A DNA stretch of 64,000 nt from Legionellales bacterium (GTDB lineage: Bacteria > Pseudomonadota > Gammaproteobacteria > JAGOUN01), in NCBI GenBank assembly GCA_027486005.1, contig JAIXPZ010000060.1, positions 3,088-67,087 of the forward strand. Direction: 5' to 3'. This document shows, one piece after another, positions 1-64,000 of this stretch. The notes below the pieces were generated by a model that made no database searches, was not told where the DNA came from, and saw nothing but the letters and a program-made list of their open reading frames with translations. How positions within the stretch are numbered: the stretch's first letter is position 1; each line of letters begins with the position of its first letter. Both the position numbers and the translations under genes were made by a program.

Positions 1-247
1 CATTTACGCCAAATATCAGGCATTTGCTTCATTGCTTCTGCAGATACAGTGAGCTTTCCTGAAAGCGCATATTTCAATCCACTATGAATAATGCCTTGTG
101 AAAAAATTGTTTGTCCGCCGCCTAACTGATTATTCTCAATCAACAAACAAGAAACATCTAACTGCTGCAAGCGATTCAGCAACCACAATCCTGCAACACC
201 ACCGCCAAAAATAGCGACTTGAGCTTTTAACTTTGAAGTTGTGAGCA
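1..247 (-). CDS. FAD-dependent oxidoreductase (DAO/GlpD-like), N-terminal part only; the gene continues beyond the window start
   Basis: The minus-strand reading from the ATG at 247 gives MLTTSKLKAQVAIFGGGVAGLWLLNRLQQLDVSCLLIENNQLGGGQTIFSQGIIHSGLKYAL with no stop before position 1. It contains a GxGxxG FAD-binding fold motif and an IHSGLKY motif resembling the GlpD-type 'IHGGLRY'. It is not in the ORF track because it is partial. Confidence 0.4.
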
Positions 248-1462
248 TGTTACTTTCCGAAATAATGGCGCGCTTATTAAAATAGCAGAGCCTGCTACAA
301 TCAATGGGATAATCAAATTAATATTGACCAATACTCCCAACAACATGCCGTTAAGCATGAATGCAATCGACACCGCGGCGTCTGCGCCGCCCATGACCTT
401 TCCTTGCTCTTGAGGAGTCACGGAGTTTGAAAACAATGTCATGACTGCAGTATATAAAACCATTTGTGTCGCAGGCGCACAAAACGCAACGACCCACTGC
501 ATCCAAACCGATCCAGTATAAGCCGAAGCACTCACTATAACGGCTAAAGCCACCGCAGAAATGACACAACACTGATTCAAACTAAAAGTTTTCAACATAT
601 ATGGCTGTAAAAATAAAATTCCAGCAATATTGCCAAAAGCAAACACAGCAAAAATCACTGCAATTAAACTGGTGTCATAATGAAAATAGCTTGCTAATAA
701 TAATGGTAAATTACAGAAATACGTTCCCCAACCAAAAAACATTAGAAAAAACGCAAATAAACATCGTCTGGTGCGCACATCTGAAAGCACTTCACGAATA
801 ACTAATACGCCACGAAAAAAATGCACTTTATCCACTTTATGAGTTGACACAATTTCTGGCAACCAATACCAAACGCCCAAAAAATTGAACAAAGACAATA
901 CGGTTGCCACATAAAAAGGGGTTGTATAATCAAAAAATCCTGATAAAGACGGCAACGTGCTAATACTCGTAATCAATGGCCCCACCACGAATCCCATCGA
1001 AGCGGCCAGTGTTACTAAACTCAGATTACGCGATTTGGTGCTTTCATCACTAATATCAATCATCGAGGCTTGTGCAATTGGAAAACTGCCGCTAAAAAAA
1101 CCGGCTAAAAAGCGCGCAATAACAAACATGGTTAAGGATTGCATATGCACTGCAATTCCTGAAAACGCATTGCTAATAATCATACCGAACAAGCAAATCA
1201 AAATAACTTTTTTGCGCGATATTTTATCGGAGAGGTCGCCAAGATATGGCGCACCAAAAAAAATTCCCAAAGGCCATGCCGTTAGACATACTCCATAGAA
1301 AAAATTGCGCATGGTTTGACTCATTTCCGGAGGAACAATAGCGTAGGTTTGACTAAAGAATAATCCTGGTAAAACCGGAAAAACTAGTCCAATTCCCATA
1401 ACATCAATAATAATCGTTACCATCAATGCAATAGTCATTGCTAAGTGTTTATTTTTTTGCAT
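227..1462 (-). CDS. MFS family transporter (12-TM efflux/permease type)
   Basis: 411 aa, highly hydrophobic with ~12 predicted TM segments, and MFS-like loop motifs (GxLSDKISRKKV between TM2 and TM3). Confidence 0.75.
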   Translation of the reverse strand: MQKNKHLAMTIALMVTIIIDVMGIGLVFPVLPGLFFSQTYAIVPPEMSQTMRNFFYGVCLTAWPLGIFFGAPYLGDLSDKISRKKVILICLFGMIISNAFSGIAVHMQSLTMFVIARFLAGFFSGSFPIAQASMIDISDESTKSRNLSLVTLAASMGFVVGPLITSISTLPSLSGFFDYTTPFYVATVLSLFNFLGVWYWLPEIVSTHKVDKVHFFRGVLVIREVLSDVRTRRCLFAFFLMFFGWGTYFCNLPLLLASYFHYDTSLIAVIFAVFAFGNIAGILFLQPYMLKTFSLNQCCVISAVALAVIVSASAYTGSVWMQWVVAFCAPATQMVLYTAVMTLFSNSVTPQEQGKVMGGADAAVSIAFMLNGMLLGVLVNINLIIPLIVAGSAILISAPLFRKVTCSQLQS

Positions 1463-1552
1463 GACTTTCTCTATTTTTTGTAGCCAGCAAATGATAGCTC
1501 AAATATAGCTCAATAAATAGAGCTCTTCACCTCTAAACTGAAATCCCGTACA

Positions 1553-2149
1553 ATGCCGATACGATCACTAACATACTTGGTTTCCATGGCAACTTATAGC
1601 ACAAATGAATTTAAAAACGGCATGAAAATCATGCTTGACGGCTCGCCTTTCAACATCCTTGATGTTGACTTTGTAAAGCCTGGAAAAGGGCAAGCGTTTA
1701 CTCGCGTCAGAATTAAAAATCTTAAAACGGACCGCGTCATTGAAAAGACTTTTAAGGCGAATGATTCAGTAGAAGCGGCAGACATTACAGAAGTTGATGC
1801 ACAATATTTGTATTCCGATGGCGACCAATGGCATTTCATGGCCAATGAAACTTTTGAACAACATGCAGTTGGTAAAGCTGCTGCCAGCGATGCTGTGCAA
1901 TGGCTAAAAGAAGAAGACGTGTGCACATTACTGTTGTGGAATAACGAGGTCATCAGCATAACCCCTCCTAACTTTGTGACCTTGAAAGTTGTAGAAACAG
2001 ATCCTGGTCTACGCGGTGACACTTCTGGTGGCGGCGGAAAACCGGCAACACTAGAAACTGGGGCCGTTGTTCGCGTTCCATTGTTTATTAATATTGGCGA
2101 TGTACTGAGGATTGATACTCGCACTGGCGAATACTCGTCAAGAGCATGA
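1553..2149 (+). CDS. efp: Translation elongation factor P
   Basis: 198 aa with the conserved VKPGKGQAF loop carrying the modifiable lysine. It is translationally coupled (ATGA overlap) to the downstream epmA. Confidence 0.95.
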
Positions 2150-3087
2150 ACATGAATTGGCAACCTTCTGCAACGGTTGACGCTTTGAGAAAACGCGCAG
2201 ATATTTTACGAACACTGCGCGATTTTTTTTATCAGCGTCACATCACCGAAGTCGAAACCCCGCTTTTATGTGTCGCTGGCACCACCGATGCTTATTTAGA
2301 CAGCATCACTGCGACAATTAGCCATGAAATAAGATATCTACAGACTTCGCCCGAATATGCTATGAAGCGTTTATTAGCAGCGGGAATTGGCGATTGTTAT
2401 CAAATCTGCAAAGCTTTTCGTTGTGATGAATCTGGGCGTTATCATAACCCTGAGTTCACCATGCTAGAATGGTATCGCTTGGATTTTGACCATCATCAAT
2501 TGATGAACGACATGGATGATTTATTACAAACAATTTTAAAATGCTTGCCTGCTAAACGAATCAGTTATCGGCAACTTTTTTTTGAACATTTGAATGTTGA
2601 TCCACATCTTGCTTCGATCAATGAGTTAAAAGCAATAGCTCCTGAGTTATGTGCAGCACTGAATGCTGAAACAGACACTAAAGATGATTATTTAATGCTG
2701 TTACTGTCTCATCTTATCGAACCGAAAATTGGCTTTGATCGCCCGTGTTTTATTTATGATTACCCTGCATCACAAGCAGCACTCTCCAAAATTCAAAATA
2801 ATGTCGCAGAACGTTTTGAAGTGTATGTGAATGGCATTGAGCTCGCGAATGGTTTTCATGAATTACAAAGTGCAGACGAGCAGCGCAAACGCTTTCTACA
2901 CGATAATGAAAAACGTAAACAATTGAATAAACCAGAGGTGCCAATTGATCAACGTTTATTAGAAGCATTAAAACATGGTTTGCCGGCTTGCGCAGGTGTG
3001 GCATTAGGCGTTGATCGATTGATCATGCTGGCGTTGAAAAAAAATAATTTGCAGGCTGTGTTAAGTTTTGACATTAATAAAGTTTAA
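2146..3087 (+). CDS. epmA: EF-P lysine-lysyltransferase (EpmA/PoxA/GenX, truncated class II LysRS paralog)
   Basis: 313 aa with class II aaRS core motifs (ETPLL, FRCDE, GxALGVDRL) and no anticodon-binding domain. It is adjacent to and overlaps efp. Confidence 0.9.
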
Positions 3088-3178
3088 TAAAAATTATTAA
3101 CAACTCCCTGACGCTATAATTTCTGGATAGATTGCTTCGAGTACTCGCAATGACGACAATAAGGGTTTGGAAAGAGCT

Positions 3179-3646
3179 CTATTGGGAAAAACTCTGTTTC
3201 ACTTGAAAGAAAATTGCGGCTAATTGGGTATAGGAAGCATAAACAAGGTTTAATGCATTACACATAGCAAATGGATCATCTTCATATTCGTGAGAAACTT
3301 TATTGCGGAGATTCCTGATATTTAACCATTGATCTTTGTCTGGAATTATACCTAGCTGCTCTAGCCGATTTAATTTATCTAAAAACGATAAATGTTTGAC
3401 CGGCTCTTCTTGCGCCTCTAACAGATAGGAAAATAGACGCTGCCCTATAGAATCTTGTAGCTTAGAAAAGCGAAACAAAAATTGATCTAGCGCCTCAACC
3501 TGTTCATCATGAAGCACTTTATATTTTTTAGCATCAAGTGGCATAAATTTTTTTAATTTTTCTAATGCATATTCAATGCGCTTTTGATGAAGCTCACACT
3601 CTGAAATAACATTTTTAATTTTAGTAGCTATCAGTGAATTGCTCAT
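3179..3646 (-). CDS. HepT-like HEPN toxin (HI0074-family nucleotidyltransferase substrate-binding protein)
   Basis: 155 aa with the Rx4-6H HEPN motif (RNKVSHEY). It overlaps the upstream MNT gene by 4 nt. Confidence 0.8.
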   Translation of the reverse strand: MSNSLIATKIKNVISECELHQKRIEYALEKLKKFMPLDAKKYKVLHDEQVEALDQFLFRFSKLQDSIGQRLFSYLLEAQEEPVKHLSFLDKLNRLEQLGIIPDKDQWLNIRNLRNKVSHEYEDDPFAMCNALNLVYASYTQLAAIFFQVKQSFSQ

Positions 3647-3933
3647 AGTAATTCTCCATTGCGCCTAGCTTCTTGCTCAATTAAGCGGTTGGGGTCTCTG
3701 GCGATAATAATATCGATTTTCTGATCACCCAGTACAAATTGTAATTTTGTTAACAATTGTATCTCTTGTTCAACTGGGTTAAAAATACACTCCGGCTCAA
3801 TGAATAAATCAATATCGCCACCCTTCTTTGCGTCATCCACCCGACTTCCAAATAGAAATACGCGGCTTTGCGCACCAAATATGCTGCTAACGTGATGTTT
3901 AATGTGACTTCGTTCTTCTTGACTTAAACGCAT
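3643..3933 (-). CDS. MntA-like minimal nucleotidyltransferase antitoxin (HI0073 family)
   Basis: 96 aa with the GSxx...DIDL polymerase-beta-type NTase motif (LFGSRVDDAKKGGDIDL). It is paired with the HepT gene. Confidence 0.8.
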   Translation of the reverse strand: MRLSQEERSHIKHHVSSIFGAQSRVFLFGSRVDDAKKGGDIDLFIEPECIFNPVEQEIQLLTKLQFVLGDQKIDIIIARDPNRLIEQEARRNGELL

Positions 3934-4002
3934 GCCAATGTCTGCTCATATTCAATCTTTCAATGATTATAGCATAGGGCGAAAACGAGTCGAATAAATA
4001 GG

Positions 4003-4025
4003 CTTTCCCGCGGTCGAGCCGCGGG
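4003..4025 (-). terminator. Perfect GC-rich hairpin (cccgcgg-tcgag-ccgcggg) directly downstream of the OPT transporter gene, followed by a T-rich stretch on the minus strand
   Basis: Inverted repeat seen directly in the sequence between the OPT stop (4041) and the mntA start (3933). Confidence 0.4.
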
Positions 4026-4040
4026 ACGACGAACACCCAG

Positions 4041-6083
4041 TTAGCGTTTTATTTTCCCTAACCATGTGATTTTTAAAAACATCCATAAACACAGCAAGAA
4101 AGTCGCAAGTCCACCGAGAAGATTAGCGATTGGCACAAATCCCGGCCCTACTAAACTCCAAGCATCTGAACTTTTTTCAATCGCAAAGGGAATTGCTAGT
4201 AACACCCCCACTAAAGAAGAGCCTGCAACTAATCCGCACGCCAAGGTTAGTCCACGATGTTTATTCACCGCGATTTTCTTATCAAAAATCGCTTTACGAT
4301 TGGCGCGTAATCGTAGCTTTTTAAAACGACGATATACCAGATATTGCACCAAGCCTCCAAACAGCACTGGAATAGACGCGCTAAATGGTAAGTAAATCCC
4401 CAATCCTACCGCTAAAACTGGCAAACGCATGTTATACGGCTTTAAACATTCATCGATGAAAATTGCCACAAAAGCAACACATCCACCAGCGATGATCATG
4501 GCCCACGGAAGTTGATGCGTAAACGCTCCTTTCGCTATGGCAGCCATTAACCCCGCTTGAGGTGCAGGCAACATTTGCTTCACGTCCATACCTGGATGCG
4601 GGAAAACCCCCGCCATACCATAAGCGTGATAAAGCAGACTCAATACCAAAGGTATAATCGTCGCAGAAACGCACACGCCAATAATCAGCATGACTTGCTG
4701 TTTCCAAGGAGTTGCCCCAACCATTTGACCTACTTTTAAATCTTGAATGGTTTCATTTGCAATCACGATCGCCGCACTAATGATGGCCGTAATGAAAACC
4801 GCATATCCTGCAGAAGTCAATTCAGCCTGAGTCACCTGACCAACAAACTTAATATCAATTCCAAAAATGGCTAATAAAAGCAACGCCAACAGCAACAATA
4901 CGGATACCGTTAGACCTGAACCAGGACTGTTAGTCGAGCCAATTAAACCTGCAAAATAAGCGGAAATAGAAGAAAAGGCAAAACCGACTACTAAAATATA
5001 GATCAAGCTAAATATAGCCACGAACCAACGAATCCAAGGAGAAACCGGAATTAAAGTCGGATTCAACAAGGAATAAGCGAAAACAAACGTTGGAATCGCT
5101 AATAAAGCCAATAACCACATAACCGTCGTCAAGGGAATATCACGCTCCGTGCGCGGTAACTCAATCGCACCATGTAAACGTGCAGAGCGAATTGAGTTCC
5201 AAGAGGTTTTTAAGCTTTGTACCACAGGCTTCATCAAACAGATAAGCGTCCAAATACCGCCCACTAACATAGTGCCCACACCAATATATCGGATATGATG
5301 ACTCCAAATTGTTTGCGCTGCCGCAATCGGATCAGCAATATCAGGCACACCATAAAAATAGGTCAAAATCGGTACGCCTGCAATCCAGCCGACAATAACG
5401 CCAACAAACATACTTAAACCGACATTAATCCCAACGATATATCCTGCCGCTATCAAAGCGGGGGAAAATCCAAGCCCGAGACCAAACAACGTTCCTTTCA
5501 CACGCCACCAGTAATCCGCACTATCAGAAAATATGCGAAACCCAGTTTGAAATAGGGTGATCACAGCGCCAATAATTCCGCCCTTTACCAACATACTTAA
5601 ATCAGCCGAGTCTTGAGTAGCGCTCGCTTTCAACACATTTCCGATGGCAACACCCTCTGGAAAACGCAATTCAGGGCTATTAATTAACGCACGACGAATC
5701 GGAATAGAATACAACACGCCTAATAGCCCACCGATTAACCCCACCATGACTGTTTCAAAGTAGTTAAAATCAGTCCAAAATCCCAACACCAACATCGCGG
5801 GCACCACAAAAGACAAACCTGCGGTTAATCCCTCGCCTGCTGATGCCGCTGTTTGTACCATAGTACTTTCCAAGACATTATGCGTTTTAAACATCCGCAA
5901 AACACCCAATGAAATCACCGCAGCGGGAATAGAGGCTGATACCGTTGCACCAACTTTTAGCCCTAGAAAAGCATTTGCTGCGGCTAACACTAAAGTCAAA
6001 ATAATGGCTAAAATTACAGACTTAAAGGTAATTTCTGGTAATATTTTAGACGCCGGGATCAAAGATTCAGTCAGCTTAGACAT
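4041..6083 (-). CDS. OPT family oligopeptide transporter
   Basis: 680 aa, ~16 TM segments; length and composition are typical of bacterial OPT/YgjI-like proteins. Confidence 0.8.
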   Translation of the reverse strand: MSKLTESLIPASKILPEITFKSVILAIILTLVLAAANAFLGLKVGATVSASIPAAVISLGVLRMFKTHNVLESTMVQTAASAGEGLTAGLSFVVPAMLVLGFWTDFNYFETVMVGLIGGLLGVLYSIPIRRALINSPELRFPEGVAIGNVLKASATQDSADLSMLVKGGIIGAVITLFQTGFRIFSDSADYWWRVKGTLFGLGLGFSPALIAAGYIVGINVGLSMFVGVIVGWIAGVPILTYFYGVPDIADPIAAAQTIWSHHIRYIGVGTMLVGGIWTLICLMKPVVQSLKTSWNSIRSARLHGAIELPRTERDIPLTTVMWLLALLAIPTFVFAYSLLNPTLIPVSPWIRWFVAIFSLIYILVVGFAFSSISAYFAGLIGSTNSPGSGLTVSVLLLLALLLLAIFGIDIKFVGQVTQAELTSAGYAVFITAIISAAIVIANETIQDLKVGQMVGATPWKQQVMLIIGVCVSATIIPLVLSLLYHAYGMAGVFPHPGMDVKQMLPAPQAGLMAAIAKGAFTHQLPWAMIIAGGCVAFVAIFIDECLKPYNMRLPVLAVGLGIYLPFSASIPVLFGGLVQYLVYRRFKKLRLRANRKAIFDKKIAVNKHRGLTLACGLVAGSSLVGVLLAIPFAIEKSSDAWSLVGPGFVPIANLLGGLATFLLCLWMFLKITWLGKIKR

Positions 6084-6275
6084 TGCTACATAGCTCCGAT
6101 TTAAGAAAAAGAAGATAAATATACAGGAATACCAAGCGCGAGGCTACTTGGAGTTTCTGCCACCCCATAGTTATAAGCCTTCCACATTAAGAGATAATTA
6201 AGTGTTAAATATTTATTCATCATTCGTTAAATGAAACAATTCATCTATTAGTATATACTCGCTACAATATTTTTA

Positions 6276-6902
6276 TTGAGAAATTCTATGTCTTCGCTGT
6301 TTCGAAATGTTGAATTCATGACAAGCGCCGCAAAACTTGAACAATGCCCTGAAGATGCAGGCATAGAAATTGCTTTTGCGGGACGTTCTAATGCTGGAAA
6401 ATCCAGCGTTTTGAATACATTATGTGGCCAAAAGAAGCTAGCGCGCGCCAGCAAAACACCTGGACGTACGCGATTACTTAACTTTTTTTCTCTGGATAAT
6501 GAACAATTCTTCCGTTTAGTGGATTTACCTGGTTATGGTTATGCCAAAGTGTCACACGCAATGCGTGCCGACTGGGATATCATGCTGGATGAGTACCTAT
6601 CCCATCGTGCAAGCTTAAGAATGGTGGTTCTCATTATGGACATTCGCCATCCATTACAACCGTTTGATCTGCGCATGATTCATTGGGCGATTGATGCAAA
6701 AATCGCGATTCATCTGACCTTCACCAAAGCGGATAAAATAACCCGAGGCGCAGCAACCAATACATTACTAAATTCGATGAAGCCTTATAAAGGCCGTCCA
6801 CTCATCACCGGCCAAACGTTTTCATCATTGAAAAAAAGTGGAATCGATACTTTAACTGATCGATTACAAAATCTTTTTGGAATTTCACAAGAAACCTCTT
6901 AA
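6276..6902 (+). CDS. engB: Ribosome biogenesis GTP-binding protein YihA/EngB
   Basis: Contains GIEIAFAGRSNAGKSSVLNTL (G1) and DLPGYGYA (G3), with strong similarity to E. coli YihA. The true start may be the internal Met at ~6318. Confidence 0.9.
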   Translation: MRNSMSSLFRNVEFMTSAAKLEQCPEDAGIEIAFAGRSNAGKSSVLNTLCGQKKLARASKTPGRTRLLNFFSLDNEQFFRLVDLPGYGYAKVSHAMRADWDIMLDEYLSHRASLRMVVLIMDIRHPLQPFDLRMIHWAIDAKIAIHLTFTKADKITRGAATNTLLNSMKPYKGRPLITGQTFSSLKKSGIDTLTDRLQNLFGISQETS

Positions 6903-6977
6903 AATGGAACAGTTTTTTGTCAAAAAAAACAGTGGCGCAAGTGGCTATGTCTTGCTACAATGCAGTGGATCATTTAA

Positions 6978-7235
6978 GTGAGCGCTATAAATATGAACGC
7001 CTTTTACAACACGAAAGAAGCACGTAATCAGTTTAACCAAATCATTAACCATGTCATAGAAACAAGGGAATCGGTTTGGATCACCAAAGACAAAAAGCTA
7101 GCGGCAAAAATTGTACCCATTGAAATAAAACCACGGCAGTTAGGGCTGCTAAAACAATCAGACTTTTGGATTGCTGATGATTTTGATGACGTCGATGAAG
7201 AAATTGAAACCCTTTTCTACGGTGAAAAAGAATGA
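6978..7235 (+). CDS. Phd/YefM-type antitoxin (VapB-like)
   Basis: 85 aa, overlaps the downstream PIN gene by 4 nt. It is a paralog of the 29548..29802 product, sharing the C-terminal DDFDxxxxEIExLFxGE motif. Confidence 0.75.
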   Translation: MSAINMNAFYNTKEARNQFNQIINHVIETRESVWITKDKKLAAKIVPIEIKPRQLGLLKQSDFWIADDFDDVDEEIETLFYGEKE

Positions 7236-7615
7236 TTCTTTTAGATACGCACTATCTTATTTGGGCAATGTTTGAACCAGAAAAGTTAAGCACGCAAGCA
7301 CAAATTCTTTTGACAGATTCTGCAACACTCACTTTCTTCAGTGCAGCAAGTATTTGGGAAATAGAGATTAAACAGTGTAAAGGAAAAATACGTTTACCTA
7401 ACAATTTTTACGATAAATTGGAAGAAACAGGCTTTCTTGAGCTTCCCATCCATGCTGCTCACGCAACAACTACACGACATTTGCCTGATATACACAAAGA
7501 TCCTTTTGATCGCCTGCTTTTAGCTCAAGCAATTTATGAAAAATGGACCCTTCTTACTGCTGACGCTGTATTACTGCGATATCAACCCCATTACAGTAAA
7601 ATTACCCAAATCTAA
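7232..7615 (+). CDS. vapC: VapC PIN-domain ribonuclease toxin
   Basis: 127 aa; LLDThxLIW N-terminus, acidic PIN residues (E, D) and the C-terminal HKDPFDRLL motif. Paralog of 29165..29551. Confidence 0.85.
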   Translation: MILLDTHYLIWAMFEPEKLSTQAQILLTDSATLTFFSAASIWEIEIKQCKGKIRLPNNFYDKLEETGFLELPIHAAHATTTRHLPDIHKDPFDRLLLAQAIYEKWTLLTADAVLLRYQPHYSKITQI

Positions 7616-9783
7616 TGATGAACACTTTAACTCACCACCTCAACACAGCACAACAACACGCAGTTTGTGCGCCACTCGGTAATTTATTAGTACTTGCAGG
7701 AGCAGGCAGCGGTAAAACACGGGTATTGGTGCATCGGATTGCCTGGTTGATGCAACAAGAACATGCATCTCCGTTCAGTATTCTTGCCGTTACTTTTACC
7801 AACAAAGCCGCGAATGAAATGCGCACTCGCGTTGAGTCTTTATTGGGAAGTTCAGTAAACGCCATGTGGCTAGGTACTTTTCATGGTTTAGCACATCGTT
7901 TATTGCGCACACACTGGAAAGATGCCGGCTTATCTGAAAATTTTCAGATTTTGGATAGTAGCGACCAACAACGTTTAGTTCGCCGTGTCATGCGTGATTT
8001 AAATATTGATGAAGAACGATTCCCTTACAAGCAAGCACAATGGTTTATTAACAAAAAGAAAGATGAAGGATTTCGTGCACAGCATTTATCCGCACACCAC
8101 CAACCACAAGAAGAAATGTTTATTCGCATTTATGCTGCTTATGAAGAGGCCTGTGCACAAAGTGGATTAGTCGATTTTGCAGAATTATTATTACGCAGCT
8201 ATGAGCTGTGGCGAGACCACGATGAATTACGCCAGCATTATCGCAATCGATTTCGTCATATTCTGGTTGATGAATTTCAAGATATTAATGGCGTTCAATA
8301 TGCATGGCTGCGTTTATTAGCTGGCGAGAATAATTTTTTTACGGTGGTGGGTGATGATGATCAATTAATTTATAGTTGGCGCGGCGCATGTGCGGATAAT
8401 TTGCATAAATTTAAAAAAGATTTTCCACATGTTTGCACTATTACATTGGAACAAAATTATCGTTCTACGAGTACAATACTGAGCGCAGCCAATGCCCTTA
8501 TTGACTTCAATCGGGATCGTTTCGGAAAAGAATTATGGACGGATGGCGCAATTGGCGATCCTATTCGTATTTATGCTGCTTATAATGAAATCGATGAAGC
8601 GAGATTTATTGCAAGCGAATGCCTGAGTTGGATAGACCAAGGAAACACGTTCAATGATGTCGCTGTGTTATATCGCTCCAACGCGCAATCACGAGTACTA
8701 GAAGAAGCATTGCTACAACAAGGTATTGCGTATCGTATTTTTGGTGGTTTACGATTTTTTGAACGCGCTGAAATTAAAGATGCGCTTGCCTATTTGCGTT
8801 TAGTGAATAATCGCTTTGACGATACTTCGTATGAACGCATTGTCAATTTGCCGCCACGCGGCATTGGCAATAAATCATTAGAAACGGTGCGTCAACATGC
8901 GCGAGAAAAGAGCATTTCTCTCTGGCAAGCAACACACGACGTCATTACACATGCATTGCTGCCGGCACGCGCACTCACTGCTCTTGAAAGTTTTCTTGCA
9001 ATGATTGACGATCTTGACAACCAAACTAAGAATCTCGCTTTACTGGAATCAACAGAAGCCATTGTTAATGCCTCTGGGCTAATTGGGCATTTTCAAAAAG
9101 AAAAGGGTGAAACTGGTCGCACGCGCATTGATAATTTACGCGAATTAATTTCCGCTGCTGGTGAGTTTAACTTCGACTCTGTATCTCCAGAAGAAAAAGA
9201 AACACTCACTCCCATTACCGCATTTCTTAGTCATGCCACCCTTGAAGCAGGTGAACATCAAGCCGATGCCATGTCAAATTGCGTTAAACTCATGACCATT
9301 CATGCCGCAAAAGGCTTAGAATTCCCATTTGTAATTTTATGTGGCATGGAAGAAGGATTGTTCCCACACCAAATGAGTAAGGGCGACCCTAAAGGCATAG
9401 AAGAAGAACGCAGATTATGCTACGTAGGCATGACGCGGGCAATGCGTCAATTATTGCTCAGCTACGCGGAATCACGTCGCGTCTATGGCCAAACCCATAT
9501 GGCCTCGCCGTCGCGTTTTATTCGTGAGATTCCCCAGCAGTATTTACAAGAAATTCGCATGCAAAGTAAAATTAGCCGGCCAGCCAGCCTAGCGGAATCA
9601 TCGTCCTTTTTAAATCAAAAAGAGACGAGCTTTAGATTAGGGCAATACGTAAGACATACCAGCTTTGGCGATGGGGTTATTCTCGATATAGAACCCAATG
9701 GCGAAAAAACACGAGTGCAAATAAGATTCAAAACCGGGACTAAGTGGCTTATTGCTAGTCTAGCCAAATTGGAGTCAATATAA
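7615..9783 (+). CDS. uvrD: DNA helicase II (UvrD)
   Basis: 722 aa with a near-identical N-terminal region to E. coli UvrD (NLLVLAGAGSGKTRVLVHRIAWLM, TFTNKAANEMR, DEFQDIN). Confidence 0.9.
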   Translation: MMNTLTHHLNTAQQHAVCAPLGNLLVLAGAGSGKTRVLVHRIAWLMQQEHASPFSILAVTFTNKAANEMRTRVESLLGSSVNAMWLGTFHGLAHRLLRTHWKDAGLSENFQILDSSDQQRLVRRVMRDLNIDEERFPYKQAQWFINKKKDEGFRAQHLSAHHQPQEEMFIRIYAAYEEACAQSGLVDFAELLLRSYELWRDHDELRQHYRNRFRHILVDEFQDINGVQYAWLRLLAGENNFFTVVGDDDQLIYSWRGACADNLHKFKKDFPHVCTITLEQNYRSTSTILSAANALIDFNRDRFGKELWTDGAIGDPIRIYAAYNEIDEARFIASECLSWIDQGNTFNDVAVLYRSNAQSRVLEEALLQQGIAYRIFGGLRFFERAEIKDALAYLRLVNNRFDDTSYERIVNLPPRGIGNKSLETVRQHAREKSISLWQATHDVITHALLPARALTALESFLAMIDDLDNQTKNLALLESTEAIVNASGLIGHFQKEKGETGRTRIDNLRELISAAGEFNFDSVSPEEKETLTPITAFLSHATLEAGEHQADAMSNCVKLMTIHAAKGLEFPFVILCGMEEGLFPHQMSKGDPKGIEEERRLCYVGMTRAMRQLLLSYAESRRVYGQTHMASPSRFIREIPQQYLQEIRMQSKISRPASLAESSSFLNQKETSFRLGQYVRHTSFGDGVILDIEPNGEKTRVQIRFKTGTKWLIASLAKLESI

Positions 9784-9863
9784 TGTCAATTTACCGCAAA
9801 GAATTGCACTTTTAGCAAAGTCTTACTATAGTTAGACCAAGCTGACAGGGAAGATGCAAAATT

Positions 9864-10409
9864 ATGATACGCTTAAAGTTGAACGGATTAGTGATGCTTG
9901 GCTTGATGGTAATGGGCCTTAATAGCCATGCCGGTGGTTTATCAAGCATTACGGATGGCGCAAATAATTACCAAATTATTTTTCTGAATAAAACAGTGAC
10001 CTTTGTTTCTACTGACTGGTCTATGCTCACCAATTACTACAGTCAAAACTCAACTTTTCCTCAAGCAAACGCGTATTCGATTGACACTTCTTTTCTCCCT
10101 GGAGTCAGTTCAATAACCAATTCTGCGTCAGGAACCCTGGAGGTCAGGTTTGGTACAACAGCACCAGGGCCTATTGCAAATAATGGATTTGCAATAGCAC
10201 CAACCCGAGTGTCACTTAGAGGCAACACGTTCTATGTCTACCAATTGCCTCAATGCTACACCAATATTACTGACTCAATGACTAACCAGCAAGCCCCTGC
10301 CCCCGGAACACTGATTAGTTTATTTAGCAACTCCGCCCTTGGAACCAATTGCATGTATGCCCCTGATCCGTACGCCACTGCCATTAACCAAGTCAACGGT
10401 GTCGTTTAA
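9864..10409 (+). CDS. Secreted protein of unknown function (Sec signal peptide, S/T/N-rich, 2 Cys)
   Basis: Signal peptide MIRLKLNGLVMLGLMVMGLNSHA; no recognisable domain. It is followed by a second secreted protein 1 nt downstream. Confidence 0.5.
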   Translation: MIRLKLNGLVMLGLMVMGLNSHAGGLSSITDGANNYQIIFLNKTVTFVSTDWSMLTNYYSQNSTFPQANAYSIDTSFLPGVSSITNSASGTLEVRFGTTAPGPIANNGFAIAPTRVSLRGNTFYVYQLPQCYTNITDSMTNQQAPAPGTLISLFSNSALGTNCMYAPDPYATAINQVNGVV

Positions 10410-10410
10410 A

Positions 10411-11037
10411 ATGAAACGCTTAATTTCATTGATGCTCTTAAGCTGTTCTTTATGTCTTATTTTACCCAGCACAGCAACCAGTACAACATTAGCGACAGGA
10501 GGCTTACAAAGCACAAGCACCTCGGGCCCAGAGACAATTGTTCTGAATATTGCTGCTAACGCGATGAAAATAACAATGCTTAAATCGAGTAATTATTTCA
10601 CAAAAAACGGCAAACTTGCTCCTGCTAACCTGTTTTTACAAAAACCTAAATCACCAAGCCCTATCAAACTGATTACGAATGATGCGAAGGGCGCTGTGAT
10701 TTTAGTCTTTAGTCAAAATGTTCCTGGTGGGCTTAAAGGAAAAAAAATTCGGTGTGTCATTCAGACCTCACCTCCTAACTTTATATCGCCAATTTGTGTC
10801 ACCGACATTGATCAGAACAACAGCGGCCAACCTTTTTTCTCAAACCCCATTCAAAATTTCACTCCATCGATAACAATCATGGGAACTGATCTGGGCACTG
10901 TCTATACGGCACCGTCAAGCGCGGTAACAAGCATGAATTACAATAGTATTGATAGCAACGTTAACAGTGCATCTCATGGGTCTAGCAATGCCCCGGGATC
11001 AAGTTCTTCAAGCAGTAGCATAGGTTCAATATTATGA
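10411..11037 (+). CDS. Secreted/lipoprotein-like protein of unknown function with a Ser-rich C-terminus
   Basis: I moved the start to the ATG at 10411 (MKRLISLMLLSCSL..., a signal peptide with a possible LLSC lipobox). The ORF-track start at 10339 would overlap the upstream gene out of frame. Confidence 0.5.
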   Translation: MKRLISLMLLSCSLCLILPSTATSTTLATGGLQSTSTSGPETIVLNIAANAMKITMLKSSNYFTKNGKLAPANLFLQKPKSPSPIKLITNDAKGAVILVFSQNVPGGLKGKKIRCVIQTSPPNFISPICVTDIDQNNSGQPFFSNPIQNFTPSITIMGTDLGTVYTAPSSAVTSMNYNSIDSNVNSASHGSSNAPGSSSSSSSIGSIL

Positions 11038-11063
11038 CACAGTTGATACGAGCAATATGACTT

Positions 11064-12281
11064 TCAGTGTATTCCTGGGTAGAAAAAAAGCGTTTCAGCT
11101 ACATAGACCAGGAAGAAAAACAACGCTGTATTAAACAAATACAAACCTAATCGAACAAACTCTATCAATAACAATAAACGTTTTTCTAAAATCATCTGAC
11201 TAACGCCATAAATACGCTTAAACGATGCTGATAAGTTATTTGACAGCGCGCCCAAAGTAATCATCTGCACCTCTGCAGCACTAAAAATATGAAAATGCTT
11301 CAAGGTGTTAGAAAAAACTTCTCCTCGAATAATCGCAGCTGACATTGCTTGTACACGCCGTTTAAAAAATAAATTACCAATCACCGCGACACTATATAAC
11401 GCGCATTTTTGAGCGCTTGCCCCTCCTTTCAATAACACACTATAAAGCAAAGATAGACGTTCACGCTCAATCGCCAACACCACGCCGCTAACAACAGGGA
11501 GGTAACATAAAACCGCATCATAAATAAGCCTAGCTTTTTTATAAAAGCGAATAAGTAATTTTAAACTAATCAGTAAAAAAAATATCACTACTACTGTTCT
11601 GAATAAATGAACGGTAAATAATGCGGTTAACATATCGAAAAATTCGATTAATTGTGGCGTTGGGTTACGAAAAACATAAAGCGCATAATAAAAATCTTTT
11701 AAATAATGTAAACGTAGAAAAAATAGGCCACTGAATAACACCACCGCAATCGATAACTGAGGCATAGCCACAAGAAATATTTTCTGTGAAAATGAAACTC
11801 TTTTGGTAGATTGATCGCAATATTGCAAAATAGCAGAAAGCTCTTCTCGAGTATGTGCAAAAGAAATTAATTGCAATGTGGACGAGGAAAACAGCCATTC
11901 ATGTTTCTGCAATGCTTCAGAAAAAGAAAACCCTTTTGAAAGCTTCTCTATTATATCCCGAAGCACATGCGCCAACCTCGGGTTGCTTAAATGCGCGGCA
12001 ATAATAAACAAAGCATTTTTTATAGGTATGCCTATATCCAACATCCCTGCTAATTGATAATAAAACATGGAAAGATCAAATTTTCGAACTGGAAAGAATC
12101 GACTACTAAATTGCTTTAACACAACACACATCACTTGAAGAAAAGCCATTTTTTCAATAGACAACACCAAAATACCAGCAGACTGCAACCGACTTCTTAA
12201 TGTTAACTCAGATTCAGCATTGTATCGACCCTGCACTAAATGCTCTGATGCGTTTTTTCCCTTGAAGTTATACCAAGTCAT
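11064..12281 (-). CDS. Type IV pilus / T2SS inner-membrane platform protein (GspF/PilC/MshG family)
   Basis: 405 aa with two repeated GspF-type domains and 3 TM segments. It lies downstream of the GspE-like ATPase. Confidence 0.8.
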   Translation of the reverse strand: MTWYNFKGKNASEHLVQGRYNAESELTLRSRLQSAGILVLSIEKMAFLQVMCVVLKQFSSRFFPVRKFDLSMFYYQLAGMLDIGIPIKNALFIIAAHLSNPRLAHVLRDIIEKLSKGFSFSEALQKHEWLFSSSTLQLISFAHTREELSAILQYCDQSTKRVSFSQKIFLVAMPQLSIAVVLFSGLFFLRLHYLKDFYYALYVFRNPTPQLIEFFDMLTALFTVHLFRTVVVIFFLLISLKLLIRFYKKARLIYDAVLCYLPVVSGVVLAIERERLSLLYSVLLKGGASAQKCALYSVAVIGNLFFKRRVQAMSAAIIRGEVFSNTLKHFHIFSAAEVQMITLGALSNNLSASFKRIYGVSQMILEKRLLLLIEFVRLGLYLFNTALFFFLVYVAETLFFYPGIH

Positions 12282-12289
12282 TTTATTCC

Positions 12290-13954
12290 TTAATCGTTCT
12301 CCATACGCATCACTTCACTGATTGCAATGGTTCCTTGGGAAGCCAATATAAATGCATGATCCAAAATCGTTCGGCCCAACATCGCCTGCTTAACCAACTC
12401 CATGTACTCTGGAATAGAATTTTGCGCAAGGCAAGTAATCATTTCCGCAGTCATGTGTAACACTTCAAAAATAGCTTCTCTTTGAGACAAGCCTGTTTCT
12501 TGACAGTAATAACATCCTTTACCATGATAGAAAGTCAGATTATTTGTTGTGTTTTTCGAATAACGTTCAACAAATTTTTTTTCAGTTTCTGTCAAAACAC
12601 AAACCTCTTTACAGTTTGGACATATTTTTCTTACTAAACGCTGCGAAACTGTCAAACGTAATGCTGAAGCCAACAAATAAGGATCCACTTTCAAATTCAA
12701 CAAGCGGAGAGGGATTTCAGATACTCCTCGCGCATGCACCGTTGATAACACTAAGTGTCCGGTGATAGCTGCGCGCACGGCCATATTTGCCGTTATTTCA
12801 TCCCGAATCTCACCAACCATGATAATATCTGGGTCTTGACGCAATGCCGCACGAATACCATCCGCAAAACTATAATTAATCGCTTCATTGACTTGCACTT
12901 GATTTGCGCCAGGAATCTTTGCCTCCACAGGGTCTTCTAATGTAATAATGTTTCTATCAAACTTATTCACTTCTTGAAGCGCGCTGTAAAGCGTTGTTGT
13001 CTTTCCGCTTCCGGTGGGTCCAGATACCAAAAACATTCCATAACTTCTTGCAAGATAATCTTGAATTTCATTGAGATACTCAGGGCTTTTTATTTTATCT
13101 GCGAGAACATAGGATGCTGCTTTTCCTAAAATACGTATAACAACAGATTGTCCATCATAGGTTGGCATAAAAGAAATTCTAAGATTAATATCTTCTTGAC
13201 CAACGATTAAATCTACTTTTTTCCCTTCACTAGGTTTCTGATCTTGGGTGATATCTACATCAGCAAGAAGTTTGAAATAACGCACCAAGTGATCACCAAC
13301 ACTAACATTCGGTAACGAGTATTTTTGCAACATTCCATCAATGCGAAGCCTAACATCTACTGTATGGCGATTCATTTCAATGTGAATATCAGATGCATCA
13401 ATTTCAAATGCATCTCTTAAAATAAGATTGGCAAGCTCAGAAATTTGGCCGTCTTCTTCGACGTCAATCAATTCAAACGTATCTACTATTTCATATTGTT
13501 TTTGCGCATAACTCGCAACTTTTTGAATTTCGTCAATTTTTCTATAAGTTAATCGAAGTAATCGTTTCAAATCTTTAGCCTTGACCATCACAGGTTTTAA
13601 ATAAGCATTGACTATACTTTCTGCAGAACGAACCACTTCTTGATCAAACGGATTTGAAAAACCAACAATAACACCATCAGGTGAACTTCCAATGACAATA
13701 GCATTAAATGCATAAGCATTTTTTTCAGGCAACTGCATATCACGATCGATAGTGATAGCCTCTTTGCTTAAGTCAAAAAAAGATACTTGTTTATAATTTT
13801 CATATTCTGCAGCAAACATGCTCGCTGTCAACACAGCTGATTGACTCAAATCCTTTGATAGCTCCTCAACTGGCAGCTCAGGATGAATTTGCAACAAGAA
13901 ATCAAAAAAACTAAATCCCTCGTGCAACGTACGATATTGACCATACATATCCAT
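12290..13954 (-). CDS. GspE/PilB/MshE-family secretion ATPase
   Basis: Walker A LVSGPTGSGKTTTLYS, Asp/His boxes and a C-terminal tetracysteine (CPNC...CYYC). The start was moved to the ATG at 13954, which is preceded by an AAAGG ribosome-binding site (RBS). The ORF-track start at 14029 would overlap the upstream gene. Confidence 0.9.
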   Translation of the reverse strand: MDMYGQYRTLHEGFSFFDFLLQIHPELPVEELSKDLSQSAVLTASMFAAEYENYKQVSFFDLSKEAITIDRDMQLPEKNAYAFNAIVIGSSPDGVIVGFSNPFDQEVVRSAESIVNAYLKPVMVKAKDLKRLLRLTYRKIDEIQKVASYAQKQYEIVDTFELIDVEEDGQISELANLILRDAFEIDASDIHIEMNRHTVDVRLRIDGMLQKYSLPNVSVGDHLVRYFKLLADVDITQDQKPSEGKKVDLIVGQEDINLRISFMPTYDGQSVVIRILGKAASYVLADKIKSPEYLNEIQDYLARSYGMFLVSGPTGSGKTTTLYSALQEVNKFDRNIITLEDPVEAKIPGANQVQVNEAINYSFADGIRAALRQDPDIIMVGEIRDEITANMAVRAAITGHLVLSTVHARGVSEIPLRLLNLKVDPYLLASALRLTVSQRLVRKICPNCKEVCVLTETEKKFVERYSKNTTNNLTFYHGKGCYYCQETGLSQREAIFEVLHMTAEMITCLAQNSIPEYMELVKQAMLGRTILDHAFILASQGTIAISEVMRMEND

Positions 13955-13964
13955 ATTAAACCTT

Positions 13965-15377
13965 TTATGTCGCTTGCAATGTACGAAGTTGTTGATTAAT
14001 AAACAATAAAACTTGAGGATTACTTTCACTTAACTGTGCCGCGCGACGATAGGCAATCAACGCACTATTAACATCACCAGATTTTTGATAGGCTAAAGCT
14101 AAACCCAGCCAATAATTTGGTGAAGTCGGAAATTTCGCTACAATTTGTTGAAAAATAGAAACCGCATTGCTTGGCTGATCTAAACGCATATAAGCCGCTG
14201 CTAACAAAGCATAATATCCAGGAAAACTCGACAAATCAGGTGATTGCGGCGCCAAAATATTGACCGCTTGCTGATACTGCTGTTGCATAAACTTCGATTG
14301 GGCTCTCAATGCTACAACTTCCACACTAGACCCCGCATTAAGTTGCGTCGAGTGCTCAAGAACATCATCTGCCAAATTATATTGACTTGTCATTATATAA
14401 ATTTTTGCCAATAGTAATGCCGATAACCCCTGAGTTTCTATAATTAACTTATCATTGTTTACAAGCAAAGGAATCGCTTTGTCGTATTGCGTCAGTTGGG
14501 TAAAATTAAGCGCTTGCTGATACGTTGGATTATTAGCACCTATTTGACTAGATACTTTTTGGATACTTACCGTGCCGCGCTGGTCACTACTTGTATCCTC
14601 AACAGATTCAACATCAGAACTAGTCTCTTCAAGACTTGGATCAGAAGAAGATGCAGTATCAGAGCTGGCATCTTCAGCACCAGTATCTTCAGAGCTCGCA
14701 TCATCAGCGCTAGCATCTTCAGCGCCAGTATCTTCAGAGCTCGCATCATCAGCGCTAGCATTTTCAGCGCCAGTATCTTCAGAACTCGCATCATCAGCGC
14801 TAGCATCATCAACGTTTGAGTCATCAGAAGACGCAGTATCAGAGATAGGATTCGTTGAATTTACACTGTCAGAATTCGTATCTGCAGCACTACTGTTCAC
14901 ATTACTTTGAGCACTGCCGCCGCGCTGCTTCGTCTTGCCGAAACCAGCGCCACCTGGCTCTGCTGGCTTGGCTTGCAATCCACTAGCTTTTGGTTGACTC
15001 GCTGGTGAGGTGGCAATATTGGCAGCAGCACCTCTCTGCATTTTTTGTTGCAATTGTGCTCTCAAATCTACTTTACCTTCTGCGCTAGGTTCAGCCGCAT
15101 GACCACCTTGGCCACCCACCATCAATGCTTGAATTTTCTGTATTTTCGCCGATTCTCCCTGCATTGACTTTGCTATGCGAGCTTTCTCCATATGTTTAAA
15201 TATCAAAATGCTTGCCACCGCTGTTATCGCGATTAACGCGACCGCAGAAGAACTAATTAGCACTATTTTTGCTACTTTTCCCAGCTTCGTCACTTGCTTA
15301 AGCCCACTATTCTCTAGAGGCAATGATGGAGCAGACTCGTGACGAAATTTTTTCAATGCATTAATTAAAAGACTCAT
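13965..15377 (-). CDS. Membrane-anchored TPR-repeat protein (MshN-like) with an internal acidic tandem repeat
   Basis: N-terminal TM anchor, C-terminal TPR repeats and a central DASSEDTGAEDASAD x3 low-complexity block. Its position between the ExeA-like ATPase and GspE matches the MSHA operon order. Confidence 0.6.
   Translation of the reverse strand: MSLLINALKKFRHESAPSLPLENSGLKQVTKLGKVAKIVLISSSAVALIAITAVASILIFKHMEKARIAKSMQGESAKIQKIQALMVGGQGGHAAEPSAEGKVDLRAQLQQKMQRGAAANIATSPASQPKASGLQAKPAEPGGAGFGKTKQRGGSAQSNVNSSAADTNSDSVNSTNPISDTASSDDSNVDDASADDASSEDTGAENASADDASSEDTGAEDASADDASSEDTGAEDASSDTASSSDPSLEETSSDVESVEDTSSDQRGTVSIQKVSSQIGANNPTYQQALNFTQLTQYDKAIPLLVNNDKLIIETQGLSALLLAKIYIMTSQYNLADDVLEHSTQLNAGSSVEVVALRAQSKFMQQQYQQAVNILAPQSPDLSSFPGYYALLAAAYMRLDQPSNAVSIFQQIVAKFPTSPNYWLGLALAYQKSGDVNSALIAYRRAAQLSESNPQVLLFINQQLRTLQAT
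14681..14815. repeat. 45-nt tandem repeat x3 (cagtatcttcagagctcgcatcatcagcgctagcatcttcagcgc) inside the TPR gene
   Basis: Identical 10-mers recur at 14681, 14726 and 14771 (period 45 nt = 15 aa). Confidence 0.8.
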
Positions 15378-15388
15378 GAAACAACTAC

Positions 15389-16318
15389 CTAATCAATAAA
15401 AAAAACTGAACCCAAAACAAACGTTACCAAAACAACAAGTAAAATAATAAATCCGTGCTTTTTACTCAAAATATTTTTCTTCTTAGAGCAAGAATCTAAG
15501 GTTTCTTTGGAATCCAAAATAGCCGCCCGCATTGCTTCTTTGTCTACCAGCAGCTTTCCTTGTACGTAAGAAGCCAGCAATGCTTTGTAAGCAACAATAT
15601 TAATTACTCGAGGAATGCCATGACTTACTTTAAAAATCAATTTACTCGCCGCTTCTGAAAATAATTTTCCATTAGCATGGCCTGCAGAAAGCAATCGCTG
15701 TTGTAAATAAGGAGAAACTTGAGTGGCGTGCAAAGCGGTCAATCTAACATTAAAACCAATGCGTTGTTTTAGCTGTCTAAATTTTTTCAATGAAAGCCTC
15801 TCATCTAACTCAGGCTGGCCCAATAAAATAATTTGTATTAATTTTTTATGTTCCGATTCTAGGTTAGTCAGCAAGCGTAGCGCTTCTAGGGAAGCATCTG
15901 ACAAAGTTTGTGCTTCATCAACTAGCAAAACAACATGTTTGTTTTCATGATAGTAAGCAAGCAATTTGTCTGTAATATTTTTATAAAGATAATACTCTGC
16001 ATCAGTTTCAACATGAGGTACGGCCAGTTCATCAGCAATCAAACGAAACAATGTTTCTGTATTCAATAGTGGATTATGGATATATAAAGTCACCATATCT
16101 TGCTGATCTAACGCATCAATCAATTTGCGGCATAACAATGTTTTTCCAGTGCCCACTTCGCCAACCACCTTAATAATTGGCTCTCCTTTCTCCAGGCTGT
16201 GAACAATTGTATCCAAAGCATCACGATACAACTCAAAACCACAAAAAAACTTCAAGTTTGGGGTTTGTTCAAACGGCAAGTCATGCAGTTGAAAATAGCG
16301 CTTAATTTCAGTGTGCAT
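15389..16318 (-). CDS. ExeA/GspA-like AAA ATPase (MshM-like) with a C-terminal TM segment
   Basis: Walker A GEVGTGKT, Walker B LLVDEAQ and a C-terminal hydrophobic anchor. Confidence 0.75.
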   Translation of the reverse strand: MHTEIKRYFQLHDLPFEQTPNLKFFCGFELYRDALDTIVHSLEKGEPIIKVVGEVGTGKTLLCRKLIDALDQQDMVTLYIHNPLLNTETLFRLIADELAVPHVETDAEYYLYKNITDKLLAYYHENKHVVLLVDEAQTLSDASLEALRLLTNLESEHKKLIQIILLGQPELDERLSLKKFRQLKQRIGFNVRLTALHATQVSPYLQQRLLSAGHANGKLFSEAASKLIFKVSHGIPRVINIVAYKALLASYVQGKLLVDKEAMRAAILDSKETLDSCSKKKNILSKKHGFIILLVVLVTFVLGSVFFID

Positions 16319-17963
16319 TATTCAAAAACTCCCTATCCGCCTTTTCTGAATATGCTGTTTTTGCAATACTATCAAGCTCTTTCTTCCAAACGTCATCCTC
16401 AACAATAATGGGTCGAAGCAGAATAACCAGCTCAGTTTTACCATTAACTTGTAACTTAGAGGTCGTAAGCGCACCGAACGAATTCTGATACTCAGGTTTA
16501 ATGGGTAACCCAGAAGAACCGTCACTCATGTTCACTTGCATTAAGCCTCCTAAAATAATCACTTGCCCATTTTTCGCATGCACAACCGTATCTGTTTCTC
16601 GAATAACTGATTTTGCTACTGGAAGAGTTGAAACCTCATCGTTGACTTCAACGGTCAATGTATCTTCGCTGACCTCACTCACCGCTGGGTGAATATGCAA
16701 ATTAACCTCACCTTGATCTGTAATTTGAGGGGTAACATACAAAGAAATTCCAGAAAAAAACGCTTCTAAATCAATAGTTGATGTTGTGGTATTATCACCA
16801 TCACCTGAAGTGACTTGACTATCGACATTTGTCACATAGTAGTTGTCTGTTCCCACTTTAATAATTGCGCTTTGATTATTAATAGCAGAAACGCGCGGTT
16901 TTGAAAGGATGGATACCCTTCCTTGGGTCGACAGCAAACTCACCGCATAAGTAAAATTATTCCGATCTCCCGACATACTCAACGTATAGACACTACTTAG
17001 CTCAGCTGTTGATACTGGCACACTAGACACTCCACCAGCAGTTAACGCACTCCAATCGATACCCGCGCTGTATTCACTCGCAAGCTGTACATCTAAAATT
17101 TCCGCCTCAATAATCACTTGTCTACCTAATATGTTTTGGGTTTTTGCAATATATTGCTCAACCATTTGCATATTTTTAGGAAATGCACGCACAACGATCA
17201 CGCCTGTTTCTGGATTAATCTGTGCCATTGGGGTGTCTGCCGTGCCACCTTTTTCATTAGAATTACCATCAATTAAAGCACCAATGGTCGATGAAAGATC
17301 CGTCCAAAAGGTATCTTTCTGTGAAGCTTGGATTGTAACAGTAGAAGCATTAGAACCACCGCCACTATCACCGCCGCCAGAAGCAGACCCTGCTGTTGTT
17401 AAAGAGCTACCAGAACTATTTACTAGGGTACTGGTTTGTAACGTTCTTTCTAACGTCAATTTATCAATCATGAAAATACGCGTTTCTAATTGTTTTGGAT
17501 AAATGTTATACCCGTAGCTGGTTTTTTCATAATGGTAACCATATAAATCGGATACAGCGTCCAGAGCTTCTTGTAACGTTACTTGTTTTAAATTGAGAGT
17601 GACATTGCCCGCGACCCCTGGAGAAAGCACTAAACTGCAATTTGAGCCTTGCGCTAAGCCAGCAAAAAACTCTTTCGCGGAAACATTATTCACAGCAACA
17701 TCAAATTTTTCTGAAAAATTACTATTTTGTGGGGCAGAAAGAAGATTTGCCGCAGGCATCATCTGTTCAGCGACTGAATTGGGTAGTGATAAATTCTTTG
17801 CATCATCCATCACTCTCTTCTGAATCATAGAATTTTTCGTCAATGCATCGTTTGAATCTTGTAGATTTTTATTATAATTATTATCCGTTGGCCGCACGCA
17901 CCCAACTAGAAAGGCAGCTATCAAGCTTGCGACAACTATTCTATAAAACCTCTGACGCCTCAT
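16308..17963 (-). CDS. Secretin (PilQ/MshL/GspD family), lipoprotein type
   Basis: Lipobox LVGC near the N-terminus. The conserved C-terminal secretin domain (VVHAKNGQVIILGGL...LPIKPEY...TELVILLRP) is present. Confidence 0.85.
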   Translation of the reverse strand: MRRQRFYRIVVASLIAAFLVGCVRPTDNNYNKNLQDSNDALTKNSMIQKRVMDDAKNLSLPNSVAEQMMPAANLLSAPQNSNFSEKFDVAVNNVSAKEFFAGLAQGSNCSLVLSPGVAGNVTLNLKQVTLQEALDAVSDLYGYHYEKTSYGYNIYPKQLETRIFMIDKLTLERTLQTSTLVNSSGSSLTTAGSASGGGDSGGGSNASTVTIQASQKDTFWTDLSSTIGALIDGNSNEKGGTADTPMAQINPETGVIVVRAFPKNMQMVEQYIAKTQNILGRQVIIEAEILDVQLASEYSAGIDWSALTAGGVSSVPVSTAELSSVYTLSMSGDRNNFTYAVSLLSTQGRVSILSKPRVSAINNQSAIIKVGTDNYYVTNVDSQVTSGDGDNTTTSTIDLEAFFSGISLYVTPQITDQGEVNLHIHPAVSEVSEDTLTVEVNDEVSTLPVAKSVIRETDTVVHAKNGQVIILGGLMQVNMSDGSSGLPIKPEYQNSFGALTTSKLQVNGKTELVILLRPIIVEDDVWKKELDSIAKTAYSEKADREFLNNAH

Positions 17964-18322
17964 TGACTTCCCTCACTTAAAATTTTCCGCAATTGCTCTA
18001 ACTTTGACTGCATGGCATCAATCACTACGACGCGTTTTTGACCGTTAGGCGATACTAAAACAACGCGTTGATTATCAATACTCAATACTTTCATACTACT
18101 AAACTTATCGCCCTCTGAAACAAACCTATCATTAAGCAATGCCGTTATTTTTCCACCACTCTGCATGTACATTTTATACAAAATAGGCATTTGTTTATCA
18201 TCTGGATAAACCACCTGATAAAAAAGCTGCACTTTTTCCGGAGGCACAAAAGGATTAGCGGCCCAAACCGGAAAAAACAGCATCACTAAAGTTGTAGCAC
18301 TTAATTTTCGCATCAAACGCAT
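17960..18322 (-). CDS. Small periplasmic pilus-assembly protein (MshK/PilP-like)
   Basis: 120 aa with a signal peptide; called from its position between the PilO-like gene and the secretin. Confidence 0.4.
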   Translation of the reverse strand: MRLMRKLSATTLVMLFFPVWAANPFVPPEKVQLFYQVVYPDDKQMPILYKMYMQSGGKITALLNDRFVSEGDKFSSMKVLSIDNQRVVLVSPNGQKRVVVIDAMQSKLEQLRKILSEGSQ

Positions 18323-18327
18323 GTGCT

Positions 18328-18885
18328 CTATTCTCCCAACGTAAACACTTTCATCGTCACCACCGCCGTTGGATAACGTCGCATATCAAAACTAAGACTT
18401 TCATAAGCAATAGCATTATCATTGCTTTGTAGTATTTTTAAATAAGCAACAAAGGCATCAAAGCTCCCAGAAAATGTCACTACCGCAGAATATTTTTTTA
18501 TGCTTTCCAACAAGGATAGATTCAGTGCCTTTTTGGCTTGCGCAAACTGATCCGCCCCCATAGACAACACCACCGCAGGTTGATCTTTAAAATCTGTCAT
18601 TTCTAAATCTAGCGTGCTTGTTATAGGCTTTTGTAACACTAACCTTAACTGAACCGGTTGCAGGCTATCTGCATAAACAAAACGTTGCTGTTGTTGCGCT
18701 AATGCATTGATTTGCTGCAGTGTCTCTTTGGCCTGCATTTGCTTTTCGGTAATCGCAATGTTCGCTTGAAACAAAGGCTTCTCTAGAAAAAAATATATCC
18801 CCACTAAGATAAAAAGTGTTCCCAGCAATAATGAAAATCGGCGCCCAGCACTCCATTGGTTGATATGCCTCATCCACAACGTCAT
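18328..18885 (-). CDS. PilO/MshJ-like bitopic inner-membrane pilus-assembly protein
   Basis: 185 aa with a single N-terminal TM segment and a coiled-coil region; operon position. Confidence 0.5.
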   Translation of the reverse strand: MTLWMRHINQWSAGRRFSLLLGTLFILVGIYFFLEKPLFQANIAITEKQMQAKETLQQINALAQQQQRFVYADSLQPVQLRLVLQKPITSTLDLEMTDFKDQPAVVLSMGADQFAQAKKALNLSLLESIKKYSAVVTFSGSFDAFVAYLKILQSNDNAIAYESLSFDMRRYPTAVVTMKVFTLGE

Positions 18886-19511
18886 AAATATTTCTCCTGC
18901 TGGTTGAGCGCCGTTGTTTGAATCACAAAATTATAAAAACTTGGCATTTTTATCTTTTGCGCCGTCGCCTTCGCTTGCTCTTGATATTTTGACGGAAGAC
19001 CAGGAAGAAATCCTTTTTCAACATTGATTCCAATAAAACTGACATTCTTAAACGCAGATTGTAATGACAGTTGTTTTAATAATTGATCCAATTTATCCGG
19101 CGTATCCATAGAACCAGTTATCTTTATAGCAACAGGGTTACGTGTAATTTCTACTGTTTTCAACCATAAACCCTGCACTTGAATATGAGTCAATGCGTTA
19201 AACTCAGAATAAAACCCCTTTGCATTCAAACGCGGATCTGCAGGCAAAATTCCTGTTAAAAAATTTCCAGCTCCTTGCTGTAAAAATGGCTGAAATGTTA
19301 ATGTCGCCTGAGCAATTTCTTGCTCTAATTCTTTAATCACTGCTGCATGATGACGAAATTGGTTCCATTGAAAAAGCAAGTGGGTCAACATAATAGCAAC
19401 TACCAAAATAATAATTCCGGCAATTTTATTCGCCGTCAACATCGGCTGACGTTCAACAAATTTTAATAGATTAAATTGTGAAGCAGAATTACTCATGTGC
19501 CAACATCCCAT
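18882..19511 (-). CDS. PilN/MshI2-like bitopic inner-membrane pilus-assembly protein
   Basis: 209 aa with a single TM segment near the N-terminus; overlaps its neighbours by 4 nt. Confidence 0.5.
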   Translation of the reverse strand: MGCWHMSNSASQFNLLKFVERQPMLTANKIAGIIILVVAIMLTHLLFQWNQFRHHAAVIKELEQEIAQATLTFQPFLQQGAGNFLTGILPADPRLNAKGFYSEFNALTHIQVQGLWLKTVEITRNPVAIKITGSMDTPDKLDQLLKQLSLQSAFKNVSFIGINVEKGFLPGLPSKYQEQAKATAQKIKMPSFYNFVIQTTALNQQEKYL

Positions 19512-20298
19512 AATAAGCGTGACTCACTGCAGAATGATTATAGCGCTCTAAAGCTTTGCGATAATGTTGTGACCCCTGCTCCACGCCAAGCCATTCTACA
19601 CGTCCATTTATCTGACTTAAAATGGACTCTTCAATCGTGAACACGCCATTCATTAACCATAAAGGCGAGCTTGAAAAAGGTTTTATCTCTGCAAGATAAA
19701 ATAAATTCAAAGCTGTCATACAAGCCTCAGACATCACCGCTGTTTCTATTTTCGGAAGCTTTAACGTGGCCACCAACTCTCCCTGATAAAATGCAAATAC
19801 TTGTGGAGCATCTTGAAAATAATTAACCCAAATAAGCGCTGACTCAGAGGAATAATTTTGAGACACATATTGTGCGTAGATAAACTCGCACACACTTAGT
19901 TTGATCGGTCTAAGATGAACATCTATAAGGGTTTGAAAACGGTCTTTCAGCGCTCGCTTCGCAACTGCTACGACATAAATACGCTTTTCATTCGAAGCCG
20001 AAGGGCTTTCCACATAGTCTATAACAAGCTGATCGATTGGCAAAGAAAATCTTGCTTGTTCTTTCCAAAGAATCGCGGATAGCATTTCACGCGCAGGTAC
20101 ATTGGGTCTAGCGATTCTGAGTAATTGGTAGTCCAGCGGGCTTAAAATTCCAACTGTTTTTTTTCCGCGCAAGCCATTTTGGCTAACGCACTGTCCAAGC
20201 GCATTATTTAACTCAAACGATTGTAACAACTGAGATTCACCAACATCTGATACAGTCGCTGACATCTGATGAAAAGCAAGAGCACAACACTTAGACAC
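19489..20298 (-). CDS. PilM/MshI-like cytoplasmic actin-fold pilus-assembly protein
   Basis: 269 aa, first gene of the cluster. Its size and position match PilM-like proteins. Confidence 0.5.
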   Translation of the reverse strand: MSKCCALAFHQMSATVSDVGESQLLQSFELNNALGQCVSQNGLRGKKTVGILSPLDYQLLRIARPNVPAREMLSAILWKEQARFSLPIDQLVIDYVESPSASNEKRIYVVAVAKRALKDRFQTLIDVHLRPIKLSVCEFIYAQYVSQNYSSESALIWVNYFQDAPQVFAFYQGELVATLKLPKIETAVMSEACMTALNLFYLAEIKPFSSSPLWLMNGVFTIEESILSQINGRVEWLGVEQGSQHYRKALERYNHSAVSHAYYGMLAHE

Positions 20299-20468
20299 AT
20301 CGACTCCTTCGGAAAAAACTCCATAGAAAAATTGGCTTACTAACCATAATCACGTGCAAGGTTACAACGAAAATTTTCAGAAGGCAAAGACTTCAAGAAT
20401 AAGGTTTTTTCTGGATAAAATGTAAACTAAACATTACACTACGCTTATGTTTATCCCCGAAGAATCTG

Positions 20469-21479
20469 ATGAAAAAAACATTAAGCGACATCCCTGTAGT
20501 GATGCAAAAAAGCCCCGCCATAGAGAGTGGGCAAAAATATCTTACTGAGCAAGGTTTTAGCGCAATCAAGGATGGCATCAAAATACGCGATCATTCTTCT
20601 GACCATGTTAAAAAACCAGGCTGGCTGAAAATTCGCCTGGCTTCAAGTCCAAAATATACTCAAGTGAAACAGCGCGTCCGCGATCTGAAACTCAGCACCG
20701 TTTGCGAAGAAGCAAAATGCCCGAATATTAGCGAATGCTGGAGCCATGGCACCGCAACCATTATGTTAATGGGCTCGGTTTGTACACGCGCCTGTCAGTT
20801 TTGCTCTGTGGACACCGGCAATCCCGGCGGATGGTTAGATAAAAACGAACCTCTCAACACGGCGACCACCGTTCAGGCGATGGAGCTGCAATATGTCGTG
20901 TTAACTTCCGTTGATCGCGATGACCTTCCCGATGGCGGCGCGCTACACTATGCGACCACCATTCAATGCATCAAAACGCTTTGTCCATCCACAAAAGTAG
21001 AAGCATTGACCAGCGATTTCCAAGGCAGCCACGCATCTGTTCAAACGATTTTAGACAGCGGAGTCGATGTTTACGCGCAAAACATGGAAACCGTCAAACG
21101 CCTCACTTATCCGGTGCGCGATCCACGCGCCAGTTATGAGCAAACCCTGTCGGTGCTTGCCTATGCCAAAAAATCAAAACCGGATGTCATCACTAAAACC
21201 AGCTTAATGTTAGGATTAGGAGAAACCGAAGAAGAAATTTTACAAACCATGGATGATCTTCGCGCGATTAATGTTGATGTCTTAACTCTTGGCCAATATT
21301 TACAACCAACCCGCAATCATTACCCTGTCGCGCGTTACGTTCCGCCAGAGGATTTCAAAAAATATCGCGAATGGGGATTAGCAAAAGGATTCCTGGAAGT
21401 CGCTTCTGGGCCGATGGTACGCTCAAGTTATCGTGCGGATCGGATTTTCGCGAAGGATAACTTAGGCATGGATGAATAA
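20469..21479 (+). CDS. lipA: Lipoyl synthase
   Basis: Contains [12 protein letters not shown] and the radical-SAM CTRACQFC cysteine clusters; 336 aa. Confidence 0.95.
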
Positions 21480-21495
21480 AAAATAAGGAGGCTAT

Positions 21496-21831
21496 ATGAA
21501 ACGACGAATCACAAGCCTCTTCATCGCCGCATACGCTTATGCTTTATGCGCGTATGGCACTAACTATTCTTGTGATATTCTCAAGGGAACAGAAAAAATT
21601 ATGACTCTTCCAGGCTCATTGCCTGACACTAACACCATAGGCCAATCCGTCAGTGGTCCGCCAATCGATCCTAATATTGCACTTTCTTATACCCTGTGCC
21701 AACAAGCGGGATTTAAGCTTATTAGTGTACAAACTTCCATTACGGGCATGAGGAGTTCGACTAGTGTGACAAAAATTCAGCAATACCCCAATCCTTTATG
21801 CACACTTAAATGTACTTCGATGCCACCATAA
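21496..21831 (+). CDS. Small secreted cysteine-rich protein of unknown function
   Basis: Strong RBS (AAGGAGG) 8 nt upstream, a signal peptide and 6 Cys. Confidence 0.4.
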   Translation: MKRRITSLFIAAYAYALCAYGTNYSCDILKGTEKIMTLPGSLPDTNTIGQSVSGPPIDPNIALSYTLCQQAGFKLISVQTSITGMRSSTSVTKIQQYPNPLCTLKCTSMPP

Positions 21832-21836
21832 AATTT

Positions 21837-23150
21837 TCAGCCTGGATTTTCCAGGCTTAAAACTCCAGAATTGAAATCATACGCAAATAATTCCGCATAT
21901 CGGCCCCAACCAATCATTACTGTCAGCACTCGCTCAGCTTCTTGTTCTGTAAAATACTCTTCAAGCTCTTTCAAAAAAATTTCTTCAGACAAACTATGTT
22001 TGCTTTCTTGATCTAAAAGATCGCAGATATGTTTCGCCAAAGGTATATAACGTAGAATATGTTTTGAAAATAATTTTTTTCTTTCCAACATATCTGCATT
22101 TGCAAATGTGATACCCTCAGGTGTCATAGTAATATCACCTTGTGAGACACGAGCAAAATTCAAAATTTCCAATACTTCTGTCAGCGGAAATAAATCATCA
22201 CCATCCAAAAATACTTTTTCGGAAAGCTCGGGTAAATCCATGCGGCCTTTATTTTCAGGCTCGTTTAATGTCTCTAAAATACCTGCAAGATCAGAAGTTT
22301 GCACATCCGGCAAACGATAACCCAAGCCAATGGCTCGAGGCTGCATACGTGCTGCGGCAAAACCTTTACCAAGTTCTCGTGTTGTCATCAAAGTATAAAT
22401 CTTATCAACAATTTGTCGAAACTCCTTAGATTGGCTATGACGTGGATGTGGAAGATCAACTGCAAGCTCCGCTTTAATGGTTCCAGGATTGTTGTGAAAA
22501 ATAATAATTCTATCCGCCATCTCCACTGCTTCATCAATATCATGCGTCACCAAAAGAATGCCGTTCAAGCGCGTTTTTTTGGTATACCAAAGATCCAGCA
22601 AGTCGCCGCGTAAATTTTCTGAGGTTAATACATCAAGCGCTGAAAATGGTTCATCCATCAATAAAATATCTGGATTAACCACCAGTGCGCGCGCAAACCC
22701 AACGCGTTGACGCATACCACCGGACAATTCTTTTGGAAACGCCGATTCAAATCCATCCAATCCAATGGTATCTATCGCACGCAATGCACGTTTGCGACGC
22801 TCATGAATACTAATCCCTTGCGCTTCTAACCCCAGCTCTACATTTTGCAATACGGTTAACCACGGCATCAACGCAAACGATTGAAACACCATCGAAATAC
22901 CTTGCACTGGCTCTGAAATTTTATGTCCGCGATAAAACACCTCACCCTCTGAAGGCTCAATTAATCCCGCCATAATACGTAACAGCGTTGATTTTCCACA
23001 GCCTGACTTTCCCAGCAACGCAACAATTTCACCTGGTTTAATTTCAAAATTAATATTCTCAATCACTTTTAGTGGTTGTTTTTTTCCTTTTTGAAAGGAT
23101 TTACTCACGTGTGAAACATGAATGATGCTGGAGACTTCGTGTTTATTCAT
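21837..23150 (-). CDS. ABC transporter ATP-binding protein (NitT/TauT-type) with a C-terminal extension domain
   Basis: Walker A GKSGCGKST, signature LSGGMRQRV and Walker B LLMDEPFSALD. There is a ~180-aa extra C-terminal domain. Confidence 0.85.
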   Translation of the reverse strand: MNKHEVSSIIHVSHVSKSFQKGKKQPLKVIENINFEIKPGEIVALLGKSGCGKSTLLRIMAGLIEPSEGEVFYRGHKISEPVQGISMVFQSFALMPWLTVLQNVELGLEAQGISIHERRKRALRAIDTIGLDGFESAFPKELSGGMRQRVGFARALVVNPDILLMDEPFSALDVLTSENLRGDLLDLWYTKKTRLNGILLVTHDIDEAVEMADRIIIFHNNPGTIKAELAVDLPHPRHSQSKEFRQIVDKIYTLMTTRELGKGFAAARMQPRAIGLGYRLPDVQTSDLAGILETLNEPENKGRMDLPELSEKVFLDGDDLFPLTEVLEILNFARVSQGDITMTPEGITFANADMLERKKLFSKHILRYIPLAKHICDLLDQESKHSLSEEIFLKELEEYFTEQEAERVLTVMIGWGRYAELFAYDFNSGVLSLENPG

Positions 23151-23155
23151 TTATT

Positions 23156-24898
23156 TTATTCCACATGAAACCGCTCTTCAGCCAAAGCATATAATGGCTT
23201 CCAAATTAATCGATTAATAATCACCACAAGAAGACACATCACCACAATACCTAACGCTTCTTGCGCGGGCTTGCCTGCTCGTGTCATTTCAGAAATATAG
23301 GCACCTAATCCAATTGCATGAAAAGTTTGTCCGCCCCAATTAAACACTTCAGCAACAATACTGGCATTCCAAGCACCACCAGCAGCAGCTACTGCTCCAG
23401 TAATGTAATACGGAAAAATTACTGGCAAAATCACCGCTCTCCATTTCAACCAGCCTCGCACTCGAAATAATTTTGCGGCCATCAATAATTCTTTTGGCAA
23501 AGTTGTCGTTCCCGCAATTACATTAAATAAAATATACCACTGCGTTCCAAGAATCATGAGTGGCGCCGTCCAAATCGTAATATTCGCATGATAATGCACA
23601 ATACTAATTACCACGATGGGGTAAAGTAAATTTGCGGGAAATGCCGCGAAAAACTGTGCAATCGGTTGAATAATAGCCGCTGCTTTTGGACGCAAGCCCA
23701 CCCAAACGCCAATCGGAATCCAAATCACAGAACAAATAATAATTAATACTAAAATTTTGATTGCGGTAACTAAACCAAGCCCGATAACCATAAACACTTC
23801 CTTTAAAGAAGTTTGTTGCGCAATAAATTTTACTAATAATCCTAACGCCATAAAAATAGCTAAATAAATCGCAACATGGCAAACCCAAGTGAGGACAAAT
23901 AATATTTTATTGCTTTTCTTAAGCACTGAGTTTGAAGAAAGCTCTCTTCGAGGTGCCAAGCGAATGTTAATAACAATATCACGCAATATTGCAAGAAAAT
24001 ATCCGATGCGTTCGAACCATTTTCCTTGACGAAACATATCTACAACCCATGACTCGGCCATATGATCATTCGGTTCTAGATCAGTTCTAAATTTTTCTGA
24101 CCACGCCATTAGCGGACGAAATAACAATTGATCGTAAAGCATGATCACACCCAACATCATTGCAATCGCGTAAAAAATTGCCTGCATATCTGAATGTTCA
24201 ATCGCCACTGCGATATACGACCCAATTCCTGGCAACATAATCGATTGATTGGCAACAGAAATAGCTTCTGATGCCACCACAAAAAACCATCCTGCAGACA
24301 TTGACAACATCATATTCCATAGCAAACTTGGAATTGTCATCGGAACCTCTACACGCCAAAAACGTTGCCACGCATTTAAATGAAATAATCGTGATGCATC
24401 TTTTAAATCACTCGGCACCATTTTTAATGATTGGTAAAAACCCAACAACATATTCCAGGCTTGTGACGTCACGATGGCAAAAATTGCCGCACATTCTGGC
24501 CCTAACATGCTTTTAGGAAAAAGGCCTATAAAGGTTGGAACACTAATGGATAGAAAACCTAAAATAGGCACAGATTGCAGGATATCGACAGTAGGAATAA
24601 TAATGCGTTCGGCATGACGACTTTTCGCCGCCCATGTACCAAAAATAAATGTAATCAATAGTGACACACCCATGGCAATGAACATGCGCATCACAGTTCT
24701 TAGAGCATAATCCGGAAGATACAAAGTCGACAAATGAATCGCAATCGGCTCACCTAAATCGAATGGGCTACTCATTTGCTTCGCGGCTATCGCCAGCACC
24801 ACAATAATCGCTAATACCACAACTAAAGCCGCTATATCCCAAAGATTGGGATACGCATGACGGTAGTTTGTAGCAAAAACGCTTTTTCTTAGGCGCAT
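23156..24898 (-). CDS. ABC transporter permease, fused duplicated transmembrane domains
   Basis: 580 aa with two tandem BPD-transporter-like halves. It is immediately upstream of the ATPase gene, and no substrate-binding protein gene is adjacent. Confidence 0.75.
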   Translation of the reverse strand: MRLRKSVFATNYRHAYPNLWDIAALVVVLAIIVVLAIAAKQMSSPFDLGEPIAIHLSTLYLPDYALRTVMRMFIAMGVSLLITFIFGTWAAKSRHAERIIIPTVDILQSVPILGFLSISVPTFIGLFPKSMLGPECAAIFAIVTSQAWNMLLGFYQSLKMVPSDLKDASRLFHLNAWQRFWRVEVPMTIPSLLWNMMLSMSAGWFFVVASEAISVANQSIMLPGIGSYIAVAIEHSDMQAIFYAIAMMLGVIMLYDQLLFRPLMAWSEKFRTDLEPNDHMAESWVVDMFRQGKWFERIGYFLAILRDIVINIRLAPRRELSSNSVLKKSNKILFVLTWVCHVAIYLAIFMALGLLVKFIAQQTSLKEVFMVIGLGLVTAIKILVLIIICSVIWIPIGVWVGLRPKAAAIIQPIAQFFAAFPANLLYPIVVISIVHYHANITIWTAPLMILGTQWYILFNVIAGTTTLPKELLMAAKLFRVRGWLKWRAVILPVIFPYYITGAVAAAGGAWNASIVAEVFNWGGQTFHAIGLGAYISEMTRAGKPAQEALGIVVMCLLVVIINRLIWKPLYALAEERFHVE

Positions 24899-25052
24899 GG
24901 GTCAATCTCAAATTCAATGATGTATTGTGCAGAGGTTGGTCTATTTTTTCACAGCTTTAGTGTCAGGTAAATAATTATTTTTAAGCCTAATCTTGCCTTA
25001 AGCTTAATGAAGGATACTATGCATATTCAATTCATAATAATAAAAAATACTC

Positions 25053-26897
25053 ATGCAGACAGTTGAGAACAATTCTCTGGAGCGATTATTATCCCCGCCT
25101 TCTGAACTCTCAAACAACAGCAAGAAACAACATTTAATTGTTGAACTTGAGCGCGCGAAAGAACTCCTTGAACAATTAAGTGGCAATCGTGATGAAAACA
25201 TTGCATCTCGAGAGAATAATTACATTGCTTGTGTCGGTTATTTTTTGTCTGCCTCAACTTCTCTATGGCTTGGCGGAGCTGCCTATTGTTTTTTTCAATA
25301 TAATTCCTCTAGCCACGGCATTTTTGATCTTGGAGTCCCCATAATCGCTGCAAAAATTTTTAGCGCATTTTTCACTGCAGGCGATTGGGTTAACAATAGC
25401 TTTGGCATTAGCCCAACAAATGACTCAGATAAATTAGCACTTTCTCATGTGGAGAGCGAACCAAGCCATATATTAGCAAAATTACGTTTGATTTCTAAAT
25501 ATATTGTAAACAACCCTGTAAACTTGGCGTTAATTGACATTCCTTTTTTTATTGCCTACTTCACTGGATCTTCGGCAAGTTTTTCTAGCATATTACCTTA
25601 TTTGTTACAGGCAAGTGGCCACCCCAAGTTTGGCACTTTGCCGTATTATAGTGTGATTGCCTTTGACTGTATTATCACGATTGCGCCCGGTTTAGTGTAT
25701 TATTATGCGTTCAATTCACGCCCCCTCGAAAAAACACAAACAGCATGGCAAGCGTTTAGAAGCAAACGCTGGGACGAATGCGACATCAATGTTTATCGAA
25801 TAGTTGAAGCACTTTGTGATAGCGCAGTTGTGATTTTTTATCGCTCAATATGGCTTGCTGGAATTTCGACAATATTTTTCGAAGCTTTAGAAATACCCAT
25901 TACGCCATCTCAAAAATTCTTTGCGACAATGGTTGTATTGCTTTGTGCGATGATCAATGTCACTCTGACGCGATGCGTTAACACCGCCGCTCCTTATTTT
26001 GACTATGATTTTGCCACTCTTTCAACGCAAGAAAAGAAAAATGCTCTAAACGACCTATCTTATAATGAACTTTATTGGAACTTAAATATTGTTTCAGGAT
26101 TAACGACTTCAGCGGGCATTGCCTTAATGACTTACTCGTCTATTTCAAAAAATAAAAATATTGCTTTACCTTTCGCTGTTGTATTGGGTTTATGTAAACT
26201 CTTTATTTCAATCATGGCACAACGTGACTTGGCCTCCTGTCAAAAAGCTTTACATAAAGATAGTAGTCACTCAAGCTCTCAAGTGCTAGCAGGAGATCGC
26301 AGGGAGATAGCAAAAAATGGTTTTGCCGCACTGGCCAATACCTTTAAAGAAGATGCGTGGATAGGGTGGTTTATTACCATTAGCACTTTGCTTGGTCGAG
26401 GAGCAAAACTGTCAGGTTTTGAGCACTTCACTGTATCTGTGTCAACTCTTGCTGAGATTGAATTATCATTTTTTGCGATGATTGCTCTGCTTCTTATTGT
26501 AGTGATAGCGAATGCACGCAATGAATTTAGAACCTACCGCCATATCATGAGCGAAATTATTTCTCAAAAAATTGCAGAGGCTTATGTCCAACATCATGCA
26601 GCGCCCGTTGATAGTGTGAATATACCTTTATTAGCTGACATCGAGTCCGCCGACAGCGAGTCCGCCGACAGCGAGTTCAACAGTGTGCAGACACCTTTAT
26701 CAGTCGGCAAGAAGTCGACCGACAGTGAGTGCGACGAAAGATTAGCTCCTAGTCGACCAGCTCAAACTGAGCCATTTAATTCAATTTGTGTTTTGTTTCC
26801 ATGGAAACTAACACTTTATTGCACAGGCATGATCGATACCACTCCTAACGAATTGGCGCGAGCAGTCGATGCAAGAATCCATGAGTTAACAACATGA
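25053..26897 (+). CDS. Polytopic membrane protein of unknown function with an acidic C-terminal tandem repeat
   Basis: 614 aa with ~10 hydrophobic segments, preceded by an AT-rich region. It contains a SADSE-encoding 15-nt repeat (26643..26672). No recognisable domain. Confidence 0.45.
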   Translation: MQTVENNSLERLLSPPSELSNNSKKQHLIVELERAKELLEQLSGNRDENIASRENNYIACVGYFLSASTSLWLGGAAYCFFQYNSSSHGIFDLGVPIIAAKIFSAFFTAGDWVNNSFGISPTNDSDKLALSHVESEPSHILAKLRLISKYIVNNPVNLALIDIPFFIAYFTGSSASFSSILPYLLQASGHPKFGTLPYYSVIAFDCIITIAPGLVYYYAFNSRPLEKTQTAWQAFRSKRWDECDINVYRIVEALCDSAVVIFYRSIWLAGISTIFFEALEIPITPSQKFFATMVVLLCAMINVTLTRCVNTAAPYFDYDFATLSTQEKKNALNDLSYNELYWNLNIVSGLTTSAGIALMTYSSISKNKNIALPFAVVLGLCKLFISIMAQRDLASCQKALHKDSSHSSSQVLAGDRREIAKNGFAALANTFKEDAWIGWFITISTLLGRGAKLSGFEHFTVSVSTLAEIELSFFAMIALLLIVVIANARNEFRTYRHIMSEIISQKIAEAYVQHHAAPVDSVNIPLLADIESADSESADSEFNSVQTPLSVGKKSTDSECDERLAPSRPAQTEPFNSICVLFPWKLTLYCTGMIDTTPNELARAVDARIHELTT

Positions 26898-26905
26898 TGG
26901 CAACT

Positions 26906-29152
26906 TTAAACTGCCGTCATGCTTTCAACCCGCTGAAATCCTTTCGGTAATTTGTTGCCTCTGCGGCCACGCTCGCCATGATAATGTTCGAGATCTTTTG
27001 GCTTTAACACTAATTTTCTTTTTCCAGAAAATAACTCTAATGATTGACCCGCATTAATAATTTGCATATCCGTCACAAACTCTTCACGTGCTTCAGCGCG
27101 TTTCGGATTAATACTAATCATTTTATTACCTTTGCCTTTGGAAAGCTCTGGCAATTCTTTTACAGGGAAAATTAACATACGTCCTTCATTCGTGATTAAC
27201 GCAATTAATGCAGAATCAAGATTCGACACAAGTTGCGGAACAAGTACTTGCGCAGCAAGTGGTAATTTTAATAACACTTTTCCAGCTTTGTTGCGTGAAT
27301 AAAGTTCTTGAAGTTTAACCATAAATCCATAACCGGCATCCGACGCAATAATATAATGTTGATTATCTGCGCCCATCATTGCTGCGATAAATGTCGCGCC
27401 GGCGGGTGGCGTAACATGCCCTGATAATGGCTCGCCTTGTCCACGCGCTGACGGCAATGTATTCGCCAGTAATGAATAGGCTCGCCCGGTACTATCTAAA
27501 AAAACCACTTGCTCTTGACTGCGCCCATAAACCGCAGATAAAAATGAATCACCCGATTTATAATTTAATACTTTGGGGTCAATTTCATGACCCTTGGCTT
27601 GGCGCACCCAGCCCATCTTCGATAAAATCACAGTCACCGGCTCTGAAGGCAACAAGTCAGTTTCTTTAATAATTTGCGCTTCTGCTCGCACAACTAATGC
27701 TGATTTTCGATTATCACCATATTTTTCTGCATCTTCTAACATTTCTTTTTTGATTAATGTCGTTAAACGCGCTTCTGATCCTAAGGTTTTCTCAAGCCCA
27801 TCACGCTCAGTCGCTAACTCATCTTGCTCGCCACGAATTTTCATTTCTTCAAGTTTTGCTAGATGACGTAATTTTAATTCTAAAATCGCTTCGGCTTGTA
27901 GATCTGATAAAGCAAAACGCTGGATTAAAATTGGCTTAGGCGTTTCTTCCTCACGAATAATTCGAATTACTTCGTCCAGATTAAGATACGCAATTAATAA
28001 TCCTTCTAACAAATGCAATTTTGCGAGCACTTTATCCAAGCGATATTGTAAACGTCGACGAACAGTGATTCTACGAAAAACCAACCACTCTTGAATAATT
28101 TCCAATAAATTTTTAACGCGTGGGCGGCCATCCAAACCAATCATATTTAAATTAATGCGGTAACTGCGCTCTAAATCGGTGGATGCAAATAAATGTGCCA
28201 TGACGCTATCAACATCAGTGCGATTTGATTTTGGAACAATCACCAAACGTGTTGGATTTTCATGATCTGATTCATCACGCAGATCTTCAATCATCGGTAA
28301 TTTTTTTGCGCGCATTTGTGCAGCAATTTGTTCTAATACTTTTGCGCCTGAAGTTTGATAGGGCAATGCAGTCACCACAATATCATTGTCTTCTCTAATA
28401 TAAGTTGCGCGCATTCTTAACGACCCACCACCTTTTCTATAAATTTCTGCAATTTCTGCGCGTGGCGTAATGATTTCTGCACGAGTGGGATAATCTGGCG
28501 CTGGGACATATTGCAAAACATCATCCAAAGTTGCTTTTGGTGTTTCTAAGACATGAACACACGCTGCAACTAACTCACGAATATTATGCGGTGGAATATC
28601 GGTTGCCATTCCCACGGCAATACCACTGCCACCATTTAATAAAATATTGGGCAATCGTGCCGGCAATTGCATCGGTTCATTCAATGTGCCATCAAAATTC
28701 GGCATCCAATCAGTGGTGCCTTGATCGAGTTCTTTTAATAACACGTCAGCATATTTAGAAAGCTTAGATTCCGTGTAACGCATCGCAGCAAAGGATTTTG
28801 GATCATCCGGCGAACCCCAGTTGCCTTGACCATCCACTAAAGGATGACGGTAGGAAAAATCCTGCGCCATCAGCACCATGGCTTCGTAACACGCACTGTC
28901 ACCATGCGGATGAAACTTACCCAAAACATCACCGACAGTACGCGCCGACTTTTTATGCTTAGCAATTGCACTCAATCCAAGCTCAGACATCGCATAAACA
29001 ATGCGTCGTTGCACAGGTTTTAGTCCATCGCCAATATGCGGCAACGCGCGATCTAAAATCACGTACATCGAGTAATCCAAATACGCTTTTTCGGTAAATT
29101 CATGTAAGGGTTGTTGTTCAACACCCTGAAGATTCATTAATGGTAAGGTCAT
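26906..29152 (-). CDS. parC: DNA topoisomerase IV subunit A
   Basis: 748 aa, collinear with E. coli ParC ([22 protein letters not shown]..., and the active-site region AAMRYTE). Confidence 0.93.
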
Positions 29153-29164
29153 TTTTTTCCTATT

Positions 29165-29551
29165 TTAAATCTTTTTTATAGGCCCAGGATACGCTGCAAC
29201 GAGCTTATCTTTGGTTAATAAAGTAATTCCTTCGACAGTTGCTTGTGAGATAAGTAATCGATCAAAAGGATCTTTATGTAATAATGGTAAACTATCAATC
29301 GAGACTACATGTTCACTCGTTATTCCCAACTCTTTATAACCTTCATCACATAATGCACGATGCAATACCCTTGCATCTACTTGAAAATTTTCACGCCCAA
29401 GACTGTTTTTGATTGCTATCTCCAAAAGACTCACAATACTGAAATAAATTTCATTGTCACTATCTTGAAGCAAGTCACAAACGGCACGAGACAAACGTTC
29501 TGGAGAATTCGCAACCCACAGTAACACATGTGTATCAAGCAAAAATCTCAT
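29165..29551 (-). CDS. vapC: VapC PIN-domain toxin
   Basis: 128 aa with LLDThVLLW and a C-terminal HKDPFDRLL motif. Paralog of 7232..7615. Confidence 0.85.
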   Translation of the reverse strand: MRFLLDTHVLLWVANSPERLSRAVCDLLQDSDNEIYFSIVSLLEIAIKNSLGRENFQVDARVLHRALCDEGYKELGITSEHVVSIDSLPLLHKDPFDRLLISQATVEGITLLTKDKLVAAYPGPIKKI

Positions 29552-29802
29552 TCTTCACCATGAAAAAGACGCTCAATCTCTCCCTGACTTATTGTATCAA
29601 AATCGTCAGGCACTTGCATTTGTCCTGCCATAAAACCAAGCTTACGCTTCTTTTTCTCAGGGGCTTCTAACCGCTCCACTTTAACCAAAGGTTTGCCGGC
29701 TTTTGCAATAATAAAAGGCTCACCCTTCACCGCCAAATCAATCAAGCGCGATAATTGTGTTTTTGCTTCATGAATATTAACCGTTTGCATAACGCGCCCC
29801 AC
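29548..29802 (-). CDS. Phd/YefM-type antitoxin
   Basis: 84 aa, overlaps vapC by 4 nt. Paralog of 6978..7235. Confidence 0.75.
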   Translation of the reverse strand: MGRVMQTVNIHEAKTQLSRLIDLAVKGEPFIIAKAGKPLVKVERLEAPEKKKRKLGFMAGQMQVPDDFDTISQGEIERLFHGEE

Positions 29803-29876
29803 ATATCAAACTAAGTTTATCAGACTTAGTTTACTTTATGGGCGCTAGAATTTCAATCCAACATATTCACTTCCTG

Positions 29877-31133
29877 TTATAAATTTAATACGGCATGTAC
29901 TAGAGGATCAACTATTTGATAGTAACCTTCTTCATTTTCATAAATATAATCCTTGTTTCTAAGTGCCGTCGCAGCTCTGGGTATGCTTCCAGGGACGATG
30001 GATAGGGCGTGACTAAACTCTTTAGAAAGCAACTCTTTTGTTTCTTTGTTTCGCGCAATAGCAAATAACAATTTTCTTTGGTTAACTGCCAATAAACTAA
30101 CCTCACCTTCTACGGACGTTCTGTTTTCCAATACGTAATTTTCCCATACGCTCAAAATTATCGTGTCTGATACGATCTCTTGAAAACTTAATAGGGTACA
30201 CAGTTTATTGACATAGTAAGGATGTCTTTGAGTAAGGCTGAATATGAGGTGAAGATCCTTATCGGATATAGAGGATCCCCATATTTCTTGAGAAACTGCT
30301 TGTATATATTTGATATAATGCTCGGGTTGAATACGTTTTAAGTAAATTGTGTGGCACAGTTTATAAAGCGGTCTTTTTCTATCTTGAAACATTTCTTTTA
30401 ACAAATAACGATTGCTACCTGAAAAAAGATAACAAACATGTTTGGATTCTTGCGCTGCATGACGAATAGCTGCCTCGATCCCATGATGACTTGTGGCTTC
30501 TGCAAGCGTTTGAAATTCATCCATGAATAGAACCAGTTTTTTTTGTTTCTTTACGGCAAGCTCTTCAAGCTTTTCCAGTGCTTCCGCAATAATATTAATG
30601 GGGCTTTTTTGTTTTTGTTCAAATTCAATTTCTATGCCAACCGTTTTAATGGCCGCGCGGATATGGAAGCTAGAAAAAAAATCTTTGGCTAGAGTTAAGA
30701 TTTTCTCTGGAGTATCTTCTATTTTACCTAATAGCCTGCCAATTCCATTAAGGATGGCGCTTGCGATGTCTTCTTCACTCAATTCTTTATAAAAATCGAT
30801 GTGTACATAGAGAAAATTGTTTTTATCTAAAACGTGAATGGCAAGACTTGTTTTTCCATAACGTCTCGGGGAAATCAAAAGCACAGGGCTGACGTTGTTG
30901 AGACAACGCAGTAGCTCTTCTTGTTCTTTTTCGCGATTACAGAAAGCCGCTCCAGCCGCTAGTTTTGTCGGAAAATAATCCACTTTTCTTGCTCCTATCT
31001 CTTGATTATACATATTGTATAATACAAAATGTATAACGTCAAATAGTCGAACAATCAGAGGCATATTATCATCTGGAACCTGCTGAAAAATCTCAAAAAT
31101 ATCGCTTTCACGATCACCTACTACGGTAATCAT
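29877..31133 (-). CDS. Arch_ATPase-family P-loop ATPase (ATPase_2 + DUF234-like C-terminal region)
   Basis: Walker A SPRRYGKTSL and Walker B LVLFMDEFQ. The characteristic RE(K/E)E...L lead-in (NREKEQEELLRCL) suggests the true start may be an internal Met (~31010). Confidence 0.55.
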   Translation of the reverse strand: MITVVGDRESDIFEIFQQVPDDNMPLIVRLFDVIHFVLYNMYNQEIGARKVDYFPTKLAAGAAFCNREKEQEELLRCLNNVSPVLLISPRRYGKTSLAIHVLDKNNFLYVHIDFYKELSEEDIASAILNGIGRLLGKIEDTPEKILTLAKDFFSSFHIRAAIKTVGIEIEFEQKQKSPINIIAEALEKLEELAVKKQKKLVLFMDEFQTLAEATSHHGIEAAIRHAAQESKHVCYLFSGSNRYLLKEMFQDRKRPLYKLCHTIYLKRIQPEHYIKYIQAVSQEIWGSSISDKDLHLIFSLTQRHPYYVNKLCTLLSFQEIVSDTIILSVWENYVLENRTSVEGEVSLLAVNQRKLLFAIARNKETKELLSKEFSHALSIVPGSIPRAATALRNKDYIYENEEGYYQIVDPLVHAVLNL

Positions 31134-31139
31134 TTGGAA

Positions 31140-31210
31140 ATTCCGATAAATTACTTTTTTTCTCTAACCATGTCTTTCAATAGCCAGCGCGTTTTTTGGC
31201 CAGCAACATT
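31140..31210 (-). repeat. Decayed ~70-nt duplicate of the parE 3' end (last 24 codons), a direct repeat of 32323..32393
   Basis: The minus-strand reading gives MLLAKKRAGY*KTWLEKKSNLSEF, compared with the authentic ParE C-terminus MLLAKKRAGDRKSWLEEKGNLSEL* at 32319..32393. That is ~80% nt identity over 70 nt. The two copies flank the Rpn gene. Confidence 0.65.
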
Positions 31211-31281
31211 GTCAGCGTTCAGAGCGTTATGAAATGTAAACATAGGCCGCAGTGGCGGGAGTCAAAAATCGATAAAATTTA

Positions 31282-32202
31282 TTATTCTTTCAAACATTCG
31301 ATTTCTTCTTCTGTCAACTCCGTCGCTTCAACAATAGTAGTAACAGAAAAATTCAACGTTAGCATTTTTCTTGCGATTTCTATTTTTCCCTCGACTTTAC
31401 CTTCCGCTTTACCTCTCGCCTCACCTTCCGCCAAACCTTCCGCTTTTCCTTCCGCTTTTCCTTCCGCTTTTCCCGCTTCTAACCCTTTAGTATACTTTTC
31501 CGACATCAGTGTTTTTTCTCGCCTTACTTGATCCCAATAACTTTCATAAAAAGCGAGTTCTGCTTGTGTGTAAGCGGATTCTTCCGCCAATTCCACCGCT
31601 TCGGCAATTTCAGGCACTTCGAGTAATTCGTGAGAGACCGTCTTGGTTTTTTCATCAATTTCACGTAAAAACCGTAACCATAACAGTCTTAATGTCTTTT
31701 CTTCCGCAGAATGAACAGGAAATTTGGGTAACTCAATAAAAATTAATTGAAGATGATCAATAATATCGCCATCCTGACCGCCTTTCTTAACCAGTTGATA
31801 ATCATGGTACCAATCCGGACTCAGCCTATCGTAAATTTCTGCAACTAACCCTAATCCATACACCGGTTGCAGTAACACATAGTCTTTTCCTTTATCCAGT
31901 TGCTTTACAAAAGCTTGGCTTGCACCAAAAAGTAAGCGCTGTTTAAAACTGTCTGTCCAATTCATCTGCATTTCGACGACAAAAGCCCTTCCCTTCGCAT
32001 CTTTGCACTTCGCATCAGCAATCGTACGATTGAATTCAGGAATTGCCGGCACTTGTTCGCTGGGCAAATACGTGAGTTCTACAATCGGACTATCTACGGG
32101 CAAAGGCAAAACAGCATTTAAAAAACTCATCAGCAAATGCGGATGATCGCCAAAAATCTTTTTAAATACCACATCGGCTTTCGGATCTAAATAGCGTGAC
32201 AT
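31282..32202 (-). CDS. Rpn-family recombination-promoting nuclease (YhgA-like, PD-(D/E)xK 'transposase_31')
   Basis: The N-terminus DVVFKKIFGDHP matches the E. coli RpnA N-terminus DAVFKTFMFTPE. The C-terminal tail has the family-typical short tandem peptide repeats (EGKAEGKAEGKAEG) followed by LTEEEIECL. Confidence 0.85.
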   Translation of the reverse strand: MSRYLDPKADVVFKKIFGDHPHLLMSFLNAVLPLPVDSPIVELTYLPSEQVPAIPEFNRTIADAKCKDAKGRAFVVEMQMNWTDSFKQRLLFGASQAFVKQLDKGKDYVLLQPVYGLGLVAEIYDRLSPDWYHDYQLVKKGGQDGDIIDHLQLIFIELPKFPVHSAEEKTLRLLWLRFLREIDEKTKTVSHELLEVPEIAEAVELAEESAYTQAELAFYESYWDQVRREKTLMSEKYTKGLEAGKAEGKAEGKAEGLAEGEARGKAEGKVEGKIEIARKMLTLNFSVTTIVEATELTEEEIECLKE

Positions 32203-32318
32203 AATCCTGGACCTCTTAATAATACACTAAACATTGTTTTTTATTATACAATACCACCTCACTCAAGCCTACTTCGTTTGCAGTTTGGGATATTATTAAT
32301 TTTCTGTTGAAGTACAGG

Positions 32319-34211
32319 CTATAATTCCGATAAATTACCTTTTTCTTCTAGCCAAGATTTTCTATCTCCAGCGCGTTTTTTAGCAAGTAACATATCCATA
32401 CGAGATTCTGTCAATATCGGATCATCCATGCTTAACCGCACTAAGCGCCGAGTATCGACCGCCATGGTGGTTTCACGTAATTGCAATGGATTCATTTCCC
32501 CTAATCCTTTGAAGCGTAACACATTTGGTTTGCCTTTTTTCTTTTCCGCTTCTAAGCGATCTAATATTCCTTGTTTCTCGGCCTCATCTAAGGCGTAATA
32601 CACTTCTTTGCCCATATCAATCCGATAAAGTGGTGGCATCGCAACAAACACATGACCGGCTAAAACTAACGCTCGAAAGTGTTTAACGAATAATGCACAA
32701 AGCAAAGCAGCGATATGCGCGCCGTCAGAATCTGCATCGGCAAGAATGCAGATTTTTCCATAACGCAATCCAGTGAGATCGGTTGAGTTTGGATCTACGC
32801 CAATAGCCACAGCGATATCGTGCACTTCTTGTGATGCTAATACTTGCGCCGAATCAACTTCCCAGGTATTTAAAATCTTTCCACGCAATGGCATCACTGC
32901 TTGAAATTCTTTTTCACGCGCTTGTTTTGCAGAACCACCTGCGGAATCTCCTTCCACCAAAAACAATTCTGTTTGCCTTGGATCTTGCGCAGAACAATCG
33001 GCCAACTTTCCAGGCAATGCGGGTCCTTGCGTGACTTTTTTACGCAATACTTTCATTGCGCTTTTTAAACGACGTTGCGCATTATTAATCGCTAATTCTG
33101 CAATTTTTTCACCCAAGGCGACATGCTGATTGAGCCATAAACTAAAAGAATCTTTAACCACGCCCGACACAAAACTCGCACATTCACGCGAAGATAAACG
33201 CTCTTTGGTTTGCCCTGCAAATTGTGGATCATGCAGTTTTACTGACAAAATATAACAACAGTTTTCCCACAAATCTTCTGCGGTTAATTTAACACCACGT
33301 GGCAACAAATTTCTAAATTCACAAAAATCGCGCAAAGCTTCTAATGATCCAGTACGCAAACCATTTACATGCGTTCCCCCTTGTGCGGTAGGAATCAAGT
33401 TGACATAACTTTCAGTTAACAATTCACCGCCTTCTGGCAACCATACAATGGCCCAATCCGCCATTTCTTTTCCGCCCTCGGCGTGACCTAAAATAGGCTC
33501 TACTGGCAAAAGCTCTAAACCATTCAGCGCATCTAATAAATAACCGGCCAAGCCCATTTCAAAATGCCATTCGACTTTTTCATTATGAATTTTGTCATCT
33601 AAAATGACTTTAAGCCCTGGGCATAATACAGCCTTGGCACGTAAAATATGTTTTAGCCTGCTGATAGAAAAGTTTGCAGAGTCGAAATATTTGGGCTCGG
33701 GCAAAAATCTGACACTCGTGCCAGTGTCACGCTTATTCACTTCTCCGATAACTTTTAATTCGGATTTTTTTGCGCCATGCTCAAAGCGCATGTGATAAAT
33801 TTTTCCATGCTGACGAATAGTCACTTCCAGCCATTGCGATAAGGCATTCACTACGGAAATGCCCACGCCGTGTAAACCGCCAGAAAATTTATAACTATCG
33901 TTGGAAAATTTTGCGCCCGCATGTAATCGCGTTAAAATTAATTCCACGCCCGTGACTTTTTCTTCTAAATGCACATCTGTTGGCATGCCACGACCATCAT
34001 CAGTGACCTCGACAGACCCGTCTTGATGAATAATCACCTCAATTTTCGTCGCGTGCCCTGCCAATGCTTCATCGACACTATTATCAATGGCTTCGCACGC
34101 CAAATGATTGGGGCGTGTGGTATCGGTGTACATCCCGGGACGTTTTTGTACCGGCTCTAATCCACTTAAAACCTCAATGGATTGAGCATTATAATTTTTT
34201 TCTGCCATCAC
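32319..34211 (-). CDS. parE: DNA topoisomerase IV subunit B
   Basis: 630 aa, collinear with E. coli ParE (IEVLSGLEPVQKRPGMYTDTTRPNHL...). Confidence 0.95.
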   Translation of the reverse strand: MMAEKNYNAQSIEVLSGLEPVQKRPGMYTDTTRPNHLACEAIDNSVDEALAGHATKIEVIIHQDGSVEVTDDGRGMPTDVHLEEKVTGVELILTRLHAGAKFSNDSYKFSGGLHGVGISVVNALSQWLEVTIRQHGKIYHMRFEHGAKKSELKVIGEVNKRDTGTSVRFLPEPKYFDSANFSISRLKHILRAKAVLCPGLKVILDDKIHNEKVEWHFEMGLAGYLLDALNGLELLPVEPILGHAEGGKEMADWAIVWLPEGGELLTESYVNLIPTAQGGTHVNGLRTGSLEALRDFCEFRNLLPRGVKLTAEDLWENCCYILSVKLHDPQFAGQTKERLSSRECASFVSGVVKDSFSLWLNQHVALGEKIAELAINNAQRRLKSAMKVLRKKVTQGPALPGKLADCSAQDPRQTELFLVEGDSAGGSAKQAREKEFQAVMPLRGKILNTWEVDSAQVLASQEVHDIAVAIGVDPNSTDLTGLRYGKICILADADSDGAHIAALLCALFVKHFRALVLAGHVFVAMPPLYRIDMGKEVYYALDEAEKQGILDRLEAEKKKGKPNVLRFKGLGEMNPLQLRETTMAVDTRRLVRLSMDDPILTESRMDMLLAKKRAGDRKSWLEEKGNLSEL

Positions 34212-34330
34212 ACATCCTCATTTATATTTTTTCATTAGCCAATGATTTTTCCTGATGACGTAAAAAGCTCAAATATGCGCATAAAATGACCGGAATTCTG
34301 TAAAGAAAATACGGTAAAATTTACAACATA

Positions 34331-34966
34331 TCAAGAAAATTTGCTGATAAACTGCAAAATATCTGGGATAACCTCTACAAAATCTGTAAATTGATGCCCG
34401 CCCCCGGCACGAACTATATGCCGTGAATCCGGGAATGCTTTTAATGCAATGCGATGATCAATCACATCATCATCGGTTTGTAATAATAATAAAAAGCGTT
34501 CTGGATTTTTATTTTCTGAACAGCCAAACGCTTTTAAGCTAGAAACAAAATGCTCTGTCACTTCAAATTTTTCGCCAGTGGCCGCATTTTCATAGTGACC
34601 ATAATAGCCATGCATCGATTCCCAAGGACTGATCGCTGGATTAATTAATACTGCTTTAGAAGTTGGATAACGATTCGCAAAATAAATCGCAAAAAATCCT
34701 CCCAATGAACTTCCTACAAAACAAAAATCATAGACGTCTGCTTGCTGATTAAGATACGCTTGTAATTCGCTTATCGCTTTTTGAGGATGATGAATTAAGG
34801 TTGGAGAATAATATGCCAGCTCTGGCGCATGCGCATCTACTGCTGCTCGCAAAAGTTGAGATTTCTGCGCATTACCAGAACTATTGAAACCATGAAGATA
34901 AACAACACACAACTTTTTTTCATCCGAGCGAGCGCCACTCGCCCCTACAACATCATTTTTTATCAT
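34331..34966 (-). CDS. yqiA: YqiA-like alpha/beta-hydrolase esterase
   Basis: 211 aa with a GSSLGG nucleophile elbow. It lies directly downstream of parE, as in E. coli. Confidence 0.7.
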   Translation of the reverse strand: MIKNDVVGASGARSDEKKLCVVYLHGFNSSGNAQKSQLLRAAVDAHAPELAYYSPTLIHHPQKAISELQAYLNQQADVYDFCFVGSSLGGFFAIYFANRYPTSKAVLINPAISPWESMHGYYGHYENAATGEKFEVTEHFVSSLKAFGCSENKNPERFLLLLQTDDDVIDHRIALKAFPDSRHIVRAGGGHQFTDFVEVIPDILQFISKFS

Positions 34967-35204
34967 GCAATTTTTCTTCTAACTGCTGCAATAATTCTGT
35001 CAATTGTTGAATATGTTCTTGCGCACGCGCTAGAATTTTTTTCTGCACCTCAAAGTCTTCGCGCGTCACTAAATCCATACGCTCAAAGATCGATTGCAAA
35101 ACAACGCGCATATTTTTACACGTGTCGTCTTTAAGACCTTGCCACTCTTGGGGTAACACCGCGGCTATTTTTGCGAGTATGTCTTCAACAAAAGCAGATT
35201 CCAT
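34953..35204 (-). CDS. ubiK: UbiK/YqiC family coiled-coil accessory protein
   Basis: 83 aa coiled-coil protein (LTREDFEVQKKILARAQEHIQQLTELLQQLEEKL) typical of BMFP/UbiK. Confidence 0.6.
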   Translation of the reverse strand: MESAFVEDILAKIAAVLPQEWQGLKDDTCKNMRVVLQSIFERMDLVTREDFEVQKKILARAQEHIQQLTELLQQLEEKLHDKK

Positions 35205-36049
35205 TATAAGCCTTCCATCATCGTTGGCATTGCTCTAGATGCTTTATGAATATGTTCATTGTAATATTTTGTTTTAAATCGTCGCGCCACGGCTTCTGCT
35301 TCACGAAACGCAGAGATATCGCCATTTTTAATCGCCATCGTTGCTGTCCACCAACCAGACGGATAAGTCGGCTGAGGAAATTGCAAAGTAATCACTTCAC
35401 TAAAGCCAGCTTTTTTCATGTTTCTGTGCATGGGTTTAATAATCGCATCTAAATGAAATAAAGGAGATTCGCTTTGATGAACCACCAGGCCATGATCACG
35501 CAACATATGAAAACAATCGGCGTAAAATTTATCGGTAAATAAACTTTCGCCTGGCCCAAAAGGATCAGTAGAATCAACAATCACGATATCAGAAGATCGT
35601 GCAGGAGCATCTTTAACCCACTTGACACCATCACCAAAATAAAAATTCGCTCTCGGATCATTATTGGCTTCGCAAAGCTCTGGAAAATATTTTTCTGCTA
35701 ATCGCGTAACGCGCTCATCAATATCAATTTGCCAAACAGAGTCTAAATCTTTGTGCTTCAACACTTCTTTGAGCGTTCCACAATCACCTCCGCCAATAAT
35801 CACCACTTCTTTAGGATGTGGATGGGTGAAAATCGCTGGATGAGACATCATTTCGTGATAAAGGAAATTGTCACGACTGGTCAACATAACAAAACCATCA
35901 ATGCTCATCATATAACCATAATGTTCAGTGTCGAAAATTTCTATTTTCTGATAAGGCGTTTGTTCTTCATGCAATTTCGCTTTGATCTTTAGACCAAAGG
36001 CACTTCCCTGACCGGGATGTTCTTCTAAAAAATATTGGCGGGTATCCAT
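35204..36049 (-). CDS. speE: Spermidine synthase
   Basis: 281 aa with VVIIGGGDCGTLKEVLKH and a DSTDPFGPGESLF substrate-binding region. Confidence 0.85.
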   Translation of the reverse strand: MDTRQYFLEEHPGQGSAFGLKIKAKLHEEQTPYQKIEIFDTEHYGYMMSIDGFVMLTSRDNFLYHEMMSHPAIFTHPHPKEVVIIGGGDCGTLKEVLKHKDLDSVWQIDIDERVTRLAEKYFPELCEANNDPRANFYFGDGVKWVKDAPARSSDIVIVDSTDPFGPGESLFTDKFYADCFHMLRDHGLVVHQSESPLFHLDAIIKPMHRNMKKAGFSEVITLQFPQPTYPSGWWTATMAIKNGDISAFREAEAVARRFKTKYYNEHIHKASRAMPTMMEGL

Positions 36050-36161
36050 GGTACTACAACTCCTGAAACTGCGCTAAAAATGGACTGTCAATTAACGCCA
36101 TCATTGTAGCGCAGTCTAATCCAGGAACAAACTATTTTCGAGCCATCCATTCTCACGCCAT

Positions 36162-38753
36162 CTATTTCTTCTTTGTCGGCCAAATACTGATCAACATTAC
36201 AATAAATGTCGCTAGGTAAGGCACCATCTGCACCACTAAAATGGTGATCCAACGTTGACCAACTGGATTATTAAAATGCTCCGTAAAACTCATTGCAGCC
36301 ACCGCCACTATCAACGCCAGTAAAATTACAAGTTCTTGGCGAATACTCATTAAACCTGCAAATAGCGCCCCTCGTTTTTCATTTTTTGGGGTGCGCAAAA
36401 AAGGTAAATTATTGGTGAATAACCCTCTGAGCGTTCCCCTAGCGATAGTATGCGTGAGTGATAAACCTGCCAAAAATGCACCAAAGGTTTGCCCAATAGT
36501 GCACGGCACACGCGCACGATAAAGCCACAGGCTTCGTAAAATCTTAAAGCTGAATATTCCAATAGTTGGCAACAAAAATGCGCCGGCAGGCACTTCATAG
36601 TGAATAGGATCGTACAACAGAAGCGCGGTGAGAGATAAACTCATTAGGGTAAATATCAACGCTAATGCATCTGAAAACCACGGCAACCAACCCGCTAAAA
36701 AATAATAACGCTGCGCTGCTGTTAAAGGCGATTTTCTGAAGGGTAAAAAATTACGCCAATGTTTTTTAAGAATCTGCATTGCGCCATAGACCCAACGAAA
36801 TCTTTGTCCTCGATAAGCAGAGAACGTATCTGGCATTAAGCCTTGCCCCAAGGATTTATTGGCATAAACAGAATCATAACCGGCTTCATACAAACTCAAT
36901 CCCAATTCGCTATCTTCAGTAATACACCATTGTGCCCAACCACCCATTTGTATTAATGCAGTCTTGCGAATCAAGGTCATTGTACCATGTTGAATAATGG
37001 CGTTATATTCATTGCGCTGTACCATACCAATATTAAAAAATCCCGCATATTCCCAATAGCAACAGGCTTTAAATCCATTTTCTTTGCTATCGCGATAATC
37101 TTGCGGCGATTGCACAAACGCGACTTTTTCATTATCGAAATATGGCACCATTGACCTCAACCAATCCGGTGACACTTTATAATCACTATCAATCACTGCA
37201 ATAATTTCTACATCGTTTGACGTTTGTTCTAACGCGTAATTCACCGCACCCGCTTTAAAACCTGGCCAATTGTCCAAATGGAAAAAGCGGAAATTCAATC
37301 CTAATCGGGCACAATCTTCTCGCACCGGCTCCCATATTGCTGGATCTTTGGTATTGTTATCAATGACCAACACTTCAAAATTAGGGTAATCCAAACGCGC
37401 GGCTGCTTCTAATGTTTCACGCACCATATCTGGCGGTTCATTATGAATCGGGATATGAATAGAGACTTTAGGATAGCGAAAATTCTCAGGCGGCGATAAT
37501 GGTTGGAACAATCGCACCGTTTTTCGATACCAAATAACGTCGACAATTTCTAAACTTTCCACCAATAAAATTAACACGGCGATAACTTGCATCAACAAAG
37601 TGAGGCCAACAAAAATCAATGATAATTTTGTTTGATAGCGATGGGCCATCACTGAAATAGACCATAATAGCGTTGAAGCGCCTAAATTAGTGACCAAACC
37701 TAAAAATAGTAGCCCAGGTAATTTGATACTACGTCTAGCAAATACAAAAATACCCATCATCACTGCGCTCAATACCGATGCCCATATGGCCCAATACTGC
37801 CATCCAGGAACCGTCAACACATTGCCATTCAAAGGATATTTTGCTTGTCGGTCAGAATCAAAAATACCCCAATACGCACCGACAGAGCCTTCCATAGATA
37901 TTTTCCAAGGCTGGTCAAAGGCTTCAAGAATATAATAATTCACTTGTTCTTTTTCCGCGCGTCGTATCATTTCACGTAAAAAGGTAGCTTGATTTGCACG
38001 TGACGGAATTGAGTGACCAAACGGTTGCCCATCCGATGGCCAGCCCACTTCAGTAATTACGATAGGTTTAGCAGGATATGCTTTTTGTAATTGCATATAC
38101 TGGTCAAAAACAAGATCAACCGCATCATCAACAGCAACACCTGACCAATACGGTGCGAGATGCACCGCAATATAATCGACCTCTGCCACAAGCTTTGGAT
38201 GCGACATCCAATTAAACCATGTTTCTGAGGTGCTCACCGGTCGCTGTTCATACTGTTTCACCTCACGAATATAGTCTATTAGCTGCTGCTCAGAGGTATC
38301 TTTTCGTAGCAGCACTTCATTCCCCACTAAAACACGTACAATATTCTGGGTATTGTTTTGCAAGGTTGCTCGTAGTAAGTCCATTTCTTGGCGATTTTGC
38401 TCTAAATTTTCTCCAATCAATGCCCCAAGCGCCACATTAAGATTATGTTTCGCGGCTAATTGGGGCACTTGGTTCAAACCTCGAGAAACGCTAAAAGTTC
38501 TAACTGAATGCACTTTATTCTCTAGCAAAGCTAAATCACTTTCGATATCAGCAGCACTTGGATATTTATCATTGGTTTGAGTGTCATTTTTACGCATAGG
38601 ATCAAAATCCACACCCATGGTTGTTTTCGTCCAAGGCTGTAATTGCAATGGATTATTGACATAACTCCAAATACTGAAGTTAAGAATAACCAATAAAACG
38701 ATGGCTATTAACGCGGTTAAGATTGCGACTTTTTTTTTCATTGAGGTTGCCAA
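36162..38753 (-). CDS. Bifunctional glycoside hydrolase family 17 / glycosyltransferase family 2 membrane protein (NdvB-like beta-1,3-glucan synthase)
   Basis: 863 aa. The N-terminal periplasmic GH17 domain has LVGNEVL and ITEVGWPS (catalytic Glu pair). The C-terminal GT2 has VIDSDY/DXD and the Q(R)xRW motif (RGQRFRW), flanked by TM helices. The true start is probably the ATG at 38741. Confidence 0.7.
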   Translation of the reverse strand: MATSMKKKVAILTALIAIVLLVILNFSIWSYVNNPLQLQPWTKTTMGVDFDPMRKNDTQTNDKYPSAADIESDLALLENKVHSVRTFSVSRGLNQVPQLAAKHNLNVALGALIGENLEQNRQEMDLLRATLQNNTQNIVRVLVGNEVLLRKDTSEQQLIDYIREVKQYEQRPVSTSETWFNWMSHPKLVAEVDYIAVHLAPYWSGVAVDDAVDLVFDQYMQLQKAYPAKPIVITEVGWPSDGQPFGHSIPSRANQATFLREMIRRAEKEQVNYYILEAFDQPWKISMEGSVGAYWGIFDSDRQAKYPLNGNVLTVPGWQYWAIWASVLSAVMMGIFVFARRSIKLPGLLFLGLVTNLGASTLLWSISVMAHRYQTKLSLIFVGLTLLMQVIAVLILLVESLEIVDVIWYRKTVRLFQPLSPPENFRYPKVSIHIPIHNEPPDMVRETLEAAARLDYPNFEVLVIDNNTKDPAIWEPVREDCARLGLNFRFFHLDNWPGFKAGAVNYALEQTSNDVEIIAVIDSDYKVSPDWLRSMVPYFDNEKVAFVQSPQDYRDSKENGFKACCYWEYAGFFNIGMVQRNEYNAIIQHGTMTLIRKTALIQMGGWAQWCITEDSELGLSLYEAGYDSVYANKSLGQGLMPDTFSAYRGQRFRWVYGAMQILKKHWRNFLPFRKSPLTAAQRYYFLAGWLPWFSDALALIFTLMSLSLTALLLYDPIHYEVPAGAFLLPTIGIFSFKILRSLWLYRARVPCTIGQTFGAFLAGLSLTHTIARGTLRGLFTNNLPFLRTPKNEKRGALFAGLMSIRQELVILLALIVAVAAMSFTEHFNNPVGQRWITILVVQMVPYLATFIVMLISIWPTKKK

Positions 38754-38818
38754 GTGTTCGTATAATGATATTGATAAGTATTCCCGAGTCTAAATGACCT
38801 AAGAAGGCATTACAACAC

Positions 38819-40144
38819 TTAGGAAGTCATGCGCATATTCAACCATTGCTCCAATTCTTTCACAGTCACTCCAAGCCCAGCAATACGAGGCGGCGCGAGC
38901 TCAGCAAGATCTTCCATCAAATCTTCTTTAAAATTTATTTGATCTTTTTCTGGAATATGTTCTTTCGTTTGTAGATCCGCATATGCCTTAAGATTATCTC
39001 CAATTAATTGTTGTAGAATAATCTCACGGATCACCTTTCTACGCTGAGTTCGATAACGTACGCGAATTTCATCAAATCCTATTACCTCAAGCGTCACAGC
39101 ATATTCTTCACTGGTTTTCTGATACGAAGAAGCAAATATATTTGCAAGCGGGCCCACTTCATTCAATTCATAAATGGCAATCATTGCAGAAATATAATCT
39201 TCTTTATTAATGTAATTAAAAGAAAGCGGCACTAAATTGTTTTTAATCAAAGGAATATTTGCGCTTAATCGAGCGGTTCGCTTATTCACATCAGCAAAAG
39301 CTTGCAAATACGCAACATGCACTAAAAGAAAAAAACTCTGCTCATAAGGATCCGTAATTTTATTGGCTGTCTCACAGATATAATATAACTCATCCACCAG
39401 AGGATCACGCCCTTCTAAGGTCATATATGTCGTTCCATAAACACGCACTGCATGATCTCGAACATTTCCAACTGAAGATGATGGTTGAAGCAAGCCGTCG
39501 GATAATAAGTAATGCAGTGTACAAATTTCATCATAATTAATTTGAAGTCTATGAGCGTTATCTACAAGATGTCGAATAGCCTCTTTATGATTAAGAATCA
39601 TAACTTTTTCTTCATCTAACTTATCTGTATTCGCCACACCTTCTATAATTAATTTCTCAGTTTCTAGCAACGAATAAGTATTACCCTCTAAGCGTGATGA
39701 GTTATACGATAAATCAATTAACAAACGGTTATAAATTCTTCTCGCATAAGTTCCAGCCGGATCTTTTGAGGTGCTCTGCTCCGCGTGCATGGCACGCAAA
39801 AGAGCCCATGTGCCTTGAGGCAAATAACGATCAATATTGGGTCGATAAGCGTGCACCCATTCTATATTATAAGCAACAGGTTGACGTTGATATAACGGCT
39901 TTTTGATTTGCTCCAAAATACTATGACTCTGAGCAGTAAAACTTGATGGTTTTATTGATAGATAAGTAGTATTACGTTTTTCCCCTATTTTTATTATCAT
40001 TCCCGCACGAACGAACTGCTCAAGCCATCGCCTAACCGTACGCTCAGGAAAATCAGGCCCTAATTGTTGCAATAACACTGATAAACCTACAGGTGATAAT
40101 TGGTTGTTAAGCACCCTGAAAAGAGCATTTTTTTTTGAATTCAT
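38819..40144 (-). CDS. Fic/Doc-fold protein with an N-terminal winged-helix and a degenerate catalytic motif
   Basis: Contains the Fic-family SRLEGNTYS motif. The core-motif position reads QAFADVNKRTAR instead of HPFx(D/E)GNGRxxR, so the catalytic His is replaced by Gln. The N-terminal ~70 aa look like a winged helix-turn-helix (wHTH). I chose the start at the ATG at 40144 because the ORF-track 5' extension is built from the direct repeats. Confidence 0.5.
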   Translation of the reverse strand: MNSKKNALFRVLNNQLSPVGLSVLLQQLGPDFPERTVRRWLEQFVRAGMIIKIGEKRNTTYLSIKPSSFTAQSHSILEQIKKPLYQRQPVAYNIEWVHAYRPNIDRYLPQGTWALLRAMHAEQSTSKDPAGTYARRIYNRLLIDLSYNSSRLEGNTYSLLETEKLIIEGVANTDKLDEEKVMILNHKEAIRHLVDNAHRLQINYDEICTLHYLLSDGLLQPSSSVGNVRDHAVRVYGTTYMTLEGRDPLVDELYYICETANKITDPYEQSFFLLVHVAYLQAFADVNKRTARLSANIPLIKNNLVPLSFNYINKEDYISAMIAIYELNEVGPLANIFASSYQKTSEEYAVTLEVIGFDEIRVRYRTQRRKVIREIILQQLIGDNLKAYADLQTKEHIPEKDQINFKEDLMEDLAELAPPRIAGLGVTVKELEQWLNMRMTS

Positions 40145-40146
40145 GG

Positions 40147-40218
40147 ATACGGCCAATTTCCAATAAAGATACGGCCATTTTACCCCTGATACGGCCAAAT
40201 TTTCAATAGATACGGCCA
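40147..40218. promoter_or_regulatory. Four direct repeats of GATACGGCCA at 21/20/21-bp spacing (iteron/operator-like) immediately 5' of the Fic-like gene
   Basis: Exact 10-mers at 40147, 40168, 40188 and 40209. The spacing is about two helical turns and is not a multiple of 3 throughout, which argues for a DNA-level repeat rather than a protein-level one. Confidence 0.6.
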
Positions 40219-40340
40219 TTTTTAGGTTTTTTTAATCAATAAGTCGATTATGCTTAAAAAACTGTAAAGACTAAAGTCATACCATTCTAAGACTTCACCG
40301 ATTATACTCACGAGATAGACATTTTTTTGATATAATTTTT

Positions 40341-40943
40341 ATGGAACTTCTTAAACAGGCGCTAGATACTAATTGTATTACACTCACTGAGCAACAGATT
40401 GAAAAGCTCGCGGCTTATTTGGACCAACTTAATCGTTGGAACAAGACTTATAATTTGACAGCGATCACCGACCACAAAGAGCAAGTATATAAACATATTG
40501 TTGATAGTTTGAGCATACGTGACGCTATTAGGGGGCCAAAAGTGTGCGATGTCGGCACAGGGCCGGGTTTACCCGGAATTCCCTTGGCGATTGCTCTACC
40601 AGATATCCATTTTACTTTAGTCGACAGCAGCCAAAAACGAATCATTTTTATTCAACACACCTTGATGAAACTTGGCATTACGAATGTGACCGCATTGCAT
40701 GAGCGAATTGAAGAAAATACAGATACGTTTAATACCCTTATTTCTCGCGCCTTCAGCTCAATTCAAGATTTTGTCGAAAAAACTCGACATTTACTTGCTA
40801 ATAACGGTCAATTATTGGCCATGAAAGGCGCTTATCCAACAGAAGAATTAACCCAAATCCCACAAGACTTTATTGTCGAAGATGTGCGAAAATTGACGAT
40901 TAACGGACTAGGTGCAGAACGACATCTAGTGATTATTAAATAA
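40341..40943 (+). CDS. rsmG: 16S rRNA m7G527 methyltransferase RsmG (GidB)
   Basis: 200 aa with a SAM-binding motif (VCDVGTGPGLPGIPLAI) and a conserved RsmG C-terminus. Confidence 0.9.
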   Translation: MELLKQALDTNCITLTEQQIEKLAAYLDQLNRWNKTYNLTAITDHKEQVYKHIVDSLSIRDAIRGPKVCDVGTGPGLPGIPLAIALPDIHFTLVDSSQKRIIFIQHTLMKLGITNVTALHERIEENTDTFNTLISRAFSSIQDFVEKTRHLLANNGQLLAMKGAYPTEELTQIPQDFIVEDVRKLTINGLGAERHLVIIK

Positions 40944-40951
40944 GGTGCTTC

Positions 40952-41755
40952 GTGGGGAAAATAATTGCAATCGCTAACCAAAAAGGCGGAGTAGGAAAAA
41001 CCACTACAACCGTCAATCTTGCCGCAGCATTGGCGAAGATGGGACGCAAAGTATTATTGGTAGACCTTGATCCACAAGGCAATGCCTCTATGGCATGTCG
41101 CATGGACCGTGATAATTTATCGCTAACATGCAACGAAGTTTTACTTGGCGAAACGAATATTCGCTCGGCAATTGTTCTAACCCCCGAAAATTTTAATCTA
41201 CTTCCCTCTAATGCGGATTTAACAGAAGCTGAAATTCGTTTAGTTCAATTTGATCAACGCGAAATACAATTACGCCAACATCTTTCCATCGTTAAATCTG
41301 AATATGATTACGTTCTTATTGATTGCCCACCTTCGCTTAACATGTTAACAGCTAATGCATTAGTCGCCGCTGACTCGGTGCTCATCCCTATTCAGTGTGA
41401 ATATTATGCACTAGAAGGTCTTTCAAGTTTACTCGACACTATTGAACAATTAAAAAAAGCGGCGAATCCTTATTTGAAAATTGAGGGATTGTTGCGCACA
41501 ATGTTTGATAATCGTAGTCGATTAACTCAAGATATTTCCGCACAGTTACATGAACATTTTCCAAGTCTCGTTTATCGCACCGCCATTCCAAGAAATATTC
41601 GTCTTGCAGAAGCGCCTAGTCATGCGCAGTCGATTATTGCTTATGATATTGGATGCACAGGCGCTGCAGCTTATTTAGCATTAGCGGGAGAAGTGTTACG
41701 GCGCGATCAAGAATTAGTAGCACAAACTCCATTGCAGAATTTGATTAAAAGCTGA
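40952..41755 (+). CDS. parA: Chromosome-partitioning ATPase ParA/Soj
   Basis: The deviant Walker A KGGVGKTT is present. It is 267 aa and sits immediately downstream of rsmG, as in the gidAB-parAB arrangement. Confidence 0.85.
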   Translation: MGKIIAIANQKGGVGKTTTTVNLAAALAKMGRKVLLVDLDPQGNASMACRMDRDNLSLTCNEVLLGETNIRSAIVLTPENFNLLPSNADLTEAEIRLVQFDQREIQLRQHLSIVKSEYDYVLIDCPPSLNMLTANALVAADSVLIPIQCEYYALEGLSSLLDTIEQLKKAANPYLKIEGLLRTMFDNRSRLTQDISAQLHEHFPSLVYRTAIPRNIRLAEAPSHAQSIIAYDIGCTGAAAYLALAGEVLRRDQELVAQTPLQNLIKS

Positions 41756-42164
41756 CTTCTTGCAACCATGTTTCTAAAATAACTTTGGCTGCCATCGCAT
41801 CAACCGCTTCTTTTGCCAAAGAACGATAGCCGCCTTGCTCAAATAAAGATTGCCTCGCTTCAATCGTGCTTAAGCGTTCGTCAATCGTATGCACAATACA
41901 TTTTGTTTCTAAAGCAAGCTGTTCTGCAAACGCTTTTGCTTTTTCTGTAATCCATTGATTTGGCCCAGTTTCGTGTGTAGGAATCCCCACAATAATTGCG
42001 GCAGGCGTCCATTGTTCAATAAGTTTTTTTATTGCATGCCAATCAGGCTCTTGCGCTTGTTGCTTAAACGTCGTTAACGGACGCGCGGTTCGCGTGACAT
42101 CTTGCCCAACGGCAACACCGATATAGCGAGTGCCAAAATCAAATGCTAAATATTGTTGACTCAT
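41745..42164 (-). CDS. ruvX: Holliday-junction-resolvase-like pre-16S rRNA nuclease YqgF/RuvX
   Basis: Conserved N-terminus MSQQYLAFDFGTRYIGVAVG. The start was moved to the ATG at 42164, which overlaps the stop of the upstream ygfA by 4 nt. The ORF-track start at 42260 adds 32 non-conserved residues. Confidence 0.85.
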   Translation of the reverse strand: MSQQYLAFDFGTRYIGVAVGQDVTRTARPLTTFKQQAQEPDWHAIKKLIEQWTPAAIIVGIPTHETGPNQWITEKAKAFAEQLALETKCIVHTIDERLSTIEARQSLFEQGGYRSLAKEAVDAMAAKVILETWLQEVSF

Positions 42165-42748
42165 GGTTTCCCCGAAAACATTAATAATTCTTTTTCTGTC
42201 AACACGCCATCCAAAGGCACATCCCATGGATCGACTGGCAACTGTTGCGCACACTGACACGCATAAGCAACACCGATGAGCAAAGGCTTGTTGTGTTTAT
42301 CACGACAAAACTCAAAAACTCTATCATAAAATCCTTTACCCATTCCTAAGCGAGAACCTAAAAGGTCAAACGCAACTAAAGGCATAAGCACAATATCTAA
42401 ATCTTCAGGAAGAAGGTTGCTAGAAATATTTTCTGGCTCTTCAATGCCATATTGATTTTTTTTCATAGTGGTTGATGCATTATATTGGACAAAACTCAAC
42501 ATCTGAGTATTAATATCAATGACAGGGAGGAAAACATTATACTGTAATTGCCATAACGCGTTGATTAATGGTTGTAGATTTATTTCGCCATCAACAGCCA
42601 AATAAACTGCAATATTTTTTTGAGATTTATCTCTGCTTGCATTTAAAAAAATGTCTGCCAAAGAACAAGAAGCTAATAATTTTTTTTCGGCGGGAATGTG
42701 TCGTCTAAGAGTGCGATAATATTGCCGAATAGTGGCTTTGGTTTCCAA
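42161..42748 (-). CDS. ygfA: 5-formyltetrahydrofolate cyclo-ligase family protein
   Basis: 195 aa; motifs LLPLVAFDxxGxRLGMGKGFYDR match the MTHFS family. It probably uses a TTG start. Confidence 0.75.
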   Translation of the reverse strand: METKATIRQYYRTLRRHIPAEKKLLASCSLADIFLNASRDKSQKNIAVYLAVDGEINLQPLINALWQLQYNVFLPVIDINTQMLSFVQYNASTTMKKNQYGIEEPENISSNLLPEDLDIVLMPLVAFDLLGSRLGMGKGFYDRVFEFCRDKHNKPLLIGVAYACQCAQQLPVDPWDVPLDGVLTEKELLMFSGKP

Positions 42749-42799
42749 AGGGACTCATCTCTTTTGCTTTTAGAAAAGAATTTAGCGGATGTAAACACG

Positions 42800-42983
42800 C
42801 AAATATAAAAGACCCATTGTGCCAGATAAGGTTTTTTTAAGACCCTGTTTCCCCAGGTTGGATTCTAAGTTATCGCATCAGGCTTCTCATTCAAGATGAG
42901 CATGCACAACAGCGATCAATCCCAGATTCCGTCTTTATAAGTATCGGTCAAAAAACACATGATCTGCTTGTCACAACGGGTAC
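42800..42983 (-). ncRNA. ssrS: Candidate 6S RNA (ssrS)
   Basis: A ~290-nt non-coding gap lies immediately upstream of ygfA, the conserved 6S RNA locus in gammaproteobacteria. There is an extended -10 (tgcTATAAT at ~42990..42998). The predicted 5' end GUACCCGUUGUGACAAGCAGAU can pair with the 3' end AUCUGGCACAAUGGGUC (42811..42827) to form the closing stem of an ~185-nt rod-like RNA. Confidence 0.5.
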
Positions 42984-43039
42984 AGTTTGATTATAGCATA
43001 AAGTATTTTTTCTGCAGCTAATCCACAGTTATTTTTTTA

Positions 43040-43624
43040 TCAATGAAACGCCGCATTAATCCCTGCGCGAATAACAGGCTGAACCATCAACATTTCAATC
43101 ACTTGAATGACTACTAAGATTACCACAGGTGATAAATCCATACCGCCGAGCAAGGGAACAATTCTTCTAACAGGCTGCAAAATTGGTTGCGTCACTTGCA
43201 TAAGTAAACCATAAAGTGCGGGCTGTGCATTTGGCATCCAACTTAAGATAGCCATGATTATCATTAAATAAAACGCAGCATCTAAACACACCTCAACTAA
43301 ACTCGCCAAGGCCCAAACAAACAAACCTCCAATAGAAGGAATATGGCCGGCAATCAAACTAATCAAAAATAACTTTACTAAGATTAATAACAACAGCAAC
43401 ACAACGCTGGCAGTTTCAACACCACGTATATCAGGAATGTATTTTTTTAATTTACGCACCAAGGGCGTTGTCGCTTTTGCAATTCCGGCAACAAAAGGAT
43501 GATTATAGTCTGCATAAACAGCACGTAACCATAAACGCAATACGATAACAAAAGTATATAGCCCAAAAATAAATTGAACTAGAAACATTAGTGTTTGTTG
43601 CACAGCTGATCCCATATAATCCAT
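43040..43624 (-). CDS. yggT: YggT family (Ycf19) inner-membrane protein
   Basis: 194 aa with 4-5 TM segments. Its position next to proC and yggS matches the conserved yggS-proC-yggT synteny. Confidence 0.7.
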   Translation of the reverse strand: MDYMGSAVQQTLMFLVQFIFGLYTFVIVLRLWLRAVYADYNHPFVAGIAKATTPLVRKLKKYIPDIRGVETASVVLLLLLILVKLFLISLIAGHIPSIGGLFVWALASLVEVCLDAAFYLMIIMAILSWMPNAQPALYGLLMQVTQPILQPVRRIVPLLGGMDLSPVVILVVIQVIEMLMVQPVIRAGINAAFH

Positions 43625-43638
43625 TCCTTAACTTTAAT

Positions 43639-44472
43639 CTACTCTTCTTGTTCTAACGACGCCGTCAACGCTTGTGCGCGCAAAATAGTTGCTCGCATCG
43701 CTGCCTCCATAATACTCGGAAGCCCTTTTTCATCAAACACTTTAATCGCCTGCTCAGTCGTACCTTTTGGAGAGGTGACTTTTTTGCGCAAAGTTAACAC
43801 ATCATCGTCGCTTTCAAGCGCCAAACGGCTCGCTCCTAATGCTGTTTGCAGCGCCAATTCGCTCGCTTCTTTTTCTGGCAATCCCAACTTCACCGCCGCA
43901 GATTGCATTGCTTCAATAATATAAAAAAAGTAAGCCGGACCAGAGCCTGACAGTGCTGCCACCACATCGATTAACGATTCTTTTTCTACCCAAATTGTAA
44001 TACCAACAGCACGATGGAGAGATTCTGCAAATTCTTTTTGTGATTCTGTGACATGCACATTCGCATAAAGCCCACTTGCTCCGGCAGAAACAAGCGCAGG
44101 CGTATTCGGCATACTTCGCACCAACGCCACATCACCCCCCAACCAACGGGATAACATTGCCGTACTAATACCAATCGCCACGGAAATAACTAATGGTTTT
44201 TTTTCTTGCACAACCAACGCAATATCTTTTGCAACGCCCTGCATTTGCTGCGGCTTTACACCCAGCACAATAACTTCTGCATGCTGTGCGGCTTTGTGAT
44301 TGTCCTCGCTCACATGAATACCCAGAGAATCATGAAGCAACTTATTTTTTTCTGCGTTACGATTGGTTGCCCAAATTTTTTCTTTGGGATAGCCAGACTC
44401 TAAAAGCCCACGCACCAAACTTGTGGCTAAATTACCACAGCCAATAAAAGCAATGCTTACATGTTTTTTCAT
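43639..44472 (-). CDS. proC: Pyrroline-5-carboxylate reductase
   Basis: N-terminal Rossmann motif IAFIGCGNLATSL and a conserved C-terminal dimerisation region (SPKGTTEQAIKVFDE). Confidence 0.9.
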   Translation of the reverse strand: MKKHVSIAFIGCGNLATSLVRGLLESGYPKEKIWATNRNAEKNKLLHDSLGIHVSEDNHKAAQHAEVIVLGVKPQQMQGVAKDIALVVQEKKPLVISVAIGISTAMLSRWLGGDVALVRSMPNTPALVSAGASGLYANVHVTESQKEFAESLHRAVGITIWVEKESLIDVVAALSGSGPAYFFYIIEAMQSAAVKLGLPEKEASELALQTALGASRLALESDDDVLTLRKKVTSPKGTTEQAIKVFDEKGLPSIMEAAMRATILRAQALTASLEQEE

Positions 44473-45185
44473 TTTTTGCGCTCCCCAAAAATTGCCGTGC
44501 CAATTCGCACCATGGTTGAACCACAGGCAATTGCTAATGCCATGTCGCCGCTCATTCCCATCGACAATGTATCGACAGTTGCATACTGTTTTTTTAATAC
44601 ATCATAACAAGATCTTAACTGAGAAAACATCTGTTTTAAAAGCTTTTGATCTTGCGTGTCTAATCCAATAGCCATTAAGCCTCGCAAACATAAGCAGGGG
44701 CACTTCTCAACGATATGTTTTGCAAGAACCTCTAAGGGCGACCAACCGGTAGCGCCTACATTTTCTATTAACAGGACTCCATTTTTTTGGGGCTCACAAC
44801 CAATATTAACTTGCAAACAAATATTAATCTTACGATTTATTTTTTCACAAGCTTGATTTAATTTTTCAGCAACTTCTTTAGTTTCAATCGTTTGCACCCA
44901 ATCAAAATGTTGGGCCAAACTTCTTACTTTGTTTTTTTGAACTCTGCCAATATAGTACCACTCTAGATTAGAATATTTTGTTAATGCTTGAATTTTTTCA
45001 ATAGCTTCTTGCACATAATTTTCACCAAAGAAATATTGACCGACATGAATTGCCTCTTCAATTTCTGCAATTGATTTTGTTTTTGAGACCGCCAAAAGAC
45101 GAATGGAATTCAATAGACGTTTGCTTTCTTTCCCAGCTGAATCTATTTGATTTTTTATTTGAAACAAATTATCGGCAATACTCAC
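44469..45185 (-). CDS. yggS: YggS family PLP homeostasis protein (alanine-racemase-fold PLP-binding protein)
   Basis: 238 aa, with the PLP-lysine region LLAVSKTKSI and conserved HFIGxLQxNK and SMGMSxD motifs. Confidence 0.85.
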   Translation of the reverse strand: MSIADNLFQIKNQIDSAGKESKRLLNSIRLLAVSKTKSIAEIEEAIHVGQYFFGENYVQEAIEKIQALTKYSNLEWYYIGRVQKNKVRSLAQHFDWVQTIETKEVAEKLNQACEKINRKINICLQVNIGCEPQKNGVLLIENVGATGWSPLEVLAKHIVEKCPCLCLRGLMAIGLDTQDQKLLKQMFSQLRSCYDVLKKQYATVDTLSMGMSGDMALAIACGSTMVRIGTAIFGERKK

Positions 45186-45400
45186 GAAAAAAACGCCTTC
45201 AAACCTAAATTTAACGTCATCAATATAACAACAATAACAAATGCAACTTGAATAAATTTTTTTCCTCGGGTTAACACTAAACGCGCGCCAATAGATGCCC
45301 CCAGAATTTGTCCGAACGACATAGTCAATGCAACGCTATACATTACATTCCCTTGCAACACAAACCAAAACACCGAAACAAGGTTTCCAGCAATATTCAC
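45182..45400 (-). pseudogene. C-terminal remnant of a TauE/SafE (DUF81) family membrane transporter
   Basis: 72 aa that correspond only to the last two TM helices of ~250-aa TauE/SafE proteins (GASIGARLVL...). No N-terminal portion is present upstream. Confidence 0.35.
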
Positions 45401-45425
45401 CGGCTATACATTGAAACATCTGCAA

Positions 45426-46817
45426 CTAGAAAGGCAATTGCAAACTAGGATCTAACTCAAGCAAGTGATTGCGGAATTTGCATTTCACCATACTCAATGC
45501 AGCTTCGTCATCGGCTTCAAAACGCACTACAAGATAAGGTGTGGTATTGGAGCAGCGCACTAACCCCCATGCATTAGGATAATCAATCCGCAACCCATCA
45601 ATGGTATTAATCTTGGCAGTAGCGCCAAAATCAGCCTTCCTAATTAACTCATCAACAAAAGCAAACTTTCTATCGTCCGACATGCTAATTTTTAATTCTG
45701 GCGTACTGATACTGTTGGGGATTTCAGAGAAAATAGTTTCAACGTCTCGGCCATCATTCGCAATAATCTCTAACAAGCGCGCTGCGGTATAAATAGCATC
45801 ATCAAAACCATACCAACGATCATTAAAAAATACATGACCACTCATTTCTCCACCTAATGCGGCATTTTCTTCTTTGATTTTGGCTTTAACTAATGAATGA
45901 CCAGTTTTATACATGATCGGTATGCCGCCGTGTTGGCTGACCACTTCAGCTAAAAAACGTGTGGATTTCACGTCATAAATAATTTTTGCGCCTGGATTTG
46001 TTTTTAATACATTGATCGCAAATAAAATCAGTTGACGATCTGGCCAAATGACATCGCCGGCAGCCGTAACCACACCAAGACGATCTCCATCACCATCAAA
46101 CGCCAAGCCAATATCAGCTTTTTTACGTATAACTGTCTGGATTAAATCAGATAAATTTTCTTCTTGACTAGGATCAGGGTGATGATTAGGGAAATTGCCA
46201 TCAACTTCACAAAATAACTCATGCACTTCGCAGCCTAATTTTTGTATAAGGGCTGGAGCTATCACGCCAGCAACACCGTTACCGCAATCCACAACCACTT
46301 TTAATTTCTTTTTAAGTTTTACATCTGATAAAATTCTGGCCTCATAGCGCGGGAGCATTTCTTCATGAGTTAGCGTCCCTTTGCCCACCGCAAAATTTCC
46401 CTGCTCGATTCGCTCGTATAAACGTAAGATATCGTCACCATGAATGGCACGGCCCTTAATGACCATTTTGACGCCATTATGATTCACGGGATTATGGCTG
46501 CCGGTTAACATTGCGCCAGAGGTAGTATTCAATACATGTGTCGCGTAATAAAGAACAGGCGTTGGCACTCGTCCAATATTGATCACATTAATGCCAGTCG
46601 CTAACAAGCCCTCTATAAGCGCTTTAGAAAGCGCAGGGCCAGATAAGCGGCCATCGCGCGCCACAATAATACTTGTCTCACCCTGAGCTAAAGCTTCAGA
46701 GCCAATCGCTTGACCAATCGCATAAACAATCTCAGCGTTGAATGTTTCGCCAACAACCCCGCGAATATCATAAGCTCTGAAGATAGTCGCCGAAATGGCT
46801 TGCGTATTTTTTGACAC
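45426..46817 (-). CDS. algC: Phosphomannomutase/phosphoglucomutase (AlgC/ManB type)
   Basis: 463 aa with the active-site region TGSHNP, a Mg-binding motif DGDGDR and a sugar-binding motif GEMSGH. It is adjacent to dut, as in Pseudomonas. Confidence 0.9.
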   Translation of the reverse strand: MSKNTQAISATIFRAYDIRGVVGETFNAEIVYAIGQAIGSEALAQGETSIIVARDGRLSGPALSKALIEGLLATGINVINIGRVPTPVLYYATHVLNTTSGAMLTGSHNPVNHNGVKMVIKGRAIHGDDILRLYERIEQGNFAVGKGTLTHEEMLPRYEARILSDVKLKKKLKVVVDCGNGVAGVIAPALIQKLGCEVHELFCEVDGNFPNHHPDPSQEENLSDLIQTVIRKKADIGLAFDGDGDRLGVVTAAGDVIWPDRQLILFAINVLKTNPGAKIIYDVKSTRFLAEVVSQHGGIPIMYKTGHSLVKAKIKEENAALGGEMSGHVFFNDRWYGFDDAIYTAARLLEIIANDGRDVETIFSEIPNSISTPELKISMSDDRKFAFVDELIRKADFGATAKINTIDGLRIDYPNAWGLVRCSNTTPYLVVRFEADDEAALSMVKCKFRNHLLELDPSLQLPF

Positions 46818-46819
46818 TT

Positions 46820-47272
46820 TTACTGACCTCCTGTATGACCAAAACCACCTTCGCCCCGTTCCGTTCTATTAAAATCGGAAACCAAGTTAAACGAAGCCTT
46901 AAGTGTAGAGATAAAAACCAATTGAGCAATGCGCTCACCAGGAGCTATTGTATAGCTCTCTGCGCTACGATTCCAGCAAGAGATCTTAATTTCACCCTGA
47001 TAATCAGAGTCTATTAACCCAACAAGGTTTCCTAGCACAATACCATGCTTATGACCCAATCCAGATCGAGGCAAAATCATAGCTGCCATGTGTGGATCTC
47101 GCATATAAATCGCTATTCCTGTTGGAATCAGTACGGTTTCGCCTGCCGCAACCGTTAATGAAGTTTCTAAACAAGCACGTAAATCCATTCCAGCAGACCC
47201 AGTAGTCGCATACTCTGGTAATGGAATTTTATCGCCGACAAGTGGATTGATTATTTTTAACTCAACTTGCAT
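46820..47272 (-). CDS. dut: dUTP diphosphatase
   Basis: 150 aa with conserved dUTPase motifs ([33 protein letters not shown]). Confidence 0.95.
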
Positions 47273-47359
47273 TGCCGTTCCTTTTATAAATAATTTTTTA
47301 ATACCAAATTTAGATAGTAACAGTATAATCTTCGATCATCAAAAAAATCAGAGTGGATA

Positions 47360-47977
47360 ATGGGAACAAGCTTCCTTACCTTAGGCATAATAATGCTACT
47401 TGGTGCGATGTTGCCAGGCCCGGATTTTGCCATCGTCACCAAAAACGCGCTGCTACATTCTCGAAAAGCCGGTTTTTACACCGCTCTAGGCATAGGCGCA
47501 GCCACGTGGGTGCACATGACTTATTGCATACTCGGCCTGGCCGTTATCATTCAAAAATCGTACTGGGTTTTTCACACTATCCAATATGCTGGCGCCCTCT
47601 ATTTAACTTATTTAGGAATCATGTTACTTAAACCACATGCGACCGCAACCATTCAGGCAACGTCAGAATGCAACGCAAACCCTCTATCCAATAGTAAAGC
47701 TTTTCGGCAAGGATTTATCTGCAATTTACTAAATCCAAAAGCTACGTTATTTTTTCTAACTCTTTTTAGCGCCGTTGCTAGCACAAACACAACGTTTTTA
47801 ACCAATCTTGCCTATGCAGTTGAAATGTTTATTATTGCCATGCTGTGGTTTTGCTCATTAGTCTATTTAATTTCACATCAAAAAGTTGCCAGCTGGCTAA
47901 ACCGATCAAAAACAGTAGTAGAAAAAGTTCTGGGCATTATGCTCCTGGGATTGGCTGCGTTTGTCATTTTCTGTTAA
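47360..47977 (+). CDS. LysE/RhtB family amino-acid exporter
   Basis: 205 aa with 6 TM segments and the N-terminal LPGPDF motif typical of RhtB/LysE translocators. Confidence 0.8.
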   Translation: MGTSFLTLGIIMLLGAMLPGPDFAIVTKNALLHSRKAGFYTALGIGAATWVHMTYCILGLAVIIQKSYWVFHTIQYAGALYLTYLGIMLLKPHATATIQATSECNANPLSNSKAFRQGFICNLLNPKATLFFLTLFSAVASTNTTFLTNLAYAVEMFIIAMLWFCSLVYLISHQKVASWLNRSKTVVEKVLGIMLLGLAAFVIFC

Positions 47978-48062
47978 AATAGCCACAGAAAAGTAAAACG
48001 CAACCACCAGAACCTAATTGGTGCGTGATCTTCTCCATATACATGCGCCACCAGCTCACACA

Positions 48063-48890
48063 CTAGGGGGTACTATAAACCCAGCTAGAGCTAGAGGAGA
48101 AATTGGCGTAAGAAGATGTCTGATTAACTCCGTTTTGGTAAAAAGCAGAAAAGCTGGGCCTCTGCGGAGAGGCTGGCGGGGAAGCATTAACTGCCGTTTG
48201 GTTGTTGGAGGTTGCCTGACCAAAATCTTCTATGCGTCCTGTGCTAGGATAAACGAATGTTTCTCCCACTGGATTGCACGAATGAGCAATAACTGTTTCT
48301 CCATCGAGAATCCCGGCATGAGTGTAAGCGCCTTCATAAAAAGCTTGAATTTGTTCAAGCGTATACCCCAAGATATCGATTAAGTAGGGGTATACCCTTT
48401 CGGCTAAACTTTCAGGCGGTACACAGTAATGGCCAGTGCGATTGCTGACGTAGAGAATATTACCCTGTTTATCTGCTCCAAATTCTCCTGCAGCAAATAC
48501 AGCGGCGTAGTCAACCATTGCGCCATGAGAATATTCTTCTCCAATGCAGTTGGCACCACAAGCCAGCTCCCCTGATTCTTTAATAATGAATCGAAATAAT
48601 TTAACATGAACACCATTTGGAAGCTTTTTGTAATTGCGAGGATCACTCGTTTCATCTTGCCAAAATAAGTCTTGTGCGCATTTTTTTGGAATACTCTCTA
48701 TTGTATAAAATTTAACATTAAAGCGCTTAGGGCAGATCCTCTTCTCTGCAATTTTCTGCGCATGCTGCGGTAATGGATTAAAAGAATAAAGAGGCTTGCT
48801 TTGAAGGGTGGATAGCACTTCTCTGCGTATCTTTTTAATTGGATTCTCTAAGCCGCGATCTGGCGTTTGATGCCTGGGTGGGGTGAACAT
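48063..48890 (-). CDS. Hypothetical protein with a low-complexity S/N/Q-rich C-terminal tail
   Basis: 275 aa; no recognisable domain. There are candidate Cys (LACGANC) and His (NRTGHYC) positions. The overlapping plus-strand ORF at 48018..48383 is Arg-rich and probably spurious. Confidence 0.4.
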   Translation of the reverse strand: MFTPPRHQTPDRGLENPIKKIRREVLSTLQSKPLYSFNPLPQHAQKIAEKRICPKRFNVKFYTIESIPKKCAQDLFWQDETSDPRNYKKLPNGVHVKLFRFIIKESGELACGANCIGEEYSHGAMVDYAAVFAAGEFGADKQGNILYVSNRTGHYCVPPESLAERVYPYLIDILGYTLEQIQAFYEGAYTHAGILDGETVIAHSCNPVGETFVYPSTGRIEDFGQATSNNQTAVNASPPASPQRPSFSAFYQNGVNQTSSYANFSSSSSWVYSTP

Positions 48891-49109
48891 ATTTTTTGCC
48901 TCACTTATTGTTATTTTTTAAACAATAAATGTATAGTATGTGAACCTTAAGAGAATGTTATGACTCAAAAAAAACGCAGACTCCAATGTTCAGCGAGTCC
49001 ATATAAGACCCTAATTTCTCTCCAAAAATAATTATTCTCCCTGGAATCACAGGTGTTGAAAGTCAATTTTTTTCAAATAGCATCGATATTAGAGCTTGTA
49101 AAAAAATAG

Positions 49110-50933
49110 CTAGCTCTTAGTCTTAAGCCTAACCGTTGCAAACAGCGGCGAATCAGTCACTGCAAGATTAGGCGCAGTTTCTAGTGTTTCGATTAAAGGA
49201 CGTAACGTTTCTTTATACGGTAACAGACACACATATGGATCTTCTGCAAGAAGATTACGCTCCCTGCTGCCACAAGGCCATGCGTGAGCAGCCCATAGCA
49301 TATCAAAATATGGCAACACTAAAACATCCGCCGTTCCATCGGTGAGCATCTTTACTCCAGCAGAAATTTTTTCAGCATCCAACGGTTCGCCTGTGTCTCC
49401 TGACGCAACCATTTCTGCTGGCCAATACTCTTTTGCATCTATCAAATTCTTATCTCCGCCAATATTGAAAGTGCGAAAACCTGCTGTTGGCGCTAAATAA
49501 TTCGCAAAAAAATCATTTCTCCAAGGAATAAAAGCAACTATTTTATTTTTATTGATTCGTTGTTTTAGCTCAGAAATAAGCATTTGGTCAATATTAAAAA
49601 ACTGCGTTCGTTGATCAATATTGAGCCGAACTTTTTGTGAAAGATTGGGCAGATTAAGCAAAATGATAATAAAGATTACGCCACTCCAAATCCTCTTACC
49701 TCTTCTTTGCGTCTTCGCAACACAAATCATGACTAACCACCATAACGCGAAAATTTCAAGCGCAGACCAGCGATAAGTCGAACGCATATTGTTGAATCCT
49801 GGCAAAGCTTTAGACATCCAGGCATTTCCTGTTGGCATCACCGCAAGACTGGCCGGCATTGCCGAACCAAGTTGCTGATCTTGTGGCTTGACTGAGTTAA
49901 TTTTTAATGAAGGACCAAGTGACATATAAAATCCAAATACTGCAATCAGGATAATGCCTTTAGCTAGCTTGATGTTTTTCCTGGTCAAACACCATGCAAT
50001 AAGCCCTGCAAGAATAATCGGCAAAGAAAATGTAGTCAGCCATGCAGATGCATCACCAAAATAGAGTTTATCGGAGCGCTCCACACTCAAGCCAAGCACA
50101 TCAAACAGCCAATGAACCCCTTGTGTTGGAATAGCAATAAAAGAGAGATCCAACCCAAATCCTCTGAAGATATCAATCGGCGACTTAGTAAAATGTGCTC
50201 GGCCAATAAAAATACTGTAAAGTGTATAAGCAAAAATAAAACTAGCAATGTGCACAGGTAAAACTATGCGCTTGTAGATCGGACGAAGCTCAACGCGCGT
50301 CTTCATCATAAACGCCAATAAAATAGTGGCGCCAGTGAAAAACATCATGAAGGTATATCCATCCATAAAAACAGATAGAATCACCGCTAACAAATAAAAA
50401 AGAATAACTGATCGAGAAGGTTTATCTAGGGAAGATTCAATCAAAAAAAGCTTCATCGCGGCAAGAAAATAACAAGACAGAAGACCCATGCCTAAAGACA
50501 GCATGCTATATCCTGAATGATTCCAAATAACTGGCATACTCATCCATGCAACCGCTCCCAGCAAAGCCAGCGATCGCGTGTTACCAAATTTGCGCGCAAT
50601 CATATAAGCAGAGCAAAAGGCAACCGTTATCCAAAGCATAACCATAGTAGCATAAGCATCCGGCGCAGCAAAACCTAGTCGAAGTAATAGACTGGCTGGC
50701 CAAGCTCCTGCCAATCCAAAGGCAATCGCCGCCGGCTTGGGAATACCAAAATCATGCGCGTAAATAGTGAAAAAAGAACCATGGGTAAACGACTCGGCAA
50801 ACCCCATAGTCCACACTGCTTGACCTAAGGTGGGAATCATTAAAAAAGGAACTGCGCCTTGTAAAAACACTATAAAAACAAGCGCTATTACTGCGAAAAC
50901 CACTTCCCAAACTGTCCACTTTTGATAACTCAT
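49110..50933 (-). CDS. GT-C-like polytopic membrane glycosyltransferase candidate (11-12 TM plus a ~200-aa C-terminal periplasmic domain)
   Basis: 607 aa with the ArnT/PMT/GtrC-like architecture and a first-loop acidic motif (YAHDFGIP). It is the last gene of the GT2-flippase-like operon. Confidence 0.5.
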   Translation of the reverse strand: MSYQKWTVWEVVFAVIALVFIVFLQGAVPFLMIPTLGQAVWTMGFAESFTHGSFFTIYAHDFGIPKPAAIAFGLAGAWPASLLLRLGFAAPDAYATMVMLWITVAFCSAYMIARKFGNTRSLALLGAVAWMSMPVIWNHSGYSMLSLGMGLLSCYFLAAMKLFLIESSLDKPSRSVILFYLLAVILSVFMDGYTFMMFFTGATILLAFMMKTRVELRPIYKRIVLPVHIASFIFAYTLYSIFIGRAHFTKSPIDIFRGFGLDLSFIAIPTQGVHWLFDVLGLSVERSDKLYFGDASAWLTTFSLPIILAGLIAWCLTRKNIKLAKGIILIAVFGFYMSLGPSLKINSVKPQDQQLGSAMPASLAVMPTGNAWMSKALPGFNNMRSTYRWSALEIFALWWLVMICVAKTQRRGKRIWSGVIFIIILLNLPNLSQKVRLNIDQRTQFFNIDQMLISELKQRINKNKIVAFIPWRNDFFANYLAPTAGFRTFNIGGDKNLIDAKEYWPAEMVASGDTGEPLDAEKISAGVKMLTDGTADVLVLPYFDMLWAAHAWPCGSRERNLLAEDPYVCLLPYKETLRPLIETLETAPNLAVTDSPLFATVRLKTKS

Positions 50934-51820
50934 GATTTTTCTCTGATAATTGATCGTTGATAATATTTCGCTGGGATTAAAAAAGCCATCATAAAAAATA
51001 ATAGATCACCAAGCACCGTAATTATTCGCCCAAGCACCACGGCAACGAGCAAGTCAGCTTCTTTTACAATACTTTTAAGCAATAATAATAAAATTAATTC
51101 TCTGACGCCGGCGCCAGCAGGAGCCCCTGGCGTTACCAACCCGACTAGCCAAGCAATGATATAGGACCCGCCTATCAACAAATATGTTTGCGGAGAAAAT
51201 AGTGAACCGTGCGCAATCACATCGAGAAGAATAATAAATATGCCGCCAGAAATTGCTTGCAACAACAGTAAACTGCCAAATGCTTTTGACACCAATAAAC
51301 CAAACAATCTACTTAGCAAAAAGACGGCCACACCAACAGAAATAACTAATAAAATAATACTTAATAAAGATGAAAACTCAGGCAATATGGCGGGTAAAAT
51401 TAACCAACCATACATGCTTCCCGCAGTGGCAGCTAAACCTAACTCCCAAATTATCGACTTAAGCAATTTTCCACTGGGGGCGCCTACCGACATGCCCATC
51501 ACCTGTCGCCCAGCAAGATGAAAAATATTACCCGGAACATATTTAGCAAGTTGAGAAACACCATACACATGGAACGCCCATAGTCGCGCAACATGAATAT
51601 CAAACGATTTTAGTAAATTCCACCACGTCAGTGTAAACAGTAGACTGCTGGCTAACCCATAAAGTATGGCTAGTCCTGCAATCACTAACCAAGCCACTGG
51701 AGAAATCTGCGAGAGATCAAGACTGCTCCAATGATCATGCAAACGCAAGGCAACAAAACCAACACCTACTATTGCAAAGCCGCTGCCTGCACAATGGAGG
51801 ATTCTTTTTTTTGCGATCAT
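50930..51820 (-). CDS. Flippase-like membrane protein (lysyl-phosphatidylglycerol-synthase TM-region / UPF0104 family)
   Basis: 296 aa with ~8 TM segments. It overlaps both neighbours by 4 nt, and this family is commonly partnered with polyprenyl-phosphate GT2 enzymes. Confidence 0.5.
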   Translation of the reverse strand: MIAKKRILHCAGSGFAIVGVGFVALRLHDHWSSLDLSQISPVAWLVIAGLAILYGLASSLLFTLTWWNLLKSFDIHVARLWAFHVYGVSQLAKYVPGNIFHLAGRQVMGMSVGAPSGKLLKSIIWELGLAATAGSMYGWLILPAILPEFSSLLSIILLVISVGVAVFLLSRLFGLLVSKAFGSLLLLQAISGGIFIILLDVIAHGSLFSPQTYLLIGGSYIIAWLVGLVTPGAPAGAGVRELILLLLLKSIVKEADLLVAVVLGRIITVLGDLLFFMMAFLIPAKYYQRSIIREKS

Positions 51821-52776
51821 TTTTTTAGATCAACATTTTCATTCTTCGATAAATTAGCCGCTTTAATACGAATATCTTCCAGTAGCTGTCGATTCGCAGA
51901 TAACAAATCCGCGACAAAAGCGATAAGTATGGTTTGGAAGCCAATACCTAATAACACTGAGGCCAAGATGAGCGATTGAATATGGCCCTGCCCCGCGCCG
52001 GAAAAATATTTCCATAAAAAATCTAAACCGATTAAAAATCCAGCACCAAATAACAACACTCCAATGGTGCCAAAAAAAGCAAAAGGACGATAAATCACAA
52101 AAATACGAACAATCGTCACAATACTGCGCTTGATGTAAGAAGGAATATTTTTCACTAAGCGAGATTCACGCAAATCTGCATTGACTCGAATCGGCACCGA
52201 GGTAATAGCGATATTTCTTCGCCCTGCTTGAATGATAGTCTCTAAGGTGTAGGTGTAATCATTGAAAACAATCAATTGTTGCGCAGCAACTCGGCTAATC
52301 GCACGAAACCCACTGGGCGCATCAGGAATGTCAGTTTTACTCGCCACCCGAACCGCCCAACTCCCCAATTTTTGTAATAGTTTTTTAATCGGTGAAAAAT
52401 GCCCTATCGTTGAAATCGGTCGCGCTCCAACCACTAAATCCGCTCGGCCTTCAACAATTGGCGAAACAAGCGCGGGAATATCGCTAGCATTGTATTGATT
52501 ATCAGCATCTGTATTAACAATAACGTCCGCGCCAAAATGTAAACATGCATCAATGCCGGACATAAATGCTCGAGCTAAACCTTTATTACCCGCATGCCGT
52601 ACGACATGATCTACTCCATGCGCCTTAGCAACCTCAATGGTATTATCGCTACTTCCATCATCAATAATTAACCACTCAACGCTATCAAACCCTGGAACGG
52701 AGCGAGGTAAGGCAGCTAAAGTAATCGGCAATGATTGCGCTTCATTGAGGCAAGGTATTTGGATGATCAGTTTCAA
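51817..52776 (-). CDS. GT2 polyprenyl-phosphate glycosyltransferase (DPM1/GtrB/ArnC-like)
   Basis: The N-terminus has a CLNEA...IIDDGSSD...TDAD DXD-type GT-A fold. Two C-terminal TM helices are present, as in GtrB/ArnC. Confidence 0.8.
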   Translation of the reverse strand: MKLIIQIPCLNEAQSLPITLAALPRSVPGFDSVEWLIIDDGSSDNTIEVAKAHGVDHVVRHAGNKGLARAFMSGIDACLHFGADVIVNTDADNQYNASDIPALVSPIVEGRADLVVGARPISTIGHFSPIKKLLQKLGSWAVRVASKTDIPDAPSGFRAISRVAAQQLIVFNDYTYTLETIIQAGRRNIAITSVPIRVNADLRESRLVKNIPSYIKRSIVTIVRIFVIYRPFAFFGTIGVLLFGAGFLIGLDFLWKYFSGAGQGHIQSLILASVLLGIGFQTILIAFVADLLSANRQLLEDIRIKAANLSKNENVDLKK

Positions 52777-52920
52777 TGGTTAAAACCCAATCTTTTATAA
52801 ATAAGTCGCCCATTCTAATCTGCGGACATAGGGAAGAGCAACGTTAAATCCGCTAGTTATCTATTTGATCGCCACGATTTCAAAAAGGACACCTAAAGGA
52901 AGTCATAGTAAGCAAATAGT

Positions 52921-53985
52921 TTAAGGTCTAGGCAAACCTCTTTTAATCATAAACTCCACCTCCTCATTTGCATTCATGTATCGAATGACCACTTGAGCAT
53001 TTTTTAACGGATATACTCGAAAAATTTCATCCACAAATCCTTGTCCGATAGCTTTAACCTTTGAAAAATCCAACATAATCCGCGTGAAAGGTTCGAGCCT
53101 AGATAAGAGACGCTTTGCCTGGGATCGCGAGATTAAGCGCTCACCTTCCAACTGACTTAAATCCACCAACAAATCTGTCGCTACAAATGCATAATCTTCT
53201 TGCTCAGTATAGTCATTAAAAATATGCGTAATTTTTCTAGTACTATTTACATTAATTAACATGGAAATTTTTGACCCATTTTTAACGTCACTTTTTTCTA
53301 AAGTCCAATCTTTCTCAAGATTATTTCTATAAAAACATAATTCATTAGCTTCTAAATAAAATTCATCAAAAATACGGGAAGTGAAAAATATCCCCTCGCC
53401 AGTGTGGTTAATTGGATCTGTAGTTAGCTTACCCTTTGTCAAGTGTAACAAGCATTCTCTGTAACTATCAAAATGATAACTCTGTTTAATGCGAGAAAAA
53501 ACCCCAATCCCGTCATCTTGAATCACTAGCGAAAGAGTTTCGCCTACTCGCTGAAATGAGATATCAATTTTTTTTCCCTGTGAATGATCAATGGCATTAT
53601 TTAAAATTTCTGTAAATCCATATTCAAGAATTGAAACAACGCTCTGGTTTAAGCCAATAGTTGGCTTGGCCATGTGAGCCTCCCAAATGCTTACCTCTTG
53701 TAATGCCTTGGTTAACTTTAATGAAAAATGAATAGAATTCGAACTATTTATTTCGTAGCAAGCCTTACGTGTAGTACCTGTTTTTATGATTTTATTCTGC
53801 TGCTGTAACCAATTAAGATGTCGATGAACTGTCATACGACTTACGTTGAACTTTTCCATTGTTACAGTAATAATTTCAACAGGGTGTTTAGGAATAATTT
53901 TAAGCAAAAATGCTCGTATTTCCTCAGGTGACGGAATCATAATCTCTTCTTTTATTTGTAACATGTTACATATAAATAATAACAT
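52921..53985 (-). CDS. Fusion protein: N-terminal winged HTH + GHKL (HATPase_c/RsbW-like) ATPase-kinase domain + C-terminal STAS-like (DUF4325-like) domain
   Basis: HTH: FNVSRMTVHRHLNWLQQQNKI. GHKL N-box/G-box-like: LNNAIDHS...DDGIGVF...GEGIFF. The C-terminal ~100 aa (FSKVKAIGQGFVDEIFRV) resemble STAS-like domains. Confidence 0.45.
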   Translation of the reverse strand: MLLFICNMLQIKEEIMIPSPEEIRAFLLKIIPKHPVEIITVTMEKFNVSRMTVHRHLNWLQQQNKIIKTGTTRKACYEINSSNSIHFSLKLTKALQEVSIWEAHMAKPTIGLNQSVVSILEYGFTEILNNAIDHSQGKKIDISFQRVGETLSLVIQDDGIGVFSRIKQSYHFDSYRECLLHLTKGKLTTDPINHTGEGIFFTSRIFDEFYLEANELCFYRNNLEKDWTLEKSDVKNGSKISMLINVNSTRKITHIFNDYTEQEDYAFVATDLLVDLSQLEGERLISRSQAKRLLSRLEPFTRIMLDFSKVKAIGQGFVDEIFRVYPLKNAQVVIRYMNANEEVEFMIKRGLPRP

Positions 53986-53986
53986 G

Positions 53987-54283
53987 TTACCAAAATAGAT
54001 TCAAGGCGCTGCACTGAAGCTCAGGGACTTTTTGTATCTCATCGATAATAATCGGATAGGTCAATTTATTTTTATTTTGAGCAAGAATTTCCTCGCGCAT
54101 TAAATAGGGCGAATGAGTAAACCTTGTCAATTGGCGTGTATCAAGCAAGTCATAATAAAGTGAGGATGGATATTTTTCTTTTAAAAACAGCGACTTACCA
54201 GTCTGCCTTGCTCCCCATAAAAAAATTGACTGCTTTTCAGGCAAGTGTAGGCTTAAAATTCTTTTATACATTTGACTGTCCAT
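53987..54283 (-). pseudogene. N-terminal fragment of an AAA_14/DUF4143-type P-loop ATPase
   Basis: 98 aa containing Walker A GARQTGKS and Walker B IIIDEIQ, then an immediate stop. Full-length members are ~400 aa. Its stop abuts the start of the HTH-GHKL gene. Confidence 0.5.
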
Positions 54284-54363
54284 TCTTCAAAAAAGACAAC
54301 CAAACGAAATGATGGTAACCAAATGGTTTAAAGTCAACGATTAAAGAAAACAGGCCTTTCATT

Positions 54364-55574
54364 TCAGGATGGCTGCTGCCTACTTGACGATTGAGCCAAT
54401 CTCACCGTTGCAAATAACGAAGAATCAACCACCTCAAGACCAGGTTGCGCCGCCCATAACATATCAAAATAGGGCAACACTAAAACATCCGCCGTTCCAT
54501 CGGTGAGCATCTTTACTCCAGCAGAAATTTTTTTTGCATCTAAAGTGGCGCCTCCTGACGCTAACATTTCCGCAGGCCAATGTTTTTGTGCATCAATCAA
54601 ATTTTTGTCTCCACCAATATTGTAGGCACGAAAACCAGCAGTTGGCGCTAAATAATTGGCAAAGAAAATGTCGTTATCCAAATAGATGCATCGCCAAAAA
54701 AAACACTATCCGATCGTGCTACGCTAAAACCAAGTAAATCTGGCAACCAATGCACCCCTTTCGTTGGGATAGCAATAAAGGAGAGATCAAGCCCCCAACC
54801 TCTAAAGAAATCAATGCTAGCTTTATCGAAATGTGATCGACCAATAAATATTCCATAAAGAGCATACGCTATAATAAAACTTATTATGTGTACCGGCAAA
54901 ACGACTCGCTTCAGCATCGGCCTAAGCTCAATCTGAGTCTTTATCGTAAAAACCAATAAAATAGTTGCGCCAGTGAAAAACATCATGAATGTATATCCAT
55001 CCATAAAAACAGACACTATGGCTGCAAAAAAATATAATATGATTGTTAACCGAGAAGGCTTTTCAGCAGTAGATGTAATTAAAAACAATTTCATTGCCGC
55101 AAGAAAATAAAAAGCCAGCAAACCAATACCTAAAGAAAGCATGCAATAACCTGCATGATTCCAAATAACGGGCATGCTCATCCAGACAATTGCCCCCAGT
55201 AAAGCGGTTGATCGAGTGTTTCCAAACTTACGTGCGATGATATAAGCGGAAAAAAAAGCCACACTTAGCCAAGCCATTATCATGGCTGCATAGACATCTG
55301 GCGCATGCAAACCTAATCGAAGAAATATACTTGCTGGCCAAGCACCCGCTAATCCAAACGCAATAGCCGCGGGCTTGGGGATACCGAAATCATGCGCATA
55401 AATAGTAAAAAAAGAATCATGTACAAACGATGCCGCATATCCCATTGTCCACACTGATTGACCTAAAGTGGGGATCATTAAAAATGGAATAGCTCCTTGT
55501 AGAAACAATACAAAAATATACGCCACCACCGCAAGAATGACTTCCCACGTTTTCCATTTCTGATGATTATCCAT
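54364..55574 (-). pseudogene. Degraded paralog of the GT-C-like membrane protein 49110..50933 (internal deletion plus frameshift)
   Basis: Two overlapping ORFs. The first (54648..55574) matches residues 1-~300 and the second (54364..54681) matches residues ~470-590 of the intact copy. Stretches of >50 nt are identical (e.g. 49321..49372 = 54481..54532). Confidence 0.7.
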
Positions 55575-55702
55575 GATTTTTCTCTGAAAATTGACTTTGC
55601 TTAGCTAGAATTAAAAACGCGAATGCATAGTTGAGCAAGCATTCTAATAAGCAAGCTGTTGAAAAGCAACTTCTAATAAAGCTCTGTTTTTATACTTAGG
55701 CC

Positions 55703-57010
55703 CTATTCTAAGTTCTCAAAAATCTTTAACCGCGACAAAGTCTCTTCATCAAAGAAAAATGCATCAGGAGCCTCAGACCAACGCGAAATAGTATTGGAAA
55801 AATAATGTATTGCATTGAGTATTGGCGCTGACTTACTCAATGCCAGTGCTGTTTCAATTAAACCTGATACATAATTTTCGACAGTAAATGTCATTGATGC
55901 CCATCGTCGCCCTTCTTCGGAAATTGTCTTACAATAAGCTGGATCCTTATACAGTAGCTCTAACGTTTTCTGTAGTTCCGCAAGTTCATTTTTATAATTT
56001 ATTTTTACAACGCAAGAAGATGGCAGCTCACTATAGAAACCAGCATCAGTCACTATTGTTGGCTTTCCATTCAGCAATGCCTCTATAAGAGAAGCTGATG
56101 CTGCTTCGAGACACGGCCAACGCAAGCAACTCATAACATCACATTCTTCAATGGCACTTATCAAGTCATGCTCTTCCAATTCACCAGAGATAACTAAAGT
56201 TACTCCATTCGTTTTAGCTAAATCAGTAAGGCGGGATGCCATATCTTCTTGGATAGCCCCAACTAAATGGTAAATGCAGCGCTTCTTCAATACAGAACTA
56301 TTAGCTATGGCCTTAATAACACTTTCAGCTCGCTTATTAAGGTTAACGTGTCCAATGGTCAACACCACAAATTTATCCAAGCAATCTGAAGCTTGAGTCT
56401 TTGCTTTAGAGCTTATATCCGACGGTTTATTATAGCCTAATGGAAGAAGCCTCACTGGGCCGGCGCATGCTTTTAATACACGTTCGCTTTCCCAACCACT
56501 ATGAGTAATCACTGAATTTGCCATAGAGCAAATCCACTCAGTCATCGGAGCTACCTTTCTTGTACCTTCGATAAAAGCTTCAGAGGAAGAATAATTAAAA
56601 TAGTCATTTGCAACATCTTCACTATACCAAGTGCATAATATTTTTTTTGCTTGCGAATAATCATGCTGAAACCGCGCCCAAAAAAGATGGCCTAGAAAAA
56701 AATCGTGCAAAACAACAGTCCCCATCCATTTTTCTAACCAAGCTAATCCGCCTTGGTGAAATTCATAATTATCCCCAATTTGATAAATCAATGAATCAGC
56801 GTTTCGAACAATATTTTCCACTCTTTGCTTATCAGTCCATTTCATTACAGAAACGCCAAAATTATGCATCGCGCTATCTAAAATTGCCTCTGACTCTGTT
56901 CTAACAATTGTGACTTGATGTCCACGTGTCAAAAGCTCTCCCGAGATTAACGCTGAACATTTCGCTATAGCAGATTTTTTACTTGCCGGGGTAAAAATGA
57001 CTAATTTCAT
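55703..57010 (-). CDS. Glycosyltransferase family 4 (GT-B, 'group 1')
   Basis: 435 aa with a C-terminal Glycos_transf_1-like region containing the E..(8)..E motif. Confidence 0.75.
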   Translation of the reverse strand: MKLVIFTPASKKSAIAKCSALISGELLTRGHQVTIVRTESEAILDSAMHNFGVSVMKWTDKQRVENIVRNADSLIYQIGDNYEFHQGGLAWLEKWMGTVVLHDFFLGHLFWARFQHDYSQAKKILCTWYSEDVANDYFNYSSSEAFIEGTRKVAPMTEWICSMANSVITHSGWESERVLKACAGPVRLLPLGYNKPSDISSKAKTQASDCLDKFVVLTIGHVNLNKRAESVIKAIANSSVLKKRCIYHLVGAIQEDMASRLTDLAKTNGVTLVISGELEEHDLISAIEECDVMSCLRWPCLEAASASLIEALLNGKPTIVTDAGFYSELPSSCVVKINYKNELAELQKTLELLYKDPAYCKTISEEGRRWASMTFTVENYVSGLIETALALSKSAPILNAIHYFSNTISRWSEAPDAFFFDEETLSRLKIFENLE

Positions 57011-58074
57011 CGTAAAAGCTTCTCTATAGTTTGCGGCCAGTTAACCTCTAAACTTTTCCAAAGAGCCTGGGCAGCTAACCCATAACATTTAGTGCGAACG
57101 GTATCGTTGAAAACCGTATTCATTATCTGTGCTAAAGATTCGGGATTAGGCCCAGCCACCCAACCAGTCTCTTCATGTTTAGCAAGACCGAGTATGCCAC
57201 CACTGTCATGTGTAGAAATGAGAGCTTTTGCAGCGGTAGCAGCTTCCATTGCTACATATCCCAAAGAATCTTCATCAAAGGGCAAGTAAGCAACTGCAGC
57301 AGCATTATTAACATAGTTGGCGTAAACTTGCTGAGGCAAAAAACGTAAATCAATTTTTACCCTGTCCCTTAAACCCAAACGCTCCACCATTTGAACAATT
57401 CTTTGCACATCTGCTTGTGTGTCGGGCGGACCCGCAATAATGAGTTTAACGCGTTTGTCAGTAAGAGCTAATGCTTCCAATAAAAGATGCTGGCGTTTCA
57501 TACTACAAATTCGTCCGCCTGCAAAAATATAATCACCAACTTCGCCCCCAATATATATTTCAGGATCATTTACCGGCGGCAGTAAAACTTTTGACTCAAA
57601 TCCATTATATTTAAGCAGCCTTCGCTGAGTAATTTCTGAATTAGTAAAAATGCAGCGGCTTTCTGAGAAACACTCATTATCAGCGTTTTTAATCCAGACT
57701 CGTAATTTTTCACCTTCTGGGCCAGAAGGCAGATTAGTTTGACCCACATCGTATAAATCATATGCTTGACGATATTGATGCAGTAACCACAGCGTTTTTT
57801 GAGAATGACGAATTAAATAGGCTGGAAATTTAAGTGCAATAACATGGTCAACATTAGACAATTCAAATGCACGTACCATTAATGTTTGCGAAAAAATACG
57901 CGACGCAGGCTCCCACTGAAAAGGAATACGCAATATTTCAGCCTCATGCCCGGCAATAACAAGATTTTTTTGCAAATTTACTGCCAGCTCTTCTGCTCCA
58001 CCCCAAATAAATGGCGCCATATTATTCACCACAAGAACTTTCATGCAAGCAACCTCTCTAATACATGCTGCCAA
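57007..58074 (-). CDS. Glycosyltransferase family 4
   Basis: 355 aa with a GT-B fold and a C-terminal ...GGILGLAKHEETGW nucleotide-sugar-binding region. It overlaps its neighbours. Confidence 0.75.
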   Translation of the reverse strand: MAACIREVACMKVLVVNNMAPFIWGGAEELAVNLQKNLVIAGHEAEILRIPFQWEPASRIFSQTLMVRAFELSNVDHVIALKFPAYLIRHSQKTLWLLHQYRQAYDLYDVGQTNLPSGPEGEKLRVWIKNADNECFSESRCIFTNSEITQRRLLKYNGFESKVLLPPVNDPEIYIGGEVGDYIFAGGRICSMKRQHLLLEALALTDKRVKLIIAGPPDTQADVQRIVQMVERLGLRDRVKIDLRFLPQQVYANYVNNAAAVAYLPFDEDSLGYVAMEAATAAKALISTHDSGGILGLAKHEETGWVAGPNPESLAQIMNTVFNDTVRTKCYGLAAQALWKSLEVNWPQTIEKLLR

Positions 58075-59075
58075 GAAATATGTAGTGTTACTACACGCTG
58101 GGCAGCCCTTTTCCCCATCATAATGGTTTTTGCACGATCCAAATATAATTTATCCATTGCTCCTGCTAACGCTTTTGGATCAGCTTCAGTCACATATCCA
58201 TTAACGCCATCTTGTACTAATTCGAGCACGCCGCCAGAATCAAAAGTAGTTAATATTGGCTTTGATGCATGACTTGCTTCTAGACTAGGGTAACCATAAG
58301 AATCTTCATCGATAGGAAGATAAGCTGCTGCTAAACAATGCGCTAGAATTTCTACTTTTTCTTCTTCACTGATCCAACGATTTTCAAGAAAAACACGATT
58401 TTCCAGCCCTAAAACTGTAATTCTTTTAATAAGCTCATCAATATATATTCTACTCTCACCAACACCGCATAACCGTAAATGTATTGGAGTTTTTACATAC
58501 TGCATGGCTTCAATCAAAAGGTGCTGACGCTTATGATGCTCGACTCGACAGATATAAACAATTTCATCATTGAACTTAGCGCAATAAAAACGCTCCGGTT
58601 GAAAGACCGGCGGATACAAAACTTCGCTCTCAATTTTATTATAAGTGCTGAGACGATCAGAAACTATTTGGCTATTAGTAAATATTTTTTTAGCTTCACG
58701 TAACCCAGCAGTATCTACACAGCGTAAAGTATCACGAATCCCTTGATGCTTGAAATCATCTGGAAAACCGCGATAAGGCGTTTCCCACAAGTCGTAAAAA
58801 GCTCGAATATGATGAATAAACCATAAAATTTTATGCGGATGTGAAATCAAATGCGCCTGAGGTCGAAAACAAATAACTCTATCTGCTATGCTTAAATCAA
58901 TCCAACGATAAGCCATCATTTGCTGAACGAGTAAATCAGGAACATCCACCTCAGGCAAATAAATTTTTTCAACCTGATGGCCCTGCTCTTCCAGCATAAT
59001 TTGCAACCAATCAACAATGTTTCTCGCACCGCCATAAATAAAAGGCACAAACGAAGAACATAATGCGATTTTCAT
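58041..59075 (-). CDS. Glycosyltransferase family 4
   Basis: 344 aa; paralogous to the preceding GT (FDSGGVLELVQDGVNGY). Confidence 0.75.
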   Translation of the reverse strand: MKIALCSSFVPFIYGGARNIVDWLQIMLEEQGHQVEKIYLPEVDVPDLLVQQMMAYRWIDLSIADRVICFRPQAHLISHPHKILWFIHHIRAFYDLWETPYRGFPDDFKHQGIRDTLRCVDTAGLREAKKIFTNSQIVSDRLSTYNKIESEVLYPPVFQPERFYCAKFNDEIVYICRVEHHKRQHLLIEAMQYVKTPIHLRLCGVGESRIYIDELIKRITVLGLENRVFLENRWISEEEKVEILAHCLAAAYLPIDEDSYGYPSLEASHASKPILTTFDSGGVLELVQDGVNGYVTEADPKALAGAMDKLYLDRAKTIMMGKRAAQRVVTLHISWQHVLERLLA

Positions 59076-60178
59076 CGTAGCTCCAACACGACAGCAAGGC
59101 TTTCGGCGATACGCTTCACATCTGCTTGTGTTAAATCTTGATGCGTCGGCAAATTAATCCCTCGTTGCGCCCAAAGATCTGCTGCTGGATATAAATTTTC
59201 TTCTTTGTAAGGTGGCAGCACATGCATAGGATAAAAAACAGGGCGTGTTTCAATACCCATTTCATCAAGGCGTCGCATCACTTCATTGCGGCTATGTTCA
59301 TCACCATCACGCAAAAAGATGTTGTACATCCAAAAAACTTGTTTTGCCCAAGGCGCTTCGACAGGAAGAATAATTTTATGCTGTAAATCTGCCAATGCTT
59401 CATTATACCACTGAGCCAAAGTTTCTCGCTCAGATAATGCCTGCTCAATTCCTTCCATTTGCGCTAAACCAATGGCTGCCTGAATATTTGTCATACGATA
59501 ATTATAACCAATAACCGGAAACCAATAACGACGCTGCGGATCCATTCCTTGACCACGATACAAACGTAATTTTTCTGCTAAATTCCCGTCGTTAGTAGTC
59601 ACCATACCACCTTCGCCGGTGGTAATAATTTTATTGCCAAAAAAACTAAACGTAGCACAAGCCCCTAGTCCGCCCACTTTTTTACCTTGCACTTGTGCGC
59701 CGTGCGCTTCCGCTGCATCTTCCACTACCCACAGTCCATGTTTTTGTGCAACTTGATTGACAGCACTCATATCAGCTGGATGTCCATATAAATGGACCGC
59801 AATGATTCCTCGCGTTTTTGCAGTAATCTTTTTTTCAATTTCATTAGGATCAATATTCATTGTATCCGTACAGACATCTACTAACACTGGCGTCGCACCA
59901 CAATAACGAACAGCATTTGCTGTCGCAATATAAGTTACCGTTGGAACAATCACCTCATCGCCTGGCTGCAAATCAAGCGCCACCAAAGCAAGATGCAAAG
60001 CTGTCGTACCATTATTCGTCGCAACTGCATATTTCACATCGCAAAATTTTGCAAAAGCTTCTTCGAATGCACTAATGTATTTCCCATTGGAAGAAATCCA
60101 ATTTGTATCTAAACAGTCCAGAACATATTTGCGTTCATTTCCAATCATTTTAGGTTGTGCAACCATAATTCGTTTCAT
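59072..60178 (-). CDS. DegT/DnrJ/EryC1-family PLP-dependent sugar aminotransferase, GDP-perosamine-synthase-like
   Basis: 368 aa. Its motifs (GNERKY..DCLDTNWISSNGKYI, GDEVIVPTVTYIA, FSFFGNKIITTGEGGMV with the PLP lysine, YNYRMTN) closely follow Per/RfbE-type GDP-4-keto-6-deoxymannose 4-aminotransferases. A Gmd gene lies in the same cluster. Confidence 0.8.
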   Translation of the reverse strand: MKRIMVAQPKMIGNERKYVLDCLDTNWISSNGKYISAFEEAFAKFCDVKYAVATNNGTTALHLALVALDLQPGDEVIVPTVTYIATANAVRYCGATPVLVDVCTDTMNIDPNEIEKKITAKTRGIIAVHLYGHPADMSAVNQVAQKHGLWVVEDAAEAHGAQVQGKKVGGLGACATFSFFGNKIITTGEGGMVTTNDGNLAEKLRLYRGQGMDPQRRYWFPVIGYNYRMTNIQAAIGLAQMEGIEQALSERETLAQWYNEALADLQHKIILPVEAPWAKQVFWMYNIFLRDGDEHSRNEVMRRLDEMGIETRPVFYPMHVLPPYKEENLYPAADLWAQRGINLPTHQDLTQADVKRIAESLAVVLELR

Positions 60179-60197
60179 AACTAACCTTTAAAAAAAT

Positions 60198-61265
60198 CTA
60201 CTTCGATTTTGCTGGCACTCCCTTCACCAAAGCGCCTGCATTGAGATTGCTAACAACCACGCCACCTGCTCCAACATTCACGTTTTCAGCAATAGTTATT
60301 TTTGGAATGACTTTAGAACCAATGCCAAGAAAACTATAATCACCCACCACAACATTTCCTGCTAAAGCACATTGAGGAGCAAGATGTACTGCTTGGCCAA
60401 TGCTGCAATCATGATCTATTGTTGCACCAGTATTAATAATAGCAAAATCGCCAATGCATACTTCTGCATTAATAACTGCACCTGCCATTATTGCAATTCC
60501 AACACCAAGCTTTGCCGTCGGTGAAATGACTGCATAAGGGCTAATGGCATTCACTAGCTTATATCCCAATGACAGTCCTAAGGTCGCCAAACGATCTCGT
60601 AATTGATTTGAACCAATTGCCACAAATAATTTTGAATAACCTTGTGCACGTAATTTAGCGAGATTGTCATCGCCTTGCAACACTGGAACATCAAGACACT
60701 CCTCAATATTATCTATTGCACCAACACTAAAGGCGACACGCTCTCCCATTGCACGCAACAACTCAACGCAAACTTTTGCATGTCCACCAGCCCCAACGAT
60801 AATAACTTCAGCTTTCATCGATGAATCGCAATCTTCTTTAGAGTCACAAGGAGTAACAGCCTTATATGCAGCAGCATGGCAATTTTGCTCCAATAGCTTA
60901 AGACGCGCATTCAACATTTGCATCAATGCTTCCTGCTGTTTAGTAATAACTTCCATTAATGCAGGAAGTGTTTCTTGTTGTAAATCTTGTAAAAAATAGC
61001 GTTTCGCTCTAAATGCAATCGGCCTTAACACAGGCTTAACAAATCGATAACCATATCTCGCTATCTTCTTAAATAGTCTTTTCCCCCAAGCACTATTAAT
61101 TGCTTCACTGCTATTATCAGTTGCAGGAAACAGTTGCTCATTAGCGCTTCGCCTTAAAGAACTATCCACTAAGTGCTTTAGTCGAGAAGAAAACGCAACT
61201 CGTACATCAACACTTTTTCTAAGTTTCTTATTCATCATCTTCTTATCCAAAATATATTGCCGCAA
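60198..61265 (-). CDS. Left-handed beta-helix sugar N-acetyltransferase (NeuD/PglD/PerB-like) with a ~150-aa N-terminal extension
   Basis: The C-terminal ~200 aa carry the Rossmann-like IIVGAGGHAKV motif plus hexapeptide repeats. The N-terminal 150 aa have predicted coiled-coil character and no recognisable domain. Confidence 0.7.
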   Translation of the reverse strand: MRQYILDKKMMNKKLRKSVDVRVAFSSRLKHLVDSSLRRSANEQLFPATDNSSEAINSAWGKRLFKKIARYGYRFVKPVLRPIAFRAKRYFLQDLQQETLPALMEVITKQQEALMQMLNARLKLLEQNCHAAAYKAVTPCDSKEDCDSSMKAEVIIVGAGGHAKVCVELLRAMGERVAFSVGAIDNIEECLDVPVLQGDDNLAKLRAQGYSKLFVAIGSNQLRDRLATLGLSLGYKLVNAISPYAVISPTAKLGVGIAIMAGAVINAEVCIGDFAIINTGATIDHDCSIGQAVHLAPQCALAGNVVVGDYSFLGIGSKVIPKITIAENVNVGAGGVVVSNLNAGALVKGVPAKSK

Positions 61266-61290
61266 TACTTTAACGCAGGGAAATATGCTG

Positions 61291-62136
61291 TCAATTTAGC
61301 ATCCAGCGCAATGTATCTTCTAAACTAAAATTCGTATTTTTTTGGCCAACAATTTTATGAAAATGATCGATATTGCTTTTAAGTATCCGCACCTCATTCG
61401 CTCGAACAAACTGAGGATTAACGCGTATTTCTATTTTATGTTGCGTAATTGTTTCACATAAAGCAATCACTTCGCGCAAAGAATAAGCTTGCCCGGTTCC
61501 AATATTCAACGTTTCTCCACAAGGAACGAGCTCTAACAATTGACGATAGATATCTGCCACTGAACGCACATCACCAAATTCTCGCCAAACATCAAGATTA
61601 CCCAGTTCAATCTGCGTTTTCTGTTGGCGAAAATGCGCGACAATTTTAGGCACCAAGAAATTTTCATCTTGGCCAATACCTGTATAATTAAACGGACGTA
61701 CAATAAATAAGGGTAGCTTATCTTTATAAAGCCCAGCCATTTTCTCCATGGCCCATTTGCTCACCGCATAATCATTAGCAGGATTCAACAGCATGTCCTC
61801 GGATAGCGCACCCTCGGCTTGGTTACCATAAACATTGGCACTGCTGACTAATAAAACGCTACGCACGTTAGGCGCATGCCGTACCAATGCTTCTAACAAG
61901 TGACGAGCACCAATCAAATTCACCTGGTAAAATGCACCCGCATCGCCATGGCCAACAAAAGCAATCGCCGCAAGATGCACAACAGCATCAGGTTGCACTT
62001 GCGCTACTTCAACCGCAACTGCCGCAGAATCCATTAAATTACTTTGTAATGCTGTAACGCGATGGCCGTGCGACTCTAATGCTTCTCGCACATAACGGCC
62101 TGTAAATCCGTGTGCGCCAGTGACTAAAACGTTCAT
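61291..62136 (-). CDS. NAD-dependent epimerase/dehydratase family, GDP-4-keto-6-deoxy-D-mannose reductase (Rmd)-like
   Basis: Contains VLVTGAHGFTGRYV, a YAVSK catalytic motif and RPFNYTGIGQ, compared with RPFNHIGPGQ in Pseudomonas Rmd. It is adjacent to gmd. Confidence 0.65.
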   Translation of the reverse strand: MNVLVTGAHGFTGRYVREALESHGHRVTALQSNLMDSAAVAVEVAQVQPDAVVHLAAIAFVGHGDAGAFYQVNLIGARHLLEALVRHAPNVRSVLLVSSANVYGNQAEGALSEDMLLNPANDYAVSKWAMEKMAGLYKDKLPLFIVRPFNYTGIGQDENFLVPKIVAHFRQQKTQIELGNLDVWREFGDVRSVADIYRQLLELVPCGETLNIGTGQAYSLREVIALCETITQHKIEIRVNPQFVRANEVRILKSNIDHFHKIVGQKNTNFSLEDTLRWMLN

Positions 62137-63170
62137 TACAATGAAACACCTTGTTTATTGCGACGTAAATCAGCCGCAATCATCATTGCACATAGCTCTT
62201 CTAATGTAGTTTTAGCTTCCCAGCCTAATTTTTCTTTCGCCTTACTCGCATCGCCAATAAGAAGCTCCACTTCTGCAGGGCGATAAAATTGTGGATTAAT
62301 CTGCACTATTGTTTTACCTGTGGTTGTATCTACTGCAACTTCATTTTCAGCCTCACCTTTCCATATAATTGAGACATCAGCTGCTTCACAAGACATAGTG
62401 ACAAATTCTCGTACGGTTTGCGTGCGATTTGTCGCCAGCACATAGGTGTCTGGTTCTTGCGCTTGCAACATGAGATACATTCCTTCCACATAATCTTTTG
62501 CAAAGCCCCAATCACGTTTTGCATCTAAGTTGCCTAACTCCAACACATCTTGGATTCCAAGCTTTATTTTAGCAATACTATCCGTAATCTTACGGGTCAC
62601 GAACTCACGTCCACGCAATGGAGATTCATGGTTAAACAAAATCCCACTTGTCGTAAACATATCGTACGATTCACGATAATTAATTGTCATCCAATGCGCA
62701 TATAATTTTGCAATGCCGTAGGGGCTACGCGGATAAAACGGTGTTGTTTCATCCTGAGGAATCGCCTGCACTTTGCCAAACATTTCAGAAGTAGAAGCTT
62801 GATAGAAACGAATTTTAGGATTAACAATGCGAATCGCTTCTAAAAAATTCACGGCGCCCACGCCTGTAATTTCTGCGGTAGTAATTGGTTGATCAAACGA
62901 TACGCCTACAAAGCTCTGCGCAGCTAAATTATAAATTTCTGTGACTTCCGTTTTATGCAACAAACGAATACAACTACTTAAATCCGTTAAATCGAATTCA
63001 ACCAAATGTAAATGAGGATGAAATCGTATTCCCAATTCTTCAATACGCCAAAATTGCACTGATGCTGTACGTCTATAGGCGCCATAAACTTTGTAGCCTT
63101 TCTCTAACAACAGCTGGGCTAAATAAGCACCATCTTGGCCAGTTATTCCCGATATTAATGCGGTTTTCAT
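62136..63170 (-). CDS. gmd: GDP-mannose 4,6-dehydratase
   Basis: 344 aa with strong collinearity to E. coli Gmd ([56 protein letters not shown]). Confidence 0.92.
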
Positions 63171-64000
63171 TTTTCACTCCCGTCAATATTATTTGTCAGC
63201 GCTCGCAACATATTGTTTAGCTGTCTTGCTACTGTTGGATATTTAAATTGCTCTCTTAATCGTTGAGCCGCCTTTGCAATGTCTCTTATAGCTTCGCTAT
63301 TATTTTGTATCTCTTTCATTAAAGCAAGAATTCCTGCCGCTATTTCACTCGCGGTCGTACCAGGCAAATAATGCACCGCCCCAGCCACATCATCAAAAAT
63401 AGACAAAGGAGTTACCGCGACTGGCGCATGAGAAACAATCCCATTACGCACTGCAGCACTCGAAGACTCTGACGTAAATTGATAAGGAAACACCACTAAA
63501 TCTACAGCAGAAAGATTCAACAAGGATTCTTCATCGCTAGTAAACTCAGTAGAAAGATGTATGCAATTCTTTAGGTCGTGAATATTTATATATTCCTTTA
63601 TCCTAAAAATTTCATTAACTGATGCATCCGCGGGATATTCAGCATTATACATCTTAAGTTGAACATTAATCCCCTTATCTCGAAGAACTTTAATCGCCTG
63701 AACCGTTTCAAATAAACCTTTGTGGGGCAATAAAAATCCATAAGTGGCCACAGTAAAACATGATACTGTTTTTTTAACAGGTGGATTCCAAGAAATAATG
63801 CCGTGAGGAAATAAAGCCACGTTATCAATCAATCCTACGCACTTAAGCCTATTGAGATCTGCCACAGAATGAACCAACAGTCGGCTGCATTTTTTAAATG
63901 CCTCAACTAAATAAGTCAGCTTTTTCTTAGGCGCATGCACAGGATCTTGGGTTGCATGCAGAATCACAACGACTTTTATATTATTCTCAGTCAACGCAAA
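63167..64000 (-). CDS. Glycosyltransferase (GT-B, C-terminal half); the 5' end runs off the window
   Basis: Glycos_transf_1-like motifs are present ([15 protein letters not shown]). The reading frame stays open to the window edge, and the ORF-track start at 63994 is a TTG. Confidence 0.5.

Follow-up and report, generated by a model that had tools for sequence, protein, structure and literature searches.

The locus analysed here raises the question of what a single protein that joins a winged helix-turn-helix (wHTH), a GHKL ATP-binding domain and a STAS-like domain could regulate, and whether it acts together with the truncated ATPase gene and the glycosylation genes that lie beside it in the window, the whole 64-kb stretch of DNA that was analysed. 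An initial annotation, made from the sequence, had read the fusion as a self-contained switch gated by phosphorylation of its own STAS domain and possibly coupled to these neighbours. What it observed stands as far as the open reading frames (ORFs), the domains and the flanking genes are concerned, except for a start codon said to abut the stop codon of the ATPase fragment. Its interpretation mostly fails: the three-domain architecture is upheld, and the ATPase coupling, the control of glycosylation and the gate on a STAS Ser/Thr are not. We use the name HGS for the wHTH/GHKL/DUF4325 family to which the protein belongs.

Start codon, domain architecture and acceptor position of the HGS protein

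Both ORFs are present on the minus strand at the positions originally annotated. The longer one (52921..53985) encodes 354 aa and carries 15 extra codons 5' of the true start. The family alignment, in which the N-termini of the homologues match M16 of this ORF, places that start at ATG 53940, so that the HGS gene (52921..53940, minus strand; stop codon at 52921-52923) encodes a protein of 339 aa, identical (100%) to the 339-aa database protein P0001. The start codon abutting the ATPase stop codon is therefore a property of the longest possible ORF only, and the 15 extra codons correspond to the predicted HGS promoter and two putative palindromic operators. The window contains one HGS copy, and residue numbers below follow the 339-aa protein.

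Pfam searches with the 354-aa ORF returned DUF4325 (E=3.4e-11; 43.1 bits against a cut-off of 23), HATPase_c_2 (28.2 bits against a cut-off of 27.4) and HTH_DeoR (E=3.5e-4), together with a HATPase_c match of 26.1 bits that falls under its cut-off of 26.4. These matches agree with the HTH, RsbW-like GHKL and STAS-like domains called previously. They were the only domains recognised by Pfam, and neither a PP2C phosphatase nor a sensor domain was found in the protein. The wHTH domain (53743..53940, minus strand; residues ~1-66) contains the recognition helix SRMTVHRHL. It is followed by a GHKL ATP-binding domain of the anti-sigma Ser-kinase type (53245..53739, minus strand; residues ~68-232), with an N-box (E111/N115), a G1 box (D142xGxG146), a lid (KGKLTTD) and a G2 box (H179xGEG183), and then by a DUF4325/VapS-type STAS-like domain (52924..53235, minus strand; residues ~236-339) bearing an invariant SRSQAKR helix. 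In alignment A1, whose reference row is the window protein, residues E111, N114/N115, H119, D142, G144, G146, G181 and G183 are invariant, with N115 and G183 retained in all family members (117/117). The N-box (E..N), G1 (DxGxG) and G2 (GxG) ATP-binding motifs of HGS are all intact.

The AF2 model of the protein (pLDDT 92.6) accounts for the whole 339 aa with the three domains. Its GHKL fold is structurally nearest to genuine anti-sigma factors and anti-sigma kinases, and the STAS-like region, with pLDDT >90 across most of its length, displays the alternating strand-helix topology of STAS domains (DSSP: E254-258, H272-278, E287-291, H300-313, E318-322, H326-335). When the protein and the family profile were searched against PDB sequences, the matches were generic HK/GHKL and wHTH ones, with no solved close relative and none to the CapS and VapS entries, and PADLOC and NCBIfam scans of the protein returned nothing specific, with no PADLOC match.

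The family comprises more than 7,700 matches with a length of ~340 aa and at least 1,129 clusters at 50% identity (E<1e-30), nearly all of which align end to end. Longer members add no recognised domain except for one RHS-repeat match in P0230. By these comparisons, the window carries an intact representative of a very large family whose fixed architecture is winged HTH, SpoIIAB/RsbW-type GHKL and VapS-type STAS-like (DUF4325). A literature search found no published functional study of this exact HTH-GHKL-STAS architecture, in agreement with the earlier statement that its function is uncharacterised.

The proposed phosphorylation gate presupposes a conserved Ser/Thr in the STAS-like domain. 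Since hhalign of the HGS C-terminal domain against SpoIIAA and RsbV sequences gave a spurious 11-residue match only, the phospho-site was mapped through VapS, which is itself a DUF4325 protein (E=2.7e-17) and whose S48 has been equated with SpoIIAA S58 and CapS S54 (Chambers et al., EMBO J 2026, PMC13373217, the source used here for CapK/CapS and VapKSC). VapS S48 pairs with HGS Q300 in hhalign. This position is occupied by Gln in 113 of the 117 family members, by Arg in two, by Pro in one and by Ile in one, and never by Ser or Thr (0/117). The Gln belongs to a conserved GQ(G/A)F motif, which reads GQG(F) in the window protein at the place of the phospho-Ser of SpoIIAA, CapS and VapS, and HGS lacks a conserved acceptor Ser/Thr at the N-terminus of the second helix. 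We infer from these alignments that the STAS-like domain of HGS is not a canonical phospho-acceptor, which speaks against the gate as it had been proposed. The invariant Ser residues of the SRSQAKR helix, S271 and S273, could nevertheless represent a displaced acceptor site that allows cis-phosphorylation.

Neighbouring genes and the low-GC islet

The second ORF of the locus, of 98 aa, had been identified as the N-terminal part of an AAA_14/DUF4143 ATPase, and this assignment is sound: it covers positions 3-78 of the 129 positions of the AAA_14 profile (Pfam, E=7.7e-10), and its Walker A (GARQTGKS) and Walker B (IIIDEIQ) motifs align with those of AAA_14 homologues. It also weakly matches the PADLOC candidate PDC-S01 (E=4e-7). 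Alignment to all AAA_14 homologues ends at 54017, which leaves codons 1-89 of the ATPase gene (54017..54283, minus strand) followed by a non-homologous tail (53987-54016); the 98-aa ORF thus owes its final nine codons and its stop codon to read-through into the HGS promoter. The remainder of the AAA_14 domain and DUF4143 are absent, with nothing past residue ~87 detected in any frame of the window. Intact AAA_14 relatives measure 374-453 aa, so the fragment keeps 89 of ~400 codons, and 12 bp separate its truncation point from the HGS -35 box downstream. Among 156 related HGS loci, an AAA_14 gene occurs within ~6 kb in one, where it is non-adjacent, and the closest relative of the fragment belongs to a different genome, where it is found with further AAA_14 copies and without an HGS partner. 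As judged from these comparisons, the 98-aa ORF is an unrelated AAA_14 pseudogene whose adjacency to HGS is accidental, and the suggested coupling to a truncated ATPase is not borne out.

The neighbourhoods of HGS genes vary, and include rpsU/yqeY, tpiA, BrnA and prophage portal or terminase genes. A set of 675 neighbours fell into 507 clusters, the largest of which consists of 14 redundant prophage loci. In a Pfam scan of 150 immediate neighbours, no family exceeded 3/150 and no downstream family recurred. The initial annotation had pointed to gene-neighbourhood conservation as a check on linkage, and no recurrent neighbour class emerged. No sigma factor gene is conserved among these 150 neighbours (Sigma70_r4 in two), PIN is not among the recurrent families (nor is there a PIN gene in the islet of the window), and about eight neighbours match PADLOC. 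The median upstream gap to a same-strand gene is 191 nt. Taken together, the loci compared indicate that HGS stands alone, under its own promoter. Large Pfam-less proteins of 1,173-1,404 aa encoded beside the closest relatives were considered as HGS partners and rejected: they occur in only three distinct genomes, where their genes are convergent to HGS, they are absent from the window, and no operator was found in the parts of their loci that the search covered.

IMG/VR contains 62 HGS matches. As tblastn searches with the window protein and a viral-contig homologue gave no match in 50,697 GenBank phages or 72,556 PLSDB plasmids, these matches may be prophage predictions that include host DNA.

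The HGS gene and the ATPase remnant form an islet with a GC content of 35.1%, versus 41-42% in the flanks. The islet is bracketed by two copies of an imperfect direct repeat, one at 52879..52928, overlapping the HGS stop codon, and the other at 54286..54335, directly 5' of the AAA_14 start codon. The copies share 80% identity over 50 nt and 72% over 72 nt (blastn E=1e-7), and no further copy was found in the 64-kb window. A host marker protein resembles that of Methylobacter (66-69%), whereas the best named HGS matches are from Ca. Berkiella, Coxiellaceae and Planctomycetota. Because of the low GC content, the different affinities of the host marker and HGS, and the flanking direct repeat, we regard HGS as horizontally acquired, on a ~1.4-kb low-GC islet inside the polysaccharide cluster of what appears to be a Methylococcales-like bacterium.

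The flanking glycosylation module, consisting of a GT2 glycosyltransferase and an LPG_synthase_TM-like protein, and its degraded paralogue are real, as had been noted (76% identity between 54651-55594 and 50013-50953; 83% between 54432-54667 and 49270-49512). The gene downstream of HGS encodes a GT2 glycosyltransferase. Glycosyltransferase families do not recur among the 150 immediate neighbours, and within the 64 kb the operator motif described below is found at the HGS promoter only. For this window the outcome is thus negative: there is no ATPase partnership, and the idea that HGS controls the glycosylation genes finds no support.

Predicted promoter and putative phased operators

The interval 53941-54004, upstream of the true start codon, is taken up by a Shine-Dalgarno sequence, a predicted promoter and two putative operators. 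A consensus scan predicts a sigma-70-type promoter at 53976..54004 (minus strand), composed of a -35 box TTGAAT (54004->53999), a 17-nt spacer and a TG-extended -10 box TATTAT (53981->53976), and the candidate Shine-Dalgarno sequence AAGAAGAG lies at 53951->53944 (minus strand). The proximal operator, the palindrome GTAACATGTTAC (53958..53969), would cover approximately +1 of the predicted transcript. The distal operator, GTAACATGTTAT on the coding strand (53979..53990), lies in the spacer between the -35 and -10 boxes and holds the 'stop codon' of the 98-aa ORF. The two are spaced by 21 bp, from proximal to distal, and the same pair was found in three further loci (L002, L003 and L006). They are the only paired operator sites in the 64-kb window. 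All of these elements (promoter, Shine-Dalgarno sequence and the two operators) are intact and agree with the corresponding ones of relatives with 63-67% identity.

Across the family, the DNA upstream of HGS genes carries a short motif (core GTT-N-ACAA) two to four times, with a phasing of 21-22 bp. An exact 7-mer repeated at 20-23 bp was detected in 88 of 117 upstream regions, compared with 3 of 116 coding-sequence controls and ~5 of 117 shuffled sequences; the other 29 upstream regions contained no such exact repeat. The histogram of repeat spacings peaks at 21 (42 loci), 22 (66), 43 (29) and 44 bp (22). The density of TTGACAA upstream of HGS is ~150 times that in the remainder of the loci, and no second TTGACAA array was found elsewhere in them, in a motif search that covered 64 kb of the window genome and, for the other loci, up to 6 kb to either side of the gene.

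Motif type and HTH recognition helix covary, in support of autoregulation: a helix of the form xRQ[AST][AIV][NSH] accompanies TTGACAA arrays in 36 of 39 loci, and x[RP][TM]T[AVI]HRH accompanies GTTA[CT]AA palindromes in 13 of 15. Given the phased repeats and this covariation, the most likely picture is of an HGS protein that occupies its own promoter as a phased oligomer and is thereby self-repressing. This correspondence between helix type and motif type amounts to an operator code that yields specificity-swap predictions; for instance, replacing SRMTVHRH by SRQAVNKH would retarget the protein to GGTTGACAAT arrays.

Against this reading, a regulator whose sole detectable target, in the sequence covered, is its own promoter has no evident output.

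Candidate mechanisms and comparison with known systems

The best explanation of the locus overall, to which we give somewhat better than even credence, is that of a solitary, horizontally acquired, self-repressing and ATP-dependent HGS switch. The HGS protein would sit on the phased operators at its own promoter and thereby repress itself. Its STAS-like domain would act in cis: it could be a partner or pseudosubstrate that the GHKL domain cannot phosphorylate, or else a ligand-sensing lobe of that domain, like the internal STAS of CapK/VapK. The ATP state, combined with a signal, would alter oligomerisation or DNA binding and cause HGS to leave the promoter, and downstream it might phosphorylate or sequester a target whose gene lies elsewhere.

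A second explanation, which we hold to be a real though minority prospect, is that HGS is a single-gene conflict module (anti-phage or abortive infection), in which a kinase effector, autorepressed and restrained by a pseudosubstrate STAS in cis, would be freed by infection or DNA damage (e.g. ssDNA) to phosphorylate host or phage proteins and halt growth. Its solitary, patchy, low-GC and apparently mobile occurrence would be consistent with such a role, as would its recurrence at prophage edges and, in predicted prophages, between a late regulator and terS. Moreover, the related CapK/CapS and VapKSC are immune regulators, VapKSC guarding against phage Bas42 (PMC13373217), and the adjoining AAA_14 remnant brings its weak PDC-S01 match. 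However, the HGS protein has neither a PADLOC match nor a recognisable toxin domain, defence-related genes make up only the ~8/150 immediate neighbours mentioned above, the phage and plasmid collections contained no tblastn match, and many HGS copies lie between housekeeping genes. A more specific proposal, which we consider unlikely, is a single-gene sensor-effector: the kinase would be parked on the phased operators and held off by the Gln-bearing STAS pseudosubstrate until stress or infection (ssDNA, a fall in ATP) freed it to phosphorylate or sequester a host or phage target such as a sigma factor. If this were true, HGS would define a new class of mobile switch for stress or immunity that consists of one protein and spans more than 1,000 protein clusters.

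HGS might instead be a DNA-tethered anti-sigma factor, whose GHKL domain, in the manner of SpoIIAB and RsbW, would bind and hold a host or phage sigma factor or a sigma-like late activator, with the STAS-like domain competing in cis for that surface and the HTH parking the complex on the phased sites. The structural proximity of the GHKL domain to genuine anti-sigma factors is in line with this idea, as are the Sigma70_r4 matches in 2/150 neighbours, a group of predicted prophages in which HGS comes right after a small protein matching a phage transcriptional-regulator family, and the perfect -35 hexamer TTGACA found inside many operators. We judge it improbable nonetheless: a sigma factor gene is not a conserved neighbour, CapK and VapK, of this kinase type, function without a sigma factor (PMC13373217), and the -35-like core is missing from the operators of other subfamilies, including those of the window.

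The model originally put forward, in which HGS is a self-contained partner switch whose GHKL domain phosphorylates a conserved Ser/Thr of its own STAS domain and which works with the ATPase or controls the glycosyltransferase operon, now has very little chance of being correct. The domain architecture fits it, Rv1364c offers a precedent for cis autophosphorylation (PMC7693655), and the invariant S271 and S273 lie close to where the first STAS helix begins. Against it stand the Gln at the canonical acceptor position in 113/117 members, the lack of conserved AAA_14 or glycosyltransferase linkage (156 loci; 150 immediate neighbours), the reduction of the adjacent ATPase to an 89-codon pseudogene and the restriction of the operators to the HGS promoter; its linkage claims are largely refuted. 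Finally, we give hardly any credence to the islet being decaying junk in which the HGS ORF is intact by chance, as the two pseudogenes on one side (the AAA_14 fragment and a broken 607-aa paralogue) and the position of the final two or three HGS codons within the flanking repeat might suggest, because the ORF is full length with every invariant family residue present and its control region is as well preserved as in relatives.

A self-repressing HGS switch can be compared with several known systems, of which CapK/CapS and VapKSC are the nearest that have been characterised. The premise that RsbW-type kinases and STAS antagonists normally act as separate proteins is overstated, since Rv1364c fuses a GHKL kinase to its STAS antagonist (PMC7693655) and CapK and VapK are ssDNA-activated kinases that carry an internal STAS (PMC13373217). 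GHKL kinase and STAS pairs have been described as DNA-damage sensors that activate immune operons and a toxin-antitoxin system (PMC13373217). In CapK the domains run HTH-STAS-GHKL, and capK invariably precedes capS (STAS-wHTH, phospho-Ser54), with an immune operon usually coming next; the internal STAS of CapK is not its substrate and forms with the GHKL domain a groove that senses ssDNA (PMC13373217). HGS resembles CapK/CapS in combining an anti-sigma-type GHKL kinase with STAS and HTH domains and, probably, in having a DNA-binding component that represses its own promoter cooperatively on repeated or palindromic sites. It differs in its wHTH-GHKL-STAS order, in being one polypeptide without a partner gene, and in the Gln at the acceptor position. 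In hhalign, A1 and VapK matched in the GHKL N-box/G1 region only (E=0.04, probability 1.3%), and CapK and VapK themselves gave no significant Pfam GHKL match.

With VapKSC, HGS shares a DUF4325 domain, at its C-terminus and in the antitoxin VapS, and an associated GHKL kinase. VapS stands alone as a 116-aa protein, carries phospho-Ser48 and inhibits the PIN nuclease VapC (PMC13373217), and PIN.4-DUF4325 gene pairs have also been described (PMC5499597); HGS, in contrast, has Gln at the Ser48 position, its own HTH and no PIN neighbour. The N, G1 and G2 boxes and the presence of a STAS-fold partner are common to HGS and the SpoIIAB-SpoIIAA and RsbW-RsbV pairs. Unlike these, HGS has no sigma factor, separate antagonist or phospho-Ser, is fused to a DNA-binding domain, and is solitary and mobile instead of residing in a sigma-factor operon. 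Rv1364c of Mycobacterium tuberculosis unites sensor, PP2C, GHKL kinase and STAS in one protein (PMC7693655). It possesses a PAS-type sensor, PP2C and a phosphorylatable STAS and lacks an HTH, whereas HGS lacks the PAS-type sensor, PP2C and the acceptor Ser. As for the neighbouring remnant, the 98-aa ORF shares the Walker region with AAA_14/DUF4143 ATPases (COG1373-type) and is missing DUF4143.

Clustered at 50% identity, the HGS family yields no fewer than 1,129 clusters and is much larger than the 443 capK and 289 vapKSC loci reported (PMC13373217). Its members unite DNA-binding, kinase and STAS parts in a single solitary protein, with Gln in place of the phospho-acceptor. If self-repression and regulation in cis hold true, HGS would provide a compact and testable model of a partner switch rewired into a one-component regulator.

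Domain structure and boundaries of the HGS gene

The 354-aa ORF on the minus strand (52921–53985) matches the Pfam families DUF4325 ('STAS-like'; E=3.4e-11, 43.1 bits against a cut-off of 23), HATPase_c_2 (28.2 bits, cut-off 27.4) and HTH_DeoR (E=3.5e-4), with HATPase_c (26.1 bits) just under its cut-off of 26.4. Together with the AAA_14 match of the neighbouring 98-aa ORF (53987–54283, minus strand), these results confirm the domains called in the initial annotation, and the HTH-GHKL-STAS protein, termed HGS, belongs to Pfam DUF4325 and to the HATPase_c_2 fold class. HGS homologues consist of about 340 aa and begin at the equivalent of M16 of the long ORF, and a database record contains a 339-aa protein identical to that of the window, placing the HGS start codon at ATG 53940 (minus strand). 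Since promoter and operator elements are predicted upstream of this ATG, the 15 'extra' N-terminal codons are best read as promoter and operator DNA.

The 98-aa ORF matches AAA_14 profile positions up to 78 of 129 (E=7.7e-10) and, weakly, the PADLOC candidate PDC-S01. All its AAA_14 homologues cease to align at 54017, after ...IIIDEIQKVPEL (codon 89), and hence the final nine codons and the stop are interpreted as read-through into the HGS promoter. A search of every frame of the window revealed no further piece of the AAA_14 gene. The abutting start and stop codons, from which a module coupling HGS to a truncated ATPase had been proposed, were thus an artefact of choosing the longest ORFs.

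The HGS architecture is very widespread and varies little. There are more than 7,700 matching proteins about 340 aa long, a library clustered at 50% identity contains 1,129 representatives at E<1e-30 and 4,592 at E<1e-3, and nearly all of the best 150 clustered matches align end to end. Among the longer members checked for added domains, none was recognised except an RHS repeat in P0230, a 684-aa protein with a 326-aa N-terminal extension; this match may reflect a gene-calling read-through artefact or an RHS locus that has captured an HGS module. No functional study of this widespread family was found in the literature, and it represents a good experimental target.

Phased operators upstream of HGS genes

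Upstream of ATG 53940, the coding (minus) strand carries a predicted Shine-Dalgarno sequence AAGAAGAG (53951->53944), a proximal palindrome GTAACATGTTAC (53969->53958), a predicted TG-extended -10 box TATTAT (53981->53976), a distal second copy of GTAACATGTTAC (53990->53979) and a predicted -35 box TTGAAT (54004->53999) separated from the -10 box by a 17-nt spacer. The two palindromes, regarded as putative operators, are spaced by 21 bp, and no other pair occurs in the 64-kb window. Single sites that differ from the 12-mer at two positions are located at 41337 and 47616; the former, the unpaired palindrome TTAACATGTTAA (41337–41348) inside ORF 40952–41755, resembles the HGS operator and is probably a chance occurrence.

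Of 117 non-redundant HGS upstream regions, 88 contained an exact 7-mer recurring at a distance of 20–23 bp, compared with 3 of 116 coding controls and about 5 of 117 shuffled sequences, and the histogram of repeat spacings exhibited sharp peaks at 21 bp (42 loci), 22 bp (66), 43 bp (29) and 44 bp (22). The motifs share a GTT-N-ACAA core and form several classes: GGTTGACAAT as three or four direct repeats; GTTTACAA repeats; a pair of palindromes, either TTATAAC-TA-GTTATAA or TTGTAAC-TA-GTTACAA; and, in the window and the loci of its closest relatives (L002, L003 and L006), two palindromes TTGTAAC-AT-GTTACAA, with one site detected in locus L018. TTGACAA is approximately 150 times denser in HGS upstream regions than in the remainder of those loci, which contains no second array.

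The motif class tracks the recognition helix. TTGACAA arrays accompany the helix xRQ[AST][AIV][NSH] in 36 of 39 loci, GTTA[CT]AA palindromes accompany x[RP][TM]T[AVI]HRH in 13 of 15, and the ACATGTTAC subtype pairs with SRM-T-HRH. In our analysis, no evidence for the predicted binding of the winged helix to the phased sites is stronger than this covariation. Because these sites overlap the promoter, HGS is most likely a repressor of its own gene that binds as an oligomer arrayed along a single DNA face. The autoregulatory operator code of the family appears to be new.

Genomic setting and origin of the HGS cassette

The HGS gene was solitary in the 156 loci sampled, with a median gap of 191 nt to the same-strand upstream gene. 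Its neighbours are varied (rpsU/yqeY/dnaG/rpoD, tpiA, a BrnA antitoxin, prophage portal or terminase genes): 675 flanking ORFs fell into 507 clusters, the largest of which covered 14 loci from redundant predicted prophages, and no Pfam family recurred in more than three of 150 immediate neighbours. An AAA_14 gene lay within about 6 kb of HGS at one locus only (L050), non-adjacent; glycosyltransferases were not recurrent neighbours in the 156 loci; and the AAA_14 fragment is closest (80% identity) to an AAA_14/DUF4143 gene that is likewise broken and adjoins two more copies in an unrelated housekeeping context without HGS. Consequently, neither the ATPase coupling nor the control of glycosylation genes suggested initially finds comparative support.

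Several local associations were observed. The closest HGS relatives adjoin very large Pfam-less proteins of 1,173–1,404 aa (L002, 7064–10585; L003, 7133–11134; L006, 7140–11252; also L011, 7062–11276), encoded convergently with HGS in three genomes; the L011 protein, encoded co-directionally, falls outside the cluster that the others form, and the window contains no gene of this type. In one predicted-prophage group (IMG/VR loci L129–L148), HGS lies between a small protein matching phrog_36, a phage transcriptional-regulator family, and small terminase, large terminase and portal genes, and in two further loci (L010 and L013) HGS, at the edge of a prophage, points away from an SPP1-type portal gene in divergent orientation. 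The JGI contig of protein P0123, from a related genome, carries three adjacent AAA_14/DUF4143 genes between lolB/hemA/prfA and prs/rplY/pth, one of them broken into pieces of 78 and 194 aa; in this lineage, genes for such ATPases seem to occur in several copies and to decay often.

In the window, the flanking genes have a GC content of 41–42%, against 35.1% for the HGS gene and 36.4% for the AAA_14 fragment, which together make up a low-GC islet. The NdvB-like glycosyltransferase encoded at 36162–38753 (minus strand; 863 aa, GT2 and GH17 domains), taken as a host marker, is 66–69% identical to Methylobacter and Methylovulum proteins, which places the source in a probable Methylococcales-like gammaproteobacterium, whereas the best named HGS relatives belong to Ca. 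Berkiella, Coxiellaceae and Planctomycetota. An imperfect direct repeat (52879–52928 and 54286–54335; 80% over 50 nt, E=1e-7; 72% over 72 nt if continued into the region of the AAA_14 start codon) flanks the islet on both sides and has no other copies in the window. The copy downstream of HGS, which overlaps its stop codon, may be what is left of an attachment site or of a second AAA_14 5' region that has been almost wholly deleted. Furthermore, HGS relatives 63–67% identical retain the same promoter/operator layout in quite different genomic places. Taken together, these features indicate that HGS is a horizontally acquired promoter-plus-gene cassette, next to a degenerate member of AAA_14, a second gene type that is mobile and present in several copies.

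On the opposite side lies an older pseudogene of a 607-aa membrane protein (54364–55594, compared with 49110–50953), with 76% DNA identity over the N-terminal 308 codons, an internal deletion of about 500 bp and a 236-bp piece 83% identical, a degree of divergence that points to an old duplicate, or to what recombination left behind, and away from a recent duplication. The intact three-gene module (49110–52776, minus strand) encodes a GT2 enzyme carrying a membrane region at its C-terminus, an LPG_synthase_TM-like membrane protein of 296 aa and the 607-aa polytopic protein, which has no Pfam match, and may constitute a lipid-carrier-based surface glycosylation system.

Proposed switch and comparison with known systems

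In the closest characterised systems, CapK is an ssDNA-activated HTH-STAS-GHKL kinase and CapS a STAS-wHTH repressor released from DNA by phosphorylation of Ser54, while VapKSC comprises a STAS-GHKL kinase (VapK), a STAS antitoxin with phospho-Ser48 (VapS) and a PIN nuclease (VapC) (PMC13373217, 2026). The published VapS sequence is a DUF4325 protein (E=2.7e-17), which explains the coupling of one PIN subgroup to DUF4325 genes (PMC5499597). Profile alignment places VapS S48 opposite Q300 of HGS (339-aa numbering), within a conserved GQ(G/A)F motif and at the start of helix 300–313 of the predicted structure; across 117 members this position is Gln in 113, Arg in two, Pro in one and Ile in one, and never Ser/Thr. 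The GHKL ATP-binding residues (E111, N115, D142xGxG146, G181xG183) are invariant. Thus, the enzyme looks active and its own STAS-like domain, predicted not to be phosphorylatable at the usual site, would not be a canonical phospho-acceptor. The invariant SRSQAKR helix, with S271 and S273, may provide a displaced acceptor site or make contact with an anion or nucleic acid.

On balance, we lean towards HGS being a solitary, self-repressing, ATP-dependent switch. The winged HTH would hold the protein on its phased operators and the GHKL domain would bind ATP. In cis, the STAS-like domain would serve either as a partner or pseudosubstrate that cannot be phosphorylated or, as the internal STAS of CapK/VapK does, as a lobe sensing a ligand; a signal would then alter oligomerisation and DNA binding. 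Domain architecture, solitary occurrence, the operators and the Gln substitution are established by comparison, and regulation in cis, the signal and the output are inferred. A one-gene conflict module with the kinase as effector, in keeping with the mobility and prophage locations of HGS and with CapK/CapS and VapKSC acting in immunity, is unlikely: there is no defence-island enrichment, HGS itself gave no PADLOC match and only about 8 of 150 immediate neighbours did, and tblastn against GenBank phages and PLSDB plasmids returned no match. We consider a DNA-tethered anti-sigma factor improbable, HGS having no associated sigma factor, and the cis-phosphorylation switch envisaged initially, linked to the ATPase or glycosylation genes, likewise improbable given the Gln at the acceptor position; that HGS is a relic deserves least credence.

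HGS is a member of none of the known systems, differing from CapK/CapS, VapK/VapS, SpoIIAB-SpoIIAA and Rv1364c in domain order, partner genes and the acceptor Ser, and from anti-sigma switches also in the missing sigma factor. Rv1364c offers a precedent for a kinase and its antagonist fused in one polypeptide (PMC7693655), and in its mode of action HGS would, by analogy, come closest to the modules CapK/CapS and VapK/VapS and to the classical SpoIIAB-SpoIIAA switch.
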